A stretch of 64,000 nucleotides of DNA from a candidate division FCPU426 bacterium (GTDB lineage Bacteria; Oederibacteriota; Muellerivitia; Muellerivitales; Muellerivitaceae), in NCBI GenBank assembly GCA_963847625.1, contig CAWKAR010000034.1:32001-96000 (forward strand), given 5' to 3'. Positions 1 through 64,000 of the stretch are shown here, piece by piece. A program made the position numbers and the translations under genes. Below the pieces are notes generated by a model. It was given only the letters and a program-made list of their open reading frames with translations. It was not told the origin of the DNA and ran no database searches. Each line of letters begins with the position of its first letter. Positions within the stretch are counted from its first letter, which is position 1.

Positions 1-131
1 CAGGTGCCGGGAGTCCTAGGAGCAGGTGCCGGGAGTCCTAGGAGCAGGTGCCGGGAGTCCTAGGAGCAGGTTCCGCGGGTCCTAGGAGCAGATCCGGGGG
101 TCCTAGGAGCAGGTGCCGGGGGTCCTAGGGG
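1..131. repeat. 22-bp tandem repeat, about 6 copies
   Basis: Unit CAGGTGCCGGGAGTCCTAGGAG: three exact copies (1-66), then three degenerate ones (one 21 bp). No spacers. Confidence 0.9.
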
Positions 132-418
132 CCGGATTTTACCCCTTCGTCCTTTTGGGTGCCGGCATCGCGATGGATTCATTAAATATGACCCCCGCCC
201 CCCCGGCAAGCGCGGTCACGAACTGGACCAATCCCGAGTTGGACCCCGGCGTCGGGCTGGGATTTAATTTGGCGGGGGGCTTGGATTTATTCCTACAAAT
301 GAAAATGGCGATGGATTTCGCGACGACGACTGAAAGCAATGTGTCAAAAGGGGAGTTTTATTCCGACAACCCCATCATTTTGTTCCCAGTCCAGATCGGG
401 GCGAATTACCGTTTCTAG
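113..418 (+). CDS. C-terminal fragment of an outer-membrane beta-barrel protein
   Basis: Amphipathic strands (YPFVLLGAGIA, PGVGLGFNL), ending QIGANYRF with terminal Phe. No signal peptide; the frame is closed by TAG at 104 inside the repeat. Confidence 0.6.
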   Translation: MPGVLGAGFYPFVLLGAGIAMDSLNMTPAPPASAVTNWTNPELDPGVGLGFNLAGGLDLFLQMKMAMDFATTTESNVSKGEFYSDNPIILFPVQIGANYRF

Positions 419-520
419 GCTTTTTTATTAAATAGGGCTGGAATTTTCCCATCGCCGCTTCCGCAATATGCAAAAAGAAGCCCGGTTCCATGGGTCCTAT
501 CACGCGGACCTTTTGGACAA

Positions 521-567
521 ACAATGAATAATGGACAATGAACGGATTCGACAGGCTCACCGCAGGC
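521..567. repeat. Heptamer repeats followed by a REP-like motif
   Basis: ACAATGA-ATAATGG-ACAATGA, then TTCGACAGGCTCACCGCAGGC. Confidence 0.4.
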
Positions 568-778
568 TTGGGTAACTTGTAAAACATTTTTTACCCCGTG
601 ATTAAACTTTCCCGCGTCACCCTGCCCCGGCAACCGGTATATCCAGCCGACAAATAGTAAAAAAGGGTGTTTAACGGCTGGTTAAAGGTCCCTTGGATGT
701 CGCCAAACGTCTAATACATTGTAAAAAGACTTTCTTTTTAGCGATTATCCCCTTTAGATAAGTAATTAAATAAGGTTA

Positions 779-870
779 AACCGCCGATCAAATCCGATGG
801 ACGCCGATAAGTTTGAAAACGCTTTGAACTATAAGCCGATATCGGCGTCAATCGGCCGTTATCGGCGGTT
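779..870. repeat. Long imperfect inverted repeat built from CCGAT units
   Basis: AACCGCCGAT/ATCGGCGGTT, CCGAT/ATCGG and GACGCCGATA/TATCGGCGTC pair around a 30-nt loop. Confidence 0.8.
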
Positions 871-988
871 AAATGGTTTGACTATCGAATCTAATTTTCT
901 TGTTTACTTATTTCAAAGGGATATTCGCCTTCTTTTTTTATAATTAACCCCAATTTTCCAAACAAAACAGGAACGGAAAAAGGCATTC

Positions 989-1552
989 ATGGAACGAGTC
1001 TGTGTTTTTATCGACGGGAATAATTTCTATTTCGGCCTCAAGAGGAATAACCTGGCGACGCGGGTGGATTATTACCAACTCAGTTCCGCCTTGGTTGGCC
1101 TGGATCGAAAATTACAGCGGATTTATTACTACAACGTCGCCTACGACCATAAAAATTTCCCCGAAAAGGCTAAAACCCAGCAACCGTTCCTGGATTCCCT
1201 CGACCATACACAATATCTGGAGCTGAGAATGGGCCGCATGGTGCTCAACCCCGATAATAAAAGTTACCATGAAAAGGGTGCGGAAGTGATGCTGTCTTCT
1301 GAAATGGTCTATTACGCGGCGCGAAACCTTTATGACACCGCGATTCTTGTCACTGAGGACGACGACTATTCCCCCGTCTTGGAGTTGGTTAAGAAAACCG
1401 GCAAGCATGTGGAAATAGCCTTGTTCCCGGATGTTCAACCAAAGGAATTAATCCGATTCTCTGACAGGAAGATCGACCTGGACATGGTTTTGAAACTGCA
1501 TGAATCCAAAATCTTTCCTGTGGATACGGCCGACAATAGGGGAAATGCTTAA
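989..1552 (+). CDS. NYN domain protein (LabA/DUF88, PIN-like)
   Basis: VFIDGNN, RIYYY, EKG, D-x-AILVTEDDDY and G-K-x-V motifs. Confidence 0.85.
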   Translation: MERVCVFIDGNNFYFGLKRNNLATRVDYYQLSSALVGLDRKLQRIYYYNVAYDHKNFPEKAKTQQPFLDSLDHTQYLELRMGRMVLNPDNKSYHEKGAEVMLSSEMVYYAARNLYDTAILVTEDDDYSPVLELVKKTGKHVEIALFPDVQPKELIRFSDRKIDLDMVLKLHESKIFPVDTADNRGNA

Positions 1553-1638
1553 ACGGGGATTAATTATTAAGAGGATTTTCTTCCGCGGGTTGAGGCAGGT
1601 TTCGAGCATCCACTTCTCGCGCAGGTTGCGCGGGTAAT

Positions 1639-2232
1639 TCATGCTTTCCTTAAATCCAAACCCTGATGCGAACGATTGAGCCGGTCAATTTCCTCCAAAA
1701 CGTGAAGGATGGGCTTTTCCAACAGGGATTTTAAAACATAATCCCCTTTGGGCATTTTTCCCATGGTCACGCAAAAAATCCCGGCGGTTTTGGCAGCCAT
1801 GACCCCTTCTTCTGACGTTTCAAAGGCCAATGCCCTGGCCGGCCGGACCCCGAGTGTCTCCAAAGCGGCCATGTGAAGTTCTGTTGTGGGCTTGGGATTT
1901 TTAGTGTCACCCAAACAGCGGATGCAATCAAAGTCATCCGCCAATTTCAATCGGGACAACTCGGAAATCACGGTTTCCTGATTCAGATTGGAGGTGATAC
2001 CCAGGCGTATTTCAAACCTTCTCAAGGTGGTAAAGGTTTCCTTCAAACCCTCAACACTATTATGGATTTCCGGGTGGTCCGGCATGACGCGGTTTTCCAC
2101 CGCGACTTCCCGGATGATCCAGTCGTAATCGAATAGGAGAACCTTGGTCAGCCAGAAACTTTCGGGCACGTGGGCAAAGGGGAGGTAACGGGGATTATTG
2201 ATATCCGACGGCCCATAGTGGAGGGGACTCAA
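1639..2232 (-). CDS. HAD-family hydrolase, divergent
   Basis: LLFDYD, GITSN, NPKP and ALAFE..GVMAAKTAG motifs. Confidence 0.7.
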   Translation of the reverse strand: MSPLHYGPSDINNPRYLPFAHVPESFWLTKVLLFDYDWIIREVAVENRVMPDHPEIHNSVEGLKETFTTLRRFEIRLGITSNLNQETVISELSRLKLADDFDCIRCLGDTKNPKPTTELHMAALETLGVRPARALAFETSEEGVMAAKTAGIFCVTMGKMPKGDYVLKSLLEKPILHVLEEIDRLNRSHQGLDLRKA

Positions 2233-2353
2233 TACTTTGTCCTTTTTAATCCAGTTTCCTCAACTGAACTATAAGCCTACATCTAAAAATTCCGGTGATA
2301 AATCAAAACATGGGGGGAAGGGGCGAAAAGTGGGACAAACCGAAGGTCGGGTC

Positions 2354-2824
2354 CTACAGGTGGCAGTTGCTTAATCCCCGTTTGGACAGGTATTTCTGGT
2401 GGTATTCCTCGGCCCGCCAAAAGGTATCCGCGGGAACGATTCGGGTGACAACCGGTTTCTTGAACCTGCCGGAATGGCTTATTTTTTTCAAGGATTCCCT
2501 CGCGGTTTTTTCCTGCGCGGGAGAATTGAAAAAGATGACCGAACGGTATTGGGTCCCGACATCCGGGCCCTGGCGGTTTAAAGTCGTGGGGTCATGGCAT
2601 TCCCAGAAGGTGTCCAGAAGGCGCTCGTAAGAAATGATTTTAGGGTCGAATTCGATTTCGACGGCTTCGGCGTGGCCGGTTTGGTCCGTGCAAACATCCT
2701 CATAGGTGGGGCGTGCCAAGCGTCCGCCCTCGTATCCCACCGCCGTGGAAACAACCCCCTTAAGGTTCCGGAACAATTCTTCCACACCCCAAAAACATCC
2801 CGCCCCAAATGTGGCTTTTTCCAT
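2354..2824 (-). CDS. msrA: Peptide-methionine (S)-S-oxide reductase
   Basis: [40 protein letters not shown] before ATG 2824. Confidence 0.97.
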
Positions 2825-2919
2825 GGTCTCCCCCTGGACGCAGTTGCTCATCCCTATGGAAAACTTACGGCAGGAAACCCATTGGAATCAACCCATCGGG
2901 GAAAAATATAGCTTTATTT

Positions 2920-5900
2920 TTAACGGAGAATGAGGATTTTGGAAATCCAGCGCTGGGAAGGAATAGTGACAACAGCGTAATAAAGGCCGTTAGCCGCGCG
3001 GCCGGTGAATTTATCCGGATCAAGGGTCAATTGGTATGGCCCGGTTGAAACGTAATAATCGGTGTGCTCATAGACTTTCCTGAAAGCGGTGGTAAAGACC
3101 TTCACGGTCACGTAATCGTGGGGCTTGTCGAAGGTAACCGTAAGGGTGATGGGCCCATTTCCTTTCAGGGGGTTGGGATAAAAAACCGGAGTGGAAACCG
3201 GAGGCAATGATGTAACCGGGCCCGATGTTAATGTTGGGGTTGGGGTCAAAGTGTTTGGAACAGGAGACAGGATTCCAGTCGGGGTTTCGGTCGGAGTCGG
3301 CGTCGAGGTAAAAGTGGACGTGATTGTTGGGGTATTTGTGGGTGATTGCGTCCCAGTGGCAGTATCCGTTGGAGTGAGGGTGGCTGTGGCCGTGTTAACA
3401 GACGTATTCGTCGGCGTATTTGTGGCTGTGGACGTGAATGTCCGCGTCGGGGTGTTCGTCTGGGTTAGAGTATTAGTATTTGTAGGCGTATGGGTAACCG
3501 TAGGCGTATTAGTCACCGTGGGCGTGGATGTCCGGGTCGGTGTGTTCGTCCTCGTCGAGGTGGTGTTCGTGGGCGTATTTGTAGCCGTAGGGGTTGGCGA
3601 AGCCGTAGGCGTAGCGGTGAGGGACGCCGTAGGCGTCATCGAATCCGTCGGGGTTTTCGTTGGCGTCGGCGTGGGGGTAATGGTGAGCGTAGGGGTCGGG
3701 GTTGAAGTAGGCGTCCTCGTGGGCGTGTTCGTCGGGGTGGGCGTGGGTGTGGTGGTGGACGTTGGAGTCGGGGTGTTGGTGGGAGTGTTGGTAGGTGTAT
3801 TCGATGGTGATTGCGTCCCGGTTGTCGTAAACGTCGGTGAGGATGTGATGGTTGGTGTATTCGTCAAAGTTGGGGTCGCTGACGAGGTGTGCGTTAGGGT
3901 AAACGTGGGAGTAAATGTGGTTGTATCTACTGAGGTGGTGGATGTTCGGGTGGCCGTGGGTGTTATGGTGGGTGTAAAAGTCTTAGTGGATGTGATTGTT
4001 ACGGTGGGTGTTGAAGTGATGGTCGGGGTCCGGGTGGGTGTCCCCGTGAGGGTGAGGGTGGGCGTGTTGGTGGGGCTGGAGGTCACTGTCGGGGAAAGGG
4101 TAATGGTGGGGGAATAAGTTTGGGTAGGCGTACTGGAAATGGTCGGAGACAGGGTGATTGTGGGGGTGTTAGTCGGCCCTGAGGGCGCCTGGATGACAAG
4201 CCGGTAATCGCCGTTCGGGGCGTACTCCGTGCCGGAATAAACCACGACCGTATATTGTTGTTGCGTCAAGGCCACCGTCAATTGGTCTAAGGGGGTGTTT
4301 CCCGCCGAACTGGCCACAAGGTTATCGCCCGAATCGTAAAGGTCGAATGCCACGCTGGCTTTGTTCGTCCCATCGTCGAAGCAGTCCAGTGAAATCACGT
4401 AATTTCCCGCCACAGCCGGGGTGAAGGTCCAGCTGTTGGTGAACTCGAAGTAATAATCCACGTGTCCGGTCCCCACCGCGTCCACCGTCACAGTCCCCAA
4501 CCCAGTGGGAACGGTGGTCGGAATTGACAGCGGTACCGCATTTGCCACAGGGTTCAGCGAACAGGTGGGATTGAATGGGGTGACGCAAAGCGAGAAAGTG
4601 CCCTGCTGTCCCAAGACACTCCCGTCCACGATCACGTAATAGGTGCCGGGCTGGAGAAGTCCCGTCACAAAGGAAGAGGTCGCGTCAGCGCAATATTCGG
4701 AAATCTCGTCCGCGGCAATAGTGGTGTTGGCCAAAGAAGGATTGGTTCTTAAATAAAGGGCTGTTTCGAAACTGGCACCGCAAACGCTGATGAACAGGTT
4801 GGTAGGTTGGGCGAGGGTGAACGAATAGGCGAGATCGGGCGCGCCTGCCCCGATGAGGGTCGTTCCTCCGCCCGGCAGGTTGAGAAGCTGGCTGTAACTG
4901 CTGGTGGAGGTTGCTGTATTTCCACTCACGCAGGAAACCCCGATGCTGGAAGTGATATCCGGAATCGTGGGTGATGGGGTGGGCGTGAAGGTGATGGTCA
5001 AGGTTGTAGTGGGGGTCAATTGAGGGGTAAAGGTTCCCGTGACCGGGCAGTAGCTGGCGATAAGGGGATCATTCCAGTTGCTAATATAGTCAACAGGGTT
5101 GCCAAAGCCGGAAACATTGGAGGGGAAGGTATAGCTTGTCACGGGCAAGGAATAGGCGGCGCTATTGGGCTCTCCGGTTGGTAATTGACGTGTCAGCACG
5201 AATTGGCTGACCGGGGAATAGTAAATATAAGTCAGCCAGTAATCCCCCGGCGTCAGGACAGTCTCCGGGACCGAGAACGCGTTCCAACTACCAGGGTTCA
5301 ACAAAGTGTAGCTGGAACTGGCCACCAGGTTTGCCATCTGCGTAGTGGACTGGTCGTTGGTATAGATGGCCACTGCCGCTTCCGTATAGTAGACCTGGTT
5401 TGGAATATATAAGGAGATTGTTTCCAAAATGCCGGATTGGTTCAAAGTGTAACGGCTTGCTCTCAGCCCGTTCACGTTCGACGTGGCCGTAGCGGGACTC
5501 CCGGACGTATCTATGTCTCCGAAATAGGTGGCGGCGGCCCCGCAATCCGGCGTCAGCGCCAAATTAGGGGTAGCTGTGAGGGTATTGGTCAATGTTGGGG
5601 TCCAGGTGGGCGTCGATGAAAAAGTATTAGTATTCGTTGGGGTGTTGGTCAGGATGGTTCCGGTATTCGTTGGGGTATAGGTGTCCGTGGGAGTAGGACT
5701 TACAGTGGGAGAAGGAGTAATCGTGAATGTGCTCGACGGGGTCGGGGTGTTGGTTGGAACCATGCAATAAACGGCGTACATAGCCTCATTGCCCATGCCG
5801 TAGCTGACGGAATCCGAGGATGTACTTGAGGGCAAGGTCCCGAAAGTCAGTGATATGTTTGTCCAAGCGAGATTGGTGACCCCGGAACTGGTGGTGTAAG

Positions 5901-6591
5901 TGGTATCGTACCCCTGTTCGTTATACATATAGGCCAACCAGTAATTTCCCGGAGGCAAATAAGTGGGGGGCAGGACAAAACCGTTCCAACCCTGCACCAC
6001 TAATTGGGCGCTGGATGAGTCGATCAAATTGCCGATGTTTCCCGCTGAGCCCGAGTATATCCCGGCGATCAAGGAAGTTCCCGCGGAGGGATAATAGGAA
6101 TAGATCATCATGCCGTATACGGAGGCGGGATAACTCAAAGAATACATGCTGAACCTGATGCCGGGATAACCCAATGGACCGGAGGTGCCAGTCCCGGGTT
6201 GGTACCCGCTATTGCCAAAAAAAGTAGCCGAGGCGCCGCAAGGCGGGGTCAAGGATGGATTGGGCGTAAAGGTGCCGGTGGTGGTGTTGGTGGGAAGGGG
6301 CGTGAAACTGGACGTGGGGGTCCCGGTGATGGTAGGGGTATTGGTAATAGTACGTGTGGGGGTGGGCGTGCGGGTATTGGTGATGGTAAAGGTGATGGTG
6401 GGGGTCATACTAGGTGTACGAGTCAAAGTCATCGTGGGTGTATTGGAGGACGTGCGGGTGGGGCTGGCCGTAAGGGTATTCGTTGGCGTATTCGTAAATG
6501 TATCGGTGGCTTGGGCCAAGGAAAGGGCGGGAATAAATAAATGTACCGCAACCAACCCGATAAAAATATAAAACCCGCTGAACTTCCCCAT
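2920..6591 (-). CDS. Secreted Thr/Pro-stalk surface protein with two related beta-sandwich domains, PPC-like domains and a T9SS-like CTD
   Basis: Signal peptide; two domains ending G(N/D)YWL(A/T)[15 protein letters not shown] repeats; C-terminus FYPNP...GLYY...KILILR. Confidence 0.85.
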
Positions 6592-6796
6592 TCAAAACTT
6601 TCCTTTTACCAGCAATTATTCTTGAGCCTCTCCGGCCTAAAACGCGAGGAAAAGCCGGAAACATGACAAATTTATTCTCAACTCCTCTAACGGCTTGGGA
6701 AGGGAAAACTTGAAGAACCTTTGGCCTTTTCGGACTTTAGATGACGTGAAGGTCGCAGAAATCCCGCTGATTGAAAAATGCGAATGAATACCGCCT

Positions 6797-7507
6797 TTAC
6801 TCGTTGCCCCAGTAAATAACCAAAACCCCCGTGAAGAGACCGGGTCCCTCGTCCTTAACGCTGGCGACAGTCATGTCCAATTGGATCTTTTGGTGGACCA
6901 GGTCGTTGCTGAGATAGAGATCCGCTTTCATGTTCGCGGTCTTACGGATCTCAAAATCAATCTTGATCTTCGGGACATTGGGCTTGTTGGGATAGGGGAA
7001 AAACGCCTTTAAGGGCCGGGTTTCCTCGGCCCTCGGGGGTTTCATGCTTTTGGAGGCGTCACTGGCCGCGACAACGCGGTAGGCCAAAACCGCGCCCGGA
7101 TCCTTCAGGTTGTTTTGGATGTCCTTGAACCATCCCGGAAAGTGGTCCGGGGGAATGGGGGCGTAAAGAAGGTCCAGGGGATGGATTTCGGCCCGGCCCC
7201 CCTGCGAATCGTCGTTCACCAGGACCCCGCTGGCGAAAACAGGCTGTCCCGCCATACCCGTCACCGCGTCTTGGAAGGACTGGCGGTATTGGGGAATGAC
7301 TTTCACCTTGAGAGCCATTTGTCCGTTGGGATTCTTGACGTTGTTTCGGTTGTTCAGGTACTGGGGAGCGTCGGGCACGAAGTTGACGCTGAAATCCCCG
7401 TCCGCCGACATCATCGGCGGGCCCGCCAACTTGCCCGGGATATTGGCGAGGTATTTGTTGCAGTCAAACAAAGGACTTTTTTTACCGAAAAGGTCCATGA
7501 GCCCCAT
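6797..7507 (-). CDS. Hypothetical protein
   Basis: 236-aa ORF with AAGGAGGA RBS; GVLVND..RAEIHP segment; downstream of the radical SAM gene. Confidence 0.7.
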   Translation of the reverse strand: MGLMDLFGKKSPLFDCNKYLANIPGKLAGPPMMSADGDFSVNFVPDAPQYLNNRNNVKNPNGQMALKVKVIPQYRQSFQDAVTGMAGQPVFASGVLVNDDSQGGRAEIHPLDLLYAPIPPDHFPGWFKDIQNNLKDPGAVLAYRVVAASDASKSMKPPRAEETRPLKAFFPYPNKPNVPKIKIDFEIRKTANMKADLYLSNDLVHQKIQLDMTVASVKDEGPGLFTGVLVIYWGNE

Positions 7508-7623
7508 AGATCCTCCTTGTGGACAAAAAAAAGCGGGTGGTTCCACGGTCATCCGCGAAACCACCCGTTTATTTTATCCCTTTTTTCCGCCGGACGCACA
7601 TCAAAGCGGAAATAGGCCCTTTA

Positions 7624-8892
7624 TTAGTTGATGGAGGCCCGCTGTTTTTCCTTTTCCCGCCCCATTTTGACGCCCGGCTTGGGCACGGCCGTCACGAAAG
7701 TTCCGTATTTTTTGATTTCCTCCAGGCGGCAGCTCCAATAGAGCTTGCCTTCGTGCACCGTGATGTCGGGACAGCTGTCGCACATGCTCATGCGGCCGTC
7801 CGGCAGCAGGTCCACAGGCTGGATGATGGCGAAATTCTGCAAGTGGACCCTCCTGAACCAGGCGGTGGGGTCCAAGAGGAAACGGAAAAGGGCCTTCCGC
7901 ATGGCCTTGTCGCCCCAGCCCAGGAATAAAAGGGTGGACCTTCCCGCGTGCAGGAGGGCGGGAGAGGCGTAGCTCAGCCAAGTGCCGAAGAAGCGGTGGT
8001 GGAAGGTCTGGATGAATTCCATGAACTTGGGGCTGGTGAATCCGAAGGTCCTCTTGCCGTTGGCGATGCGGGTGGCCAGGGTCCACTTCATGTCATTGGC
8101 CTCGATGGTGCCGTTGAGGTAACCGGCCGGCTCGTACTCGGGGTCTGCTTCCCGGATCTTCGCCACGATCTCATGCGCCTTGAGGTTTTTCTCTCCGCCC
8201 CAGGATGTCTTGATGTAGGTTTCGTAGAGGTTCACTTTTTTCCCGAATGCGTAAAAGTCGAAATTCGCGGACATGCCGGGCGTGCGGAACAGAATGAACA
8301 CCATCGTGTTGATCATGTCCGGGTATTTCTCGGCCCAACGCACGATGTCGGGAATCTGGCCCAGGGTTTGCTCGGAGACGGTCTGGTTGAAACCGCAAGC
8401 CATGCCTCCCTCTTTGTACACCATTTCAGCCAGCTTCTGGCGCAGGGCGATGTGTTCCTGCTCGGTGCCGGCCTGGGAATCGTGGCGTTTCTGGGTAGTG
8501 TCGATATGGAAGGTGAAACCGAAAACCCCGGCTTTCTTGAGGTCCTTCAGTAATTCGGGGGTGAGGGCCATGCCATTGGTGTTCATGATGGGTTTCCAAC
8601 CGTACCGGCGCACGAGCCGGACGATGTCAAGGATCTGGGGATGGAGAAGGGGGTCACCCCCCGCGATGGATACGCTGTCCACCTTGCGCAGTTTCTTGAT
8701 GACCTTGAACTCCTCCTCGATTTCGAGTACGGTCTTGTGTGCGCCCTTGATGTTCTCGTGGTAGCAGCCTTCGCAGGTCAAGTTGCATTGGGACGTGACT
8801 TCCAGCCAGAAGATCCCGTTGTCGCTGAGGGACCAGGGCATGCGGTAGTATTTCTGCGGGTCAAGTGGTTTCGGCTCACTGATTTGCATCAT
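7624..8892 (-). CDS. Radical SAM protein of unknown function
   Basis: CNLTCEGC (CxxxCxxC), AGGDPLLHP, NTNG; C-terminal CDSC...C; GGAGGA RBS. Confidence 0.92.
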   Translation of the reverse strand: MMQISEPKPLDPQKYYRMPWSLSDNGIFWLEVTSQCNLTCEGCYHENIKGAHKTVLEIEEEFKVIKKLRKVDSVSIAGGDPLLHPQILDIVRLVRRYGWKPIMNTNGMALTPELLKDLKKAGVFGFTFHIDTTQKRHDSQAGTEQEHIALRQKLAEMVYKEGGMACGFNQTVSEQTLGQIPDIVRWAEKYPDMINTMVFILFRTPGMSANFDFYAFGKKVNLYETYIKTSWGGEKNLKAHEIVAKIREADPEYEPAGYLNGTIEANDMKWTLATRIANGKRTFGFTSPKFMEFIQTFHHRFFGTWLSYASPALLHAGRSTLLFLGWGDKAMRKALFRFLLDPTAWFRRVHLQNFAIIQPVDLLPDGRMSMCDSCPDITVHEGKLYWSCRLEEIKKYGTFVTAVPKPGVKMGREKEKQRASIN

Positions 8893-8983
8893 AATCCTCC
8901 AAAGGAAAAATGGCCTTAAATGTCCGGTGAAACATTGTGCAGGCAAAGGCAAGAAAACTGCAATCAACCCCCCGGGTGGAAAA

Positions 8984-9487
8984 ATGGCTTCTCGATTTGA
9001 AAGGGTCCTCAATAAAAGCGGAATTCCGGCTTGCCTTGTAAATTCAGAGAAAAAAGTGCTTTACCAGAACGAGGCCTGCAAGGAATTATGCGGGAAAATC
9101 GCCAAACGGAAATGCCCCCAGGGTTGTATTTCAGCTTGTGAAAAAACCCTGGGACTCCGGATCCCCCGGGATGGGGTGCATTTCTTCCCCAACATCAAGG
9201 TGGGAAACCAGTTGTTCGACGTGGTTTTCTTCGGGGAGGGCCAATACCGGATCAACCTTCTCCATCCCCTGCGGCAGAAGTACGATTCCTGGCTCAAGCG
9301 CTTCAAGGGCCGGGGAATCAGCCGCCGGGAAATGGAAATCGTGCGCCTCTGCCTCCAGGGATTCACCAATTCCAAGATCACCCAGAAACTTTTCATTTCT
9401 AGGGCCACCCTGAAAACCCACCTGAACAATATCTACAAGAAAATCCCAGAGATCCGTTCCGAAAACTGGCGCCGCCTGCGAAAATAA
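8984..9487 (+). CDS. LuxR-family regulator with Cys-rich PAS-like N-terminus
   Basis: ISRREMEIV..GFTNSKITQKLFISRATLKTHLNNIYKK helix-turn-helix. Confidence 0.9.
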   Translation: MASRFERVLNKSGIPACLVNSEKKVLYQNEACKELCGKIAKRKCPQGCISACEKTLGLRIPRDGVHFFPNIKVGNQLFDVVFFGEGQYRINLLHPLRQKYDSWLKRFKGRGISRREMEIVRLCLQGFTNSKITQKLFISRATLKTHLNNIYKKIPEIRSENWRRLRK

Positions 9488-9559
9488 GCGCTTGTTAAAA
9501 GTTCATTTATTCCAACGGATTCTCTTCAAATCGCAATCAGTCCTTCGATCAAGGTTTAT

Positions 9560-9606
9560 AAAAAAAAGCCCGATTCCCCTCGGGGGGAACCGGGCTTTGA
9601 TTTTTT
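9560..9606. terminator. Bidirectional intrinsic terminator
   Basis: A-run, AAAGCCCGATTCCCC/GGGGAACCGGGCTTT stem, T-run; lies between convergent genes. Confidence 0.85.
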
Positions 9607-9617
9607 CCGGGGATGGA

Positions 9618-12059
9618 TTACGACTTGATCCGCATGGCGTAGAAGGAGCGCCAGACGAAGATCATGGAAACGATCATGAACGCCACGAATAGAATATGGC
9701 TCGTCCCCGGATCGACCTTCAACGCCAATTCCACAGCCAAGAGCCCGAACAAGGTAGTGAACTTGATAACCGGGTTCATGGCCACCGAGGAGGTGTCCTT
9801 GAAGGGGTCCCCCACGGTGTCTCCCACGACGGTGGCATCGTGCAGGGGTGTTCCCTTCTGTTTCAACTCGGTCTCCACGATCTTTTTCGCGTTGTCCCAG
9901 GCCCCACCCGCGTTGGCCATGAAGATGGCCTGGTAGAGCCCGAAGATCGCGATGGAGATCAGGTAACCGATGAAGAAATAGGAATTCAGGAAGGCGAAGG
10001 CCAGCGTGGCGGTGAAGATGGCCAGGAAGATGTTGAACATGCCCTTCTGGGCGTACTGAGTGCAGATTTCAACCACTCTCTTCGAGTCGGTGATGGAGGC
10101 CTTCTTGGCCCCCGCGCCCAGCTTGATGTTCTTCTTGATGAATTCCACGGCCCTGAAGGCCCCGGTGGAGACCGCCTGGGTCGAGGCGCCGGTGAACCAG
10201 TAAATCATGGCCCCGCCCGCGATGAGCCCCAGGAAAAAGACGGGGTTCAAGAGCGAGAAGTTTCCCGCTACAGCGGCCAATTGGTCCTTGTTAATCATTC
10301 CAACTGTGTTCGAGGCCGACTTGGCTAATAAAACGATGATGGAAAACACCAGAGTCGTGGCTCCCACGACCGCGGTGCCGATCAAGACCGGCTTGGCGGT
10401 GGCCTTGAAGGTATTGCCGCATCCGTCGTTTTCCTCCAGGAAAGCCTTGGCCTGCTCAAAATTGGGCTTGAATCCAAAATCCCTTTCGATTTCTTTTTTG
10501 ATCCCCTTTATGGATTCGATCGTCGAAAGCTCAAACACAGACTGGGCGTTGTCCGTGACCGGCCCATAGGAATCCACCGCAATGGTAACGGGCCCCATGC
10601 CCAGGAAGCCGAAAGCCACCAACCCGAAGGCAAATACCGCGGGTGCCACCATAAAGGCATCCAATCCCTGCATCGCGACGGCTGAGGCGATGGCCATGAG
10701 AGTCATGATGGAAAGGCCGATCCAGTAAGCGGAAAAATTGCCCGCCACAAAACCGGAAAGAATAGTCAGGGAGGGCCCGCCTTCCTTGGCCGATTCCACT
10801 ACTTCTTCCACGTGTTTGGAGTGCATCGACGTGAAAACCTTGACCAATTCCGGGATGATGGCTCCCGCCAGGGTCCCGCAAGTGATGATGGTGGCCAGCT
10901 TCCACCAAAGCGTGCCGTCTCCCATATCAGCGATTAAGAAGTTTGAGACGATATAGGTGAGAGCGATGGAAATAATGGAGGTCAGCCAAACCAGCGTGGT
11001 CAAGGGGGTCTCAAAGTTGAACTTGTCGGACTCCCCATACTGGCCCTTGGCCCAGATATTGTTCAGGGCGTAGGACACCCAAGAGGTGATGATCATCATG
11101 ACGCGCATGACGAAGATCCAGACCAAGAGCTTGATTTGGTTGTTTGGATCTCCCACGGCAAGGAGAATAAAGGTGATGAGGGCCACGCCCGTCACGCCGT
11201 AAGTCTCGAAACCGTCGGCCGTGGGGCCCACCGAGTCGCCGGCGTTGTCGCCCGTGCAATCCGCGATGACTCCCGGGTTGCGCGCGTCGTCTTCCTTGAT
11301 CTTGAAGACGATTTTCATGAGGTCGGAGCCGATGTCCGCGATCTTGGTGAAGATTCCGCCCGCGATCCTCAAGGCCGCCGCGCCCAGCGACTCGCCGATG
11401 GCGAAGCCGATGAAGCAATAGCCCGCCAGGTCGCCCGGCACTTCCAGGAGGATGAAGAGCAGGATGATGAGCTCGATGGCGATCAGGAGCATTCCGATGG
11501 AAATGCCTGCCTTCAGGGGGATGTCATGGGCGGGAAAGGGTTTTCCCTTCAGCGCCGCGAAGGCGGTGCGTGAATTGGCGAAAGTGTTGATCCGGATGCC
11601 GAACCAGGCCACGGTAACCGAACCGGCGATTCCCACCAGGCTGCAGATCAGGATAATGATGACGTTCATGAGGCCCACGGGTTTCAGCCACTGGAAATAC
11701 ACGAAGATGATGGTGCCGATAAAAACCCATAAAAGGATTATGAATTTCATCTGGGTGAGCAGATAGGTCTTGCAAGTCGCATAGATGAGTTCCGAGATTT
11801 CCAGCATCGACTTGTGCACCGGAAGATCGCGGAGGCTCCGGAACATATTGACCCCGAACAGAACCCCCAGGGCACAGATGAACATCCCGATCCAAAGAAG
11901 GGTCCTTCCCTGGATCCCATGGAACGAGATCTGGCTCAAATCCGGGATTTTCAAGTCCGCCTCGCTGGCGAAAGCCGGGGTGGAAAGAATCATGGCCGCA
12001 AAAGCCGCCCCAAACCATCCAAACAGCCGCCGGGCGGTACATCCGAAAATGCGCATCAT
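9618..12059 (-). CDS. hppA: Membrane-bound ion-translocating pyrophosphatase, K+-independent type
   Basis: GGIFTKIADIGSDL, EDDARNPGVIADCTGDNAGD, GGAWDNAKK, GDTVGDPFKDTS, GNTFKATAK. Confidence 0.95.
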   Translation of the reverse strand: MMRIFGCTARRLFGWFGAAFAAMILSTPAFASEADLKIPDLSQISFHGIQGRTLLWIGMFICALGVLFGVNMFRSLRDLPVHKSMLEISELIYATCKTYLLTQMKFIILLWVFIGTIIFVYFQWLKPVGLMNVIIILICSLVGIAGSVTVAWFGIRINTFANSRTAFAALKGKPFPAHDIPLKAGISIGMLLIAIELIILLFILLEVPGDLAGYCFIGFAIGESLGAAALRIAGGIFTKIADIGSDLMKIVFKIKEDDARNPGVIADCTGDNAGDSVGPTADGFETYGVTGVALITFILLAVGDPNNQIKLLVWIFVMRVMMIITSWVSYALNNIWAKGQYGESDKFNFETPLTTLVWLTSIISIALTYIVSNFLIADMGDGTLWWKLATIITCGTLAGAIIPELVKVFTSMHSKHVEEVVESAKEGGPSLTILSGFVAGNFSAYWIGLSIMTLMAIASAVAMQGLDAFMVAPAVFAFGLVAFGFLGMGPVTIAVDSYGPVTDNAQSVFELSTIESIKGIKKEIERDFGFKPNFEQAKAFLEENDGCGNTFKATAKPVLIGTAVVGATTLVFSIIVLLAKSASNTVGMINKDQLAAVAGNFSLLNPVFFLGLIAGGAMIYWFTGASTQAVSTGAFRAVEFIKKNIKLGAGAKKASITDSKRVVEICTQYAQKGMFNIFLAIFTATLAFAFLNSYFFIGYLISIAIFGLYQAIFMANAGGAWDNAKKIVETELKQKGTPLHDATVVGDTVGDPFKDTSSVAMNPVIKFTTLFGLLAVELALKVDPGTSHILFVAFMIVSMIFVWRSFYAMRIKS

Positions 12060-12401
12060 AAGCGATTCCTTTCCCTGCTAAAGGTTTTTACGGCAACGGC
12101 GCATTATTGACAAAAGACATCCTGATTAGGATGACGAGCATCATATCGGAACCCCTAATATTTCGTTCTCTTTACGTTTTATTGGGTGAAATTTTAAATG
12201 CAGATTACAAAAAACATCAATTTCTCCAAAGCTGGCGCCCAAAATCAAAAAAAGGGCCGCAAAACAGGTGAAAGGTGAAAAAAGGAAAACTAAAAAAATA
12301 AGATTTTGGTAAAGACTTTATTGAATGGAGTATTTTGTCATAGGAAAAATCATTTTTCATTAAATTTGGTAATAAAAGGCAGGAAAGAGGGTCTTATTCT
12401 T

Positions 12402-13166
12402 TTAGGGTTGAGGCATATTGAATTGTGTGCTCACCATCCCGTGGAAAGCGATGGAACCGACATGGGTCAGACGGCTTTCCAAATCAATCCAGATTTGCCC
12501 GCCCATATCCGTCCAGCGGCGGCAGAAACTGAAATCCTCGCTTAAATAGGTCCCAGTGTCCTTATCAATGATGCAGTTGAAGAGTGCGCACCGGTACTTA
12601 CTGTTTCTCAGGGGATCATCCGCCTGGTGTTCGCGGTTGTAGGATAAATCCTTGTAACGCTCGACCATCCGCTGGAGGGCATCCCGCTTGATCATGAGGA
12701 ATCCGCATCCGCAATAACGCGCCTTGGCGAATCCGCCCCGGGTCTCAATCCGTTGAGGGTCCTCGAATTCCAGCACGTAGGAAAGGGACGCGGACTCCAA
12801 GGGGACCTTTCCCTCCTTCGCGAAGGAGCTGACTTTCGTCCAGTCGATGCGTTTGGTTGGATAAACCCCCGCCGCCACGTCCACTCCGAAATCCAGGAGG
12901 CGGAAAACCTGCTCGGGGTCGAAAGAAATGTCCGAGTCGATGAAAAGAAGATGGGTGGCCGTGCCGTTTTCCAGGAAATGCGCCGCCAGATCCTGCCGTG
13001 CCCGGGGGATGAGGGCGTCTCCCGAGGGCATCAGAACCGTGAATTCAACATCCCCCCGTTTTTGGCAAGCGTGTAGCAGCCTCAAGAGCGATGTGGCATA
13101 AAGGGAGTTCACTTTGCCGTCCAGGCAGGGGGTTCCGACAACCAAATGGGTTCGAATGTTCGGCAA
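12402..13166 (-). CDS. GT-A-fold glycosyltransferase-like protein
   Basis: RARQDL, THLLFIDSD (DxD), GCGFLMI, YLSEDFSFCRRW, LTHVG. Confidence 0.75.
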   Translation of the reverse strand: MPNIRTHLVVGTPCLDGKVNSLYATSLLRLLHACQKRGDVEFTVLMPSGDALIPRARQDLAAHFLENGTATHLLFIDSDISFDPEQVFRLLDFGVDVAAGVYPTKRIDWTKVSSFAKEGKVPLESASLSYVLEFEDPQRIETRGGFAKARYCGCGFLMIKRDALQRMVERYKDLSYNREHQADDPLRNSKYRCALFNCIIDKDTGTYLSEDFSFCRRWTDMGGQIWIDLESRLTHVGSIAFHGMVSTQFNMPQP

Positions 13167-13396
13167 GAGATAGTCCTTAGTAAGAATGACAGCCCGCCTA
13201 GTTTAACGGATGAATTTCCCCCTGGCAATCAACCGGTCCACCCCACTCCATCCTTGAAAAAAGCCTACCAACCTCAGCCAGTTCTCTCTCCGGGCTATTC
13301 TCCCGAGGCATTGTCAATGGCCTGATTCCGAGTGATTGAGGCTGGTAAGGCTGGGGATCCCCTTGGGATATTCCCCGGTTTCAATGAAATAGGGGC

Positions 13397-13996
13397 CTAC
13401 TTGGAAATCATGAAAAGGGCCAGTTGGGCAAAGAGATTAGGGAAAAAGCGGACGCGCTTGGTCCCGTCCAAAAAGGCTCTTTTCTCGATTCGAATCCCCT
13501 TATTCCGGCAATAGTGGTGGAAATCCGAGATGGAAACCGAGTGCAGGTTGGGAGTCTCATACCACATGAAAGGAAGGGCCTTGGTAACAGGGGTTTTCCC
13601 CAGAAAAAAGATCTGAAGGCGGGATTTATAATAGGTGAAATTGGGAAACCCCACGATGACTTTCTTTCCGACCCGGAGCGCGCTATCCAACGCCCGGTCC
13701 ACATGCAGGATCTGCTGGAAGGTCTGGTCCAGGATGGCGTAATCAAAAGCGCCGTTCTGGTAGTCGGTCAGCCCGCCTTCGATGTCGTCGTGGAAGACGT
13801 TCAGGCCCTTGGCCACGCATTTGTAAATGGCCTGCTCGTCGATTTCCACGCCCTGGCCCTTCACGTTCTTTTCCTTGATGAGGTGGTAAAGCAGTTCCCC
13901 GTCCCCGCACCCCAGGTCCAGCACCGAGCTTCCCGGCTCGATCCACTCCAGGATGACCTTGTGGTCCGGCTCTAATCCGTTAGATTTCGTATTCAT
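13397..13996 (-). CDS. metW: Methionine biosynthesis protein MetW
   Basis: VLDLGCGDG, IVGFPNF, LPFMWYETPNLH; follows metX. Confidence 0.95.
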   Translation of the reverse strand: MNTKSNGLEPDHKVILEWIEPGSSVLDLGCGDGELLYHLIKEKNVKGQGVEIDEQAIYKCVAKGLNVFHDDIEGGLTDYQNGAFDYAILDQTFQQILHVDRALDSALRVGKKVIVGFPNFTYYKSRLQIFFLGKTPVTKALPFMWYETPNLHSVSISDFHHYCRNKGIRIEKRAFLDGTKRVRFFPNLFAQLALFMISK

Positions 13997-15140
13997 CAGT
14001 CACCTGGTACCCGTGGAAGACTTTCTTGAGGAAATGTTTGATCAAATGGGTTTCCTCCGCCACCTCCAGCAGGAAGGCGTCGTGGCCGTAGTTGGAGTCG
14101 ATTTCGCAATAGCTGGCTTGCACCCCGGCGAGCTTGCAGGCCTTGACGATCTCCTGGGACTGGTAGAGTGGATAAAGCCAGTCGGACTTGAACCCGATCA
14201 CCAGCACTTTCAAGTTCTTCCCCCGGAGGGATTGCTGGAAAGGCCTCTCCGCCGAGGCGTCGAAATTGTCCATGGCCTTGGTGATGTAGAGATAGGAATT
14301 GGCGTCGAACCGCTTGACGAAATTGTCGCCGCGATAGCGCAGGTAGCCTTCCACCTCGAAATCCGCCGTGAATTTTTCCGCGCCCGTACGCGCCTTTTTC
14401 TGCCGTCCGAACTTCTCGGCCATGGAGGCGTCGCTCATGTAAGTGATGTGCCCCACCATGCGGGCCACCGAAAGGCCCTTGGCTGGGGACGGACCGCCGT
14501 AATAATTCCCGCCGTTCCAATCCGGATCCGCCATGATGGCCTGTCGTCCCACCTCGTCGAAGGCGATCTGCTGGGGGGAATGCTTGATGGCGGTGGCGAT
14601 GGGGATGGCGCTTTGAAGAGCCTCCGGGTATTTCGCCATCCAGGAAAGAACCTGCATGCCGCCCATGGATCCGCCGGAAAGCGAAAGCAGCTTTCGGATG
14701 CCCAAATGCTCCAAAAGCTGTTTCTGGCAATCCACCATGTCACCGATGCTTACCAGGGGGAAATCCAGGCCGTAAGGCTTGCCGGTCTTCGGGTTGGGGC
14801 TGGAGGGCCCTGTGGAGCCTTTGCAGCCCCCGATGATGTTCGAGCAGACAACGAAGTATTGGTCGGTATCGAAGGCCTTGCCCGGGCCGATCATGTCGTC
14901 CCACCAGCCCGGCTCCTTGTCCCCTTCGTGCCACCCGGCCGCGTGGGCGTCCCCCGAAAAAGCATGCGGGACCAGGATGGCGTTGGACTTCTCCGCGTTC
15001 AGGGTCCCGTAGGTCTCGTAAACCTGCGTGACAGGCCCCAGCCACTCGCCGTTCTCAAGGGTCAGCCCCTCGAACTCGAAGGACTTGGTCTCCACCAAGC
15101 CCAACCCCGGTCCTGCTTGCTTGTCCTCCACTTCGTTCAT
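13980..15140 (-). CDS. metX: Homoserine O-acetyltransferase
   Basis: [30 protein letters not shown]. Confidence 0.96.
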
Positions 15141-16072
15141 CCTTTCGCCTCCTCAAAAAGCCAGGTGGAAAGATAGCGTTCGCCCGTGTCTGGCACAATC
15201 ACGACAATCATCTTTCCCTTGTTCTCGGGCCGCTTCGCAACTTGGATCGCCGCCCAAACAGCTGCACCGCAGGAAATACCGGCCAGGATTCCTTCTTTCA
15301 GGGCCAGCTGGCGTGCTATATCGCCGGCATTCTCCTGGGTGACCCGGATGACTTCATCGATGATTTCCCGGTTCAGGACCGCGGGGATAAAACCCGCTCC
15401 GAGGCCCTGGATTTTGTGGGGCGCCGGAGACCCGCCTGACAACACCGGCGAGGCGTCGGGTTCCACCGCGATGGCTTTGAAGGAAGGTTTGCGTTTTTTG
15501 ATGACTTCCGCCACTCCCGTGATGGTGCCGCCCGTGCCCACCCCGGAAACAAGGATGTCCACCTTGCCGTCGGTGTCCGCCCAGATTTCTTCCGCCGTGG
15601 TCTTGCGGTGGACTTCCGGATTCGCCGGATTGTTGAATTGCTGGGGAATGAAGCTGTTGGGAGTCGTCTTGGCCAGTTCCTCGGCTTTCTCGATCGCCCC
15701 TTTCATTCCCTTCGGCCCTTCGGTTAAGACCAGCTCGGCGCCTAAAATTTTCAAGAGCTGACGTCTCTCCAAACTCATGGTTTCCGGCATGGTGAGGATG
15801 AGCTTGTATCCCTTGGCGGCGGCGACGAATGCCAGGCCGATTCCCGTGTTGCCGCTGGTAGGCTCAATGATAACGGAGTCCTTCTTGAGAACGCCGCGCT
15901 TTTCGGCGTCCTCGATCATCGCCAGGCCTATGCGGTCCTTCACGCTGGACAAGGGATTGAAGGATTCCAGCTTGGCCAGCACGGTCGCCACCGTCCCCTC
16001 GGCGATCCGGTTCAGCCGCACCAAGGGGGTACGGCCGATGGTCTTGGTTATATCTTCGTATATTTTAGCCAT
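15137..16072 (-). CDS. cysK: Cysteine synthase A
   Basis: [42 protein letters not shown]. Confidence 0.97.
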
Positions 16073-16080
16073 GTTTCACC

Positions 16081-17394
<1,314 letters not shown>

Positions 17395-17517
17395 TCATAT
17401 GTAGGCCCAGGATTATTTCCTGGGGTCTTGCCGGATTTTCCAGTGGACTGGTAAATCGACATTTTGCAGGTTAATCATGGGTCCGGTTCGTCCGGTCCCG
17501 TTTTCATTTCCCAAAAA

Positions 17518-17706
17518 CTAAATACCGGCTCCCCCTTCCAATTTCCAAACGTCATCGAAGCGTTTGCGTTCCGTCACCTCGATTTGGATGATTTTTGATT
17601 CATGGACCTTAATGGTGACCACCCCATACTCCAGGGACCCGACCGCGTTCCCAATGTCCCGGAGGATGGAATCATTCAGTAATTTCTTGTTTCCTTCCCG
17701 AGTCAT
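17518..17706 (-). CDS. YezD/DUF2292 (OscA-like) small protein
   Basis: LEYGVVTIKVHESKIIQIEVTERKRF; GGGGAG RBS; first gene of the sulfur operon. Confidence 0.85.
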   Translation of the reverse strand: MTREGNKKLLNDSILRDIGNAVGSLEYGVVTIKVHESKIIQIEVTERKRFDDVWKLEGGAGI

Positions 17707-17725
17707 TGGCTTCTCCCCTTTTTCT

Positions 17726-17855
17726 AAAAAAAATCCCAAACCACTTTGGAGCGGTTTGGGATTATGAAAGTCTCAATAATCTTTCGCCGCTTTAGCACCC
17801 TGTTTTTCCATTTTTGACGGGAAACCGCAAAATGGAACCGGCCGGAGCAAGTTGG
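17726..17855 (-). ncRNA. Candidate riboswitch/attenuator, proximal copy, with terminator
   Basis: CCAACTTGCTCCGGC, hairpin, AACAGGGTGCTAAAGCGGCGAAAG..GAGAC, then AATCCCAAACCGCT/AGTGGTTTGGGATT stem and U-tract. Confidence 0.75.
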
Positions 17856-18023
17856 TTCAATAAAGGGTGTTCCAATCATTCAATTACTAGTTGGAATCAC
17901 CCTGAATTGCCAGGGGTGAGAAAAAAATATTTCAATTTTTTCCCGAAAAAGCCTTCATTTTCGGCTTTTCATCCGCCTGTTAAAGTCACGCCGTAAAACC
18001 TTCGTTTTAAAATTTTCTGCCGC

Positions 18024-18158
18024 AAAACAAAAAACCCGCGTCGCTTTTTAAGCGGCTCGGGTTTAGGAGTGTCTCGTAAACTTTTACCGCTTTAGCTCCC
18101 TGTTGATCCCGTCTCCTTGAAAGCTTCGTCAAGGGCGGGAAACGCCGGGGCAAGTTGG
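18024..18158 (-). ncRNA. Candidate riboswitch/attenuator, distal copy, with terminator
   Basis: CCAACTTGCCCCGGC, hairpin, AACAGGGAGCTAAAGCGGTAAAAG..GAGAC, then AAACCCGAGCCGCT/AGCGACGCGGGTTT stem and U-tract. Confidence 0.75.
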
Positions 18159-18188
18159 ACCTTAACGCCTCGCGTTTAACTTGATTGA

Positions 18189-18217
18189 AGTCTACCGTTG
18201 GGTCAAAGATTTGTCAA
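18189..18217 (-). promoter_or_regulatory. sigma70-type promoter of the sulfur operon
   Basis: TTGACA-17 nt-TAGACT, about 30 nt upstream of the distal leader element. Confidence 0.8.
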
Positions 18218-18275
18218 CGGCTGGACAAATTATTTATGTCGAATTTTAATTTCACTACTCAGGAATAAAAAGTAA

Positions 18276-18572
18276 CTAAGTTTCGCTTTCGGAACCGCCT
18301 TCCAGGATTTCCATGGTTTTCTCTAGGAAACCGTCAGGCAGGACGCGTTTTTTCCTGGCCCTTATCCAATCCCGGGCCCACATTGAATGGCGATTCAGGA
18401 AGTTTAAATCCGCTTGATCCAAGCGGCTCAACCAATCCTCAAAAGATTGATAATCCATGGAGCCGTCCGGCCTCAATAATGAATTTTTCGCTTTGGCGTA
18501 CTCCGAATTAGTTACCCGGATTTCCGCCGGTAGGGTTCCCGTCCGAATCAAACAACGCGAAGGTTCCATCAT
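18276..18572 (-). CDS. Possible small hypothetical protein, start uncertain
   Basis: Fills the gap after the 18508-19707 gene but overlaps its end. Confidence 0.3.
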   Translation of the reverse strand: MMEPSRCLIRTGTLPAEIRVTNSEYAKAKNSLLRPDGSMDYQSFEDWLSRLDQADLNFLNRHSMWARDWIRARKKRVLPDGFLEKTMEILEGGSESET

Positions 18573-19707
18573 TATATTCCAGCATCACCTGCAGGGGTTT
18601 GCCGTTGCTGGTGTTGGAAAATTTCACCTTCGTGACGTTCGAACCCAGGAAAGCCGGTTTGTTATCCACCCCCACGTCCGCCGTGTCATAGAGGAACGCG
18701 TCGTTCCCGACGACTTTAACCATCCGGGACCCATCCTGGCTTCGGTATTCCATGGAGGCGGTTCCGCCCGGCATTTCCGTGTTGGTGGAAGTAGAGGGAA
18801 CATAACTACCGTTGTTATAAACGCACACAACTTCCGCGCGAGAAGGATCGTTCCACCACCAATTACCCCCCCACCAGTAGCACCACCTAAAGGAAACCGG
18901 GTCGTACCACCACCAATAATTATTCCAGTGACGGGTCCAGAAATAGGAGCCGCCGACGTACCAGCCATACCAGTGGTAACCCCAGGGGTCGTAGTAATGG
19001 CAGTAGTTGAAACCGTTGTAGGAATGCCAGTAATAATTATTCCTTACGAGTTCAACGTTGTTAAAATTGGTGATCTGGGCCCTGAAGGCGATGTTCGTGT
19101 TAACCAGGCTCATATGGTTCCGAACCACCAAGTTATTCATGGCCCGAGGCTCGATGAGGGTGGCGTGCAAGGGACGGCCCTGGGGACCTGAGGTGGGATA
19201 GGCAATTTTCGAATGTGCCCGGTCAGCCTGGAGAATTTGATGTTGATCCTTAAAAGCCGGCGGAAGTTTTTTCACGCCCATACGCTGAAGGGAGGGATTG
19301 ATCCGCCCCGCCGCGGAATTTTGGCTGTGTTTGAATCCAGCCCCCGCATTCATCGAGGGATTTTTCCCTGAAGGAACGGGCCGGGACGCGTTGTTAAAAT
19401 GGTGAAGGGCCGGAGCGCTCTTCATAGCCCCCGAAGTATTCTGGTTTCCACGGGGGGAGTTATTAAAATGATGCCCTCCTGAAGCCGGAGCGGCTTGGAA
19501 ATGGGCGCCTCCAGTTTTTCGATTTTGGAAATTCCCGCGGGGTTTGGCTGGGCGGGCTTTCTTAGGGGACTTCTGGTAATGACCCTTTCCTCCTCCCGAC
19601 TTGATCCCCCCCCCGCCTTCATCGCCATTGCGTTTTAAATCTTGTCCCTGCGCGGGAAAACTGACCGCCAAGAAAAGAATCGCTAAAACCGCCCATGTCT
19701 TGTTCAT
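18508..19707 (-). CDS. Secreted protein with low-complexity N-terminus and Trp/Tyr-rich segment
   Basis: Signal peptide, AAGGTGG RBS, YHWYGWY..YWWWYD..WCYWWGGNWWW. Confidence 0.8.
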   Translation of the reverse strand: MNKTWAVLAILFLAVSFPAQGQDLKRNGDEGGGGIKSGGGKGHYQKSPKKARPAKPRGNFQNRKTGGAHFQAAPASGGHHFNNSPRGNQNTSGAMKSAPALHHFNNASRPVPSGKNPSMNAGAGFKHSQNSAAGRINPSLQRMGVKKLPPAFKDQHQILQADRAHSKIAYPTSGPQGRPLHATLIEPRAMNNLVVRNHMSLVNTNIAFRAQITNFNNVELVRNNYYWHSYNGFNYCHYYDPWGYHWYGWYVGGSYFWTRHWNNYWWWYDPVSFRWCYWWGGNWWWNDPSRAEVVCVYNNGSYVPSTSTNTEMPGGTASMEYRSQDGSRMVKVVGNDAFLYDTADVGVDNKPAFLGSNVTKVKFSNTSNGKPLQVMLEYNDGTFALFDSDGNPTGGNPGN

Positions 19708-20162
19708 AGTTTTTCCACCTTGATTTTTTCTATTCTCACCATAGATTCATGGCGTCATCCGGAAAACCTCTATCTCATTCTTTGCCTATTTAGACGATTG
19801 AAAGAGCCTGGTAGTTTCGGTGAGCAGATCGAGACAGGTTTGAAAACCCTTTAAAAATCGACCACACTCGCTATTGTTTATATGAAATCGTCTTATCAAG
19901 GCAGTTATAACCTTTAGAAATATCTTGCTTATCATACGTCATTCAACAATCCAGGGAGTTATTAAAAAGTCGCTAGAGGCCGAACTGGCATTTCCTTTCT
20001 TTGGTCAGATGGACATATTACGAACCGATTCATTCCGCGTTAATTTTTTAAAGCCCCCCTGGCGGTGAAAGAGGAAAAGTTTCTTTAGGCATTGTTGTTT
20101 CAATATTTCCTTTTAAGTTATAATACGACCCGCTCTCATAACCGAAAGGATCATCAAGACTC

Positions 20163-21296
20163 ATGAAAATCCTCCTGGCTCCGGACAAATTCAAGGAAGT
20201 ATTAACAGCACAGGAACTTTCCGAAATCCTTCGGAACTTGATCCAAAAAAAGGTCCCCCAGGCCCAAATCCGCTTGTGCCCGGTTGCCGACGGGGGGGAA
20301 GGAACCCTCAATTCAATCATTTACCTTTTGAAGGGAAAATTGTTCACGGAAACGGTTTACGATCCCCTCATGCGGCCCAAGCAGGCCCAATATGGGATGG
20401 CTGATCTTCCTAAGAAAGGAACAGCCATTGTGGAAATGTCCCTGGCTTCCGGTCTTTATCACCTGACCCCAGCGGAAAGGAATCCGTTGGAAACCACCAG
20501 CTACGGGGTGGGTGAGTTGGTGGGCAACGCGGTCAAGCACGGCGCTACCCAAATAAAAATATTCATGGGTGGAAGCGCCACAGTGGACGGGGGCCTGGGT
20601 TTTCTTCAAGCCTTGGGCGCGATCCCAAGGGGAAGAAGTTCCCTTCCAAAAGGCCTATCCGGTAAACACCTTTCTTCCATTCTTTCAATCGATTTGGCCC
20701 CGGCCATTTTTCTTTTAAACGGCGTAACTTTGACTGGGCTCGTCGATGTCCAGGTTCCGTTATTGGGTGACCATGGTGCCGCCCGATTTTTCGGGCCTCA
20801 AAAGGGCGCTACCCCAGAGATGGTTGAAGAATTGGAAAAGGGTCTTTTTCACTGGGAAACAGTCCTCTCGGAAGCCTCCGGGCAATTATTGAAAAACAAC
20901 CCACGCTCCGGTGCGGCAGGCGGATTGGGCATGGCCATACTGGCTTTGGGCGGATCATTGGAAAAGGGTTTCGATTTCGTCGCCCAAACCTTGAAGTTGG
21001 AGGACCAAATGCGGGAATGCGATTTGGTCATTACAGGAGAGGGCTGGCTCGATTCAACCAGCCGTGAAGGCAAAGCACCGGTAGCCGTAGCCCGGATCGC
21101 GAAAAAACTGGGAATTCCTTGCGTGGTTATCGCCGGAACCGTCGATTCGGAAGTAAAATGGCTTTCCGAAGAGGGTATTTCGAAGGCCTACTCCCTTTTC
21201 GACACTCCTTTCGTAACCGACGATCCCCGCAAGCCTCAAGTTCCCCAGCGTTTGGCCGATATCATCTCCAAAATTTTTCCTCAAGGGAATATTTAA
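20163..21296 (+). CDS. Glycerate kinase
   Basis: ILLAPDKFK, VADGGEGT, GGSATVDGG, FGPQKGA, GAAGG, VITGEG. Confidence 0.95.
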   Translation: MKILLAPDKFKEVLTAQELSEILRNLIQKKVPQAQIRLCPVADGGEGTLNSIIYLLKGKLFTETVYDPLMRPKQAQYGMADLPKKGTAIVEMSLASGLYHLTPAERNPLETTSYGVGELVGNAVKHGATQIKIFMGGSATVDGGLGFLQALGAIPRGRSSLPKGLSGKHLSSILSIDLAPAIFLLNGVTLTGLVDVQVPLLGDHGAARFFGPQKGATPEMVEELEKGLFHWETVLSEASGQLLKNNPRSGAAGGLGMAILALGGSLEKGFDFVAQTLKLEDQMRECDLVITGEGWLDSTSREGKAPVAVARIAKKLGIPCVVIAGTVDSEVKWLSEEGISKAYSLFDTPFVTDDPRKPQVPQRLADIISKIFPQGNI

Positions 21297-21452
21297 TTTA
21301 TTTCGGATTCTTTTAGGGCAGAAAACCTTTCATCCAAATTCCCCCACCTCATAATCCCCAAATGCAAAATGGTAAACAAACTCATAAAAGTTGAAAGTTT
21401 TCAGGGAAAAGCGAGAAAGAAACTTCTAAAAAAGCGGGTTAAACCGGCGGGT

Positions 21453-24400
21453 TTATTTCAGGATTAATACCTTAAACACCTTGTTCATCCGTTGGGTTCC
21501 GCTCATTTCCACCCTTAGGTAATAAAGTCCATCCGACACTTGTTTGCGGTATTGATCCTTCAAATCCCATTCGATGATTCCATCGTTCGTGAGCTGTATT
21601 TCCCCACTCACCACCTTCCGGAAGGACAACGTAAATACAGACCATTTCACGACGGTCGTCCCTGGTACCCACACATGCACTGACACAGGGCCATTCACCA
21701 CGGGGTTTGGATAGGGACCCACGCATGTTGGCTGGGCAACCGGTGTCGACGTAGTGGTTGCCGCCGGCGCCGCCACATCCACTACCGCGCCCGTAACCGG
21801 CAATCCGCTGATATTTACAGGCTGGCCGTTAGTTCCCGCCGCTTCCACTGCGCTTACTTGGTATGTCCCCGACGCCGTGATAGAGAATCCGGTCACCACC
21901 GTGAAGGTCACGCTTCCGGAGCCGACCAAAGGATCGTTAAAGGTAAAGGTGGCCGTCCCACTGTTTAAGCTGCCATTGGCAACCAGTACACCGTTTGCAA
22001 ATAGCGTTACAGGGTTTATATCAATTGGGTTTCCAGTTCCCGATGCCGCTAGACTCAAGCTGGTCAGGGTGACAGTGGTTGAACTCGGATTGGTAAATAG
22101 GACTTGGAGAACCGTTACTCCCGTTGCGCCGGGAATCTGGGTCGTCGGGGCCGAGATAATGGGAGTGGCCAATACGGCGACGATGGTTTTCGTGCTGGTT
22201 GGTGTGACTGTGGGCGTTGCTGTAAAGGTCCAGGCCGGCGTCAAGGTCGGGGTTGGGCTCAAGGTGTTTGTAGGCGTGTTCGTGGGTGACTGAGTCCCCG
22301 TCAAGGTGCGGGTTGGCGTGAGGGTATAGGCGGGTGTATTGGTCGGGGTATTCGTAGGCGTAGGGGTTGGTGTCGTCGTCGGAGTGGGAGTAAATGTGGG
22401 AGTAGGTGTCTTCGTCGGTGTGTTTGTGGGTGTCGGCGTGGATGTTGTCGTCGGTGTGGGAGTAAATGTGGGAGTGTTTGTCGGAGTGGGTGTCGGGGTC
22501 GGGCTCAAGGTGTTTGTAGGCGTACTCGTGGGTGACTGAGTCCCCGTCGGACTGAAGGTCGGCGTCAGGGTAATCGTTGGAGTGTTTGTCGTGGTCAGAG
22601 TAGGGGTTATGGTAGGCGTTGGGGTCGAAGTAGGCGTGGGCGTCCTCGTTAGCGTTGGCGTCGGGGTCGGGGTATTGGTCGACGTGGGAGTAGGAGTTGT
22701 TGTAAGCGTGAGCGTTGGTGTTGGAGTTGGCGTTCTCGTCGGTGTGTTCGTCGGTGTCGACGTGGGTGTTATTGTCGGGGTCGGGCTTGGGGTGTTCGTG
22801 GTCGTTGGTGTCAAGGTATTGGTTAACGTAGGAGTTGGGGTTGTTGTAGGCGTGGGCGTCCTCGTTGGTGTTGGCGTAGTCGTCGGGGTAGGCGTGGGAG
22901 TAGACGTGTTGGTAGGCGTCGGGGTTGGAGTCCGGGTCGGAGTGACCGTGGGAGTGTCCGTGGGTGACTGAGTCCCCGTCGGGCTGAGGGTCGGCGTAGA
23001 GGTAATCGACGGGGTATTTGTCGGGGTCAGTGTATGGGTTATGGTAGGAGTTGGGGTCGGAGTAGGTGTGGTTGTCCTCGTTGGCGTTAACGTCGGGGTC
23101 GGGGTATTGGTTGGCGTAGGAGTAGGGGTTGTTGTAAGCGTAGGCGTTAGTGTAGGAGTTGGTGTTCGCGTCGGGGTGTTCGTTGGTGTCGGCGTGGGTG
23201 TCATCGTTGGAGTCGGGCTTGGCGTGTTCGTGAGTGTCGGTGTCGAGGTATAGGTTAGTGTAGGAGTGGGGGTTGATGTAGGCGTGAGTGTTGGTGTTGG
23301 AGTTGGCGTTCTCGTCGGTGTGTTCGTCGAGGTCGGGGTGGGTGTAGTCGTCGAGGTCGATGTTGGCGTATTAGTTGGCGTTGTCGTTGGGGTAAGTGTG
23401 GGAGTGGGAGTAGGCGTATTAGTAGAAGTTGGGGTCAGGGTCCGGGTCGGGGTGACCGTGGGAGTGTTCGTGGGTGACTGAGTTCCTGTCGGGCTGAGGG
23501 TCGGCGAGGGGGTGACAGTTGGAGTGTTTGTTGGGGTCGGTGTAGAGGTTATGGTAGACGTTGGGGTTGGAGTCGATGTGGGTGTCCTCGTCAGTGTGTT
23601 TGTGGGCGTAGGGGTCGGAGTATTTGTCGCCGTGAACGTAAGTGTCGTCGTTGGGGTCGGAGTGGGTGTGGGCGTCCTTGTCAGGGTGTTCGTTGGCGTA
23701 AGCGTAGATGATAACGTCGGGGTCGGCGTAGGGGTTACGGTAGACGTGGCTGTTAGTGTGGGTGTAGGAGTTCTTGTGGGCGTATACGTCGAGGTTGGAG
23801 TAGGTGTCGGCGTCAGAGTTGGGGTTGGCGTATTCGTTGACGTTGTTGTTGGGCTAGACGTGGAAGTGGGAGTCAATGTGGGAGTAGGCGTTCTCGTCGG
23901 TGTCGGGGTGGGTGTCGCCGTAGGGGTCTGACTTAGCGTGTTCGTGGACGTCGGAGTCGGGGTATTGGTCGGGGTAGGAGTGGGGGTTGTTGTAGGCGTG
24001 AAAGTTGGTGTGGGAGTAGGTGTTCTGGTGAGCGTGTTCGTCGGGGTTGAGGTGGGTGTCATCGTCGGGGTGTTCGTCGGTGTGGGTGAGGATGTAATGG
24101 TAGGAGTGTTCGTGGGCGTGGGAGTCGGTGTCCGGGTCAAGGTGACCGTGGGAGTATTCGTGGGTGACTGGGTGCCCGTCGGGCTGAGGGTCGGGGTTGG
24201 GGTGATCGTTGGAGTGTTTGTTGGGGTCGGTGTAGAGGTTATGGTAGACGTTGGGGTTGGAGTCGATGTAGGTGTCCTCGTCAGTGTGTTTGTGGGCGTA
24301 GGAGTCGGAGTATTCGTCGCCGTGAACGTAAGTGTCGTCGTTGGGGTCGGAGTGGGTGTAGGCGTCCTGGTAGGCGTGTGGGTCGACGTTGGCGTTGTCG

Positions 24401-27400
24401 TTGGGGTGGAAGTATAGGTAGGTGTAGGCGTAGGGGTTGTTGTGGGGGTTGGCGTGGGTGTTGGAGTAGCGGTCCTCGTCGGCGTAGACGTGGGTGTGAT
24501 CGTAGATGTGGGAGTCAGGGTAACCGTCGATGTCGGTGTAAATGTTATGGTGGATGTATTCGTAGGTGTCGGGGTCGGTGTCCGAGTAGGGGTGGAAGTT
24601 GGGCTATTCGCCTGTGTGGGAGTGGGCGAAACTGTTGGTGTCAAGGTCGGGGTGCTTGTTGGCGTTGGGGTGGGTGTCCGGGTCGGGGTGATAGTGGGTG
24701 TATAGGTTGACGTAGGAGTGGGCGAGATTGTCGGTGTCAAGGTCGGAGTGCTTGTTGGCGTTGGGGTGGGTGTCCGGGTCGGGGTGATAGTGGGAGTATT
24801 AGTCGGCATGGGGGTGGTCGAGACTGTTGGTGTCGGAGTCGGGGTGTTAGTCGGAGTGGGCGTTGGCGTCCGAGTTGGAGTAGGTGTGAGACTATTCGTC
24901 TGAGTGGAAGTAGGCGAAACAGTCGGCGTCCGGGTCGGGGTGATAGTGGGAGTATTAGTCGGCGTGGGGGTGGTCGAGACTGTCGGTGTCGGAGTCGGGG
25001 TGTTAGTCGGAGTAGGCGTTGGCGTCCGGGTCGGGGTGTTCGTGGGTGTATAGGTTGACGTAAGAGTGGGCGAGACTGTCGGCGTCGGAGTCGAGGTGTT
25101 AGTTAGAGTGGGTGTATTCGTCCGGGTCGGGGTGGAAGTTGGGCTATTCGTCTGTGTGGGAGTGGGCGAAACTGTTGGTGTCAAGGTCGGGGTGCTTGTT
25201 GGCGTTGGGGTGGGTGTCCGGGTCGGGGTGTTCGTGGGTGTATAGGTTGACGTAAGAGTGGGCGAGACTGTCGGCGTCGGAGTCGAGGTGTTAGTCAGAG
25301 TGGGTGTATTCGTCCGGGTCGGGGTGGAAGTTGGGCTATTCGTCTGAGTGGAAGTAGGTGAAACTGTCGGCGTTCGGGTCGGAGTGATAGTAGTTGTATA
25401 GGTCGACGTAGGAGCGGGCGAGACTGTCGGTGTCGGGGTCGGGGTGCTCGTTGGCGTTGGAGTGGGGGTCCGGGTCGGGGTGTTCGTGGGTGTATAGGTT
25501 GACGTAAGAGTGGGCGAGACTGTCGGCGTCGGAGTCGAGGTGTTAGTCAGAGTGGGTGTATTCGTCCGGGTCGGGGTGGAAGTTGGGCTATTCGTCTGAG
25601 TGGAAGTAGGTGAAACTGTCGGCGTCCGGGTCGGAGTGATAGTAGTTGTATAGGTCGACGTAGGAGTGGGCGAGACTGTCGGTGTCGGGGTATTGGTGGG
25701 GGTATTTGTTCGAGTGTTGGTTATAGTATTGGTCATGGTTAGTGTAGAGGTTCTGGTAAAGGTCGGTGTGTTCACGGGCTGGGTAAAGGTCCATGTCGGG
25801 GTATAGGTATAGGTAAAGGTGCGGGTTTGGGTGAATGTATAGGTATAGGTGGGAGTGGCCGTAAGACAGACCATGGTCGTAGAGATGGTATTGCTAGTCA
25901 CGGGGCCCCCTCCCTGCCATGAGATCGACCCGTAATCCGTCATCACCTGGCAGGACTGGGTGGCAGAAAAACCATTATTTTGAACGTATAAAGGTATCGT
26001 CACGCAGGCCCCCCCGGGGATCGAGCTGACCGTCCAAGTCGTGGGGAAACTTTGGTTTAATGGGTTAATCGTGATGGGGTTTCCTCCCACCGTTACCGTC
26101 CAGGAACTGTAATTGGGCCCATCGAAAGTCATCCAATTGTAGTTCGTAGTCACGTCGGTCACGGTCGCCGGAGCCGGCGCAGATGATCCCGATGCGTTAC
26201 ACAGGGTAAAGGTCAGGGTGATGGGACCTCCGGTACTGTAACCCGATGTCGGCCCGCCGGTAGTCTTGGTAAAGGTGATGCTTGGCGGTTTAGGCGTGGC
26301 GGTAATAGTCGGGGTCGGAACGGGCGAACTGCACGCGGCATAAGGACTGGAAAGCCAGGTGGATACCGCCGATCCCCAGGTACTGTTGGTGACCCAGCCG
26401 GTCAGAAGGTTGGGGCAGGAGTTGGTGGACAGGGACCAAGCCGTGCCGCCCATCACTCCGCTTGTGCCATCGATCCAGGATTCGATAGCGGAGTCAAAAG
26501 AGCTGTTATCCTGGTTGCAGTTGGTATAGGGGCCGAATTCACCTACAAAAGCCGGATGACCGGCCAGGAGGGAACTGGGCACCTCGGCGTTCCAACTAAC
26601 CGCCGAATTGCCGTCATTGCTCCCGTAAAGATGCACACCCATCATAATCCCGTTTCCGACATTGGTTACGGAACCGGCGGGATAGCCGTTCAAATTGGCG
26701 CACCAGTGCAAGCCCCCCAAAACGCAGACATTGTTAGCGCCGGCGGACCTCACCGCATTCAATAGCTTTTGCATGCCGGGCGTGGTAAAGGAAGCGCCTC
26801 CGAGCGTGCCGCCGTTGAGCCAAGTGTTGTAGCCGGTCGTATCGGTGACGACCGGCGGGCCCAGGTTATCGTTGCCGTTATCGTAGGGTTCGTTGTAAAG
26901 GTCGAAGAGGACGGCCGGATTATTTGCATAAGCCGCCGCAACCGAACTCCAAAAGGTGACTGCGTTTTGATCCGCCATGGCTTGCTGAGCTGTGGCTCCC
27001 CCCCATCCGCTGCCGCAGGGGGCTGAGGCCGTGGAAGAAGTTCCTGACCAATGCAGGTCCAAAAGCACGTAGACGTTTTGTCCCGAGCAATAGCTGACAA
27101 TGGAGGACACGATTCCCTGGTACGCGGACGCCGTGGGCGACCCGTTTCCGTTAGAACAACCGAACCAAAAGTCCTGGGCGAGTGGAAGCCGGATGATGGA
27201 GCATTTCCAGCCTGTCACCGCCTCCTGCGCCAACTGCAGGGTATCACCTCCATTGCCGAAACCGCCTCCGCTTATGGGGCCGTAACCAGTTGGGGAAAAT
27301 TCCAGGCCATCGACATCCACACCTTTTAAGTGCACAACGCAACTGCCGCTAGTTTCAAGGTTGGCCCCCACGACTGAAAGGGCCGACGGTGCCGCATGGA

Positions 27401-27680
27401 TCGGCGTGGTTGAATGAAGCCAGAGCAGGAACCCCATGGCCAATGCCAACAGGATTGCTTGAGTTTTTTGATTTTCAAAAAACGATTTTATTTGACAATA
27501 AAAAAAAGCGTTAAATGCGGAAACATTGCTTTTTTGGATAGAAGAGATAACTTGTTGTTGGATTTGGCCGAAAGAAACTAAAACGCTTTTACGGGATTTC
27601 ACGGGGGTACGGCTCAAACCATAATTGATTTGGCTTTGTTTATCTTTTCCTAAAACCAATTTTATAATGGTCCAATTCAA
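21453..27680 (-). CDS. GH5 glycoside hydrolase on a very long Thr/Pro stalk with T9SS-like CTD
   Basis: IIRLP, LLDLHW, FDLYNEP (acid/base), VHLY, VGEFG (nucleophile), TAWS; over 1000 aa of TP repeats; C-terminus PYPNP..GLYY..KVLILK; start uncertain. Confidence 0.88.
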
Positions 27681-27752
27681 AACCCCACCTGATTCCGAGA
27701 TCCTGATAACCTCTTATCATTTTATTGCTAAAAATCCTCTTTTTCAATGCTC

Positions 27753-30700
27753 TCACTGCTCCACTAGGATCTTGAGGGTCTGCCTGGCGACCAGGTACCC
27801 GTTGGCGTCCCTCTGCTCGGTCTTGGCGATGTAGAGCCCGCTGGCGATCCCCGCCGCGTTCCAGGTCACCTGGCTCGTCCCGCCCGCTCCATTGAGTTCA
27901 GTCACCAGCTCGCCCGCCACGTCGTAGATCTTCACTATCAGCTTCACCCCTGCCGACGATCCCTGGAATGTCACCAGCCTCGTTCCGCCCGTCACCGGGT
28001 TCGGATATGCCCACACCCTCGGCGCCGCCTGTTTCACCCCGTTCACCACCACCACCGACGTGATGATCACCGTCTCCCCGCCCTTCCCGTCCGTCGAGTG
28101 CACCTCGATGAAGTATTTACCGTTGGGCACCACCGTCCCCCCCGACCCGTGCCCGTCCCATACCGTCGTCACCCCGTTGTTCGTCGCGATCACCAGCGTC
28201 CCGTCCGTCGGCGACCCGGGCTCCAATACCGTGCTTGACAGCTTCACCCCCGTGATCACCGTCCCCTGCGGGTCCTCCACCACGCTGTACAGCGTCTGCA
28301 CGATCTCCCCAGCCTCGTTGTAGATGTCGATTGTCACTTTCTCCAGCGAACGGCTCACCACCACGTTCAACACCACGCTCTTGTCCGCCCCGAAGGAGTC
28401 GATATTGTCCACCTTCACGTAGTAATCCCCGTTGGGCACCGGGTTCCCGTTCTGGTCCGTCCCGTTCCACACCGTGATTTGCGTGTTCAGGTCGTAGATC
28501 GCCACCGGGTCGTTCAGCCCGCTGATCAGGTTCCCGTTCTTCAATTGCAGGTCCACCAAAGGCTGGGAATACTGCGTCACCAGCAGTTCCTTCACCAGTT
28601 CCCCCGCCTCGTTGTACACCCCCACCTTCACCGTGTAACTACCCGTCACCTGCAGTATCGCGCAGGCCGTCTGCGGAAGCGCCCCAGGAACGCTCATTAC
28701 CGCGCAGTTCGTGATCGGCCCCGCCTGCGTGAAGTTGTTGATCGAAACTATGTAGGTCAGAAGGTAGTTCCCCGGTGCCAGGGTGGGCAGAGCCCAATTC
28801 ATCACCGTCACGCCCCCCGCCACGTTCAGCGAGGCTGACGTGTTGGCCGGGGAGGTCCCGAACGTCACGAAACTGCAGTTGGCAGGGAGGGCATCCTGCA
28901 CCACCAGCCCAGTCGCAGTGTTATTACTCACGTTTAGCATCAGCGTGTAGGTCACCTGGTCCCCTGACGTGCCAGTCGACTCCGATTCCTGCTTTTGCAG
29001 CGTCACCACCGCCGCGGGGGTGGGAGTGGGCGTCGCCGTGTTCGTGAAGGTCGGCGTCATCGTATTGGTCGATGTATTGGTATTCGTGGGGCTGAGTGTG
29101 TTGGTCGAAGTCGGCGTGTTGCTGGGCGTCCGGGTGGGTGTCGAGGTGTAGGTATTGGTGAGGGTGTTGGTCGAAGTCGGCGTATTGGTGTTAGTCCTCG
29201 TGTTGGTCGCCGTGTAGGTGTTCGTGGCTGTGGATGTGGAAGTCGGCGTGTAGGTGTTGGTGGGAGTGTTTGTCAGCGTGGAAGTCGAAGTGACGGTGGG
29301 CGTATTCGTGGGGGTGCTGGTATTGGTCGGTGTGGAGGTGTCGGTGAACGTGGCGGTTGGGGTCGACGTGTAGGTATTGGTAGAAGTATTCGTAGGCGTC
29401 GGCGTGTTCGTAGGCGTCGGCGTGTTCGTCGGGGTTGGGGTGAACGTATACGTGAAGGGAGGGGTGTTGGTCGAAGTGGGTGTGGCGGTGGAAGTGCTGG
29501 TTGGAGTCGGGGTGGGCGTCGAGGTGAACGTGTTGGTCGGAGTCGGGGTGGGAGTGTTGGTATTCGTCGCTGTGTTGCTCGGCGTCGGCGTGAAGGTATC
29601 GATCGGCGTGTTTGTCGGGGTGAGGGTTGCGGTTTCCGTCGATGTATTCGTCGGCGTATTGGTAATCGTCGGGGTGAAGGTGAATGTTAGCGTGAATTTG
29701 GGGGTGTCAGTCGAGGTGGGAGTGTCGGTTGAGGTGCTGGTTGGAGTCGTTGTCAGCGTCATGGTAGGGGTATTCGTAAAAGTTGGCGTCGGAGTGCGGG
29801 TCGACGTATCGGTTTGAGTCAAAGTTGGTGTCAAAGTAGCCGTGTTAGTCGGAGTCGGAGTTGACGTATTCGTTAGCGTATTTGTCAGCGTAAACGAAGG
29901 CGTGATTGTTGGCGTATTCGTGGGTGTCGGGGTCCGAGTGGGAGTGAGCGTGTTGGTCGACGTGGGAGTGGGTGACTGAGTCCCGGTTGATGTAAGGGTC
30001 GCCGTGGGGCTGTTCGTCGGCGTGTTCGTCGGGGTTGGCGAAGGGGTGATGGTAGGCGAATTGGTAGGGGTAGGTGTTGATGTCTTTGTCGGGGTGTTCG
30101 TCGGCGTATACGAGGGCGTTATTGTCACGGTCGGCGTCGGGGTCCGGGTCGGCGTATTCGTGGGTGTATTCGTCGGCGTAAGCGATGGCGTTATCGTCAC
30201 GGTCGGCGTGGGGGTGTTCGTGGGCGTGGGAGTCTGGGTATTCGTCGGCGTGAACGAAGGTGTGATCGTCAAGGTTGGCGTCGGGGTCCGCGTCGGGGTG
30301 GAGGTGGGGGTATTCGTCGGCGTGAATGAAGGTGTGATCGTCACCGTTGGCGTGGGGGTGTTCGTGGGCGTGGAGGTGGGGGTATTCGTCGGCGTGAACG
30401 AAGGTGTGATCGTCACGGTCAGCGTCGGGGTCCGGGTGGGAGTGGAAGTCGGGGTATTTGTCGGCGTAAGCGATGGCGTTATCGTCACGGTCGGGGTCAG
30501 GGTCCGGGTCGGGGTGGAAGTCGGGGTATTCGTCGGTGTGAACGTAGGCGTAATCGTTGGCGTATTCGTGGGTGTCGGGGTCCGAGTGGGAGTGAACGTG
30601 TTAGTCGACGTGGGAGTGGGTGACTGAGTCCCGGTCGGCGTGTGGGTAGGGGTGGGGCTGTTCGTCGGCGTGTTCGTTGGGGTTGGCGAAGGGGTGATGG

Positions 30701-33023
30701 TAGGCGTATAGGTCGGGGTTGGCGTGGGCGTCCTTGTCGGCGTGTTCGTCGGCGTAAACGTGGGCGTTGTGGTCGGGGTCGGTGTCGGGGTCCGGGTCGA
30801 GGTGTTCGTGGGGGTATTCGTCGGCGTAGGTGTGGGGCTTACCGTCGGGGTCGGCGTGGGCGTAGGAGTCGGTGTGTTGGTCAGCGTGTTCGTGGGCGTG
30901 AAGGTAGGCGTGCGGGTTGGAGTAGAAGTCAGTGTGTTAGTGGGCGTCAGGGTGGGGGTATTGGTCGGCGTAAACGTGGGCGTTGTGGTCGGGGTCGGTG
31001 TCAGGGTCCGGGTCGGGGTGTTCGTCGGTGTATTCGTTGGGGTCGGGGTTGGCGACACTGTGGGCGTGGGGGTGGGGGTCCGGGTCGGGGTGTTCGTGGG
31101 CGTATTCGTCGGCGTAGGTGTGGGGCTTACCGTCGGGGTCGGCGTAGGTGTGTGCGTGGGGGTGTTCGTCGGCGTATTGGTCGGGGTTGGGGTTGGCGAC
31201 ACTGTGGGCGTGGGGGTGGGGGTCCGGGTCGGGGTGTTCGTGGGCGTATTCGTCGGGGTCGGGGTTGGCGACACTGTGGGCGTGGGGGTGGGAGTCCGGG
31301 TCGGGGTGTTCGTCGGCGTATTCGTCGGCGTAGGTGTGGGGCTTACCGTCGGGGTCGGCGTAAGTGTGTGCGTGGGGGTGTTCGTCGGTGTATTCGTCGG
31401 GGTCGGGGTTGGCGACACTGTGGGAGTGGGGGTGGGAGTCCGGGTCGGGGTGTTCGTGGGTGTATTCGTCGGGGTCGGGGTTGGCGACACTGTGGGAGTG
31501 GGGGTAGGGGTCCGGGTCGGGGTGTTCGTGGATGTATTCGTCGGGGTCGGGGTTGGCGACACTGTGGGAGTGTTGGTCGGGGTCGGGCTCCTCGTGGGAG
31601 TTGGAGTGAGCGTGGGGGTGTAAGTATAGGTATAGGTGTATGTGTTGGTATGGGTAAAGGTGGGCGTGACGGCTGGGGTCGGAGTATAGGTATTGGTGTT
31701 AGTGGGAGTGGGAGTATAGGTATAGGTATAAGTGTTGGTATGGGTGAAGGTTGGCGTGACGGCGATCGTCGGAGTGTAGGTGAAAGTATGTGTAAAGGTG
31801 GCCGTAAAGGTATTGGTGAAAGTGTTGGTGTGGGTGAAGGTGGGAGTGACGGCCGGGGTCGGGGTATAAGTAAAGGTGTGCGTATAGGTAAATGTCGGAC
31901 TGTTGGTTGGAGTGTTAGTGAAGCAAGGACGGTTCACCGTCACCGACGCGGAGGTTTTAGTGCCGCTGGAAATGGCTATGCTGGCTTGGTTGGTGATCGT
32001 TTGGCATTGGTTCCCCGCCCAGTAATAATCTTCAAAACAGGCCATAAGGGTCACGCAGGTACTCCCTTCAAAGTACCCCCATGTCGCAGCGTAGGTCCCG
32101 TAACTGGCTGCCGGAACCGGCCAACTTTCTTTTCCGCCGGATTGGATGGCAGTCGTGGAAACCGCCGGGACAATCCATCCGATAAAGGCCAAAGCCGTTC
32201 CGCTGCCGCCTTGTATGTCGTTAAGAATCGCGTTACCGCTTGTTACGGGTCCCCCGGTGTCGCAAACCACCACCTGGAAGGTCACGAACATATCCCCGCC
32301 GCTTTCGCTTGCCGACACAAGGCTCTTAGTAATCGTCATCGTGGCCGGCCCCACGGTCGGTTGGGGCGCAGGAATGGTGGTGGCTACGGATTCGAAAAGA
32401 GCGCCTCCGCAATTGCCAGTGCTGTAATCCCCGTCGGTGGTGGAAGCCACATATGGAACTATCTTACCCGTCACGGGGTTGAATATATCTTGGCCCCAAC
32501 AGCAAAGACCAGAAGTGGTGTCGACCACTGTCGGGCTGCCCCAGCCGCTGGTGCTGTAGTCGGTCGCGTACCAGTTGGTGGCGGGGGGAGTGGTGGGGTT
32601 CCCGGAACTGATATAATCCAATTTGACGCCGCTGGTACTGCTGGTGATTTCGGAATGATTTCCGCCGGAACAGGTGATGTCCAGATCCCAGGAGGTGTAA
32701 AGGTTGTTGCAGGCGGTGTTTTGGGTATAGACACTGACATAAACTTGGCTGCCGGTTAAAAGGGATGTGGGAACAGTGATGCAACCCGGAGGACAGGACC
32801 CGGTGCCGTCCCAGTTGCAATAAGCCACTTGCCCCAGGTAAACGCCGCCAACATAGACCTGCGACCAGTCGTCACTCGCCACGCAAATTCTGGCCGAAGT
32901 GGGCGTGCATTGTGCCCAAGTTAGGCCGGGAAAGATGAATGCAAAAAACATCAACCCCAAAAACCCAATCAGGGGTTTAGAGTCCTTAAAAAGCTTTAAA
33001 TTGGAAAGGAGAATAAATTTCAT
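27753..33023 (-). CDS. Secreted Thr/Pro-stalk protein with DUF11-like, FlgD-Ig-like and T9SS-like C-terminal domains
   Basis: Signal peptide, Cys-rich N-domain, [15 protein letters not shown], two (V/I)YNEAGE(L/I)V..W(N/D)G..VPNGxY modules, terminal AYPNP..ASGLYI. Confidence 0.85.
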
Positions 33024-33422
33024 TTTTTATTCCGTTTTTGAGCCTTACTCACCCAAGAAAATAAACTTGAGTAAATACATTCTTTTTTTGCACTGGGTAA
33101 GTATTTCCCAGTTCCCTCAACTGCCTCGGGTAAACTTAATTAGAAAACGTGCAAAAAACGTTCCAATTTCATCACTTTTAAAAAACCTAAAAACCATATA
33201 GTTCCACTAATTTGTGGAGAATCATCAGGAAATTCAGGGTTTAATTATGAGAAATGTCAGTTTTTTGAACCCTCCGGGTCTATTTTTGACTATAAAAAAC
33301 GCGGAAAACCCATAATGGCTTTTTTGGCTTTCAGTCAAACTTTCGGGAAAAATGAATACAAGAAGATCTTATTTCATTAAAAAGGCTGTTATACTTCACC
33401 GCGTTTTTCTCTTAATTTTGGA

Positions 33423-34442
33423 ATGATTTCAGGATTAAAAATGAAAACCTTGATGCGGGATACTTTTTCGCTTTGGCAAAACATAGCCGAAAAAGCCATT
33501 CAAAAAATTCCTCCCACCCGCGAGGAGGGGCTCAGGATATTAATGTCTCCGCGGGAAGATACATTTTCCCTCGTTCATTCGGCTTACCTGGTGCGCCGGC
33601 ATTTTCATGGCCATCGGGTGCGGATCCATGTCTTGCAAAACGCCAAGTCGGGCGCTTGTTCTGAGGATTGCGGCTTTTGCTCCCAATCCTCCAAATACCT
33701 GACGGCCTCTTCCCAATATCCCCTCATGGATGTGGAAACCCTGGTTTCGGGCGCCCATAAAGCCAAGGCGGCCGGCGCATGGAAATATTGCATGGTGACC
33801 GCCACCCGCGGGCCCAGCAACCGGGATTTGGACGTCCTATGCGAGGCCACCCGCCGGATCAAGGCCGAAGTGGGGATTAAAGTCTGCGCATCGCTGGGAA
33901 TCCTTACCGCCGAGAAAGCCTCGCGTTTGGCGGAAGCGGGCGTCGACCGCTTCAATCACAATCTGGAGACCTCAAAAAGCCATTTTCAAAAAATAGTCTC
34001 GACCCACTCCTATGAGGACCGGGTCCAAACGGCCCGCTTGGCCCGCGAAGCGGGAATAGAAGTTTGTTCAGGGGGGATCATCGGTATAGGCGAGGGCCCG
34101 GAAGACGTGGTGGACTTGTGTTTTTCCCTCTTGGAAGTAACGCCTTCCTCCGTTCCGGTGAATTTTCTGGATCCCCGACCCGGCACTCCCTTTGGAGGGT
34201 TCCCTCGGGTGGACCCTTATTACGCCCTTCGTGTGCTTTGCCTTTTCCGGTTTGTCCATCCCGAGGCAGATTTGAGGGCCGCCGGGGGCCGGGAGGTCAC
34301 GTTTCGGTCCCTCCAGCCATTGATCCTTTATGTCGCCAATTCCATCTTCACAAACGGTTATTTGACCACCCCGGGCCAGGGGGAAAACGCGGATCATCAA
34401 ATGATCAAGGACTTGGGGATGGAACCGGAAATCCCCGGGTAA
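33423..34442 (+). CDS. bioB: Biotin synthase
   Basis: KSGACSEDCGFCSQS, FNHNLETS, CSGGIIG, SVPVN, ANSIF; start may be 33441. Confidence 0.95.
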   Translation: MISGLKMKTLMRDTFSLWQNIAEKAIQKIPPTREEGLRILMSPREDTFSLVHSAYLVRRHFHGHRVRIHVLQNAKSGACSEDCGFCSQSSKYLTASSQYPLMDVETLVSGAHKAKAAGAWKYCMVTATRGPSNRDLDVLCEATRRIKAEVGIKVCASLGILTAEKASRLAEAGVDRFNHNLETSKSHFQKIVSTHSYEDRVQTARLAREAGIEVCSGGIIGIGEGPEDVVDLCFSLLEVTPSSVPVNFLDPRPGTPFGGFPRVDPYYALRVLCLFRFVHPEADLRAAGGREVTFRSLQPLILYVANSIFTNGYLTTPGQGENADHQMIKDLGMEPEIPG

Positions 34443-34493
34443 GTCGGATGGTTTTTTCCTTTTAAATACTCCCGGCGGGTTTGGGAAGAGGGG

Positions 34494-36437
34494 TCATTTC
34501 TTTTCGGAACCAGGAATAGGATTGGTTAAAGACTTCAGGATTTTCAGGGCTTGCGGATTATGGGGCTTGTCCGCCAGGACCCGCCTCATACACTGCTGGG
34601 ATTGCCCTTGTCTTCCGGTTAAATAATACAAAGTCCCCAATTGCAAGAAAGCATCCCAGTATCGTCCTTGGGTGCGGCGGACTTCCTCGAGAAAAAGGGA
34701 TTCAGCAATTTCCGGATGGTTGTTATTGGCGCAGAATATGCCCATTCGAAGCAATCCCGTGGAATAGGCGGTTCGTGTGGATAAATCCTCCCAAAAGCAT
34801 TTCCAAAACGGATGTGGAGAAGACTGGATCAAGGCGGGAATCTCCTTGGATAAAATCAGGGCGCCATTTTCCGCCAATAACCTCGGATAATTTAACGTCG
34901 GGATTTTCTCTTCATAACCCTTCCTCAAGTAAATGGCCATGAGCCCATCCAGATATACCAGCCTCCAATCCGGATTTTTCTGAAGTTCGAGATACCACTG
35001 TGTCGCGGGGATAAAACTAAAAAAGAGGATATCGGGCTGGTATTTTGCCAAGAGCGGCTGCAGCCCCCCGGGGACCAGGGACCCCATGAACTCCGAGTAA
35101 AAATCATCCCCCATGACTTCCAGGCGCGCGTCGATAAAGGTCTTTTGGGGGCCTTTCCAATCCAGCCATCCCCCGGAGTCCATGTGGTTCAAGACCCGCC
35201 CTTGAAGGCCGTTCTGGTTGAGGAATTCACAGGCTTTAACAGGCAGTTCTTCCAGGTTCAATCCAATTCCAAAGCGGTCCGTCCGCCGGTCGGAAACATA
35301 ATAGGCGCCGCTGGCCACCCTTAGGGCCATGATGAAAAGGGCAAGGGTCAGGACCCAAGCGGTTGGGATTTTTAAGAAAGCCAACTTTTGAACCTGATGG
35401 AGCCAGGATGCCTTCATGTCGCTCCAACAGGATGCCGCGATCGGAAGGCAGGAAAGGAAAAGGAAGGGAATGTTCCGCAAGGCGGTAAAAGAGAGCCATA
35501 AAAAAAAGGCCGCAATTAGGATTTCATGGATTTTCCTCTTCCTGATCGTCACCAGGATCATGACGATGAGAGCCGGGCAAAATAATTTGTAAAGGAGCAG
35601 GTAGAGGGTCGGGGTTGACCAAAAGGTATCATTGAGTCCCCAGGGCGGTTGGAATTCCTTGATGGTGGCCTTGAAAATACTGGAGGCGTTGAGCCTGTTC
35701 AGGAGAACGAAAGGGAAAGACATTCCTTGGAACCCGTAGGGATTCAACAGGCAAACAATCAAGGATAAGGCCGAGTAACCCCAAAGTTTTTTGTCCCCTC
35801 CCTGCCTGAGAAAATCCGAAAGGCAATAGATCCACAACAAGCCCAAGCCGATGGGAAAAAGGCCTTCCAGGTTGGCCCAGGCGAGTTGGAGAACGGGAAG
35901 CAGGAAAAGCAAATCCCGTTTCCGTTGTGCCCTCAACTCCAGGACCCACAGGATGGAAACCGAAAGAACCCAGCTTAAGATCTCCGGGCGGATCCTGAAG
36001 CGGTATTCGCACCCAAACAAGGTGGCTGTCAATAACAGCGCGCACATCCAAAGGGGGGCGTCCGCGAGCCGGAGGCGCTTGAAGGTTGCGTAAAAAGCCA
36101 AGGCGATCAAAAGGGTATTGGCGGGGGCAAGGAAAGAATAACCGCCAAGCTTGAAAAGAAGAAAAAGAAGGACCTGGTAAAGCCATTGGATATCCAGGTA
36201 CTCGTGGTCCGGGACGGAATAAGTGAAGGTGTCACAGGAGGGAAAGACGCGGTTTTGCAAAATCCATTGGCCGGCTCTCAAATGAAACCCCAGGTCGGTG
36301 TCATTGACCAGCCTAAGTCCTAAAAGCGCCAGCAGGAGAAAACAAGCCCATAAACAGTAAAGCCAGGGATCGGCAAAGGGTTTCGGAACAGGTTCTACGA
36401 CTTTTTCAGCGGAATCGGCGGGGGGATTGGAATCCAT
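34494..36437 (-). CDS. Polytopic membrane protein, GT-C-like, with C-terminal TPR-like helices
   Basis: DLGFHLRAG, RIRPE, WANLEG, LNPYG, FIDAR motifs; many TM segments. Confidence 0.7.
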   Translation of the reverse strand: MDSNPPADSAEKVVEPVPKPFADPWLYCLWACFLLLALLGLRLVNDTDLGFHLRAGQWILQNRVFPSCDTFTYSVPDHEYLDIQWLYQVLLFLLFKLGGYSFLAPANTLLIALAFYATFKRLRLADAPLWMCALLLTATLFGCEYRFRIRPEILSWVLSVSILWVLELRAQRKRDLLFLLPVLQLAWANLEGLFPIGLGLLWIYCLSDFLRQGGDKKLWGYSALSLIVCLLNPYGFQGMSFPFVLLNRLNASSIFKATIKEFQPPWGLNDTFWSTPTLYLLLYKLFCPALIVMILVTIRKRKIHEILIAAFFLWLSFTALRNIPFLFLSCLPIAASCWSDMKASWLHQVQKLAFLKIPTAWVLTLALFIMALRVASGAYYVSDRRTDRFGIGLNLEELPVKACEFLNQNGLQGRVLNHMDSGGWLDWKGPQKTFIDARLEVMGDDFYSEFMGSLVPGGLQPLLAKYQPDILFFSFIPATQWYLELQKNPDWRLVYLDGLMAIYLRKGYEEKIPTLNYPRLLAENGALILSKEIPALIQSSPHPFWKCFWEDLSTRTAYSTGLLRMGIFCANNNHPEIAESLFLEEVRRTQGRYWDAFLQLGTLYYLTGRQGQSQQCMRRVLADKPHNPQALKILKSLTNPIPGSEKK

Positions 36438-36443
36438 TTCGAA

Positions 36444-36452
36444 ATTATAACA
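36444..36452 (-). promoter_or_regulatory. Extended -10 promoter, probably leaderless transcript
   Basis: TGTTATAAT 6 nt before ATG 36437; no SD. Confidence 0.55.
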
Positions 36453-36489
36453 AAAGCACAGGTCTGGCCCAAACTGACCTTTTTAAATT

Positions 36490-38535
36490 ATGATGGTCTG
36501 GATGAAACCGGCCCCTACCCAAAAAGACCCTTTGACCCGCTGGCTTCTGCCCGCCGCCTGGATCGCGGTCATCCTCCTGGCCTATGGGCGTCTTCTGGTC
36601 CACCCGGATCTCCATATCGCTTGCCCGGAAAACGACACCTGGAACCTGCCCATCCGATGGTCCGTCCTATCTTCCTTGAGGCAAGGTATTCTTCCCCTGT
36701 GGAACCCCCTTTCCGCATTCGGCATCCCCTGGCTCGCCACCTGGCAGACCGAGACCTTTTATCCAGGGACCTTGTGTTTCAAAATATTCGGTTTGAATTT
36801 CTGGAACTATTCCGGAATCCTCCACCTTCTGATTCTTTCGTTGGGCCTCTACCGGCTTTTAAGAAATGCCGGAGTGGAAACCTTTTGGTCTTTCTTTTGT
36901 TCAGCCATCGCCCTCCTGAACGGCTGCGCTTACAACCATCTGGGCAGTAATTCCTCCATGGACACGATGGCCTGGGCGCCCTGGCTTTTAGTGGCCGTCC
37001 AGAACATGGCCCGTCAAAAGAAGGCCGGTAGTTTCCAATTCGCGGCTTTCCTGGCCCTTCAGATCTTCGCCGGTTATCCCCAGATTATTTTTTACTCCAT
37101 TGTCGCCGCCGCGGCCTACGGCGTCTTCTTATCGGGTTGGAAATTCCCGTTGCAGTTTTTCTTCCCCCTTCTCTCAGGCCTCATCCTATCCGCCTGCCAA
37201 TGGTTGCCTTCCGTGGAGTATTTTTTCCTGAACTCGGTGCGGTTTCCCGCCGTTCAGAACAACCCGGGATTTTTTCTTCCGCTGGAAAACTTGAAAACCT
37301 TTCTTCATTTCAACGTCCTTTGGCAGAACAACATCCCCGACTATGTGGCTTCCCCGACTTTCTTTTATTTTAATTTCTATTCTGGCTTCATCCCTTTGAT
37401 GGTGCTTATCCTTGGAATGGCCCGATGGAACAAGCTTAAAACCGAAACGCGATTTTTCCTTGCAGGTTTCCTTCTTTTTCTCATCTGGGCTTTGGGTTGG
37501 CCGGCCATGCTCGGCAACGCCCTTCACCTTCCCCTGCCGGCCTTCCTGGAACCTGCCAAATGCTGGGTCCTCCTGAACGTGCTGGAACTGGCGGCCCTGG
37601 GACTGATCGGCAAGGACCTTTTTCCCAAGCCGGGCGCCTGGAAATGGGCTGTTCTCATGATAGCCCTCGCAGACCTTCTCTACGCGGTTTGGACCCGCCC
37701 CCTGGAAAGAAATTTCTTTCCTCCCCATCCGTTGTTGGCGCAGGAATCCGCAAAAATAAAAGACAACCTGGAGCAGGGCCGTGTTTTGATCCTACCTGAC
37801 GCACAGCGGCACCAGGAGGTTTATACCCCGCTTCCCTCGCACGATGGAAAACCTCTGTTCAAGCATTTTGTCCCCAATTCCAATCTTTTCGTTTCCCTGC
37901 CGGTGGCCAATTTTTACGGCTCCACCTGGCCGTCTTGGGGGTCCCTCGATGCGCAATTTTATTTTTTCCGGGGGTTTCCCTACTTGCGGGGAACTTTAAT
38001 GGACTTCCTGGGGGTGGATCTCCTACTCCTGACCGGAGGCAATCTGGCTCCCCCTTATGAAAAAATATTCCAGGACCCCCCTTGGACCCTGTGGAAAAAC
38101 CCACGGTCCCTGGGTTCCCATTTTTTCTTTTTCGGGAACCCCCAAGAGGGCAGCCGCAAAGAAGCGTTCCAAGCCTTCGCGGACGGCGCCAATCCCCTTC
38201 AAACCCTTTACTTGGACGCCAGCTTCGTTTCAGAACCTTCCCTTCATCAGCCGAGCCTCTTGGATCCCTCCAAAATCCTGTTTAACCTTCCCCGGGATCG
38301 AAAGGGTTTCTTGGTCATGGCGCAAAATGCCATGCCCGGATGGCGGGCCTGGATTGACGGGAAAGAAACCGAAATCCGCCAAGCGGACGGGATTTTCCAA
38401 TGTGTGTCGTTTCCGGAAGGATCCCGGACGGCGCATTTGCAATACGAACCCGCGAGTTTCCGCCTGGGTTTGTTCTTGAGCCTGGCGTCCTGGATGATGC
38501 TGTTATCTTTCGGAGGGATTAAAAAGGAATCCTAG
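36490..38535 (+). CDS. YfhO-family membrane protein (GT-C-like)
   Basis: LPLWNP..FGIP, AGYPQ, PGWRAWIDG..FQCV..GS...L.YEP.SFRLG. Confidence 0.85.
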   Translation: MMVWMKPAPTQKDPLTRWLLPAAWIAVILLAYGRLLVHPDLHIACPENDTWNLPIRWSVLSSLRQGILPLWNPLSAFGIPWLATWQTETFYPGTLCFKIFGLNFWNYSGILHLLILSLGLYRLLRNAGVETFWSFFCSAIALLNGCAYNHLGSNSSMDTMAWAPWLLVAVQNMARQKKAGSFQFAAFLALQIFAGYPQIIFYSIVAAAAYGVFLSGWKFPLQFFFPLLSGLILSACQWLPSVEYFFLNSVRFPAVQNNPGFFLPLENLKTFLHFNVLWQNNIPDYVASPTFFYFNFYSGFIPLMVLILGMARWNKLKTETRFFLAGFLLFLIWALGWPAMLGNALHLPLPAFLEPAKCWVLLNVLELAALGLIGKDLFPKPGAWKWAVLMIALADLLYAVWTRPLERNFFPPHPLLAQESAKIKDNLEQGRVLILPDAQRHQEVYTPLPSHDGKPLFKHFVPNSNLFVSLPVANFYGSTWPSWGSLDAQFYFFRGFPYLRGTLMDFLGVDLLLLTGGNLAPPYEKIFQDPPWTLWKNPRSLGSHFFFFGNPQEGSRKEAFQAFADGANPLQTLYLDASFVSEPSLHQPSLLDPSKILFNLPRDRKGFLVMAQNAMPGWRAWIDGKETEIRQADGIFQCVSFPEGSRTAHLQYEPASFRLGLFLSLASWMMLLSFGGIKKES

Positions 38536-39596
38536 ACCGGAAGGTTTAGCATTTCTTTGAGGGGCTGAAAAACCTGGGAAGGGGTGATCTTCCGGAGGCA
38601 TTCCTGTTGGACATGCTTGGCCTTGTTACCCTCCTGCGGATAGGGGCACTCATTCCGGTCGCAAGGCCCGCAATCCAGGAAATGTTGTAGAAACCTGTGC
38701 CTGGAGTCCCCCGGTTTAACCCAGCTGATACCCCAATGGGGACCGCAAAGGGTGAGGCTCCGGGTTCCCAAGGCCTGGGCCAGGTGTTGGGGGGTTCCGT
38801 CGGCTCCCACGAGCAGATCTAGTTTGGAGATGAAAGCCGCCGCCTGGAAAAGGGTCGTTTCCGGCTTCACCAGGGTCTTGTCCTCCAACCCCGATCGGAT
38901 TTCACCGATCAAGGCTTTGTCCCCCGGCCCCCCGAACAGGATCGGCTTCACTCCCAGTTGCCCAAAAATCAAGAGAACCAATTCCTTCCACTGATCCGGG
39001 GACCAGCGTTTGGAAGGCCAACTGCCGGTAGGATTCAACCCGATTTCCCATTTTAACCCCGCCATTTCTCCCCGCGCAAATAATTCCTCGGCCCACTGGA
39101 GATCCTTCTCTGGGATGAATAATTCCGTCCGGTTCCCGTCGTCGGGCACATTCAGGAAACGGAGGATGTCCAGGTTCACCTCGGCCTGGTATTTGCGCAC
39201 CTTGTTCTTGGGAATAGGATGGGTGAAAGCCCACTTGCGCACCCGGAAAGCGAATCCCGCCCGAAGCGGCGCGCCCGTAGCCAGGGTCAGCCAGGCCGAC
39301 CGGGGCTCGGCGGCCAGGTCCAGGACCCAATCGTAACGGGACTTCCTGAGCGACCGGATGAATTCCCATTTCTTCCGGAGGGATTCGTGCTTTTCAGGGT
39401 GCAGGATTAAACGGTCTAGGTTTGGATTTTTTTGGAGGATAGGGCCACTGACGGGGCGGGTGAGAAAATGGATCTCGGCTGTTGGGAATTTTTTCCGGAG
39501 AGCGCGCAACAGGGGTGTGGAAAGGATGACGTCCCCGATGCCCTTCAACCGGATCAGGAGGATTCGTTTCGGAAAGGAGGGAATGGGAACCGGCAC
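38532..39596 (-). CDS. Glycosyltransferase family 9
   Basis: ILLIRLKGIGDVIL, WPSKRW, VGADGTPQHLA. Confidence 0.92.
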   Translation of the reverse strand: MPVPIPSFPKRILLIRLKGIGDVILSTPLLRALRKKFPTAEIHFLTRPVSGPILQKNPNLDRLILHPEKHESLRKKWEFIRSLRKSRYDWVLDLAAEPRSAWLTLATGAPLRAGFAFRVRKWAFTHPIPKNKVRKYQAEVNLDILRFLNVPDDGNRTELFIPEKDLQWAEELFARGEMAGLKWEIGLNPTGSWPSKRWSPDQWKELVLLIFGQLGVKPILFGGPGDKALIGEIRSGLEDKTLVKPETTLFQAAAFISKLDLLVGADGTPQHLAQALGTRSLTLCGPHWGISWVKPGDSRHRFLQHFLDCGPCDRNECPYPQEGNKAKHVQQECLRKITPSQVFQPLKEMLNLPV

Positions 39597-39597
39597 C

Positions 39598-40515
39598 CTA
39601 TTTCACGGGAGTTAGCCAATCGAAACGGTCCGGGGTTTCTCCCCGGATGATGTCGAAAAAGGCCTTTTGGACCCTCTCGGTGACCGGGCCCCGCTTACCG
39701 TCGCTGACTGGAATATTGTCGACCTTGGAAACATGGACGATCTCCGCAGCGGTTCCCGTCAGGAACACCTCGTCGGCAACATAGAGGCTTTCGCGGGGAA
39801 GCACTTGCTGGCGGATCTCAATGCCCAGGTCCCGGGCCAAAACGAAAACTGAATGCCGGGTGATGCCCGGAAGGATGGAGGAATTGGTGGGTGGCGTGAA
39901 GATAACACCGTTCTTCACCATAAAAACGTTCTCACCCGATCCCTCCGAAACAAATCCGTAATGGTCCAGGACGATTCCCTCGTCGAACCCGTCCTGGACG
40001 GCTTCCATCTTCACCAGTTGGGAATTCAGGTAATTCCCTGCCGCCTTGGAAAGGGTTGGAAAGGTATTGGGAGCCGGCCGTTGCCAGGAGGAGATCCTGA
40101 CCGAGATACCCTTGGTGAGGGATTCCTTGCCCAGGTAGGAGCCCCAATTCCAGGCCGCGATGGCGCAATGCAGGGGGTTTTTCAGGGGATTCACGCCCAC
40201 CGGTCCGTAGCCCCGGAAGACGAAAGGACGGATGTAGCAGGCCTTGAGTTTGTTGGTCCTCAACAACTTCACCACCGAGTCGCTGAATTGTTTCTTGGTG
40301 TAGGGGATATCCATCCGGTAAATTTTCGCGGAATCGTAAAGCCGGTCCATGTGGGCGTCAAGCCTGAATACCGCCGGCCCTCCCTTGGTGTTATAGCAAC
40401 GGATGCCCTCGAATACGCAGGACGCGTAGTGGACGACGTGGGATAGGACATGGATGGTTGCTTTTTTCCAATCCACCATCTTCCCGTCAAACCAAATTTT
40501 TCCTTTACCGAACAA
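39598..40515 (-). CDS. ilvE: Branched-chain amino acid aminotransferase
   Basis: VFEGIRCY, KAAGNYLNS, SEGSGEN, ILPGITR, TGTAAE; GGAGG RBS before TTG 40515. Confidence 0.96.
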   Translation of the reverse strand: MFGKGKIWFDGKMVDWKKATIHVLSHVVHYASCVFEGIRCYNTKGGPAVFRLDAHMDRLYDSAKIYRMDIPYTKKQFSDSVVKLLRTNKLKACYIRPFVFRGYGPVGVNPLKNPLHCAIAAWNWGSYLGKESLTKGISVRISSWQRPAPNTFPTLSKAAGNYLNSQLVKMEAVQDGFDEGIVLDHYGFVSEGSGENVFMVKNGVIFTPPTNSSILPGITRHSVFVLARDLGIEIRQQVLPRESLYVADEVFLTGTAAEIVHVSKVDNIPVSDGKRGPVTERVQKAFFDIIRGETPDRFDWLTPVK

Positions 40516-40549
40516 GGTGATTCCTCCCTGAAAATAAAAAAGTGGCGTC

Positions 40550-40558
40550 ATTATAGCA
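40550..40558 (-). promoter_or_regulatory. Extended -10 promoter for ilvE
   Basis: TGCTATAAT in the short gap upstream of the ilvE RBS. Confidence 0.5.
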
Positions 40559-40578
40559 GGAAATATTTATATATCCCT

Positions 40579-41619
40579 TTATTTGACCCTGCCCTGGCGG
40601 CCCAATAGGTCAATTGCTTTCCCGGTAATGAAATCCACATCCAGCTGGTCCATGCAGGCCATCCGGGAACATTGCTCCCGTCCGCAATGACTGCAATCGA
40701 CCTCGGCGTGGGCGTACGCGTGGGGGGCCTTGTAGGGAAACCAGATTTCAGGCTCCCCGGGCCCGAAAATCCCCAAGGTAGGCGTACCCACGGCCGGTCC
40801 GATGTGCATGGGCCCCGCGTCATTGGAGACCAACAGGTCCGACGCCTCGATCAGCGCTGTCAGGCCCCTCAAGGAAGGCTGGTTCGCGAAAAGCCAACCC
40901 GGTTCCATTTGGACCTCGAAGCTCCGCGCCAAGCCGGCATCCTTGGGTCCGAAGAGAAAAAGAGGCCTGGCTCCCTTTTTGGCAAGCCTCCACCCCAGCT
41001 CCACGAAACGCTCCAAGGGCCATCGCTTGGTGGGCCAGGTTGCCCCTGGAAAAAGAGCCGCTACTTTTTGTCCCGGCCTTAACAGCGCCCGTTTCAGGAT
41101 GGTCTTGGCATGGACTTTCTCTTCCTTCGTCGTGAAGAGCGATGTTTTGTACGGTCCCTCGAATGAAAAACCCAGGGCCCTCACCTGGTCCAGGTAAGCG
41201 TCCGTGACGGGCCTGCGCCCGGAGGGGAGGGGTTTCGTCGCGGGCTTGGCTACGGTGGTATAAGCCCAGGACCGCCCTCTCATCTCAAAACCCACCCTCA
41301 AGGACGCCCCGCTGAAAAAGGACATTAGCACCGTCCGAAAATTCCCAAACAAGTCCAGGACGGCGTCAAACCGGTGCCGCCGAAGCTGTCGGTAAAAACC
41401 CCCAATGTAAAAGGGATTTTTTTTCTTCCCGGTCACAAAGGGGATGACGCCCGCGATATCCGGGTGATTCCCGAGTATTTCCGCATAGGGCGTCTCGGCC
41501 AGGTACCAAACCTCGGTACCGGGATTTTTCCCCCGCAGGACCCCGGCCAAGCCGGTGGCCAGGATCAGGTCCCCCAGGAAACGGGGGCGCAGGATCAAGA
41601 CTTTTCGGGGAAATTCCAT
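40579..41619 (-). CDS. Glycosyltransferase family 9
   Basis: RFLGDLIL, WPTKRWP, VSNDAGPMHI; start trimmed to ATG 41619. Confidence 0.92.
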   Translation of the reverse strand: MEFPRKVLILRPRFLGDLILATGLAGVLRGKNPGTEVWYLAETPYAEILGNHPDIAGVIPFVTGKKKNPFYIGGFYRQLRRHRFDAVLDLFGNFRTVLMSFFSGASLRVGFEMRGRSWAYTTVAKPATKPLPSGRRPVTDAYLDQVRALGFSFEGPYKTSLFTTKEEKVHAKTILKRALLRPGQKVAALFPGATWPTKRWPLERFVELGWRLAKKGARPLFLFGPKDAGLARSFEVQMEPGWLFANQPSLRGLTALIEASDLLVSNDAGPMHIGPAVGTPTLGIFGPGEPEIWFPYKAPHAYAHAEVDCSHCGREQCSRMACMDQLDVDFITGKAIDLLGRQGRVK

Positions 41620-41621
41620 GG

Positions 41622-42671
41622 TCAAATCGCCATTCTGGAATGTATCAAGGCTTTGAGCGGCCGGATCACCTCTTCCGGCTGCAAAGCCATCATGCACTCG
41701 TGCTTTTTCGCCACGCAAACCGAAAGCCCGCAGGGGCGGCAGGAAACTTCCTTGAATATAACCGGATGCTTTTGCTTGGTATAGGGGTGCCAGCGGTTCA
41801 GGGGTTCCGGCCCCCAGACCGTCAGGGTGGGGGTTCCCACCGCGGCAGCCAGGTGGCGCGGACCGGTATCCACGCTCAGGACGGCGGCGGCCTTCCGGAA
41901 AAGTCCCATCATGGGGACCAAACTGGTGCCGGCGTAAACCGGGAGGCTTTGGCCCAGCTCCTTCTCGATTTTCGGGATTCCCTTCCTCTCGAAGGAAGCG
42001 CAGGTGAAAAAAACCTTGAGGCCGTTTGAAAGCAGTTCCCGGATAACGGCGGCCCACTTGTCGGGATACCATTCCTTGCTCGGACAGCTGGCGAAGGGAT
42101 TGACGGCCACCACCAGGTCTTCCCCGGAAAACCGGTTGGCCTTCCAAAAAGTCTCGGCAAACTGCAGGGCCTTTTCCGGCACGGGCCAATAACCGCCCTC
42201 CCGGTCATGGGGCTTGGGTTCCAGTCCGATCAGGCTCAGGATGCGCCGGTCGAGTTCCCAGGCCGGTGCCGTCAACTCGTCGTCCCCCTTGGCACACGAA
42301 TCGTAAAACCTCCGGATCGGGGGAAGGTCCAGCCCGATCTTATAGGCGGGCTCTCCCCAGGAGATCAACTGGGCGCTGCGGTGGGAGGCGGAAAAATCGA
42401 TGGCCAGGTCGAAAGCCCGCTCGCGCAGGGCCTTGGCCATGAGGTGGTTTTTCCAGGCCCGGACCCAGAAGGGTTTCCGGTCGACAGCTCCCCGGTGGTA
42501 GGCCAGGACCTCGTTGGCCCATCCCGCCGCGCGGTACAGCTCGTGGGCCGGGGGCTGGATCAGGGCTGTGATCCAAGCCTTGGGAAAAGCTTCCCGCAGG
42601 GCCTCGAAACAGGTCCCGGCCAGGATGGCGTCACCGATGGGCCGTAGCTTGACCGCGAGAATGCGCTTCAT
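41622..42671 (-). CDS. Glycosyltransferase family 9
   Basis: RPIGDAIL, PSKEW, SVDTGPRHLAAA. Confidence 0.92.
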   Translation of the reverse strand: MKRILAVKLRPIGDAILAGTCFEALREAFPKAWITALIQPPAHELYRAAGWANEVLAYHRGAVDRKPFWVRAWKNHLMAKALRERAFDLAIDFSASHRSAQLISWGEPAYKIGLDLPPIRRFYDSCAKGDDELTAPAWELDRRILSLIGLEPKPHDREGGYWPVPEKALQFAETFWKANRFSGEDLVVAVNPFASCPSKEWYPDKWAAVIRELLSNGLKVFFTCASFERKGIPKIEKELGQSLPVYAGTSLVPMMGLFRKAAAVLSVDTGPRHLAAAVGTPTLTVWGPEPLNRWHPYTKQKHPVIFKEVSCRPCGLSVCVAKKHECMMALQPEEVIRPLKALIHSRMAI

Positions 42672-43762
42672 GGTAGCGGTGTCTCCTGCCGGTTTTCAGC
42701 TTGGACCCGGGCCGGGTAATCCAACTTTTTTTGGATGGCTTTGAATACTTCTTCCACGGAAATGGCGTGCAGGCATTCGTACCCGATCGGGCAGGTCCTT
42801 TGGAAACAGGGACTGCATTCGGTTTTTTTGTAGATCACTTCATGTCCCGTACCGAACGGCCTCGTCCATGTGGGAGAAGTGGAGCCGAAAAGGGCTACGG
42901 TGGGCGTCCCAACGGCAGAGGCCATATGCATGGGGCCCGTATCGCTGGTCACTAAAAGCCGGCAACGGGACAAAACCTCTGCCAGGGTCAGGACGTCGGT
43001 CTTCCCCACCAGCCAGAGGAAGTGGTCCGCCCCTGAATCCCCAAGTCCCTTTTTTAATCCCCCCGGGAAAACCTCATCACCTTCTCCGCCGAGGATAAGG
43101 ATGGTTTCCTTCCGGGACCGCCTCAACTGATCGGTCAATTCCAGCCAATAAGGCAGGGGCCAGCGTTTGGCCGCCCCATAGGTGGCGCCGGGGCAAAAGG
43201 CCAGGAAATCCCCACCCCGGATGACATCCAACCGGTCCGCCTTTTCGCGGGCCTCCGGGGTCAAGGGGCTCGACAGGCGGAAGCTTTGGGTGGTGGCTTT
43301 CATTTCGAAACTTTTTTGGGCCAGGTCCAAATATTCCCAAACCAGGTGTTTTTGACGGGGAGTTTCATAGGGAATCACCCGGGTTAAAAAAAAGTCCCGG
43401 CCTTCCCCACCCCACCCGATGCGCGACGGGACCCCCGCCGCGAAAACGAAAAATGCGGATGAAAAGGACGTGGGAAGAACCAGCACGGTGTCAAATCCCT
43501 CCCGCTGGATCTCCCGGACCGTTCTCCAATAAGAGAGAAATCCCCGGTTTTCTCCGGTGGAAAACACCTGGTGGATTCCGGGAAAATTTTCCCAAAACTC
43601 GGCAAAGGGCTTCCGGGCCAGGATGGATATTTCCGCTTCTGGAAAGAACCGGATGATTTCCGAAACGGCAGGCGTGGCCATCAGGGTGTCCCCAAGCCAA
43701 TTGGGAACCCGCACCAGAAGTTTGCGGGGGCGGGTTGGAATAGGACTTGTCAGGGTTTGCAC
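42668..43762 (-). CDS. waaF: LPS heptosyltransferase II
   Basis: PNWLGDTLM, PGATYGAAKRWP, SDTGPMHMA. Confidence 0.85.
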   Translation of the reverse strand: MQTLTSPIPTRPRKLLVRVPNWLGDTLMATPAVSEIIRFFPEAEISILARKPFAEFWENFPGIHQVFSTGENRGFLSYWRTVREIQREGFDTVLVLPTSFSSAFFVFAAGVPSRIGWGGEGRDFFLTRVIPYETPRQKHLVWEYLDLAQKSFEMKATTQSFRLSSPLTPEAREKADRLDVIRGGDFLAFCPGATYGAAKRWPLPYWLELTDQLRRSRKETILILGGEGDEVFPGGLKKGLGDSGADHFLWLVGKTDVLTLAEVLSRCRLLVTSDTGPMHMASAVGTPTVALFGSTSPTWTRPFGTGHEVIYKKTECSPCFQRTCPIGYECLHAISVEEVFKAIQKKLDYPARVQAENRQETPLP

Positions 43763-44910
43763 AGTAATTCATTGTAAGTTTTCCGGAGGGTTTTCGTGAG
43801 TTTTTTCGACGAAAACAATTCGGCGGCCCTTTTTCGCACTTTTAATCTCAGGGATTTCAAGTTTCGTTTTCGGAGCCTTTCCAATATCCCGCAAAGCTCC
43901 TCCACGGATCCGGCCGGGAAAATCATGCCGGGGTCGCCGATCACTTCAGGGATGGCCCCGCAATCGGACCCGACAGCGGGAACCCCGCAGGCCATGGCTT
44001 CCGCCAGGACATAGCCGAATTGCTCCACCCATCTCTTCGTGGGAAGACTCGGCAGGACCAGCAGGTCCCCCAGGCGGTAATACCGGGGAATCTGGCCGTA
44101 AGGGATGAAGTCCAAAAGATGAATATTCTTTTGGAGGCCATTTTTTTGGATCCAAGCGGCCGCCCCTTCCTCGTCCTTGCCGATTAAAAGAAAGTGGTAA
44201 TGGGGGCGGGACTCCGCCAGCCTTTGGGCCGCCTCTAAAAATGTGAAAACCCCCTTGCTTCGGGCCAGCCGACCCACGTAAAGCACCAGGAAGGCGTTTC
44301 CAGGGATTCCAAGGGTTTTAAGCAGGCGCGGCTCGGCCGGGCCCGGCTTGAAGAAACCGGTGTCAATGGAATTGGAAATCCTGCGGATTTTTTCCTCCGG
44401 TACGCCTTCTTCTATCAGGGCCTTTTTGGCCCCCTCCGAGACGGCAAGAAAGAGGTCGGCCTGCGCCCCGACTGCCTTTTTGATGTGCCGTTCCATAAAC
44501 TTATGCTCGTTCAAATGGGGGATGTTTTCGGCGACGGTCACCACCATTTTTGCCCCGTAGATCCGTTTGGCCAGGGCCGCCTCGTAATCAAAACAAAAGG
44601 GAAGGTCCTTGATGTGGTAGAGGTCAAAACCCTTGAGACGGTCCAGCATTCCGCAAAAAGTATGGGTGCTTCCGGTCAAGGCGTCGCGCGCGGCCTGCCA
44701 TTTCCGGCGGGTCCGCTCGAAGGAAGTTTTTCCCGCGATGGGGCACCAGAGGATTTGCCGGGGAATTTTGATGGAGGAAAGGTCGAATTGGGTCCTGTGG
44801 GGGATAAAAGCCACCAGGTCGAAATCTTTTTGGAGGGGCTCGTAGGATTGCATCTCGAATGGATTCAAGAGGGGCCCCCGCAAAAGGGCCACGCGCGGTT
44901 TTCGTTTCAA
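43750..44910 (-). CDS. Glycosyltransferase family 4
   Basis: YVGRLARSKG, EQFGYVLAEAMACG; GAGGAGG RBS before TTG 44910. Confidence 0.93.
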   Translation of the reverse strand: MKRKPRVALLRGPLLNPFEMQSYEPLQKDFDLVAFIPHRTQFDLSSIKIPRQILWCPIAGKTSFERTRRKWQAARDALTGSTHTFCGMLDRLKGFDLYHIKDLPFCFDYEAALAKRIYGAKMVVTVAENIPHLNEHKFMERHIKKAVGAQADLFLAVSEGAKKALIEEGVPEEKIRRISNSIDTGFFKPGPAEPRLLKTLGIPGNAFLVLYVGRLARSKGVFTFLEAAQRLAESRPHYHFLLIGKDEEGAAAWIQKNGLQKNIHLLDFIPYGQIPRYYRLGDLLVLPSLPTKRWVEQFGYVLAEAMACGVPAVGSDCGAIPEVIGDPGMIFPAGSVEELCGILERLRKRNLKSLRLKVRKRAAELFSSKKLTKTLRKTYNELLCKP

Positions 44911-45983
44911 CGGTTCCTCCTCAAGGATCTTTTCACCGCGCCTTCCACCAGGTCCACCGTCATGTTTTCCATGCACTTGAAATGCCCGAGGGGGCAGGAA
45001 TCCCGTCCATGGACGTGGCAGGGCCGGCAGGAAAGGCCGGCGACTTCCACCACCGTATGGGGGCCCCAGGGCTCGAAACCCAGGGAGGTCGAGGTGGAGC
45101 CGTAAAGCACGACCACCCGGCATCCCCGGCCCGAGGCCAGGTGGACGAATCCCGAATCGTTCCCGATGAAAAGGTCGCACCGTCCAAGCAGGGCGATGGA
45201 TTGTTCCAGGGAGTGTTTCTCCGGCAGGCATTCCCCCCTTTCTAGGTAGGTCCCCCGCATCCGGGCCTGGATGGCCTTGATCAGGGGTATCTCCTCCCTG
45301 CTTCCGAACCAGAGCAACTGGCACCGGTAATCCTCCACCAGGCGCGAAGCCAGCTCAGAATAACTAAGCGCGGGCCAGCGCTTGGTAAACCACCTGGCGC
45401 CCGGGGACAAACCCACCACCAAACGGGTGGATGAGATTTTATGCCGTTCCGAATATTCCCGCAGGAAACTTTGATTCGCCCTGGAGATGTGGATGTCGAA
45501 TGGCACGCGCAAGGGGGAAAGGATTCCCAGCGGTTCCAGGGCCTTGAGGTATTTCTGGATAGTATGCGGCCCCGGATTTTGGGCGATTTTACCCACCATC
45601 AACCGGCGCCTAAACTTTTCCTTGTCATAAACCAGGATCCTGGTCTTCCCAAGGAAAGAGCAAACCAGATGCGTCCTCAAGGAATCATGCAGGTCCAGGA
45701 CCAGGGTGGGCTCCAGTTTTCTCAGTTGGCTGATATGGTGCCAGAGGTCCCAAAATCCCTTGCCCTCCAGCAGGAAAATTCCATTCAAGGCCGGATTGTG
45801 TTGGACAGCCGGGGCATATTGTCTTTTAGTGGCGAAATAAACGGGAACATTCGGCCATACCTGCCGGAGCCGTTCCAATAGGGGGTTGGTCAAAGCCACG
45901 TCCCCCAGCGAGGAATAGCGCAGGACTAGAACTTTTTTCGGGATTTTTGGATCAGGGTTGATCTTCGCTTGCTTTCGTGCCAT
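44907..45983 (-). CDS. Glycosyltransferase family 9
   Basis: RYSSLGDV, PGARWFTKRWP, GNDSGFVHLA. Confidence 0.92.
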   Translation of the reverse strand: MARKQAKINPDPKIPKKVLVLRYSSLGDVALTNPLLERLRQVWPNVPVYFATKRQYAPAVQHNPALNGIFLLEGKGFWDLWHHISQLRKLEPTLVLDLHDSLRTHLVCSFLGKTRILVYDKEKFRRRLMVGKIAQNPGPHTIQKYLKALEPLGILSPLRVPFDIHISRANQSFLREYSERHKISSTRLVVGLSPGARWFTKRWPALSYSELASRLVEDYRCQLLWFGSREEIPLIKAIQARMRGTYLERGECLPEKHSLEQSIALLGRCDLFIGNDSGFVHLASGRGCRVVVLYGSTSTSLGFEPWGPHTVVEVAGLSCRPCHVHGRDSCPLGHFKCMENMTVDLVEGAVKRSLRRNR

Positions 45984-46031
45984 GGGCCTTTGCTTTAATA
46001 TTGATATATTATTTCAAACGGTTTGCATCAA

Positions 46032-47171
46032 CTAAGATTTTACATTTTCACAAGTCGTCGAGCAGGCCAAGGCGATGTTCTTCAAGACCGTGTCCCAATG
46101 GTTCTTCCCTCCGGTCACTTCCCACTTGATCCCTAAAACTAGGATGGGGATCGCCAAGTCCATTCCCTTGGGCAGCTTGACCTCGTCCTTTTCCGTCGTC
46201 ACCAGGTATTTCAGGCCCCTCAACTTGGCGTCCTCCAAAATAGCCCGCAATTTCACCTGGGTATAGGGGTAATGATCCCGCAGGGTATAAGCGTGGCGCA
46301 CCAGCACCTTGTAATCGGCCAAAGTTCGGATGAAGGAAAGGGGTGTGCCTAAGCCCGAAAAAGCTCCCACGGAAACGCGGTCCAGGGTGGAGGGCCTGAC
46401 CGTCTTGCCGGTCTTGAAGTTCCTCAAAACCAGCGGTTTATAGCGCGATTCCACGACGTAGGCCCTGGGGTTGTTCCGATGGAGAACCGTGTGGATGTCC
46501 TCCGGACTCCGGGCCAGGTTGACCTTGTTGAGGATAAAAACGTCGGCCTCCGCCAGGGCGCTGAGCGGTTCCCGGAGCAAACCTGCGGGGAGAACCCATC
46601 CCGTGCTAAAGGGATTGATGCCGTCCACCACCAGGATGTCCAGGTCCCGGTGGAACTCAAAGCGCCGCTGGAAACCGTCGTCCAGGATGATCAGGTCGGG
46701 TTTGAAATACCTAATGGCTGCCATGCCGGCGAGGTAGCGGTCCGTGCTGACCACCACTGCGGCCTTGGGTACGCTCTTGGCGATCAACACCGGCTCGTCC
46801 CCTCCCTCCTCGGGCGTGGCCAGGAGGGTTTTCCCATCCGAGACCCAAACGAGCGGCGAGGACTTGTTCAAGCGGCGGTAACCCCGGCTCAAGACGGCGA
46901 CTTTTTTCCCCTGCTCGCTGAAATGCCGGGCCAGCGCGATCACCACCGGCGTCTTTCCTGTTCCTCCGGTCGTGATGTTCCCAACGCTGACGACCGGGCA
47001 AGCCAGCCTTTTCCGCCGAAGGAAACGGGTCCGGTAGGAAGTCTTTTTTATCCACCAACCCGCCAGGAAAAAAAAGGAAAGGCCTTCCAATAGGGAAAAC
47101 ACGATAAATTCGAACCAATTCCGCTGTTTCTCATGCAGGAATTTTAAGTAGGCGCTTTCCAAGTCGATCAT
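46032..47171 (-). CDS. lpxK: Tetraacyldisaccharide 4'-kinase
   Basis: [40 protein letters not shown]. Confidence 0.96.
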
Positions 47172-47218
47172 AGGTCTTTCCTAAACCATTCCAGGGATTT
47201 TTCAACAACCTTTCATGG

Positions 47219-48547
47219 TTATGAAAATTGAAGCGGCCATTTTTCTAAAACCTGGTCCAACATCTTTTGCGTAGCCCCTCGCATGGCGATGACGGATCCA
47301 TAAGCCTTCCGGCCCGAATCCTTGGCTGTTTCCAGGTCGAGGAATTTTTTAAATGCCTGCGCCAATTCGCCGGCTTCTTTCAACTGGATTCCTCCGCCCG
47401 ATTGGATCAGGGCTTTCGCCGCTTCCCGCACGTTCTGGGTATAAGTCCCGAAACAAACCGGCACCGAGGATAAAGCCGGTTCCATGAGGTTGTGTCCGCC
47501 CACGGGCACCAATGTCCCCCCCACGAAAGCGGCCCGGGATAGGGCGTAAGCTAAAGATAACTCCCCCAGGGTATCCAGGACAATCACCCGCTCGCTTCCG
47601 GCGCCTTTTCCCATTTCACTTCGCAATACGCTGCTGACGCCGGAATGGTCCAATTTTTGGCGGTATACCGGGATGTTCTTCAGGTGCCGGGGCGCCACCA
47701 GCACTTTAACATCGGGGGAATATCCCAGGATCTCGGGGACCAAGGGAAGTAAAAGATCATCTTCGCCCCCCCTGAGGCTGCCGAGTGTGAATAAGATGTC
47801 CCCTTTTCCAACGTTGATTTCGTTCCGGAATTTTTCCACTCGGGCCGGATCAGGCGTCTGCAGGTCGTATTTCATCTGGCCCACGACTTGGATTCTTTTC
47901 TCCCCAACGCCAAGCTCCTGGAGCCTTTCCTGGTCCTCCCGGGTCTGGACCAGGCAGAGGTTGAAACAATTCAAAGGAGCGCGGAACAGGGCCCCGAATC
48001 TTTTATATTTCGGGAAACTGCGGTCGGACACCCGGCCGTTGATGAGTAGAAGCGGGATTCCATTGGAGCCGGTTCTTAAAAGCCAGTTGGGCCAAATTTC
48101 GGTCTCGGCGGCAAGAACCATGATGGGCCGGAGGAATGAGAAAGCCCTTTTCAGCGGGCCGCCCGAGTCCAGTGGCGCCAGGAAAACAGAATCGGCAACG
48201 CCTTTTTCCAAGGCGATTTTTTTACCGCTCTGGGAAGTGGTGGTGAGGATGATTTTAGCGGAGGGCCGGGCCTTCCGGAACGCCCGGCAAAAAGGGGTGA
48301 TGGCGTTCACTTCCCCGGTCGAGGCCGCGTGAAGCCACAGGTTGTATCCAATCGATAGTTTTTGTATTTCAGCGTCGGGGTAAAATCCAAGTCTTTCCGC
48401 CAGGGAGGAAGACCTGGCGAAAACATTCGCCAAACGGGCCATCCCGCTGATCGCACTCATGAGTAATCGGTAGAAAATAATGGCCAATGGATCGCCTTTA
48501 GAAACCGAAATGGTTGATTCAATCCACCCTTGCGGGCACTCGTTCAT
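47219..48547 (-). CDS. waaA: Kdo transferase
   Basis: WLHAASTGE, ETEIWPN, NGRVSDRS, APRH, DTLGEL, GGHNLMEP; start may be downstream. Confidence 0.95.
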   Translation of the reverse strand: MNECPQGWIESTISVSKGDPLAIIFYRLLMSAISGMARLANVFARSSSLAERLGFYPDAEIQKLSIGYNLWLHAASTGEVNAITPFCRAFRKARPSAKIILTTTSQSGKKIALEKGVADSVFLAPLDSGGPLKRAFSFLRPIMVLAAETEIWPNWLLRTGSNGIPLLLINGRVSDRSFPKYKRFGALFRAPLNCFNLCLVQTREDQERLQELGVGEKRIQVVGQMKYDLQTPDPARVEKFRNEINVGKGDILFTLGSLRGGEDDLLLPLVPEILGYSPDVKVLVAPRHLKNIPVYRQKLDHSGVSSVLRSEMGKGAGSERVIVLDTLGELSLAYALSRAAFVGGTLVPVGGHNLMEPALSSVPVCFGTYTQNVREAAKALIQSGGGIQLKEAGELAQAFKKFLDLETAKDSGRKAYGSVIAMRGATQKMLDQVLEKWPLQFS

Positions 48548-49227
48548 CTACATTCGTTCGCATCTTTTACGTTCTTTAATAAGCCGCCAAAGGATTCAAC
48601 AAAAGGATAATTATCTTTTTCTCCGCTTTCCGGTGTTTCGAATAGCAGGACCCGCATTCCCATATTTTTGGCAGTGGCCAAGTTGGAAGACCTGTCATCA
48701 ACACAGAGGCATTCCTCTGGCTTGAAACCGGCTTTTTTCAAGGCAAACTTAAAAATTCCAGGATCGGGTTTTCGAATTCCAATTTCACCGCTGACGGCCC
48801 ACCCGTCAAAATATTTTTCCAAATTGAACCTTTTTCTCAAAAGAACCGACCACTCCGCCACATCGTTGGACAGGCAATAAAGGCTGTAGCCTTCACGGTC
48901 CAGGGCCTGGAGGCCATCCACAACGCCTTCGTTAAGGACATAATTTTGAACGTAATCCCCGTCCCGGTTCCCATCCAATCCCGTTTTTTTCCAGAATTCC
49001 TGGGCCGTCATCCGCCCCAGGCTTCTGGCGATATAAAGATCCAATATTGCCTGGGCGCCGATTCCCGATCCGTTTCTTCGGCAAAAAGGGATCAACACCT
49101 CGGATACATCATCCCCCGACTGGTATAAAACCCCCATCGCGTCGATGAACAAGCATTTTATTCGCTCCAAGTTCAATCCCTGAAAACAAAATTTACCTTT
49201 ATGATTTTTAAAAGGGTAAACGACCAT
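48544..49227 (-). CDS. HAD-family phosphatase
   Basis: FIDAMGVL, LSND, RKPDPGIF, VDDR..NL..A..MG. Confidence 0.85.
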   Translation of the reverse strand: MVVYPFKNHKGKFCFQGLNLERIKCLFIDAMGVLYQSGDDVSEVLIPFCRRNGSGIGAQAILDLYIARSLGRMTAQEFWKKTGLDGNRDGDYVQNYVLNEGVVDGLQALDREGYSLYCLSNDVAEWSVLLRKRFNLEKYFDGWAVSGEIGIRKPDPGIFKFALKKAGFKPEECLCVDDRSSNLATAKNMGMRVLLFETPESGEKDNYPFVESFGGLLKNVKDANECR

Positions 49228-49259
49228 TCGTCGTTCGAAATCATGACGATTTTCCCGGA

Positions 49260-49931
49260 CTATGCCTTCGAGGAATGGTTTTTGCGGAAATAACCTTCCG
49301 CTTCCCGGGTGACCCGGTCCATCTCTTTCTGGATCTTGTCCATGTATTCCTCATCCTTCCCGCCCTCGCGGGAGATCCGGATAGGGTCGCCATAAACGAA
49401 CACCGCGCGGCTGAAGGGTTTGGGAATGATGAATCGATCCCAGCTTGTCAGCCGCCAGCAATGCTCCGCGGCGAAACCGTAGGGCACCACCGGGCAGCCC
49501 GCCTGCCGGGCGATATTGACCGCGCCCATCTTCATCTCCCGCCGGGGGCCCCTGGGCCCATCCGGCGTGATGGCGCACCGCTCGCCCCACTTCAGGCATT
49601 CCACCATCTCGAGGGAGGCTTCCTTCCCTCCCCTGGTGCTGGAGCCCCTCACCGTGTTATAGCCGAAGAATTTCCCAAGGGTGGCCACCAGTTCCCCGTC
49701 CCGGCTGGTGGAGATCATCACATGCACCCCCCGATGGCGGTGATGCCAGATGCCCATGAGGATGGTCTCGTGCCACAAGACCCAAAGGGGCGGCTCGCTC
49801 TGACTGGCTCGGGGTCCCCACTCGGGTTTTCCCGCTTCCCGGATGCGGATGGTTAAACCCAGCAGGTAAATCAGGGGCGTGGCGATGGCCAGGATCAACC
49901 AATCCAAGAGGGTCAGCCGGTAGGGGTTCAA
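49260..49931 (-). CDS. DUF374 (LpxJ-like) lipid acyltransferase
   Basis: WH, SRDGE, VRGSSTRGG, ITPDGPRGP, SWDRFIIPKPFS. Confidence 0.88.
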   Translation of the reverse strand: MNPYRLTLLDWLILAIATPLIYLLGLTIRIREAGKPEWGPRASQSEPPLWVLWHETILMGIWHHRHRGVHVMISTSRDGELVATLGKFFGYNTVRGSSTRGGKEASLEMVECLKWGERCAITPDGPRGPRREMKMGAVNIARQAGCPVVPYGFAAEHCWRLTSWDRFIIPKPFSRAVFVYGDPIRISREGGKDEEYMDKIQKEMDRVTREAEGYFRKNHSSKA

Positions 49932-51085
49932 GCCTTGCTTCCCAGGAGCATCAGTATTTCCCTTGCCGCGTTCCGGGAAGGCTGGGCTGGCCGGGAGAGG
50001 GCTTTTCGGATTTTTTGAAAGGCCTTCAACTGCTTTTCCCGGACCTGCTTCTTGTCCAGGAGCACCAGGGATTCAGCGTAAAGTTTTTCCGGTGTCGCCA
50101 TTTCCTGCAGAAGCTCGGGAACCAAGGGACTGTCCAGTAAAAGGTTGGGGAGGGAGATATATTTGAGCTTGATAAGCCTCTTGGCGAGGAAACCCGTCAA
50201 AGCGGCCACCTTGGCCACGACCACCAGGGGAATTTGAAGAAGCGCGGTTTCCAGGGTTCCGGTCCCGGATTTCACCCAGGCCAACTCGCAAATCTTCCGC
50301 AAATCCCATGCCGGGGCGTCCACGAAAATAATGGCGTCGTCCGGCGTTAAACCCGGATAGTCCGCAAACTCCAGGCCGTGGGGTTTGGGCACGATGAAAG
50401 CCGCGTCCGGATAGTCCTTTTTCAAGAGCCGTGAGGCCGCGAGAAAGAGGGGCCATATTTTTTCCACTTCTTTTTTCCGGCTTCCGGGCATGGCCGTGAT
50501 GAGGGGAAACCGGGCCGGGTCCAGCCCGTATTTCTTGAGGTCCTGGAATCGCTTCGGCGGTTTCAGGTCCATCTCCTCCAATAAAGGGTGGCCCACATGG
50601 ACCGCCTCCATGCCCCTTTCCCTGAAAAATTTTTCCTCGAAGGGCAGGATGACCAGAAGTTTCCGGATGTTTTCCCTCATGGCTTTGATGCGCCCCTCGC
50701 GCCAGGCCCAGGCCTGGGGGGCGATGTAATAGCAAACCGGCACTCCCAGGCGGTGCGCTTTTTCCGCGAGCCGCAGGTTGAACCCGGGATAATCCACGAG
50801 GACCAAAAGGTCCGGTTTTTCCTCCCGCAGCCACTTTTCGCAATTCCTGAAACGCCTCAGGCTCAAGGGAAGGTGCCTCACCACCTCCACCACGCCCATG
50901 ATGGCGTTCCGGGTCAAATCCTCCCGGACTTCCATGCCGGCCTGGGCCATCAAGGGGCCTCCCAAACCGAAAATTTTCAGTTTCTTGTTTTTGGAAAGCA
51001 ACGCCCGGATCACTCCGGCCGCGTGCATATCTCCGGAAGCCTCCCCGGCTACCATCATTATTTTTTGCCCGTCGATTCGCGCCAA
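49928..51085 (-). CDS. lpxB: Lipid-A-disaccharide synthase
   Basis: AGEASGD, VDYPGFN, PQAWAWR, VGHPL, MPGSR, KSGTGTLE, SLPN. Confidence 0.96.
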   Translation of the reverse strand: MARIDGQKIMMVAGEASGDMHAAGVIRALLSKNKKLKIFGLGGPLMAQAGMEVREDLTRNAIMGVVEVVRHLPLSLRRFRNCEKWLREEKPDLLVLVDYPGFNLRLAEKAHRLGVPVCYYIAPQAWAWREGRIKAMRENIRKLLVILPFEEKFFRERGMEAVHVGHPLLEEMDLKPPKRFQDLKKYGLDPARFPLITAMPGSRKKEVEKIWPLFLAASRLLKKDYPDAAFIVPKPHGLEFADYPGLTPDDAIIFVDAPAWDLRKICELAWVKSGTGTLETALLQIPLVVVAKVAALTGFLAKRLIKLKYISLPNLLLDSPLVPELLQEMATPEKLYAESLVLLDKKQVREKQLKAFQKIRKALSRPAQPSRNAAREILMLLGSKA

Positions 51086-51140
51086 AGAATATTCCCTATT
51101 TTAAAATTTAGAATTTGTAATCCGGCCCGTTTTCGAAGGG

Positions 51141-52256
51141 CTAGTATGCCGGGGTGTTCGGAATGATGGTAAAACGGAAATTAAAATAACCCAGGAGCGC
51201 GTAGCCCGATTGCCAACGCTCATAGGCGAGGTTGAACGCGAACAAGCCGTCGATCTGGCTGTTCAAAAGCACCGGATTCTGTGGCATGGGGAAAGGTTTC
51301 CAGATCTCGAACTTCCAATTGGTGCCGAGAAGACGCCAATCCCAACCGGTATAGAAAAGGCTCGGCGGCGCCCCCCCTTGCAGATCCTGGGGGTTGTTCG
51401 TCAGGAGGGGAAGAAACTGGGAATGATTCAGGTTTGGGGCGAAAGAACCCAAGCCGATGCTGTTGAACGCATCCTTGAACCCGTAAACATAGCCGAAGTG
51501 GACCGCGGTGTTTTTGGCGATGGACTGGCTCATGACCGTGTACACCCCTCCCATAGAATTGCCGGTGAGTTGGAAATTCTGGCTGGAGCCCCCGGTGGCC
51601 CCGGGGTTTCCGCCGTTCAAGAGAAGGGTCATCAGGAGGCCCGAGGCAAAGCCCGGAGTGGTCCTGGTCTGGTCCAGCCAACCGTACTTGACGTCGCTGG
51701 TCAAGAGCCAGAGCCGGAGGGGATTCAAGTATTGCGTCTTGGTGCCCGCGTCCTTTTCCGCGATGGAACCGATGTAATAGGAAAAACCGATGTCCCAATT
51801 CCAGCGGTCCCAATGGTCCCATCCGTTGGAATAGGCGGTGGATAACAACGCCAGCGAGGCCCTGGAAATGTTGGGAGTGTTGGTCATGGTGGGCGTGAAA
51901 GTCATGGTGGGGGATTGGGTGCCCGTCACGGTCGGAGTGAAGGTGATGGTGGGGGAAAAAGTTGCGGTCGGCGAACCCGGCGTGAAGGTATCGGTGGCGA
52001 AGGGGTCCCAGGTAAAGGTCCAGGTGGGGGTGGCGTATGGGTTCACCGTAGGGGTGGACGTTGGGGTAACTGTGGGCGTAAACACCGAATTATCCGCATT
52101 GGAGTTCGCGGGGACAGGCGTGGAAGTCCAGGTGGGAGAAGTGGAGGCCGAATTCTGGGCCCAAGCGGTAGAAGCCTGGGAAAGGAATAAAGCCGGCAGG
52201 ACTACCAGGATCAACCGTTTAGCGCAGGATGTAAACCGTGACGTTTTTCTTTCCAA
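51141..52256 (-). CDS. Exported protein with short Thr/Pro stalk and probable beta-barrel domain
   Basis: Signal peptide, TP repeats, aromatic amphipathic strands; TTG start at 52256 inferred. Confidence 0.7.
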   Translation of the reverse strand: MERKTSRFTSCAKRLILVVLPALFLSQASTAWAQNSASTSPTWTSTPVPANSNADNSVFTPTVTPTSTPTVNPYATPTWTFTWDPFATDTFTPGSPTATFSPTITFTPTVTGTQSPTMTFTPTMTNTPNISRASLALLSTAYSNGWDHWDRWNWDIGFSYYIGSIAEKDAGTKTQYLNPLRLWLLTSDVKYGWLDQTRTTPGFASGLLMTLLLNGGNPGATGGSSQNFQLTGNSMGGVYTVMSQSIAKNTAVHFGYVYGFKDAFNSIGLGSFAPNLNHSQFLPLLTNNPQDLQGGAPPSLFYTGWDWRLLGTNWKFEIWKPFPMPQNPVLLNSQIDGLFAFNLAYERWQSGYALLGYFNFRFTIIPNTPAY

Positions 52257-53058
52257 AACGTACCGCCTCTTCGTAAGTGTCGAAACAAAGGTCAATCTTG
52301 TTCCCCTTGATGGCGCCGCCCTTGTCGGCGGCAATGGCATAGCCGTAGCCCACAATATAAAGCTGTGTCTTGAGCCGGATATACCGGGGATCCACCGCCG
52401 CCACCCCGTAGCCGGCCTTGAGGCCGGAGGCGGTGTATCCGGAGGCGTAAGGCCAGGTGTCCTCCGGGCCGGGATAATACGCCGTCGCCTGCATGGTCAG
52501 CGTCTTGCTGACCCTGGCCCTTTTTTTCAAGGTATAAAGCTTTTGGTTAAGCGCGGTCCCTTCCAATACTTTAGCATCCTTCGTGGGGATCAAAACCTTC
52601 GATTTTAGGACTTTTTCAAAAGCCTCCTCTCCGTTCAGGTAAAAATCCTCGGTTTCCAACTGGGCCATCCCGTCCTTGCCCTGCTGGATATCGATGATTT
52701 CCCCGACGTTGAGGTTGTCGGCGTAGTCGGTGTGGGTGTTGTAGTGGGATTTCTTTTTAAAATCCTTCACCCGCCTTTCCACCAACCCCAGGTCGATTTC
52801 CAAGCCCTCGGTGACCGCGGCCGAGAGGGGCGGCACGACCACGTCCTGGGTCTTGAGGGGTATGTTCATCTCCCGGACGACCTCCCCCACTGTTTTCCCC
52901 GCGGTCATAACGTCGGTTTCCCGGTCGCCTTGGAAAAGGCAGACATGGAGCCGGACCCGGTGCGTTTGGTAATAAAGCCACCCCCCCGCCCCGAGAAGAG
53001 CCAATCCCATGATGATTATGACGCCCCACATGATCTTTTTCTTCATGCTCACAGCCAC
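52219..53058 (-). CDS. YabE/SpsB-like protein (TM, DUF348, G5, 3D domains)
   Basis: MQATAYY, TASG, AAVDPRYI, AADKGGAIKGNKIDL. Confidence 0.9.
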   Translation of the reverse strand: MAVSMKKKIMWGVIIIMGLALLGAGGWLYYQTHRVRLHVCLFQGDRETDVMTAGKTVGEVVREMNIPLKTQDVVVPPLSAAVTEGLEIDLGLVERRVKDFKKKSHYNTHTDYADNLNVGEIIDIQQGKDGMAQLETEDFYLNGEEAFEKVLKSKVLIPTKDAKVLEGTALNQKLYTLKKRARVSKTLTMQATAYYPGPEDTWPYASGYTASGLKAGYGVAAVDPRYIRLKTQLYIVGYGYAIAADKGGAIKGNKIDLCFDTYEEAVRFGKKNVTVYILR

Positions 53059-53159
53059 CTCGCGGTTTTAAACCGGCATTTCAAGGGTTAATTCGCAGCC
53101 AGGAGTCACCGGTATATTAAGGAAGGAACGGTCTATCCCCCGCGATACCCACACATGGA

Positions 53160-53719
53160 TCATGACTCGATGAAGTTCCTGAGGAGTGTCCTGCCCGACT
53201 CGGTCAAGATCGATTCAGGGTGGAACTGCACGCCCTCCACGGCGAGGGTCTTATGCCTCACCCCCATGATTTCCCCTTCCTCGCTCTCGGCCGTCACGGC
53301 CAGGCAATCCGGGAGGGTTTCCCTCTGGATGGCCAGGGAATGGTACCGGGTCGCTTTGAAAGGATTAGGCATTCCCTTGAAGACGCCCTTGCCGTCGTGG
53401 CTGATCCGGCTGGTCTTTCCATGCATGATTTTTTTCGCCCGGACGATTTTTCCCCCGAAGGCGTATCCGATGCTTTGGTGCCCCAGGCAGACCCCCAGGA
53501 TGGGGATTTTCCCCGAGACTTGCTGGATGACGTCCACGGACACCCCCGCTTCCTTGGGCGTGCAGGGGCCTGGCGAGAGGAGGATATGGCGGGGCCTTTT
53601 CTCCAGGATTTCCGCCACTGTGATTTCATCATTGCGGGCCACCAAGATCTCCAGGCCCATTTCGCCCAGGTACTGCACGAGGTTATAGGTGAAGGAATCG
53701 TAATTATCGATGACGAGTA

Positions 53720-53723
<4 letters not shown>
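53160..53723 (-). CDS. trpG: Anthranilate synthase component II
   Basis: [28 protein letters not shown]; coupled to trpE. Confidence 0.9.
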
Positions 53724-55285
<1,562 letters not shown>

Positions 55286-55340
55286 GGAAGAAACCCCCTT
55301 AAATTTGAATTTAAAAGTAAGCGACAGCGGTCCCAGGCTC

Positions 55341-55400
55341 TCAGGAGAGCCAAGCGGAGCGACGCCAACGGTTTAAATTCAAACCAAGAGAAGTCTTCAT
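55341..55400 (-). CDS. Candidate Trp leader peptide MKTSLGLNLNRWRRSAWLS
   Basis: 19-aa ORF; its ATG overlaps the hisI TGA; two TGG codons; ends 55 nt before trpE. Confidence 0.55.
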   Translation of the reverse strand: MKTSLGLNLNRWRRSAWLS

Positions 55401-55785
55401 TTCTTACCGTAGACCTTTTTGGGGTCGAAAACCTGGACGCCCACGTCCTTCCAGTTTTCCCCCGATAATTTGTTAAAGAAGCAGGAGCGCTTGCCGGTGT
55501 GGCAGGCCGCCCCCCGATCTGCTCTATTTTTACCAGAATTGCGTCTTTATCGCAATCGGTGAAAAGAGCCTCCACCTTCTGGATATTTCCGGATTCTTCG
55601 CCCTTTTTCCACAGTTTCTTGCGGGTCCGGCTCCAGTAGGTCATGATGTTGCCCGACTTGACCGTTTGCTCGAGCGATTCCCTGTTCGCGAAGGCGAACA
55701 TGAGGATTTCCCCGGTTTTCGAGTCCTGCACGATGACGGGAATCAAGCCGTCTTCCTGGAATTTCAAAGTGTCGATCCAGCCCAT
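55397..55785 (-). CDS. hisI: Phosphoribosyl-AMP cyclohydrolase, frameshifted at the G6 run 55510-55515
   Basis: YWSRTR..LWKKGEESG..DCDKD; one added G restores GGAACHTGKRSCFF..FDPKKVYGKK*. Confidence 0.92.
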
Positions 55786-55920
55786 GTTTCCCTCCGAAAA
55801 TAGAAAAGCGATATTAACCCAGGAAACCTCCCGAATGCAAACCTTTTAGCGGGTAGGCCCCGTCGCGGACAAGAATTTCAACACTCAAAAAGTTTTATTA
55901 ATTTATTCCAAACCTGAAAT

Positions 55921-56536
55921 CTATTTCTCCGCGATATGGGCTTTTACCGGATACATCAGAATCGTCCTGCTCCCAAGGTGTTTTAAACCATTTTCAGCAA
56001 ACATTTGCCCGAACTCACGGATACTGTATTGCTTTACATGCCCTTTATCGTATTTGGCCCCTATCCGATCGAACCATTTCATGGCAAAGTCATCCGGGGT
56101 TGCATCCAATATGAAAAATTTTCCTTTTGGTTTTAAAGCCCGGCGCACCTCGGAGAGGGCTTTGCCGGGATTTAAATAATGATGGAATGAAAAAGTGCAA
56201 ATAACGTTGTCAAAAGAGTCGTTATCCAGGGGAAGGGCCTCCACACTGGCCACATGAAAGTGAATGTTCGCGAGCCCTTTTGAGTTCGAAACGGCCTTTT
56301 CTATCATTTTTCCGGAAATGTCGACACCGGCAAAAAGTCCCTGCCCCTCCAGCAACGTGGCAACGCGGCAAACGGCCCAACCGGTTCCGCAGCCTAAATC
56401 CAGGAATGCCGTGCCTTTGCGGGGATCCAAGAGGGAAAGAACCCATTTTGGAAATACCGGAAGGCAAAACCCAAATGGTCAAAATGGCCGGCCCAGCGGT
56501 CGAACTTTTCCTATCGTGCGCGTTGTAAGTTTCCAT
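55921..56536 (-). CDS. Class I SAM-dependent methyltransferase, two apparent 1-bp deletions near the 5' end
   Basis: LDLGCGTG, GVDIS, FSFHH; adding A at two A4 runs gives METYNAHDRKKFDRWAGHFD..KWVLSLLDP. Confidence 0.85.
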
Positions 56537-56749
56537 TAAATTCCTCGTTAAGCTTGAGGGATTACCTCTTCATAACCAAATATTTGGAGTTAGGCCAAGT
56601 ATCCATTTTTTTCTGTCCAACCTGGTTTCCCGGATTGGACGATTTTTGAAGCAGTCGTTTTGAGGTAATTCACAAATAAGTTCGACATTATCCCATAGTT
56701 GGAATGAAACCAACAACTCCGGGAATAACCTATTCAAAACGTTACTGTT

Positions 56750-57472
56750 TCAAGCCGACAAGATTCCGGTTTCGACGGAATTTTGAAGAACCCCGTCCCG
56801 TAGGATCACTTGCCGGTCCGCCAACTGCGCTAGTTGCGGATTGTGCGTGACCATGATGATGGTGATTCCATCCTCTTGGTTCAGGGTCTTGAGAAGGTTC
56901 CCGATTTCGGCGCTGCGCTTCATATCCAGGTTGCCCGTCGGCTCGTCGGCCAGCAAAATCTCGGGCTTATTCACCAGGGCCCGCGCCACCGCCACCCTCT
57001 GCATTTCGCCGCCCGAAAGCTGTCCCGGCAAATGGTGGATGCGGTGTTCCAACCCGAGCCGTTGAAGGATACCCATAACATCCCCGCTCAAAGAAGCCTT
57101 TTTATAAAAGGTGAAAGGAAGCAGGGTGTTCTCCAGGACCGTCAGGGTCGGGATCAGGTAAAAACTCTGGAATATGTAGCCGAAATATTTCCTTCGGATG
57201 GCGGTCAATTTGGATTCCGAGAGGGGTATCTTTTGTTCGTCGAATAATTTCTCCCGGCCCACGGTCAGCCTCCCTGAGGTCGGGTTGTCCAGGCACCCCA
57301 GGATGTTGACCAGCGTGGTCTTGCCCGAACCGGAAGGCCCTACAAAAGAAACAAACTCCCCCTTCCTGATTTCCAGGGAAACGTGGTTGAGGGCCAGGAC
57401 TTCCTCGCTGCCGCGCCGGTATTTTTTCACGATGTCTTCCGCCTGGATGACGGTTTCATTTTGGGCACTCAT
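56750..57472 (-). CDS. ABC transporter ATP-binding protein (LolD/MacB type)
   Basis: GPSGSGKTT, LSGGEMQRVAVARA, LADEPTGNLD. Confidence 0.95.
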   Translation of the reverse strand: MSAQNETVIQAEDIVKKYRRGSEEVLALNHVSLEIRKGEFVSFVGPSGSGKTTLVNILGCLDNPTSGRLTVGREKLFDEQKIPLSESKLTAIRRKYFGYIFQSFYLIPTLTVLENTLLPFTFYKKASLSGDVMGILQRLGLEHRIHHLPGQLSGGEMQRVAVARALVNKPEILLADEPTGNLDMKRSAEIGNLLKTLNQEDGITIIMVTHNPQLAQLADRQVILRDGVLQNSVETGILSA

Positions 57473-58662
57473 GAGTTCCCTCCCGCTTGGATGGCCTCGA
57501 TGGGCCTGATGCGCGCCGCCTTCCAGGCCGGGTAAATCCCGCTGACGAGCCCGACGGCCAAAATGAGGCCCAGCCCGGTGAGCGCCAGCAGGGGGCTGAT
57601 CTGGATCATGGAGCCGGTGGGCGCGTAAGGCAGGATATTCCGGATGGCCAGGTCCGTTCCCTTTTCCAGGGCAAGGGCCAGCAAGTTGCCTAGGACGCCC
57701 CCGGCCAGGCAAAGGAACAGGGTTTCCAACAGGACCAGTTTGAAAATGTCCCAGGGCATGGCGCCCATGCTCTTGAGGATGCCGATCTCCTTGTACCTCT
57801 CGAAAACCGACATGATGATGGTGTTGATGACCCCGATCATGGCGATGAGGATGGCGATCACCGCGATGGAGAAGACCATGATCCTGGCCGTGCCCACCAG
57901 GTTGATGATGGTGTCCTTCACCTGCGCCATGGAAACCACCTGCACGTCCGGCAGGTTGTAGAGCCGGTCCTCCAGCTTCTGGGAGTCCAGGCCTTTCCTG
58001 ATCCTCACCCCCACGCCCGTCAACAGCCCGGCCTTCCCGAAGATTTTCTGGACGGTGCCCAGGGGGAGGAAGATCGTCCCGTCGTCCTGGGTGCCGGTGC
58101 GCTGGAGGACGCCGACGATCTTGATTTTGTCCTTTTTCCCCGGGATGAGGATCATGTCGCCGACCTCCCTTTGCTCGAGTTCGGCGGCCTCATAGCCCAT
58201 GACCGCTTCCTCGGCCCCCGTGTCCTTGAACCAGGAGCCCTCCACGAATTTGAGGTAGGCCTTCATGTCCGGGAAGGTTTTCGGGTCCACCCCCAGGTAG
58301 GGCGTGATGCCGCCGCTTTCCCCCTTGTTGGGGTCGAAGACCGCCTGCATGAGCATGGGGGTCGTTCCCTCGACCTCCTTGTTTTGCAGGATCTTCCCCA
58401 CCATTTTCTCGCTGATGTAACGCAGGCCCGTCCCGCCCTTGAGCATCAGGGTGGCGGCCTCATAGGGGCATCCCTTGGCGGCCACCAATATCTGGAACCC
58501 CATATTGTCGATGTCCCTGTTCAAGGCGGATTCATACCCCCGGTTGAATCCGTTCAGGCTCACCAGCACCCAGGTGGAGAGGGCGATGCCGGTCACGGTG
58601 AGGAAGGTCCGGGTCTTCTTGCGAAGCAGGTTCCTGGAAGCCACTTGCGCGATGTTAAGCAT
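57469..58662 (-). CDS. ABC transporter permease (MacB/FtsX type)
   Basis: RNLLR..RTFLT, large periplasmic loop, ERYKEIGILKSMGA, YPAWKAA. Confidence 0.93.
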   Translation of the reverse strand: MLNIAQVASRNLLRKKTRTFLTVTGIALSTWVLVSLNGFNRGYESALNRDIDNMGFQILVAAKGCPYEAATLMLKGGTGLRYISEKMVGKILQNKEVEGTTPMLMQAVFDPNKGESGGITPYLGVDPKTFPDMKAYLKFVEGSWFKDTGAEEAVMGYEAAELEQREVGDMILIPGKKDKIKIVGVLQRTGTQDDGTIFLPLGTVQKIFGKAGLLTGVGVRIRKGLDSQKLEDRLYNLPDVQVVSMAQVKDTIINLVGTARIMVFSIAVIAILIAMIGVINTIIMSVFERYKEIGILKSMGAMPWDIFKLVLLETLFLCLAGGVLGNLLALALEKGTDLAIRNILPYAPTGSMIQISPLLALTGLGLILAVGLVSGIYPAWKAARIRPIEAIQAGGNS

Positions 58663-58664
58663 GG

Positions 58665-59309
58665 TTAATTTCCTTTCCGGGCCCCGGAGGGCCCCTGGGA
58701 GTGGTAAATGAACTCGTCCATGAGGATCAGGTTTTTCTTCACGGCCCGCAGGATGGCGGCAAAATCCCCCGGCCCGCAGGGGTCGGGGTTCTTCAACAAA
58801 GGCGGGTTCTCAAGTCCCGTGAATTTTCCCGCCGCAATGTCGTAATGGGAAAATTCCTTGAGGGACAAGCCTGTGAATTGCCGGCCGAATTCCTCGGCCC
58901 TGAACCTGCTTGACCCTTCCGAGGTTAATTTTTGGATGTAGAAGGCCGTGATCACGCCCTCCCTGGTCAGGGACAGGAAGACCTGGATTCCGCCGTATTC
59001 GCCCTTCTGGTTCACCCCGTGGATGTACCCGGCGATCTCCTTGCCCTTGTGGATCTCATAGATGGTGTAAGGCACCTCCGCCGTCTCGTAGAGCCCCTTG
59101 AACTTCTCCCCCAGGCGCTCCTCCACGCGGTCAAGGAGCGCGTCCCCGCCGCTTTCCCGGATGGACATATAGAGGGTTTTGTACCCGGTGGAGTCCGGGA
59201 ACAGCCGTTTCACGTCCCGGTCCGGGTCGTTGAGGTCGCACCCCACCGCCCCCCAAAGCCGCCCGGTAAGTAACACGAAGAAAGCCAGGAAAAACAAATG
59301 TGTTTTCAT
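58665..59309 (-). CDS. Exported FMN-binding-domain-like protein
   Basis: Signal peptide; KGEYGGIQV..F.RQFTG similar to RnfG/NosR-type FMN-binding folds. Confidence 0.6.
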   Translation of the reverse strand: MKTHLFFLAFFVLLTGRLWGAVGCDLNDPDRDVKRLFPDSTGYKTLYMSIRESGGDALLDRVEERLGEKFKGLYETAEVPYTIYEIHKGKEIAGYIHGVNQKGEYGGIQVFLSLTREGVITAFYIQKLTSEGSSRFRAEEFGRQFTGLSLKEFSHYDIAAGKFTGLENPPLLKNPDPCGPGDFAAILRAVKKNLILMDEFIYHSQGPSGARKGN

Positions 59310-60287
59310 AGGAAAAGCCTCCGGTACAGGTAAATTTGCCCGACGATGTTGTTGAAGTTCCCGCGCGAGTCGTAGGCATCCATGGCCCGCAGGGTGAAGG
59401 AGTCGTTGAGGACGAAGGTGATCCCCCCGTAAACCTTGAGGCCGTCCGGTTGTCCCTGTTGATTCAGGTAAACCGGCTGGACCTCCAGCTTGAGCTTGTT
59501 CTCCTCCAGCAAATTGACGCCCGCCCTGAACAGCGCCCCGGAGGTGAAGAGGCCGTCCCTGCCGCCGCCCACCGCCTCCAGCTTGAACTCGTAGTTCAGC
59601 CAGTTGAAACCGGCGTCCACCCCGGCCAGTTCCCGCTCGATCCGGGCTCCTCCCATTTGTTGGTAACCCATGATGTCCAGAACGCTTCCCTTGGAAAGGC
59701 TCAAGCCCGCGGTGAAATTGTCCCTTTCCAGGACGCCGAGGGAAAACCTCAAGTCGGCCAGGTAACCGCCGTTTTCGATCAAGGGCATGCCCGACCCGGT
59801 CGTGAGGGAAAAACTGAAATCCCCGTCCGCGAAGGGTTTGTAGAATCCCGCGCCCCAATCCCGGTCGAAGCCGAAGCCCTCCATGTCCAGGGTTTGCAAA
59901 AGCGCCCCATGGGTGTCGAGAGAGGAGGAAAGCCCGAAGGCGGGGCGGTCATGGCCGATCCACAAGGTCCGCCCACGGGAATTTCCCCTTGAGGTAGGCG
60001 TTGTAGAGTTGGGGTTGGACGGAACCCAGGCCGTCATAGGCCAGCCGAGCCTGGATCGCCGCCACCCCCCAGTCCCCGCTTTCCGAACTGAGGCGCTGGA
60101 GATAGTCGAGGCCCACCGAGGGCTTTTGCATGGGGTCCTCGGGGTCCTGGGAATAATAGACGGCTTGCCGGCTTTGGCCGGAGTAACCGGCCACGCCCTG
60201 CCCCTCCAGGCACAAGAGCGATTCGGCCCCCTGGGTCGCGGAAACCAGGAGGCTTAACCCCAGTAGGATTCCTGCCCGCTTAAACAT
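59306..60287 (-). CDS. Probable outer-membrane porin, split by a +1 frameshift near 59965
   Basis: Signal-peptide ORF 59949-60287 joins ORF 59306-60037 as YNAYLKGKFPWADLWIGHDRPAFG; ends YRRLFL. Confidence 0.7.
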
Positions 60288-60702
60288 CGAAGTTGATGAC
60301 GCCGGTGAAGAAGGCCTTCTTTTTCTTTTCCACCCCCACCGTCACTTGCCACTTCCCCGGCATGGTGACGTTGACGGGCAGGAGGAAATCCTTCTTCTTG
60401 TTCTGGACGAACTTCACCTTCCCCGAATCGGAATCGTGCATCTCGGGCATTTCGGAAATGCCGGTCAAGGAGATGCCGTCCACGGGGTTTCCGTCCGGGT
60501 CGGTCACTTTCACCTTGAGGATGACCATTCCCATGGCCGGGTGGGCGTTGAAGCTGTAGGTCAGCGTGAGGCCCATGCCAATGGCGGTTTTCGTCCCCGG
60601 CTTGCCGAGGTCTAAAGCCCCCGCGCCGGCCGGGACGTTGGACGCGAGAACTAGTAAAAACACCGGCAAGAGGACCATTAATAATTTTTTTAGGTTTTTC
60701 AT
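60280..60702 (-). CDS. YtkA/FixH-like exported Ig-fold protein
   Basis: Signal peptide, MPEMH, MPGKWQV; AAGGAG RBS. Confidence 0.8.
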   Translation of the reverse strand: MKNLKKLLMVLLPVFLLVLASNVPAGAGALDLGKPGTKTAIGMGLTLTYSFNAHPAMGMVILKVKVTDPDGNPVDGISLTGISEMPEMHDSDSGKVKFVQNKKKDFLLPVNVTMPGKWQVTVGVEKKKKAFFTGVINFDV

Positions 60703-60782
60703 GATTCCACTCCTTTTGAGCGCAAAAGCTCGATTAAACGGAAGCCTAATGGCTTTCGCTGGACGGCCTCAAAAGGGATGGA

Positions 60783-61133
60783 TCAGATTCTTAAGACAGG
60801 GGGGCTTCGCGGGGGGGAAACAGCCGCAGGGACAACTTTGCCGACAGGGGCGGCCGCCAAAAATGGCGGTTGAAAAATTTTTACCGCGATCACGGCGGGA
60901 GCCGTAACCGGCGGATGAACGGCCGAGGGCGAAACCGTCGATTGGTTCATGATTTTGCACCAGGGGCTTCTCGGCGGTTTGGAGGTCTGGCAGCATTTCA
61001 TGGGGCAGGCAGGCTTCATGGGGCAGGTTTTCATGGAAGCCGATCCCTGTTGGCACGCGGAACAGGGCGTCAAGGCCGCAAGGACGCCCAGCACCAAAAC
61101 CATTCGATACATGATTGAAAAAAACTTATTCAT
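60783..61133 (-). CDS. Cys-rich DUF2946-like protein ending in RSPP
   Basis: Hydrophobic N-terminus, CSAC, CPM twice, CC, Pro-rich spacer, PPRSPPVLRI. Confidence 0.7.
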   Translation of the reverse strand: MNKFFSIMYRMVLVLGVLAALTPCSACQQGSASMKTCPMKPACPMKCCQTSKPPRSPWCKIMNQSTVSPSAVHPPVTAPAVIAVKIFQPPFLAAAPVGKVVPAAVSPPRSPPVLRI

Positions 61134-61139
61134 GATTGA

Positions 61140-61168
61140 ATACTACGACCTTTTCCCGGAAATCTCAA
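61140..61168 (-). promoter_or_regulatory. sigma70-type promoter, leaderless
   Basis: TTGAGA-17 nt-TAGTAT, 6 nt before ATG 61133. Confidence 0.6.
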
Positions 61169-61539
61169 TTGGGCCTCTTATGGAATAAGTTTATTTTGGA
61201 GGAACCCAGTTACCAAGGGATACGATCAAGGCCGGATAAAAGCGGTTGTTTTACTTGGTTTGCGGATATTCGCTTAAAAACCGGGCCCTTTTTGGGAGGA
61301 TTTGTTTGATGATGGATCGTTATTTTGGACGAATGGCGAACAGGTAAAATGCAATCCCTGTAGTGGGATGTTTTAACAAAAAATACCGTAAATACTATCG
61401 TCCATCCCACTGCTCCTCGCTGTGCCGATTCGCCATTAAGATAGAAATTGAAATCGGCACAATACCAATCTCTTTATAAGCTTCATGGAAGATTGGCGTG
61501 TGGCGCGAGGAGTTCCACGTCGTGGACAACAAATTCCAT

Positions 61540-62094
61540 TTAGCGGGAAGGCCGGCGGTCTTTCTTTAAAACCGCGAACAGGAAGGAATCCCTCCAGCGG
61601 CCTTTTTGCCGAAGGTTTTCCCGCAAGCGCCCCTCGTACCGCATTCCGGCTTTTTGCAGGACGCGAGCCGAGGCCTTGTTCCTGGGGTAACAGGTGGCCT
61701 TAATGCGGTGGAGTTTTAATTTGGAAAAACCGAAACGGACCAGGGCTCTCGCGGCCTCGGTGGCATAACCTTTATTCCAATAGCGTCGGTTGAAGCAGTA
61801 GCCAATATCCGCTTCCCCAAACTCCAGGTTCCTTATCCTGATGCCGCAGCCGCCGATGAGACGGTCCCCGCTTTTCAAGTGGACGGCCAACTCGTATTGC
61901 GTCCTCGGCTTTTCCTTGCGGTCCTTTTTGTGGAGCTTCAAAAAAGACTTGGTTTGCCCGGGCCGGTTGGGCCCCCAGGGCAGATAACGGACCACGATCG
62001 GATCGGAAGCGTATTGTTGGATTTCTTTCCAATCTCCTTTTTCAAATTCGCGCAGGACCAGCCGGCGGGTTTCAATCGGCGGGAATTTTTTCAT
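61540..62094 (-). CDS. RimJ/RimL-family GNAT acetyltransferase
   Basis: IETRRLVLRE, IGYCF..YWNKGYATEA, N.ASARVLQKAGM. Confidence 0.93.
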   Translation of the reverse strand: MKKFPPIETRRLVLREFEKGDWKEIQQYASDPIVVRYLPWGPNRPGQTKSFLKLHKKDRKEKPRTQYELAVHLKSGDRLIGGCGIRIRNLEFGEADIGYCFNRRYWNKGYATEAARALVRFGFSKLKLHRIKATCYPRNKASARVLQKAGMRYEGRLRENLRQKGRWRDSFLFAVLKKDRRPSR

Positions 62095-62128
62095 GACAGG
62101 GCCACCCATATTCTTGAATCAAAAAAAC

Positions 62129-62710
62129 TTATGGACAGGGAATCTTCGGCCAGGCGCCCAAGTCGGGCCAGGGTTCTTTCAGGAGGCGCTCCACCAGCTT
62201 GGCCGGATCCGCTTCCATCACCAGGGTCTCGATCACCGGCCCGTAGACGAATTCTTCCTCGACGGACTTTTCCAGGAAGGAAAAGAGGGTGTCGTAATAC
62301 CCATCCACGTTTAAAAAACCGACCGGTTTGGCGTGAAGGCGCAATTGGTTCCAGGTGACGACCTCCATCACCTCGTCCAAAGTGCCGAATCCCCCGGGCA
62401 GGGCGATGAACGCGTCGGATAATTCCGCCATCTTGGCCTTGCGCTCATGCATGTTCTTGACGATGTGCAACTCGGCCAAACCCGAGTGGGCCACTTCCAG
62501 AGTCCGGAGGGGATCAGGCAGGACGCCGACCACTTTCCCTCCCCCGGCCAAGGCCGCGTCGGCGAGAACCCCCATCAGGCCGGTTTTCGACCCCCCGTAA
62601 ACCAGGGTGAGCCCCTTTTGGGCCAGGACTCTTCCCAATTGCTTGGCCGATTCGGCGTAGAGAGGCCTCTTGCCGAGGCTGGAGCCGCAAAAAACGCAGA
62701 TGGATTTCAA
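62129..62710 (-). CDS. LOG-family protein
   Basis: CVFCGS, LVYGG..GLMG, MHERK, ALPGGFGTLDE. Confidence 0.95.
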   Translation of the reverse strand: MKSICVFCGSSLGKRPLYAESAKQLGRVLAQKGLTLVYGGSKTGLMGVLADAALAGGGKVVGVLPDPLRTLEVAHSGLAELHIVKNMHERKAKMAELSDAFIALPGGFGTLDEVMEVVTWNQLRLHAKPVGFLNVDGYYDTLFSFLEKSVEEEFVYGPVIETLVMEADPAKLVERLLKEPWPDLGAWPKIPCP

Positions 62711-62728
62711 AGGAGGTCCTTTTCCATG

Positions 62729-63028
62729 TTAAAACTTCCCCGGTTCTTTCTCGACAATTTGGACCTCGAAATCCAGCGTTTCGCGGTTGATGGCCGCCTT
62801 GGCGGTGAAAGGATGGCCGTTTTTCCAGGCCCGGGTGAGGTCGGGCGACTGCTTCATCATGCCGTCCAGGAAAAAGTCCAACTGCTTGTTGGCGAAAGCC
62901 TCGACCTTCTCCAGGGTTTTTTCCCCGTTCGGCTTGGAGGCGAAATACATGATGACGTTCTTGCGGATGATTTTTTCAAGCTGGGTGAGCATGCCTTTTG
63001 TGGGTTCCATATGGGGGACATCATACAA
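62729..63028 (-). CDS. Hypothetical protein
   Basis: Co-oriented ORF with codon usage like its neighbours; start uncertain. Confidence 0.55.
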   Translation of the reverse strand: MYDVPHMEPTKGMLTQLEKIIRKNVIMYFASKPNGEKTLEKVEAFANKQLDFFLDGMMKQSPDLTRAWKNGHPFTAKAAINRETLDFEVQIVEKEPGKF

Positions 63029-63316
63029 TTATCATTAAAAAACAAAGCACTTTTTAGTACGGGAAGATTCTTCAGGAAAATGCGGATTTAAAGGGGTTTA
63101 CAGGCCAACTGTATTTAACTTAATTACGAGCCACTCCCCATTGCGTAATCGGGGCTTGATTTATTTATGTTAAATAAAAATTGGAAGAATAGGCGTTCGT
63201 TGGTTTTACCTGGGTGTGGTTTTATTTAATGATTTTAAAAGTTCTAACTTCTAATTTCCCAACTCCTAACTTTGATTTTTGGGGTTGGGCTCTTGGACCC
63301 GCCCCTTTGTTACCGG

Positions 63317-64000
63317 CTATTCAATGGTGCCCAAGTCCTGGCGGGTGCTGTCCTCATAAAAGTCGTAACAGTTGTCCCTCTTCCCCTTGTCCGCCCGCCA
63401 CTTCATGGCGTCGCGCGGGTGCTGGTTGAGCAGTCCCGAAATGCCGTAAATGTCGTTATAGCCCCACTCGATTTCCTTCCGGAGCGGGGCGAATTGCTCC
63501 TGAATGACCTTGTAAATGGGCTGGACGTCGAACTTGGGGTTCTGGAGGAATCCCAGCAAAAGTTCCAGGGGGCAATTGCCCGCGCCCCGGCCCATGCCGT
63601 TGATGGTGGCGTCGAGTATGTTCACCCCCTCGATGATGCACTGCTGGGTGTTGGCGTAAGCCAATTGGATGTTGTTGTGGCCGTGAAAACCCAGTTTTTC
63701 GATGGGCACGTATTTTTTGTAGAGGTTCAAGTAATAGGTGACCTGCTCGGAGTAAAACGCCCCGTAACTGTCCACCAAATAAAGATGGTCCACCTCGGGC
63801 ACCTTGGACACGTCCTCGAGCCCCTCGATGAGTTCCGTCTCGATGGCCGCCGACACCGCCATGATGTTGAGCGAGGTATGGTAGCCCTTGTCCTTGGAGC
63901 GTTTGACCGCGTCCAGCGCCTTGTCGATCTGCGGCACGTAGCAGGCCGTGCGGATCATGTCCACGGGGCTTTCTTTCTTATTCTTGAGCCCGTTCAGGTC
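63317..64000 (-). CDS. HMGL-like/DRE-TIM aldolase-domain protein, 5' partial
   Basis: YLVDSYG, GFHGHNN, GMGRGAGNCPLE; open to the window edge. Confidence 0.88.
   Translation of the reverse strand, partial: DLNGLKNKKESPVDMIRTACYVPQIDKALDAVKRSKDKGYHTSLNIMAVSAAIETELIEGLEDVSKVPEVDHLYLVDSYGAFYSEQVTYYLNLYKKYVPIEKLGFHGHNNIQLAYANTQQCIIEGVNILDATINGMGRGAGNCPLELLLGFLQNPKFDVQPIYKVIQEQFAPLRKEIEWGYNDIYGISGLLNQHPRDAMKWRADKGKRDNCYDFYEDSTRQDLGTIE

What the first reader, a model, noticed from the sequence alone, without database searches (positions are those of the whole stretch)
17726..18217. Tandem pair of an unrecognised riboswitch-like leader controlling yezD-metY-cysK-metX-metW
Seen: after a TTGACA-N17-TAGACT promoter, the ~475-nt leader holds two copies (18158-18024 and 17855-17726) of CCAACTTGCYCCGGC-[variable hairpin]-AACAGGGWGCTAAAGCGGYRAAAG-N5-6-GAGAC-[terminator + U-tract]. 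The inner hairpins and terminator stems differ in sequence between copies but both still fold. CCGCT is kept in both terminator 5' arms and is complementary to the conserved AGCGG, giving a mutually exclusive antiterminator. Established: Met/Cys operons are often controlled by SAM riboswitches or T-boxes, and the SAM-II core pairs a CC..UUGC strand with GCUAAA..GG leaving a bulged U. Inference: CCAACUUGC/GCUAAAGCGG mimics that core, but I find no SAM-II P1 pseudoknot, and the output is termination. This may be a rearranged SAM-II/V relative or a new class sensing a sulfur metabolite or a protein such as YezD.
Basis: partly seen in the sequence, partly recalled or inferred. Interest (0 to 1): 0.9.

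Follow-up and report, generated by a model that had tools for sequence, protein, structure and literature searches.

The report
Tandem SAM-II/V-like sulfur riboswitches
The leader of this methionine/cysteine operon holds two copies of an undescribed relative of the SAM-II/SAM-V riboswitch fold, which in related uncultured bacteria sits, often doubled or tripled, in front of almost every sulfur-uptake and sulfur-assimilation operon.

Summary
The leader (window 18217-17726, minus strand) holds a promoter-like site and two homologous RNA elements, each ending in a terminator. No Rfam 15 family matches them.

A 4-bp stem upstream of each copy pairs with the bases just after the CCAACUUGCYCC strand. 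It covaries strongly and crosses the UUGCCCC/GGGNGC-U-AAA helix, which gives an H-type pseudoknot.

Element by element, the fold maps onto the published SAM-V structure:
- a 4-bp P1;
- a U-rich third strand;
- P2 with one bulged U followed by AAA;
- a P3 hairpin;
- an A-rich linker;
- a CC:GG P2a.

A covariance model finds the motif in 38 of 99 genomes of the window's phylum, up to 12 copies per genome, and in 9 of 151 sampled genomes of a second phylum. It precedes sulfate transporters, cysDN, cysH, cysK/cysE, metY-metX, metH, a 1-Cys peroxiredoxin and an encapsulated cysteine desulfurase.

Best reading: a new variant of the SAM-II/SAM-V kind. It is most likely SAM-sensing and works as a transcriptional OFF switch by strand exchange between AAAGCGG and the CCGC of the terminator arm. 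The ligand is untested.

The parts
18189..18217 (-). Promoter-like site: TTGACA (18217-18212), 17-nt spacer, TAGACT (18194-18189)
   Evidence: TTGACA-type boxes stand at a like distance upstream of the first aptamer in relatives (rows L016, L018, L019, L021, L023, L025, L029).
18172..18175 (-). Riboswitch 1, P1 5' strand ACGC. It pairs with GCGU at 18145-18142.
18162..18171 (-). Riboswitch 1, L1 candidate third strand GAGGCGUUAA. Inferred counterpart of SAM-V G5-A13.
18147..18158 (-). Riboswitch 1, CCAACUUGCCCC: the P2a strand (CC) and the P2 5' strand (UUGCCCC)
18142..18145 (-). Riboswitch 1, P1 3' strand GCGU
18106..18141 (-). Riboswitch 1, variable P3 hairpin. It is optional in the family and absent in L010 and L014.
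18087..18105 (-). Riboswitch 1, A-rich linker CAACA and P2 3' strand GGGAGC-U-AAA-GCGG. Bulged U at 18094, AAA at 18093-18091, switching tail GCGG at 18090-18087.
18061..18081 (-). Riboswitch 1, spacer hairpin Px (GUUUA.GAG/CUC.UAAAC) of the expression platform
18029..18060 (-). Riboswitch 1, terminator. The 5' arm carries CCGCUU, the alternative partner of AAGCGG. U6 at 18034-18029.
17980..17993 (-). Riboswitch 2, P1 5' strand CGGC (17993-17990) and L1 strand GUGACUUUAA (17989-17980)
   Evidence: (orthologue L022: ACGGCGAGGCUUUAAC)
17856..17979 (-). Riboswitch 2, 124-nt structured insertion in the L1 turn. It is closed by CAGG.GG / CCCCUG, a pairing shared with L022 and L020.
17839..17855 (-). 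Riboswitch 2, CCAACUUGCUCC, then G, then P1 3' strand GCCG (17842-17839)
17806..17838 (-). Riboswitch 2, P3 hairpin
17787..17805 (-). Riboswitch 2, linker AAACA and P2 3' strand GGGUGC-U-AAA-GCGG. Bulged U at 17794.
17724..17781 (-). Riboswitch 2, Px hairpin (17781-17760) overlapping the 14-bp terminator (17763-17732; CCGCU in the 5' arm), then the U-tract
13397..17706 (-). Controlled operon: DUF2292 (17706-17518), O-acetylhomoserine sulfhydrylase MetY (17373-16081), CysK (16072-15137), MetX (15140-13980), MetW (13996-13397)

Best explanation
The leader carries two complete riboswitches in series. Each is a divergent member of the SAM-II/SAM-V structural kind.

Fold: an H-type pseudoknot. A 4-bp P1 encloses a U-rich strand (GAGGC-UUU-AA) and the strand CCAAC-UU-GCCCC. 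The 3' strand GGGNGC-U-AAA-GCGG pairs back onto that second strand, leaving one bulged U. By analogy with the SAM-V crystal structure, three things follow (inferred):
- the UUU strand lies in the major groove of P2 as U.A-U triples;
- the bulged U pairs with the adenine of S-adenosylmethionine, and the A that follows the two paired A's holds its amino-acid end;
- the two U carbonyls of one triple face the sulfonium.

Switch (inferred): ligand binding locks the triplex and the CC:GG helix P2a, so the tail AAAGCGG is held in the aptamer. The CCGC(UU) at the top of the terminator's 5' arm is then free to pair with its own 3' arm, and transcription stops. Without ligand, AAGCGG pairs with CCGCUU as soon as that arm is made. 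This antiterminator stacks on the spacer hairpin, and the polymerase reads into yezD-metY-cysK-metX-metW.

Two switches in series, each with its own terminator, should give tighter and steeper repression.

Shown: the conserved anatomy, the P1 covariation, the terminators, the distribution and the gene context. Inferred: the triplex, SAM as the ligand, and the OFF logic.
For: Anatomy and covariation
- P1 on the unfitted MAFFT seed A2 (36 sequences): 99.3% of cells paired, and 3 of 4 pairs change on both sides (AU 18 / CG 14; CG 19 / GC 15; CG 30 / UA 3).
- P1 on A3 (123 distinct rows): CG 58 / AU 44, GC 66 / CG 47, CG 89 / UA 20. The covariation score is 0.218 against 0.095 in shuffles (0 of 500 reach it) and at most 0.062 when the partner is slid.
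- P1 holds across insertions of about 50 to 140 nt, for example L017 UGGC:GCCA, L028 CUGG:CCAG, L020 ACGC:GCGU.
- Core invariance over the 123 rows: UUG 123 of 123; C-U-AAA 121 of 121 with letters; the two third-strand U's 115 of 123 each; linker AA 120 and 119.
- Compensated P2 variants: GCCUC:GAGGC (L040:11602, L041:12380), GCUCC:GGAGC (L059:111, L031:1730, L084:2637), GUCCC:GGGAC (L053:175).

Match to SAM-V
- The text, Supplementary Table S4 and Figures S2 and S5 of PMC6061858 describe a 4-bp P1, a third strand with U8-U10, a 3-nt turn, P2 with U19:A49, U20:A48 and the single bulged U47, a P3 hairpin, an A40-A42 linker and a short P2a. The order of elements is the same here.
- A variant in a genome of the same family (L053:170-248, tail CUAAAAAGGAG next to the AUG) aligns full-length to Rfam SAM_V at 23.1 bits. 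It sits directly behind a SAM-I/IV riboswitch scoring 52.2 bits, above that family's cut-off of 41.1.

Expression platform
- 127 of 146 distinct aptamers are followed by a hairpin and a U-run. 115 of them have CCGY in the 5' arm.
- A spacer hairpin is present in 117 of 131.
- For window copy 1 the antiterminator is the minimum-energy fold (-18.1 kcal/mol). The terminator forms (-15.7 kcal/mol) when the tail is held unpaired.

Gene context
- MetY-MetX operons are the classic SAM-II/V targets: 'metX SAM-II' and 'metY SAM-V' are the crystallised RNAs.
- MetH follows the motif in 3 loci.
- The other operons are sulfur acquisition genes.
- The window's genome has no SAM-I, SAM-I/IV or SAM-II match.
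Against: - No binding or expression data exist.
- Rfam's SAM-II, SAM-II long-loop and SAM-V models do not match the window at E up to 10. The best related hit, 23.1 bits, is below the cut-off of 41.
- P2 is nearly invariant, so its covariation is thin. In A3 only 3 cells in 2 pairs change on both sides, and 23 cells of one pair fit only if the bulge is moved to another position.
- A3 and A4 were aligned to a model that contained P1, which leans the counts towards that helix. The sequences are also related to one another, not independent.
- The position that is A18 in SAM-V is C here (113 C, 10 A).
- Thermodynamic folding rarely favours the antiterminator. GCGG is fully paired in 35 of 128 minimum-energy folds, 18 of them with CCGC, and the terminator is the minimum-energy fold in 122 of 128. 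For window copy 2 the terminator wins in both states. The switch must therefore be kinetic.
- The regulon is unusual for a SAM sensor. No metK was found among the 65 units in relatives, the window's own unit or the 21 further loci. The window genome's metK has neither this motif nor any Rfam hit upstream.
- Sulfate uptake, a peroxiredoxin and TonB systems dominate the regulon.
Confidence: 0.7

Rival explanations
1. The same SAM-II/V-derived pseudoknot fold is used, but the pocket has drifted to another ligand that reports sulfur status. Candidates include S-adenosylhomocysteine, methionine or homocysteine derivatives, or another adenosine-bearing sulfur compound. On this reading the class is a dedicated sulfur-assimilation riboswitch, not a SAM riboswitch.
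For: - Of 65 units in relatives, 17 start with sulfate porin or sulfate-binding genes, 12 with a 1-Cys peroxiredoxin, 5 with ExbB-ExbD-TonB-receptor genes, 3 with CysK/CysE/encapsulin genes and 2 with CysDN or APS/PAPS reductase. Only 4 start with MetY. No metK was found.
- One genome (G053) carries SAM-I/IV, a SAM-V-like translational form and this form side by side.
- Conserved blocks that SAM-V lacks are GAGGC, CCAAC (C where SAM-V has A18) and GCGG.
Against: - Every nucleotide that touches SAM in SAM-V has an invariant counterpart here: the bulged U, the U:A.U triple positions and the A after the AA.
- MetH, MetY and MetX are typical SAM-riboswitch targets.
- Forms with the SAM-V-like tail AAAAAGGAG grade into the main form within the same genomes and even within the same tandem (L084:2637 behind L084:2480).
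Confidence: 0.2
2. The element is a protein-binding leader. It would be bound, for example, by the small DUF2292/YezD protein encoded just downstream or by another sulfur-responsive RNA-binding protein, and no small molecule is sensed directly.
For: A DUF2292 gene is the first gene after the leader in the window.
Against: - No DUF2292 hit appeared among the 176 downstream proteins scanned from other loci (86 + 60 + 30).
- The invariant core matches a ligand pocket known at atomic detail.
- The motif spans at least two phyla with the same core.
Confidence: 0.03
3. The element is a T-box or another known leader type (SAM-I, SAM-I/IV) too diverged for the models to see.
For: Met and Cys operons often carry such leaders (established knowledge).
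Against: - No T-box or SAM-I clan hit at E up to 10.
- The aptamer can be as short as 57 nt (L010, L111), too small for either type.
- The helices found are those of an H-type pseudoknot.
Confidence: 0.01
4. The element is a conserved repeated or mobile sequence that merely carries terminators and has no sensing function.
For: There are many copies per genome, up to 12, often clustered and in tandem.
Against: - In 61 of 65 units a co-directional gene could be assigned downstream (the other 4 were cut off or unassigned), overwhelmingly a sulfur metabolism gene.
- Helices keep pairing through compensatory change while the loops stay invariant.
- The conserved CCGC sits exactly where strand exchange needs it.
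Confidence: 0.02

Closest known systems
SAM-V riboswitch (Rfam RF01826; metY RNA, crystal structure in PMC6061858)
   Same: - H-type pseudoknot with a 4-bp P1.
- A U-rich third strand just after P1.
- P2 core UUG.../...C-U-AAA with a single bulged U.
- A P3 hairpin in L3.
- AA-containing linker before the P2 3' strand.
- A 2-bp CC:GG-type P2a.
- A metY target gene.
- It occurs in tandem with another SAM riboswitch.
- Some family members carry the SAM-V-like tail CUAAAAAGGAG with the Shine-Dalgarno sequence in it.

   Different: - Not detected by the Rfam model: no hit for the window, and 23.1 bits against a cut-off of 41 for the closest variant.
- P2 is longer and G+C-rich (UUGCCCC/GGGNGC, 7 bp with a bulged N) with one spacer G before P1.
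- L1 is longer (GAGGC before UUU) and tolerates insertions of up to about 140 nt.
- C stands in place of A18.
- The tail GCGG is coupled to intrinsic terminators, whereas SAM-V is translational.
- It is found in uncultured lineages labelled Elusimicrobia, Firestonebacteria and others, not in marine alphaproteobacteria or Bacteroidetes.
- The regulon is the whole of sulfur assimilation.
SAM-II riboswitch (RF00521) and 'SAM-II long loops' (RF01726)
   Same: The pseudoknot-triplex fold and SAM pocket are the same as in SAM-V (PMC6061858). Most SAM-II riboswitches are transcriptional, as here. metX is a target. The long-loop form shows that this fold tolerates loop expansion (listed in PMC2864571).
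   Different: According to Figure S5 of PMC6061858, SAM-II has a P1 of 6 bp or more, a P2 of 4 bp, no P3 and a P2a of about 5 bp. Here P1 is 4 bp, P2 is 7 bp, P3 is usual and P2a is 2 bp. Neither model gives any hit.
[quoted passage not shown]
   Same: Two aptamers of this fold stand in series in one leader of a sulfur or methionine gene (abstract of PMC11508383 as listed; the paper itself was not read).
   Different: Here both, or all three, aptamers are of the same new variant, and each usually has its own terminator. Of 65 units, 26 are doubles and 9 are triples.
S-box (SAM-I) regulon of Firmicutes
   Same: One SAM-type riboswitch with terminators is placed before many methionine and cysteine operons of a genome (established knowledge, recalled).
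   Different: The fold is unrelated: a four-way junction. No SAM-I hit is found in this genome. Here the regulon centres on sulfate uptake and reduction and lacks metK.

Membership tests
SAM-II/SAM-V structural kind | H-type pseudoknot: P1 hairpin whose loop's 3' half pairs with the 3' tail (P2) | tested here: met
   P1 covaries and crosses the E2:E3 helix. That helix is 96-97% paired and has a few compensated variants.
SAM-II/SAM-V structural kind | P2 core: UU paired to AA, one bulged U 5' of the AA, and a further A 3' of them (U19, U20, U47, A48-A50 in SAM-V) | tested here: met
   UUG in 123 of 123 rows; C-U-AAA in 121 of 121 rows with letters. Mapping from Table S4 of PMC6061858.
SAM-II/SAM-V structural kind | U-rich third strand directly 3' of the P1 5' strand, forming U.A-U triples | tested here: inconclusive
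   A UUU run is present at the right place. Its last two U's are each conserved in 115 of 123 rows; the first is U in 100 and G in 12. Triplex formation cannot be tested with these tools.
SAM-II/SAM-V structural kind | A-rich linker before the P2 3' strand (A-minor contacts to P1) | tested here: met
   AA is conserved in 120 and 119 of 123 rows. This is a sequence-level test only.
SAM-V (RF01826), SAM-II (RF00521), SAM-II long loops (RF01726) as Rfam families | Score at or above the family's gathering threshold | tested here: not met
   No hit in the window at the gathering threshold or at E up to 10. RF00521 over the whole genome gives only 16.4 bits, elsewhere. The best relative, L053, scores 23.1 bits against 41.
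SAM riboswitch (any class) | Selective binding of S-adenosylmethionine | not testable with these tools
   Needs in-line probing, calorimetry or a termination assay.
SAM riboswitch (any class) | Placed before methionine or SAM metabolism genes | tested here: met
   MetY-CysK-MetX-MetW in the window; MetY-led operons in 4 units in relatives and in 4 further loci; MetH in 3 loci. However, no metK was found, and most targets are sulfate assimilation genes.
T-box leader | Specifier loop and T-box sequence; Rfam RF00230 match | tested here: not met
   No hit at E up to 10. The aptamers can be as short as 57 nt.

The most novel reading that the evidence does not exclude
This is a separate riboswitch class that grew out of the SAM-II/SAM-V fold and became the master regulator of sulfur acquisition in at least two uncultured phyla. 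It reaches up to 12 copies per genome and up to three in series. Its pocket may have been retuned to a ligand other than SAM that reports cellular sulfur status. On that reading the peroxiredoxin, the TonB systems and the encapsulated cysteine desulfurase all belong to one RNA-controlled sulfur-starvation regulon.
Probability: 0.2. Interest if true: 0.85.

Novelty: new variant of a known kind. Interest (0 to 1): 0.62.

Why it matters
- It would add a third branch to the SAM-II/SAM-V pseudoknot family. The new features are a long G+C-rich P2, large insertions tolerated in L1, and terminator coupling through an AAAGCGG/CCGC strand exchange. This shows how far the fold can drift out of reach of current models.
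- It gives an RNA-based account of sulfur regulation in lineages known only from metagenomes. One motif links sulfate uptake, activation and reduction, cysteine and methionine synthesis, sulfonate and TonB-dependent uptake, a 1-Cys peroxiredoxin and the family 2A encapsulin with its cysteine desulfurase cargo.
- Double and triple tandems are frequent (35 of 65 units). That makes it a natural system for studying steep, 'digital' riboswitch responses.
- The covariance model can be used at once to annotate these genomes.

Tried and rejected
- Second tandem pair: the exact-pattern search in the window's own genome seemed to show another pair at G000:C34:108947 and 109259. Reading the sequence showed an unrelated array of short repeats.
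- L015 and L011 hits: by eye L015 lies in coding sequence and L011 shows no recognisable 5' strand, so I dropped both from the alignments as likely chance matches.
- RNAalifold on a MAFFT alignment of whole elements found only the P2 stem and GCGG:CCGC. It cannot draw the pseudoknot and it missed P1.
- I considered pairing of GGCUUUAA with UAAAGC as an ordinary helix. I rejected it because the variants GGCGUUAA and GGAUUUAA would break it while the partner strand is invariant.
- I considered a GAGGC:GCCCC hairpin as a competing fold. It is not excluded and was not tested further.
- SAM-I/IV in the family: it occurs in 4 of 31 genomes, one copy each. In the three loci other than G053, an ORF of 100 aa or more was called in only one, a 368-aa ORF that I did not annotate. 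This gave no contrast useful for assigning the ligand.
- Expression data: no RNA holder was listed for window 16900-18300. The four listed runs are DNA metagenomes with shares of at most 0.42, and no reads were laid.
- Earlier findings of this scan: nothing by sequence or by words.
- Literature: five full-text searches gave no paper describing this variant. The library lacks most subscription journals.
- The wide pattern scan had to use a single gap of 9-39 nt, so aptamers with a longer P3, including the two in the window, were outside its reach.
Full report
**What is in the window**

On the minus strand a promoter-like site, TTGACA-17-TAGACT (18217-18189), is followed by a leader of about 476 nt. 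The leader ends at the ATG of a 62-codon DUF2292 gene (17706). After it come genes for O-acetylhomoserine sulfhydrylase, CysK, MetX and MetW. NCBIfam scores are:
- TIGR01326, 683.6 bits against a cut-off of 495;
- TIGR01139, 478.5 against 351;
- NF001209, 504 against 331;
- TIGR02081, 236 against 190.

Rfam 15 gives no hit in the whole window at gathering thresholds. On 17650-18300 at E up to 10 it gives only noise: matches to the terminator, a snoRNA and microRNAs. No SAM family and no T-box appear.

**The motif is a family**

The core pattern CAGGGNGCTAAAGCGG occurs 69 times in 29 of 99 genomes of the window's phylum. The pattern read backwards occurs 0 times. A strand CGGCGAGGCUUUAA lies 3-5 nt upstream of CCAAC. 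In some copies it lies some 50 to 140 nt upstream.

I built a covariance model from 36 sequences (A2, R1). It finds the motif in 38 of 99 genomes of the phylum at E up to 0.01. Three of these (G007, G078, G079) have only weak hits above E 0.002. In the window's family the count is 28 of 30 other genomes, with up to 12 matches per genome, usually clustered.

A pattern scan of 185,579 species genomes returned 48 loci. The records are titled as MAGs of Elusimicrobia/Elusimicrobiota, Candidatus Firestonebacteria, Desantisbacteria and Coatesbacteria, and a few as 'Proteobacteria' or 'Acidobacteria'. Five of these loci lie in genomes outside the 99. In the phylum of one of them, 9 of 151 sampled genomes carry the motif.

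**Structure**

From 5' to 3' the elements are:
1. P1 5' strand (4 nt);
2. GAGGC-UUU-AA;
3. an optional insertion;
4. CCAAC-UU-GCCCC;
5. a single G;
6. P1 3' strand;
7. an optional P3 hairpin;
8. (A)AACA;
9. GGGNGC-U-AAA-GCGG.

P1 covaries.
- On the unfitted MAFFT alignment A2, 99.3% of cells pair and three of the four pairs change on both sides.
- On the 123 distinct rows of A3 the pair types are CG 58 / AU 44, GC 66 / CG 47 and CG 89 / UA 20. The covariation score is 0.218, against 0.095 in shuffles and at most 0.062 for slid partners.
- A3 was aligned to a model that held P1, and the sequences are related, so these numbers are not probabilities.
- Further P1 types appear in the second set of loci: AGGC:GCCU, AAGC:GCUU, AUGGC:GCCAU.

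The second helix pairs UUGCCCC with GGGNGC-U-AA. It leaves one U bulged and, in most copies, one unconserved N bulged. It is almost invariant, so it rests on three things:
- 96-97% pairing;
- a few compensated variants: GCCUC:GAGGC, GCUCC:GGAGC, GUCCC:GGGAC;
- the fit to SAM-V.

The two helices cross, so the fold is an H-type pseudoknot.

**Comparison with SAM-V**

I used the SAM-V crystal paper PMC6061858: passages, section 12 and the supplementary PDF with Tables S1 and S4 and Figures S2 and S5. It describes:
- a 4-bp P1;
- a third strand G5-G11, with U8, U9 and U10 in the major groove of P2;
- a 3-nt turn;
- a P2 5' strand with A18, U19, U20 and G21;
- direct continuation into the P1 3' strand;
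- a P3 hairpin;
- A40-A42 docking in the P1 minor groove;
- a P2 3' strand ending C46-[U47]-A48-A49-A50.

In that structure U47 pairs with the adenine of SAM. A50 holds the amino-acid end. The O4 atoms of U20 and U9 face the sulfonium.

Each element has a counterpart here in the same order. The counterparts of the ligand-contacting bases are invariant: UU 123 of 123; bulged U and AAA 121 of 121; two third-strand U's 115 of 123. The rows lacking those two U's may be ones in which the distant 5' strand was not aligned; I did not check this.

Two results tie this family to SAM-V directly. The first is a variant in a genome of the same family, L053:170-248.
- It has a short L1 (AUUUAA).
- Its tail CUAAAAAGGAG sits 8 nt before the AUG.
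- It aligns end to end with Rfam SAM_V at 23.1 bits, below the cut-off of 41.
- It lies just behind a SAM-I/IV riboswitch (52.2 bits, above the cut-off of 41.1) that has its own terminator.

The second is another translational form, L084:2637-2732. It is the second aptamer of a tandem whose first aptamer is the terminator-coupled form.

Differences from both SAM-II and SAM-V:
- a 7-bp G+C-rich P2 with a spacer G;
- the GAGGC block;
- C in place of A18 (113 C, 10 A);
- large insertions in L1;
- the GCGG tail.

**Expression platform**

Of 146 distinct aptamers with enough downstream sequence, 127 are followed within about 110 nt by a hairpin and a U-run. In 115 of these the 5' arm holds CCGY, placed at the top of the stem. 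Between the tail and the terminator, 117 of 131 have a spacer hairpin of at least 5 bp. The hairpin differs in sequence between copies, for example GUUUA.GAG/CUC.UAAAC against GAUUAU/AUAAUC in the window.

In many copies the terminator's own loop and 3' arm read AAAGCGG, the same letters as the aptamer tail. This is what a strand-exchange switch needs.

Folding gives mixed support. In window copy 1 the antiterminator is the minimum-energy fold (-18.1 kcal/mol), and the terminator appears when the tail is blocked (-15.7). In copy 2 the 14-bp terminator wins either way. Across the family GCGG is fully paired in only 35 of 128 minimum-energy folds. The switch therefore has to work kinetically, during transcription, as is common for transcriptional riboswitches. 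That last point is established knowledge; it was not shown here.

**Gene context**

In 40 loci from relatives I defined 65 units: 30 single, 26 double and 9 triple. The median spacing of tandem copies is 221 nt. By Pfam and NCBIfam the first annotated genes are:

| First gene(s) | Units |
|---|---|
| Sulfate-type porin and/or sulfate-binding protein, with CysT/W/A | 17 |
| 1-Cys peroxiredoxin | 12 |
| ExbB-ExbD-TonB-receptor | 5 |
| MetY-CysK-MetX(-MetW), plus the window | 4 |
| CysK/CysE/family 2A encapsulin/cysteine desulfurase cargo | 3 |
| CysD-CysN or APS/PAPS reductase | 2 |
| DsrE-like | 2 |
| DUF3034 | 2 |
| ABC ATPase or SsuA-type binding protein | 3 |
| ORFs without a Pfam match | 6 |
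| Others (flavoprotein with ferredoxin; nitroreductase-methyltransferase-RibBA-RibH; NUDIX; the two SAM-V-like variants before unknown genes with a 5'-nucleotidase gene) | 5 |
| Not assignable | 4 |

ORFs were called by a simple script, and the sorting into categories was done by hand from the two Pfam tables.

In 21 further loci from the wide scan the pattern repeats:
- MetY with MetX or CysK, 4 loci;
- sulfate transporter, 4;
- ABC ATPase with APS kinase, 1;
- DsrE-like, 1;
- no Pfam match, 6;
- other or none, 2;
- MetH, 3.

The three MetH loci all have short aptamers that lack P3.

No metK was seen in any unit. The window genome's metK has a 158-nt upstream region with no Rfam hit and no copy of the motif. 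That genome also has no SAM-I, SAM-I/IV or SAM-II riboswitch.

**Reading**

The anatomy makes this a ligand-sensing RNA of the SAM-II/SAM-V kind with high confidence. SAM is the most likely ligand, for three reasons: all SAM-contacting positions are kept; metY, metX and metH are typical targets; and SAM-V-like forms grade into it. The OFF logic fits end-product control.

The breadth of the regulon and the absence of metK leave room for a changed ligand; I put that at about 0.2. The YezD-binding idea is not supported, because no DUF2292 gene was found near the other copies.

**Novelty**

No Rfam 15 model detects the motif. Five full-text searches found no description of it. 'SAM-II long loops' is RF01726, which is in the Rfam library that was searched. 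By the standard that separated SAM-V from SAM-II, which share a fold but differ in consensus and distribution, this is a new variant of a known kind and not a categorically new RNA.

Noticed in passing
L041:1376-1807 and L044:3616-3981 (relatives): A gene with a PTS-HPr domain (E 1e-20 and 6e-22) sits inside sulfate ABC transporter operons, between the sulfate-binding protein gene and the permease genes. HPr is not a usual part of sulfate transporters.
   Followed up: no
12 units in relatives, e.g. L041:5522-6277, L045:6092-6760, L052:6593-7234: A 1-Cys peroxiredoxin (AhpC/TSA plus 1-cysPrx_C; NF009668 at 223 bits against a cut-off of 211) is the commonest single-gene target of the riboswitch. 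In 11 of the 12 units it lies behind a double aptamer. Why a peroxiredoxin belongs to a sulfur regulon is unexplained.
   Followed up: partly
L045:1876-5857, L046:7403-10235, L049:2364-8362: A family 2A (SrpI-like) encapsulin shell gene and its cysteine desulfurase cargo (NF041166 at 842 bits against a cut-off of 800), with CysK, CysE and an epimerase-family gene, lie under the same riboswitch. This links the encapsulin to sulfur limitation in these lineages.
   Followed up: partly
L053:1-260 (= L130:1501-1760): A mixed tandem. A SAM-I/IV riboswitch (52-63 bits) with its own terminator is followed by a SAM-V-like translational aptamer whose tail holds the Shine-Dalgarno sequence. Both precede a 387-aa TPR-repeat protein gene and a 5'-nucleotidase gene.
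   Followed up: partly
window 17856-17979 (minus strand); also L022 and L020: A 124-nt structured insertion lies in the L1 turn of the second aptamer. It is closed by CAGG.GG/CCCCUG and contains two or three hairpins. It is conserved in the sister genome and, in part, in another genus. Its function is unknown.
   Followed up: partly
G000:C34:108,900-109,400 (L009:4880-5380; outside the window): An array of short direct repeats, with units such as CCGGGAACAGGGGACTTAAGCCGGGAACAAAGCCGGGATAAA, lies next to a 281-aa ORF on the other strand. It is not related to the riboswitch.
   Followed up: no
window 18276-18572 and 18508-19707 (minus strand): The two ORFs just upstream of the promoter (98 and 399 aa) have no Pfam match at E up to 0.001.
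   Followed up: no
L133:2626-2783 (own genome, upstream of metK): The metK gene (389 aa) has a 158-nt upstream region with no Rfam match at E up to 1 and no copy of the new motif. How SAM synthetase is regulated in this genome remains open.
   Followed up: partly
L074:5176-5252, L075:5051-5127, L058:1266-1342, L043:1788-1886: In these four copies, which lie directly in front of the porin or transporter operon, no terminator was detected. Three of them carry the P1/L1 type CGGUGGGAUUUAAU; L043 reads CGGCGGGAUUUAAU. They may use another expression platform.
   Followed up: no
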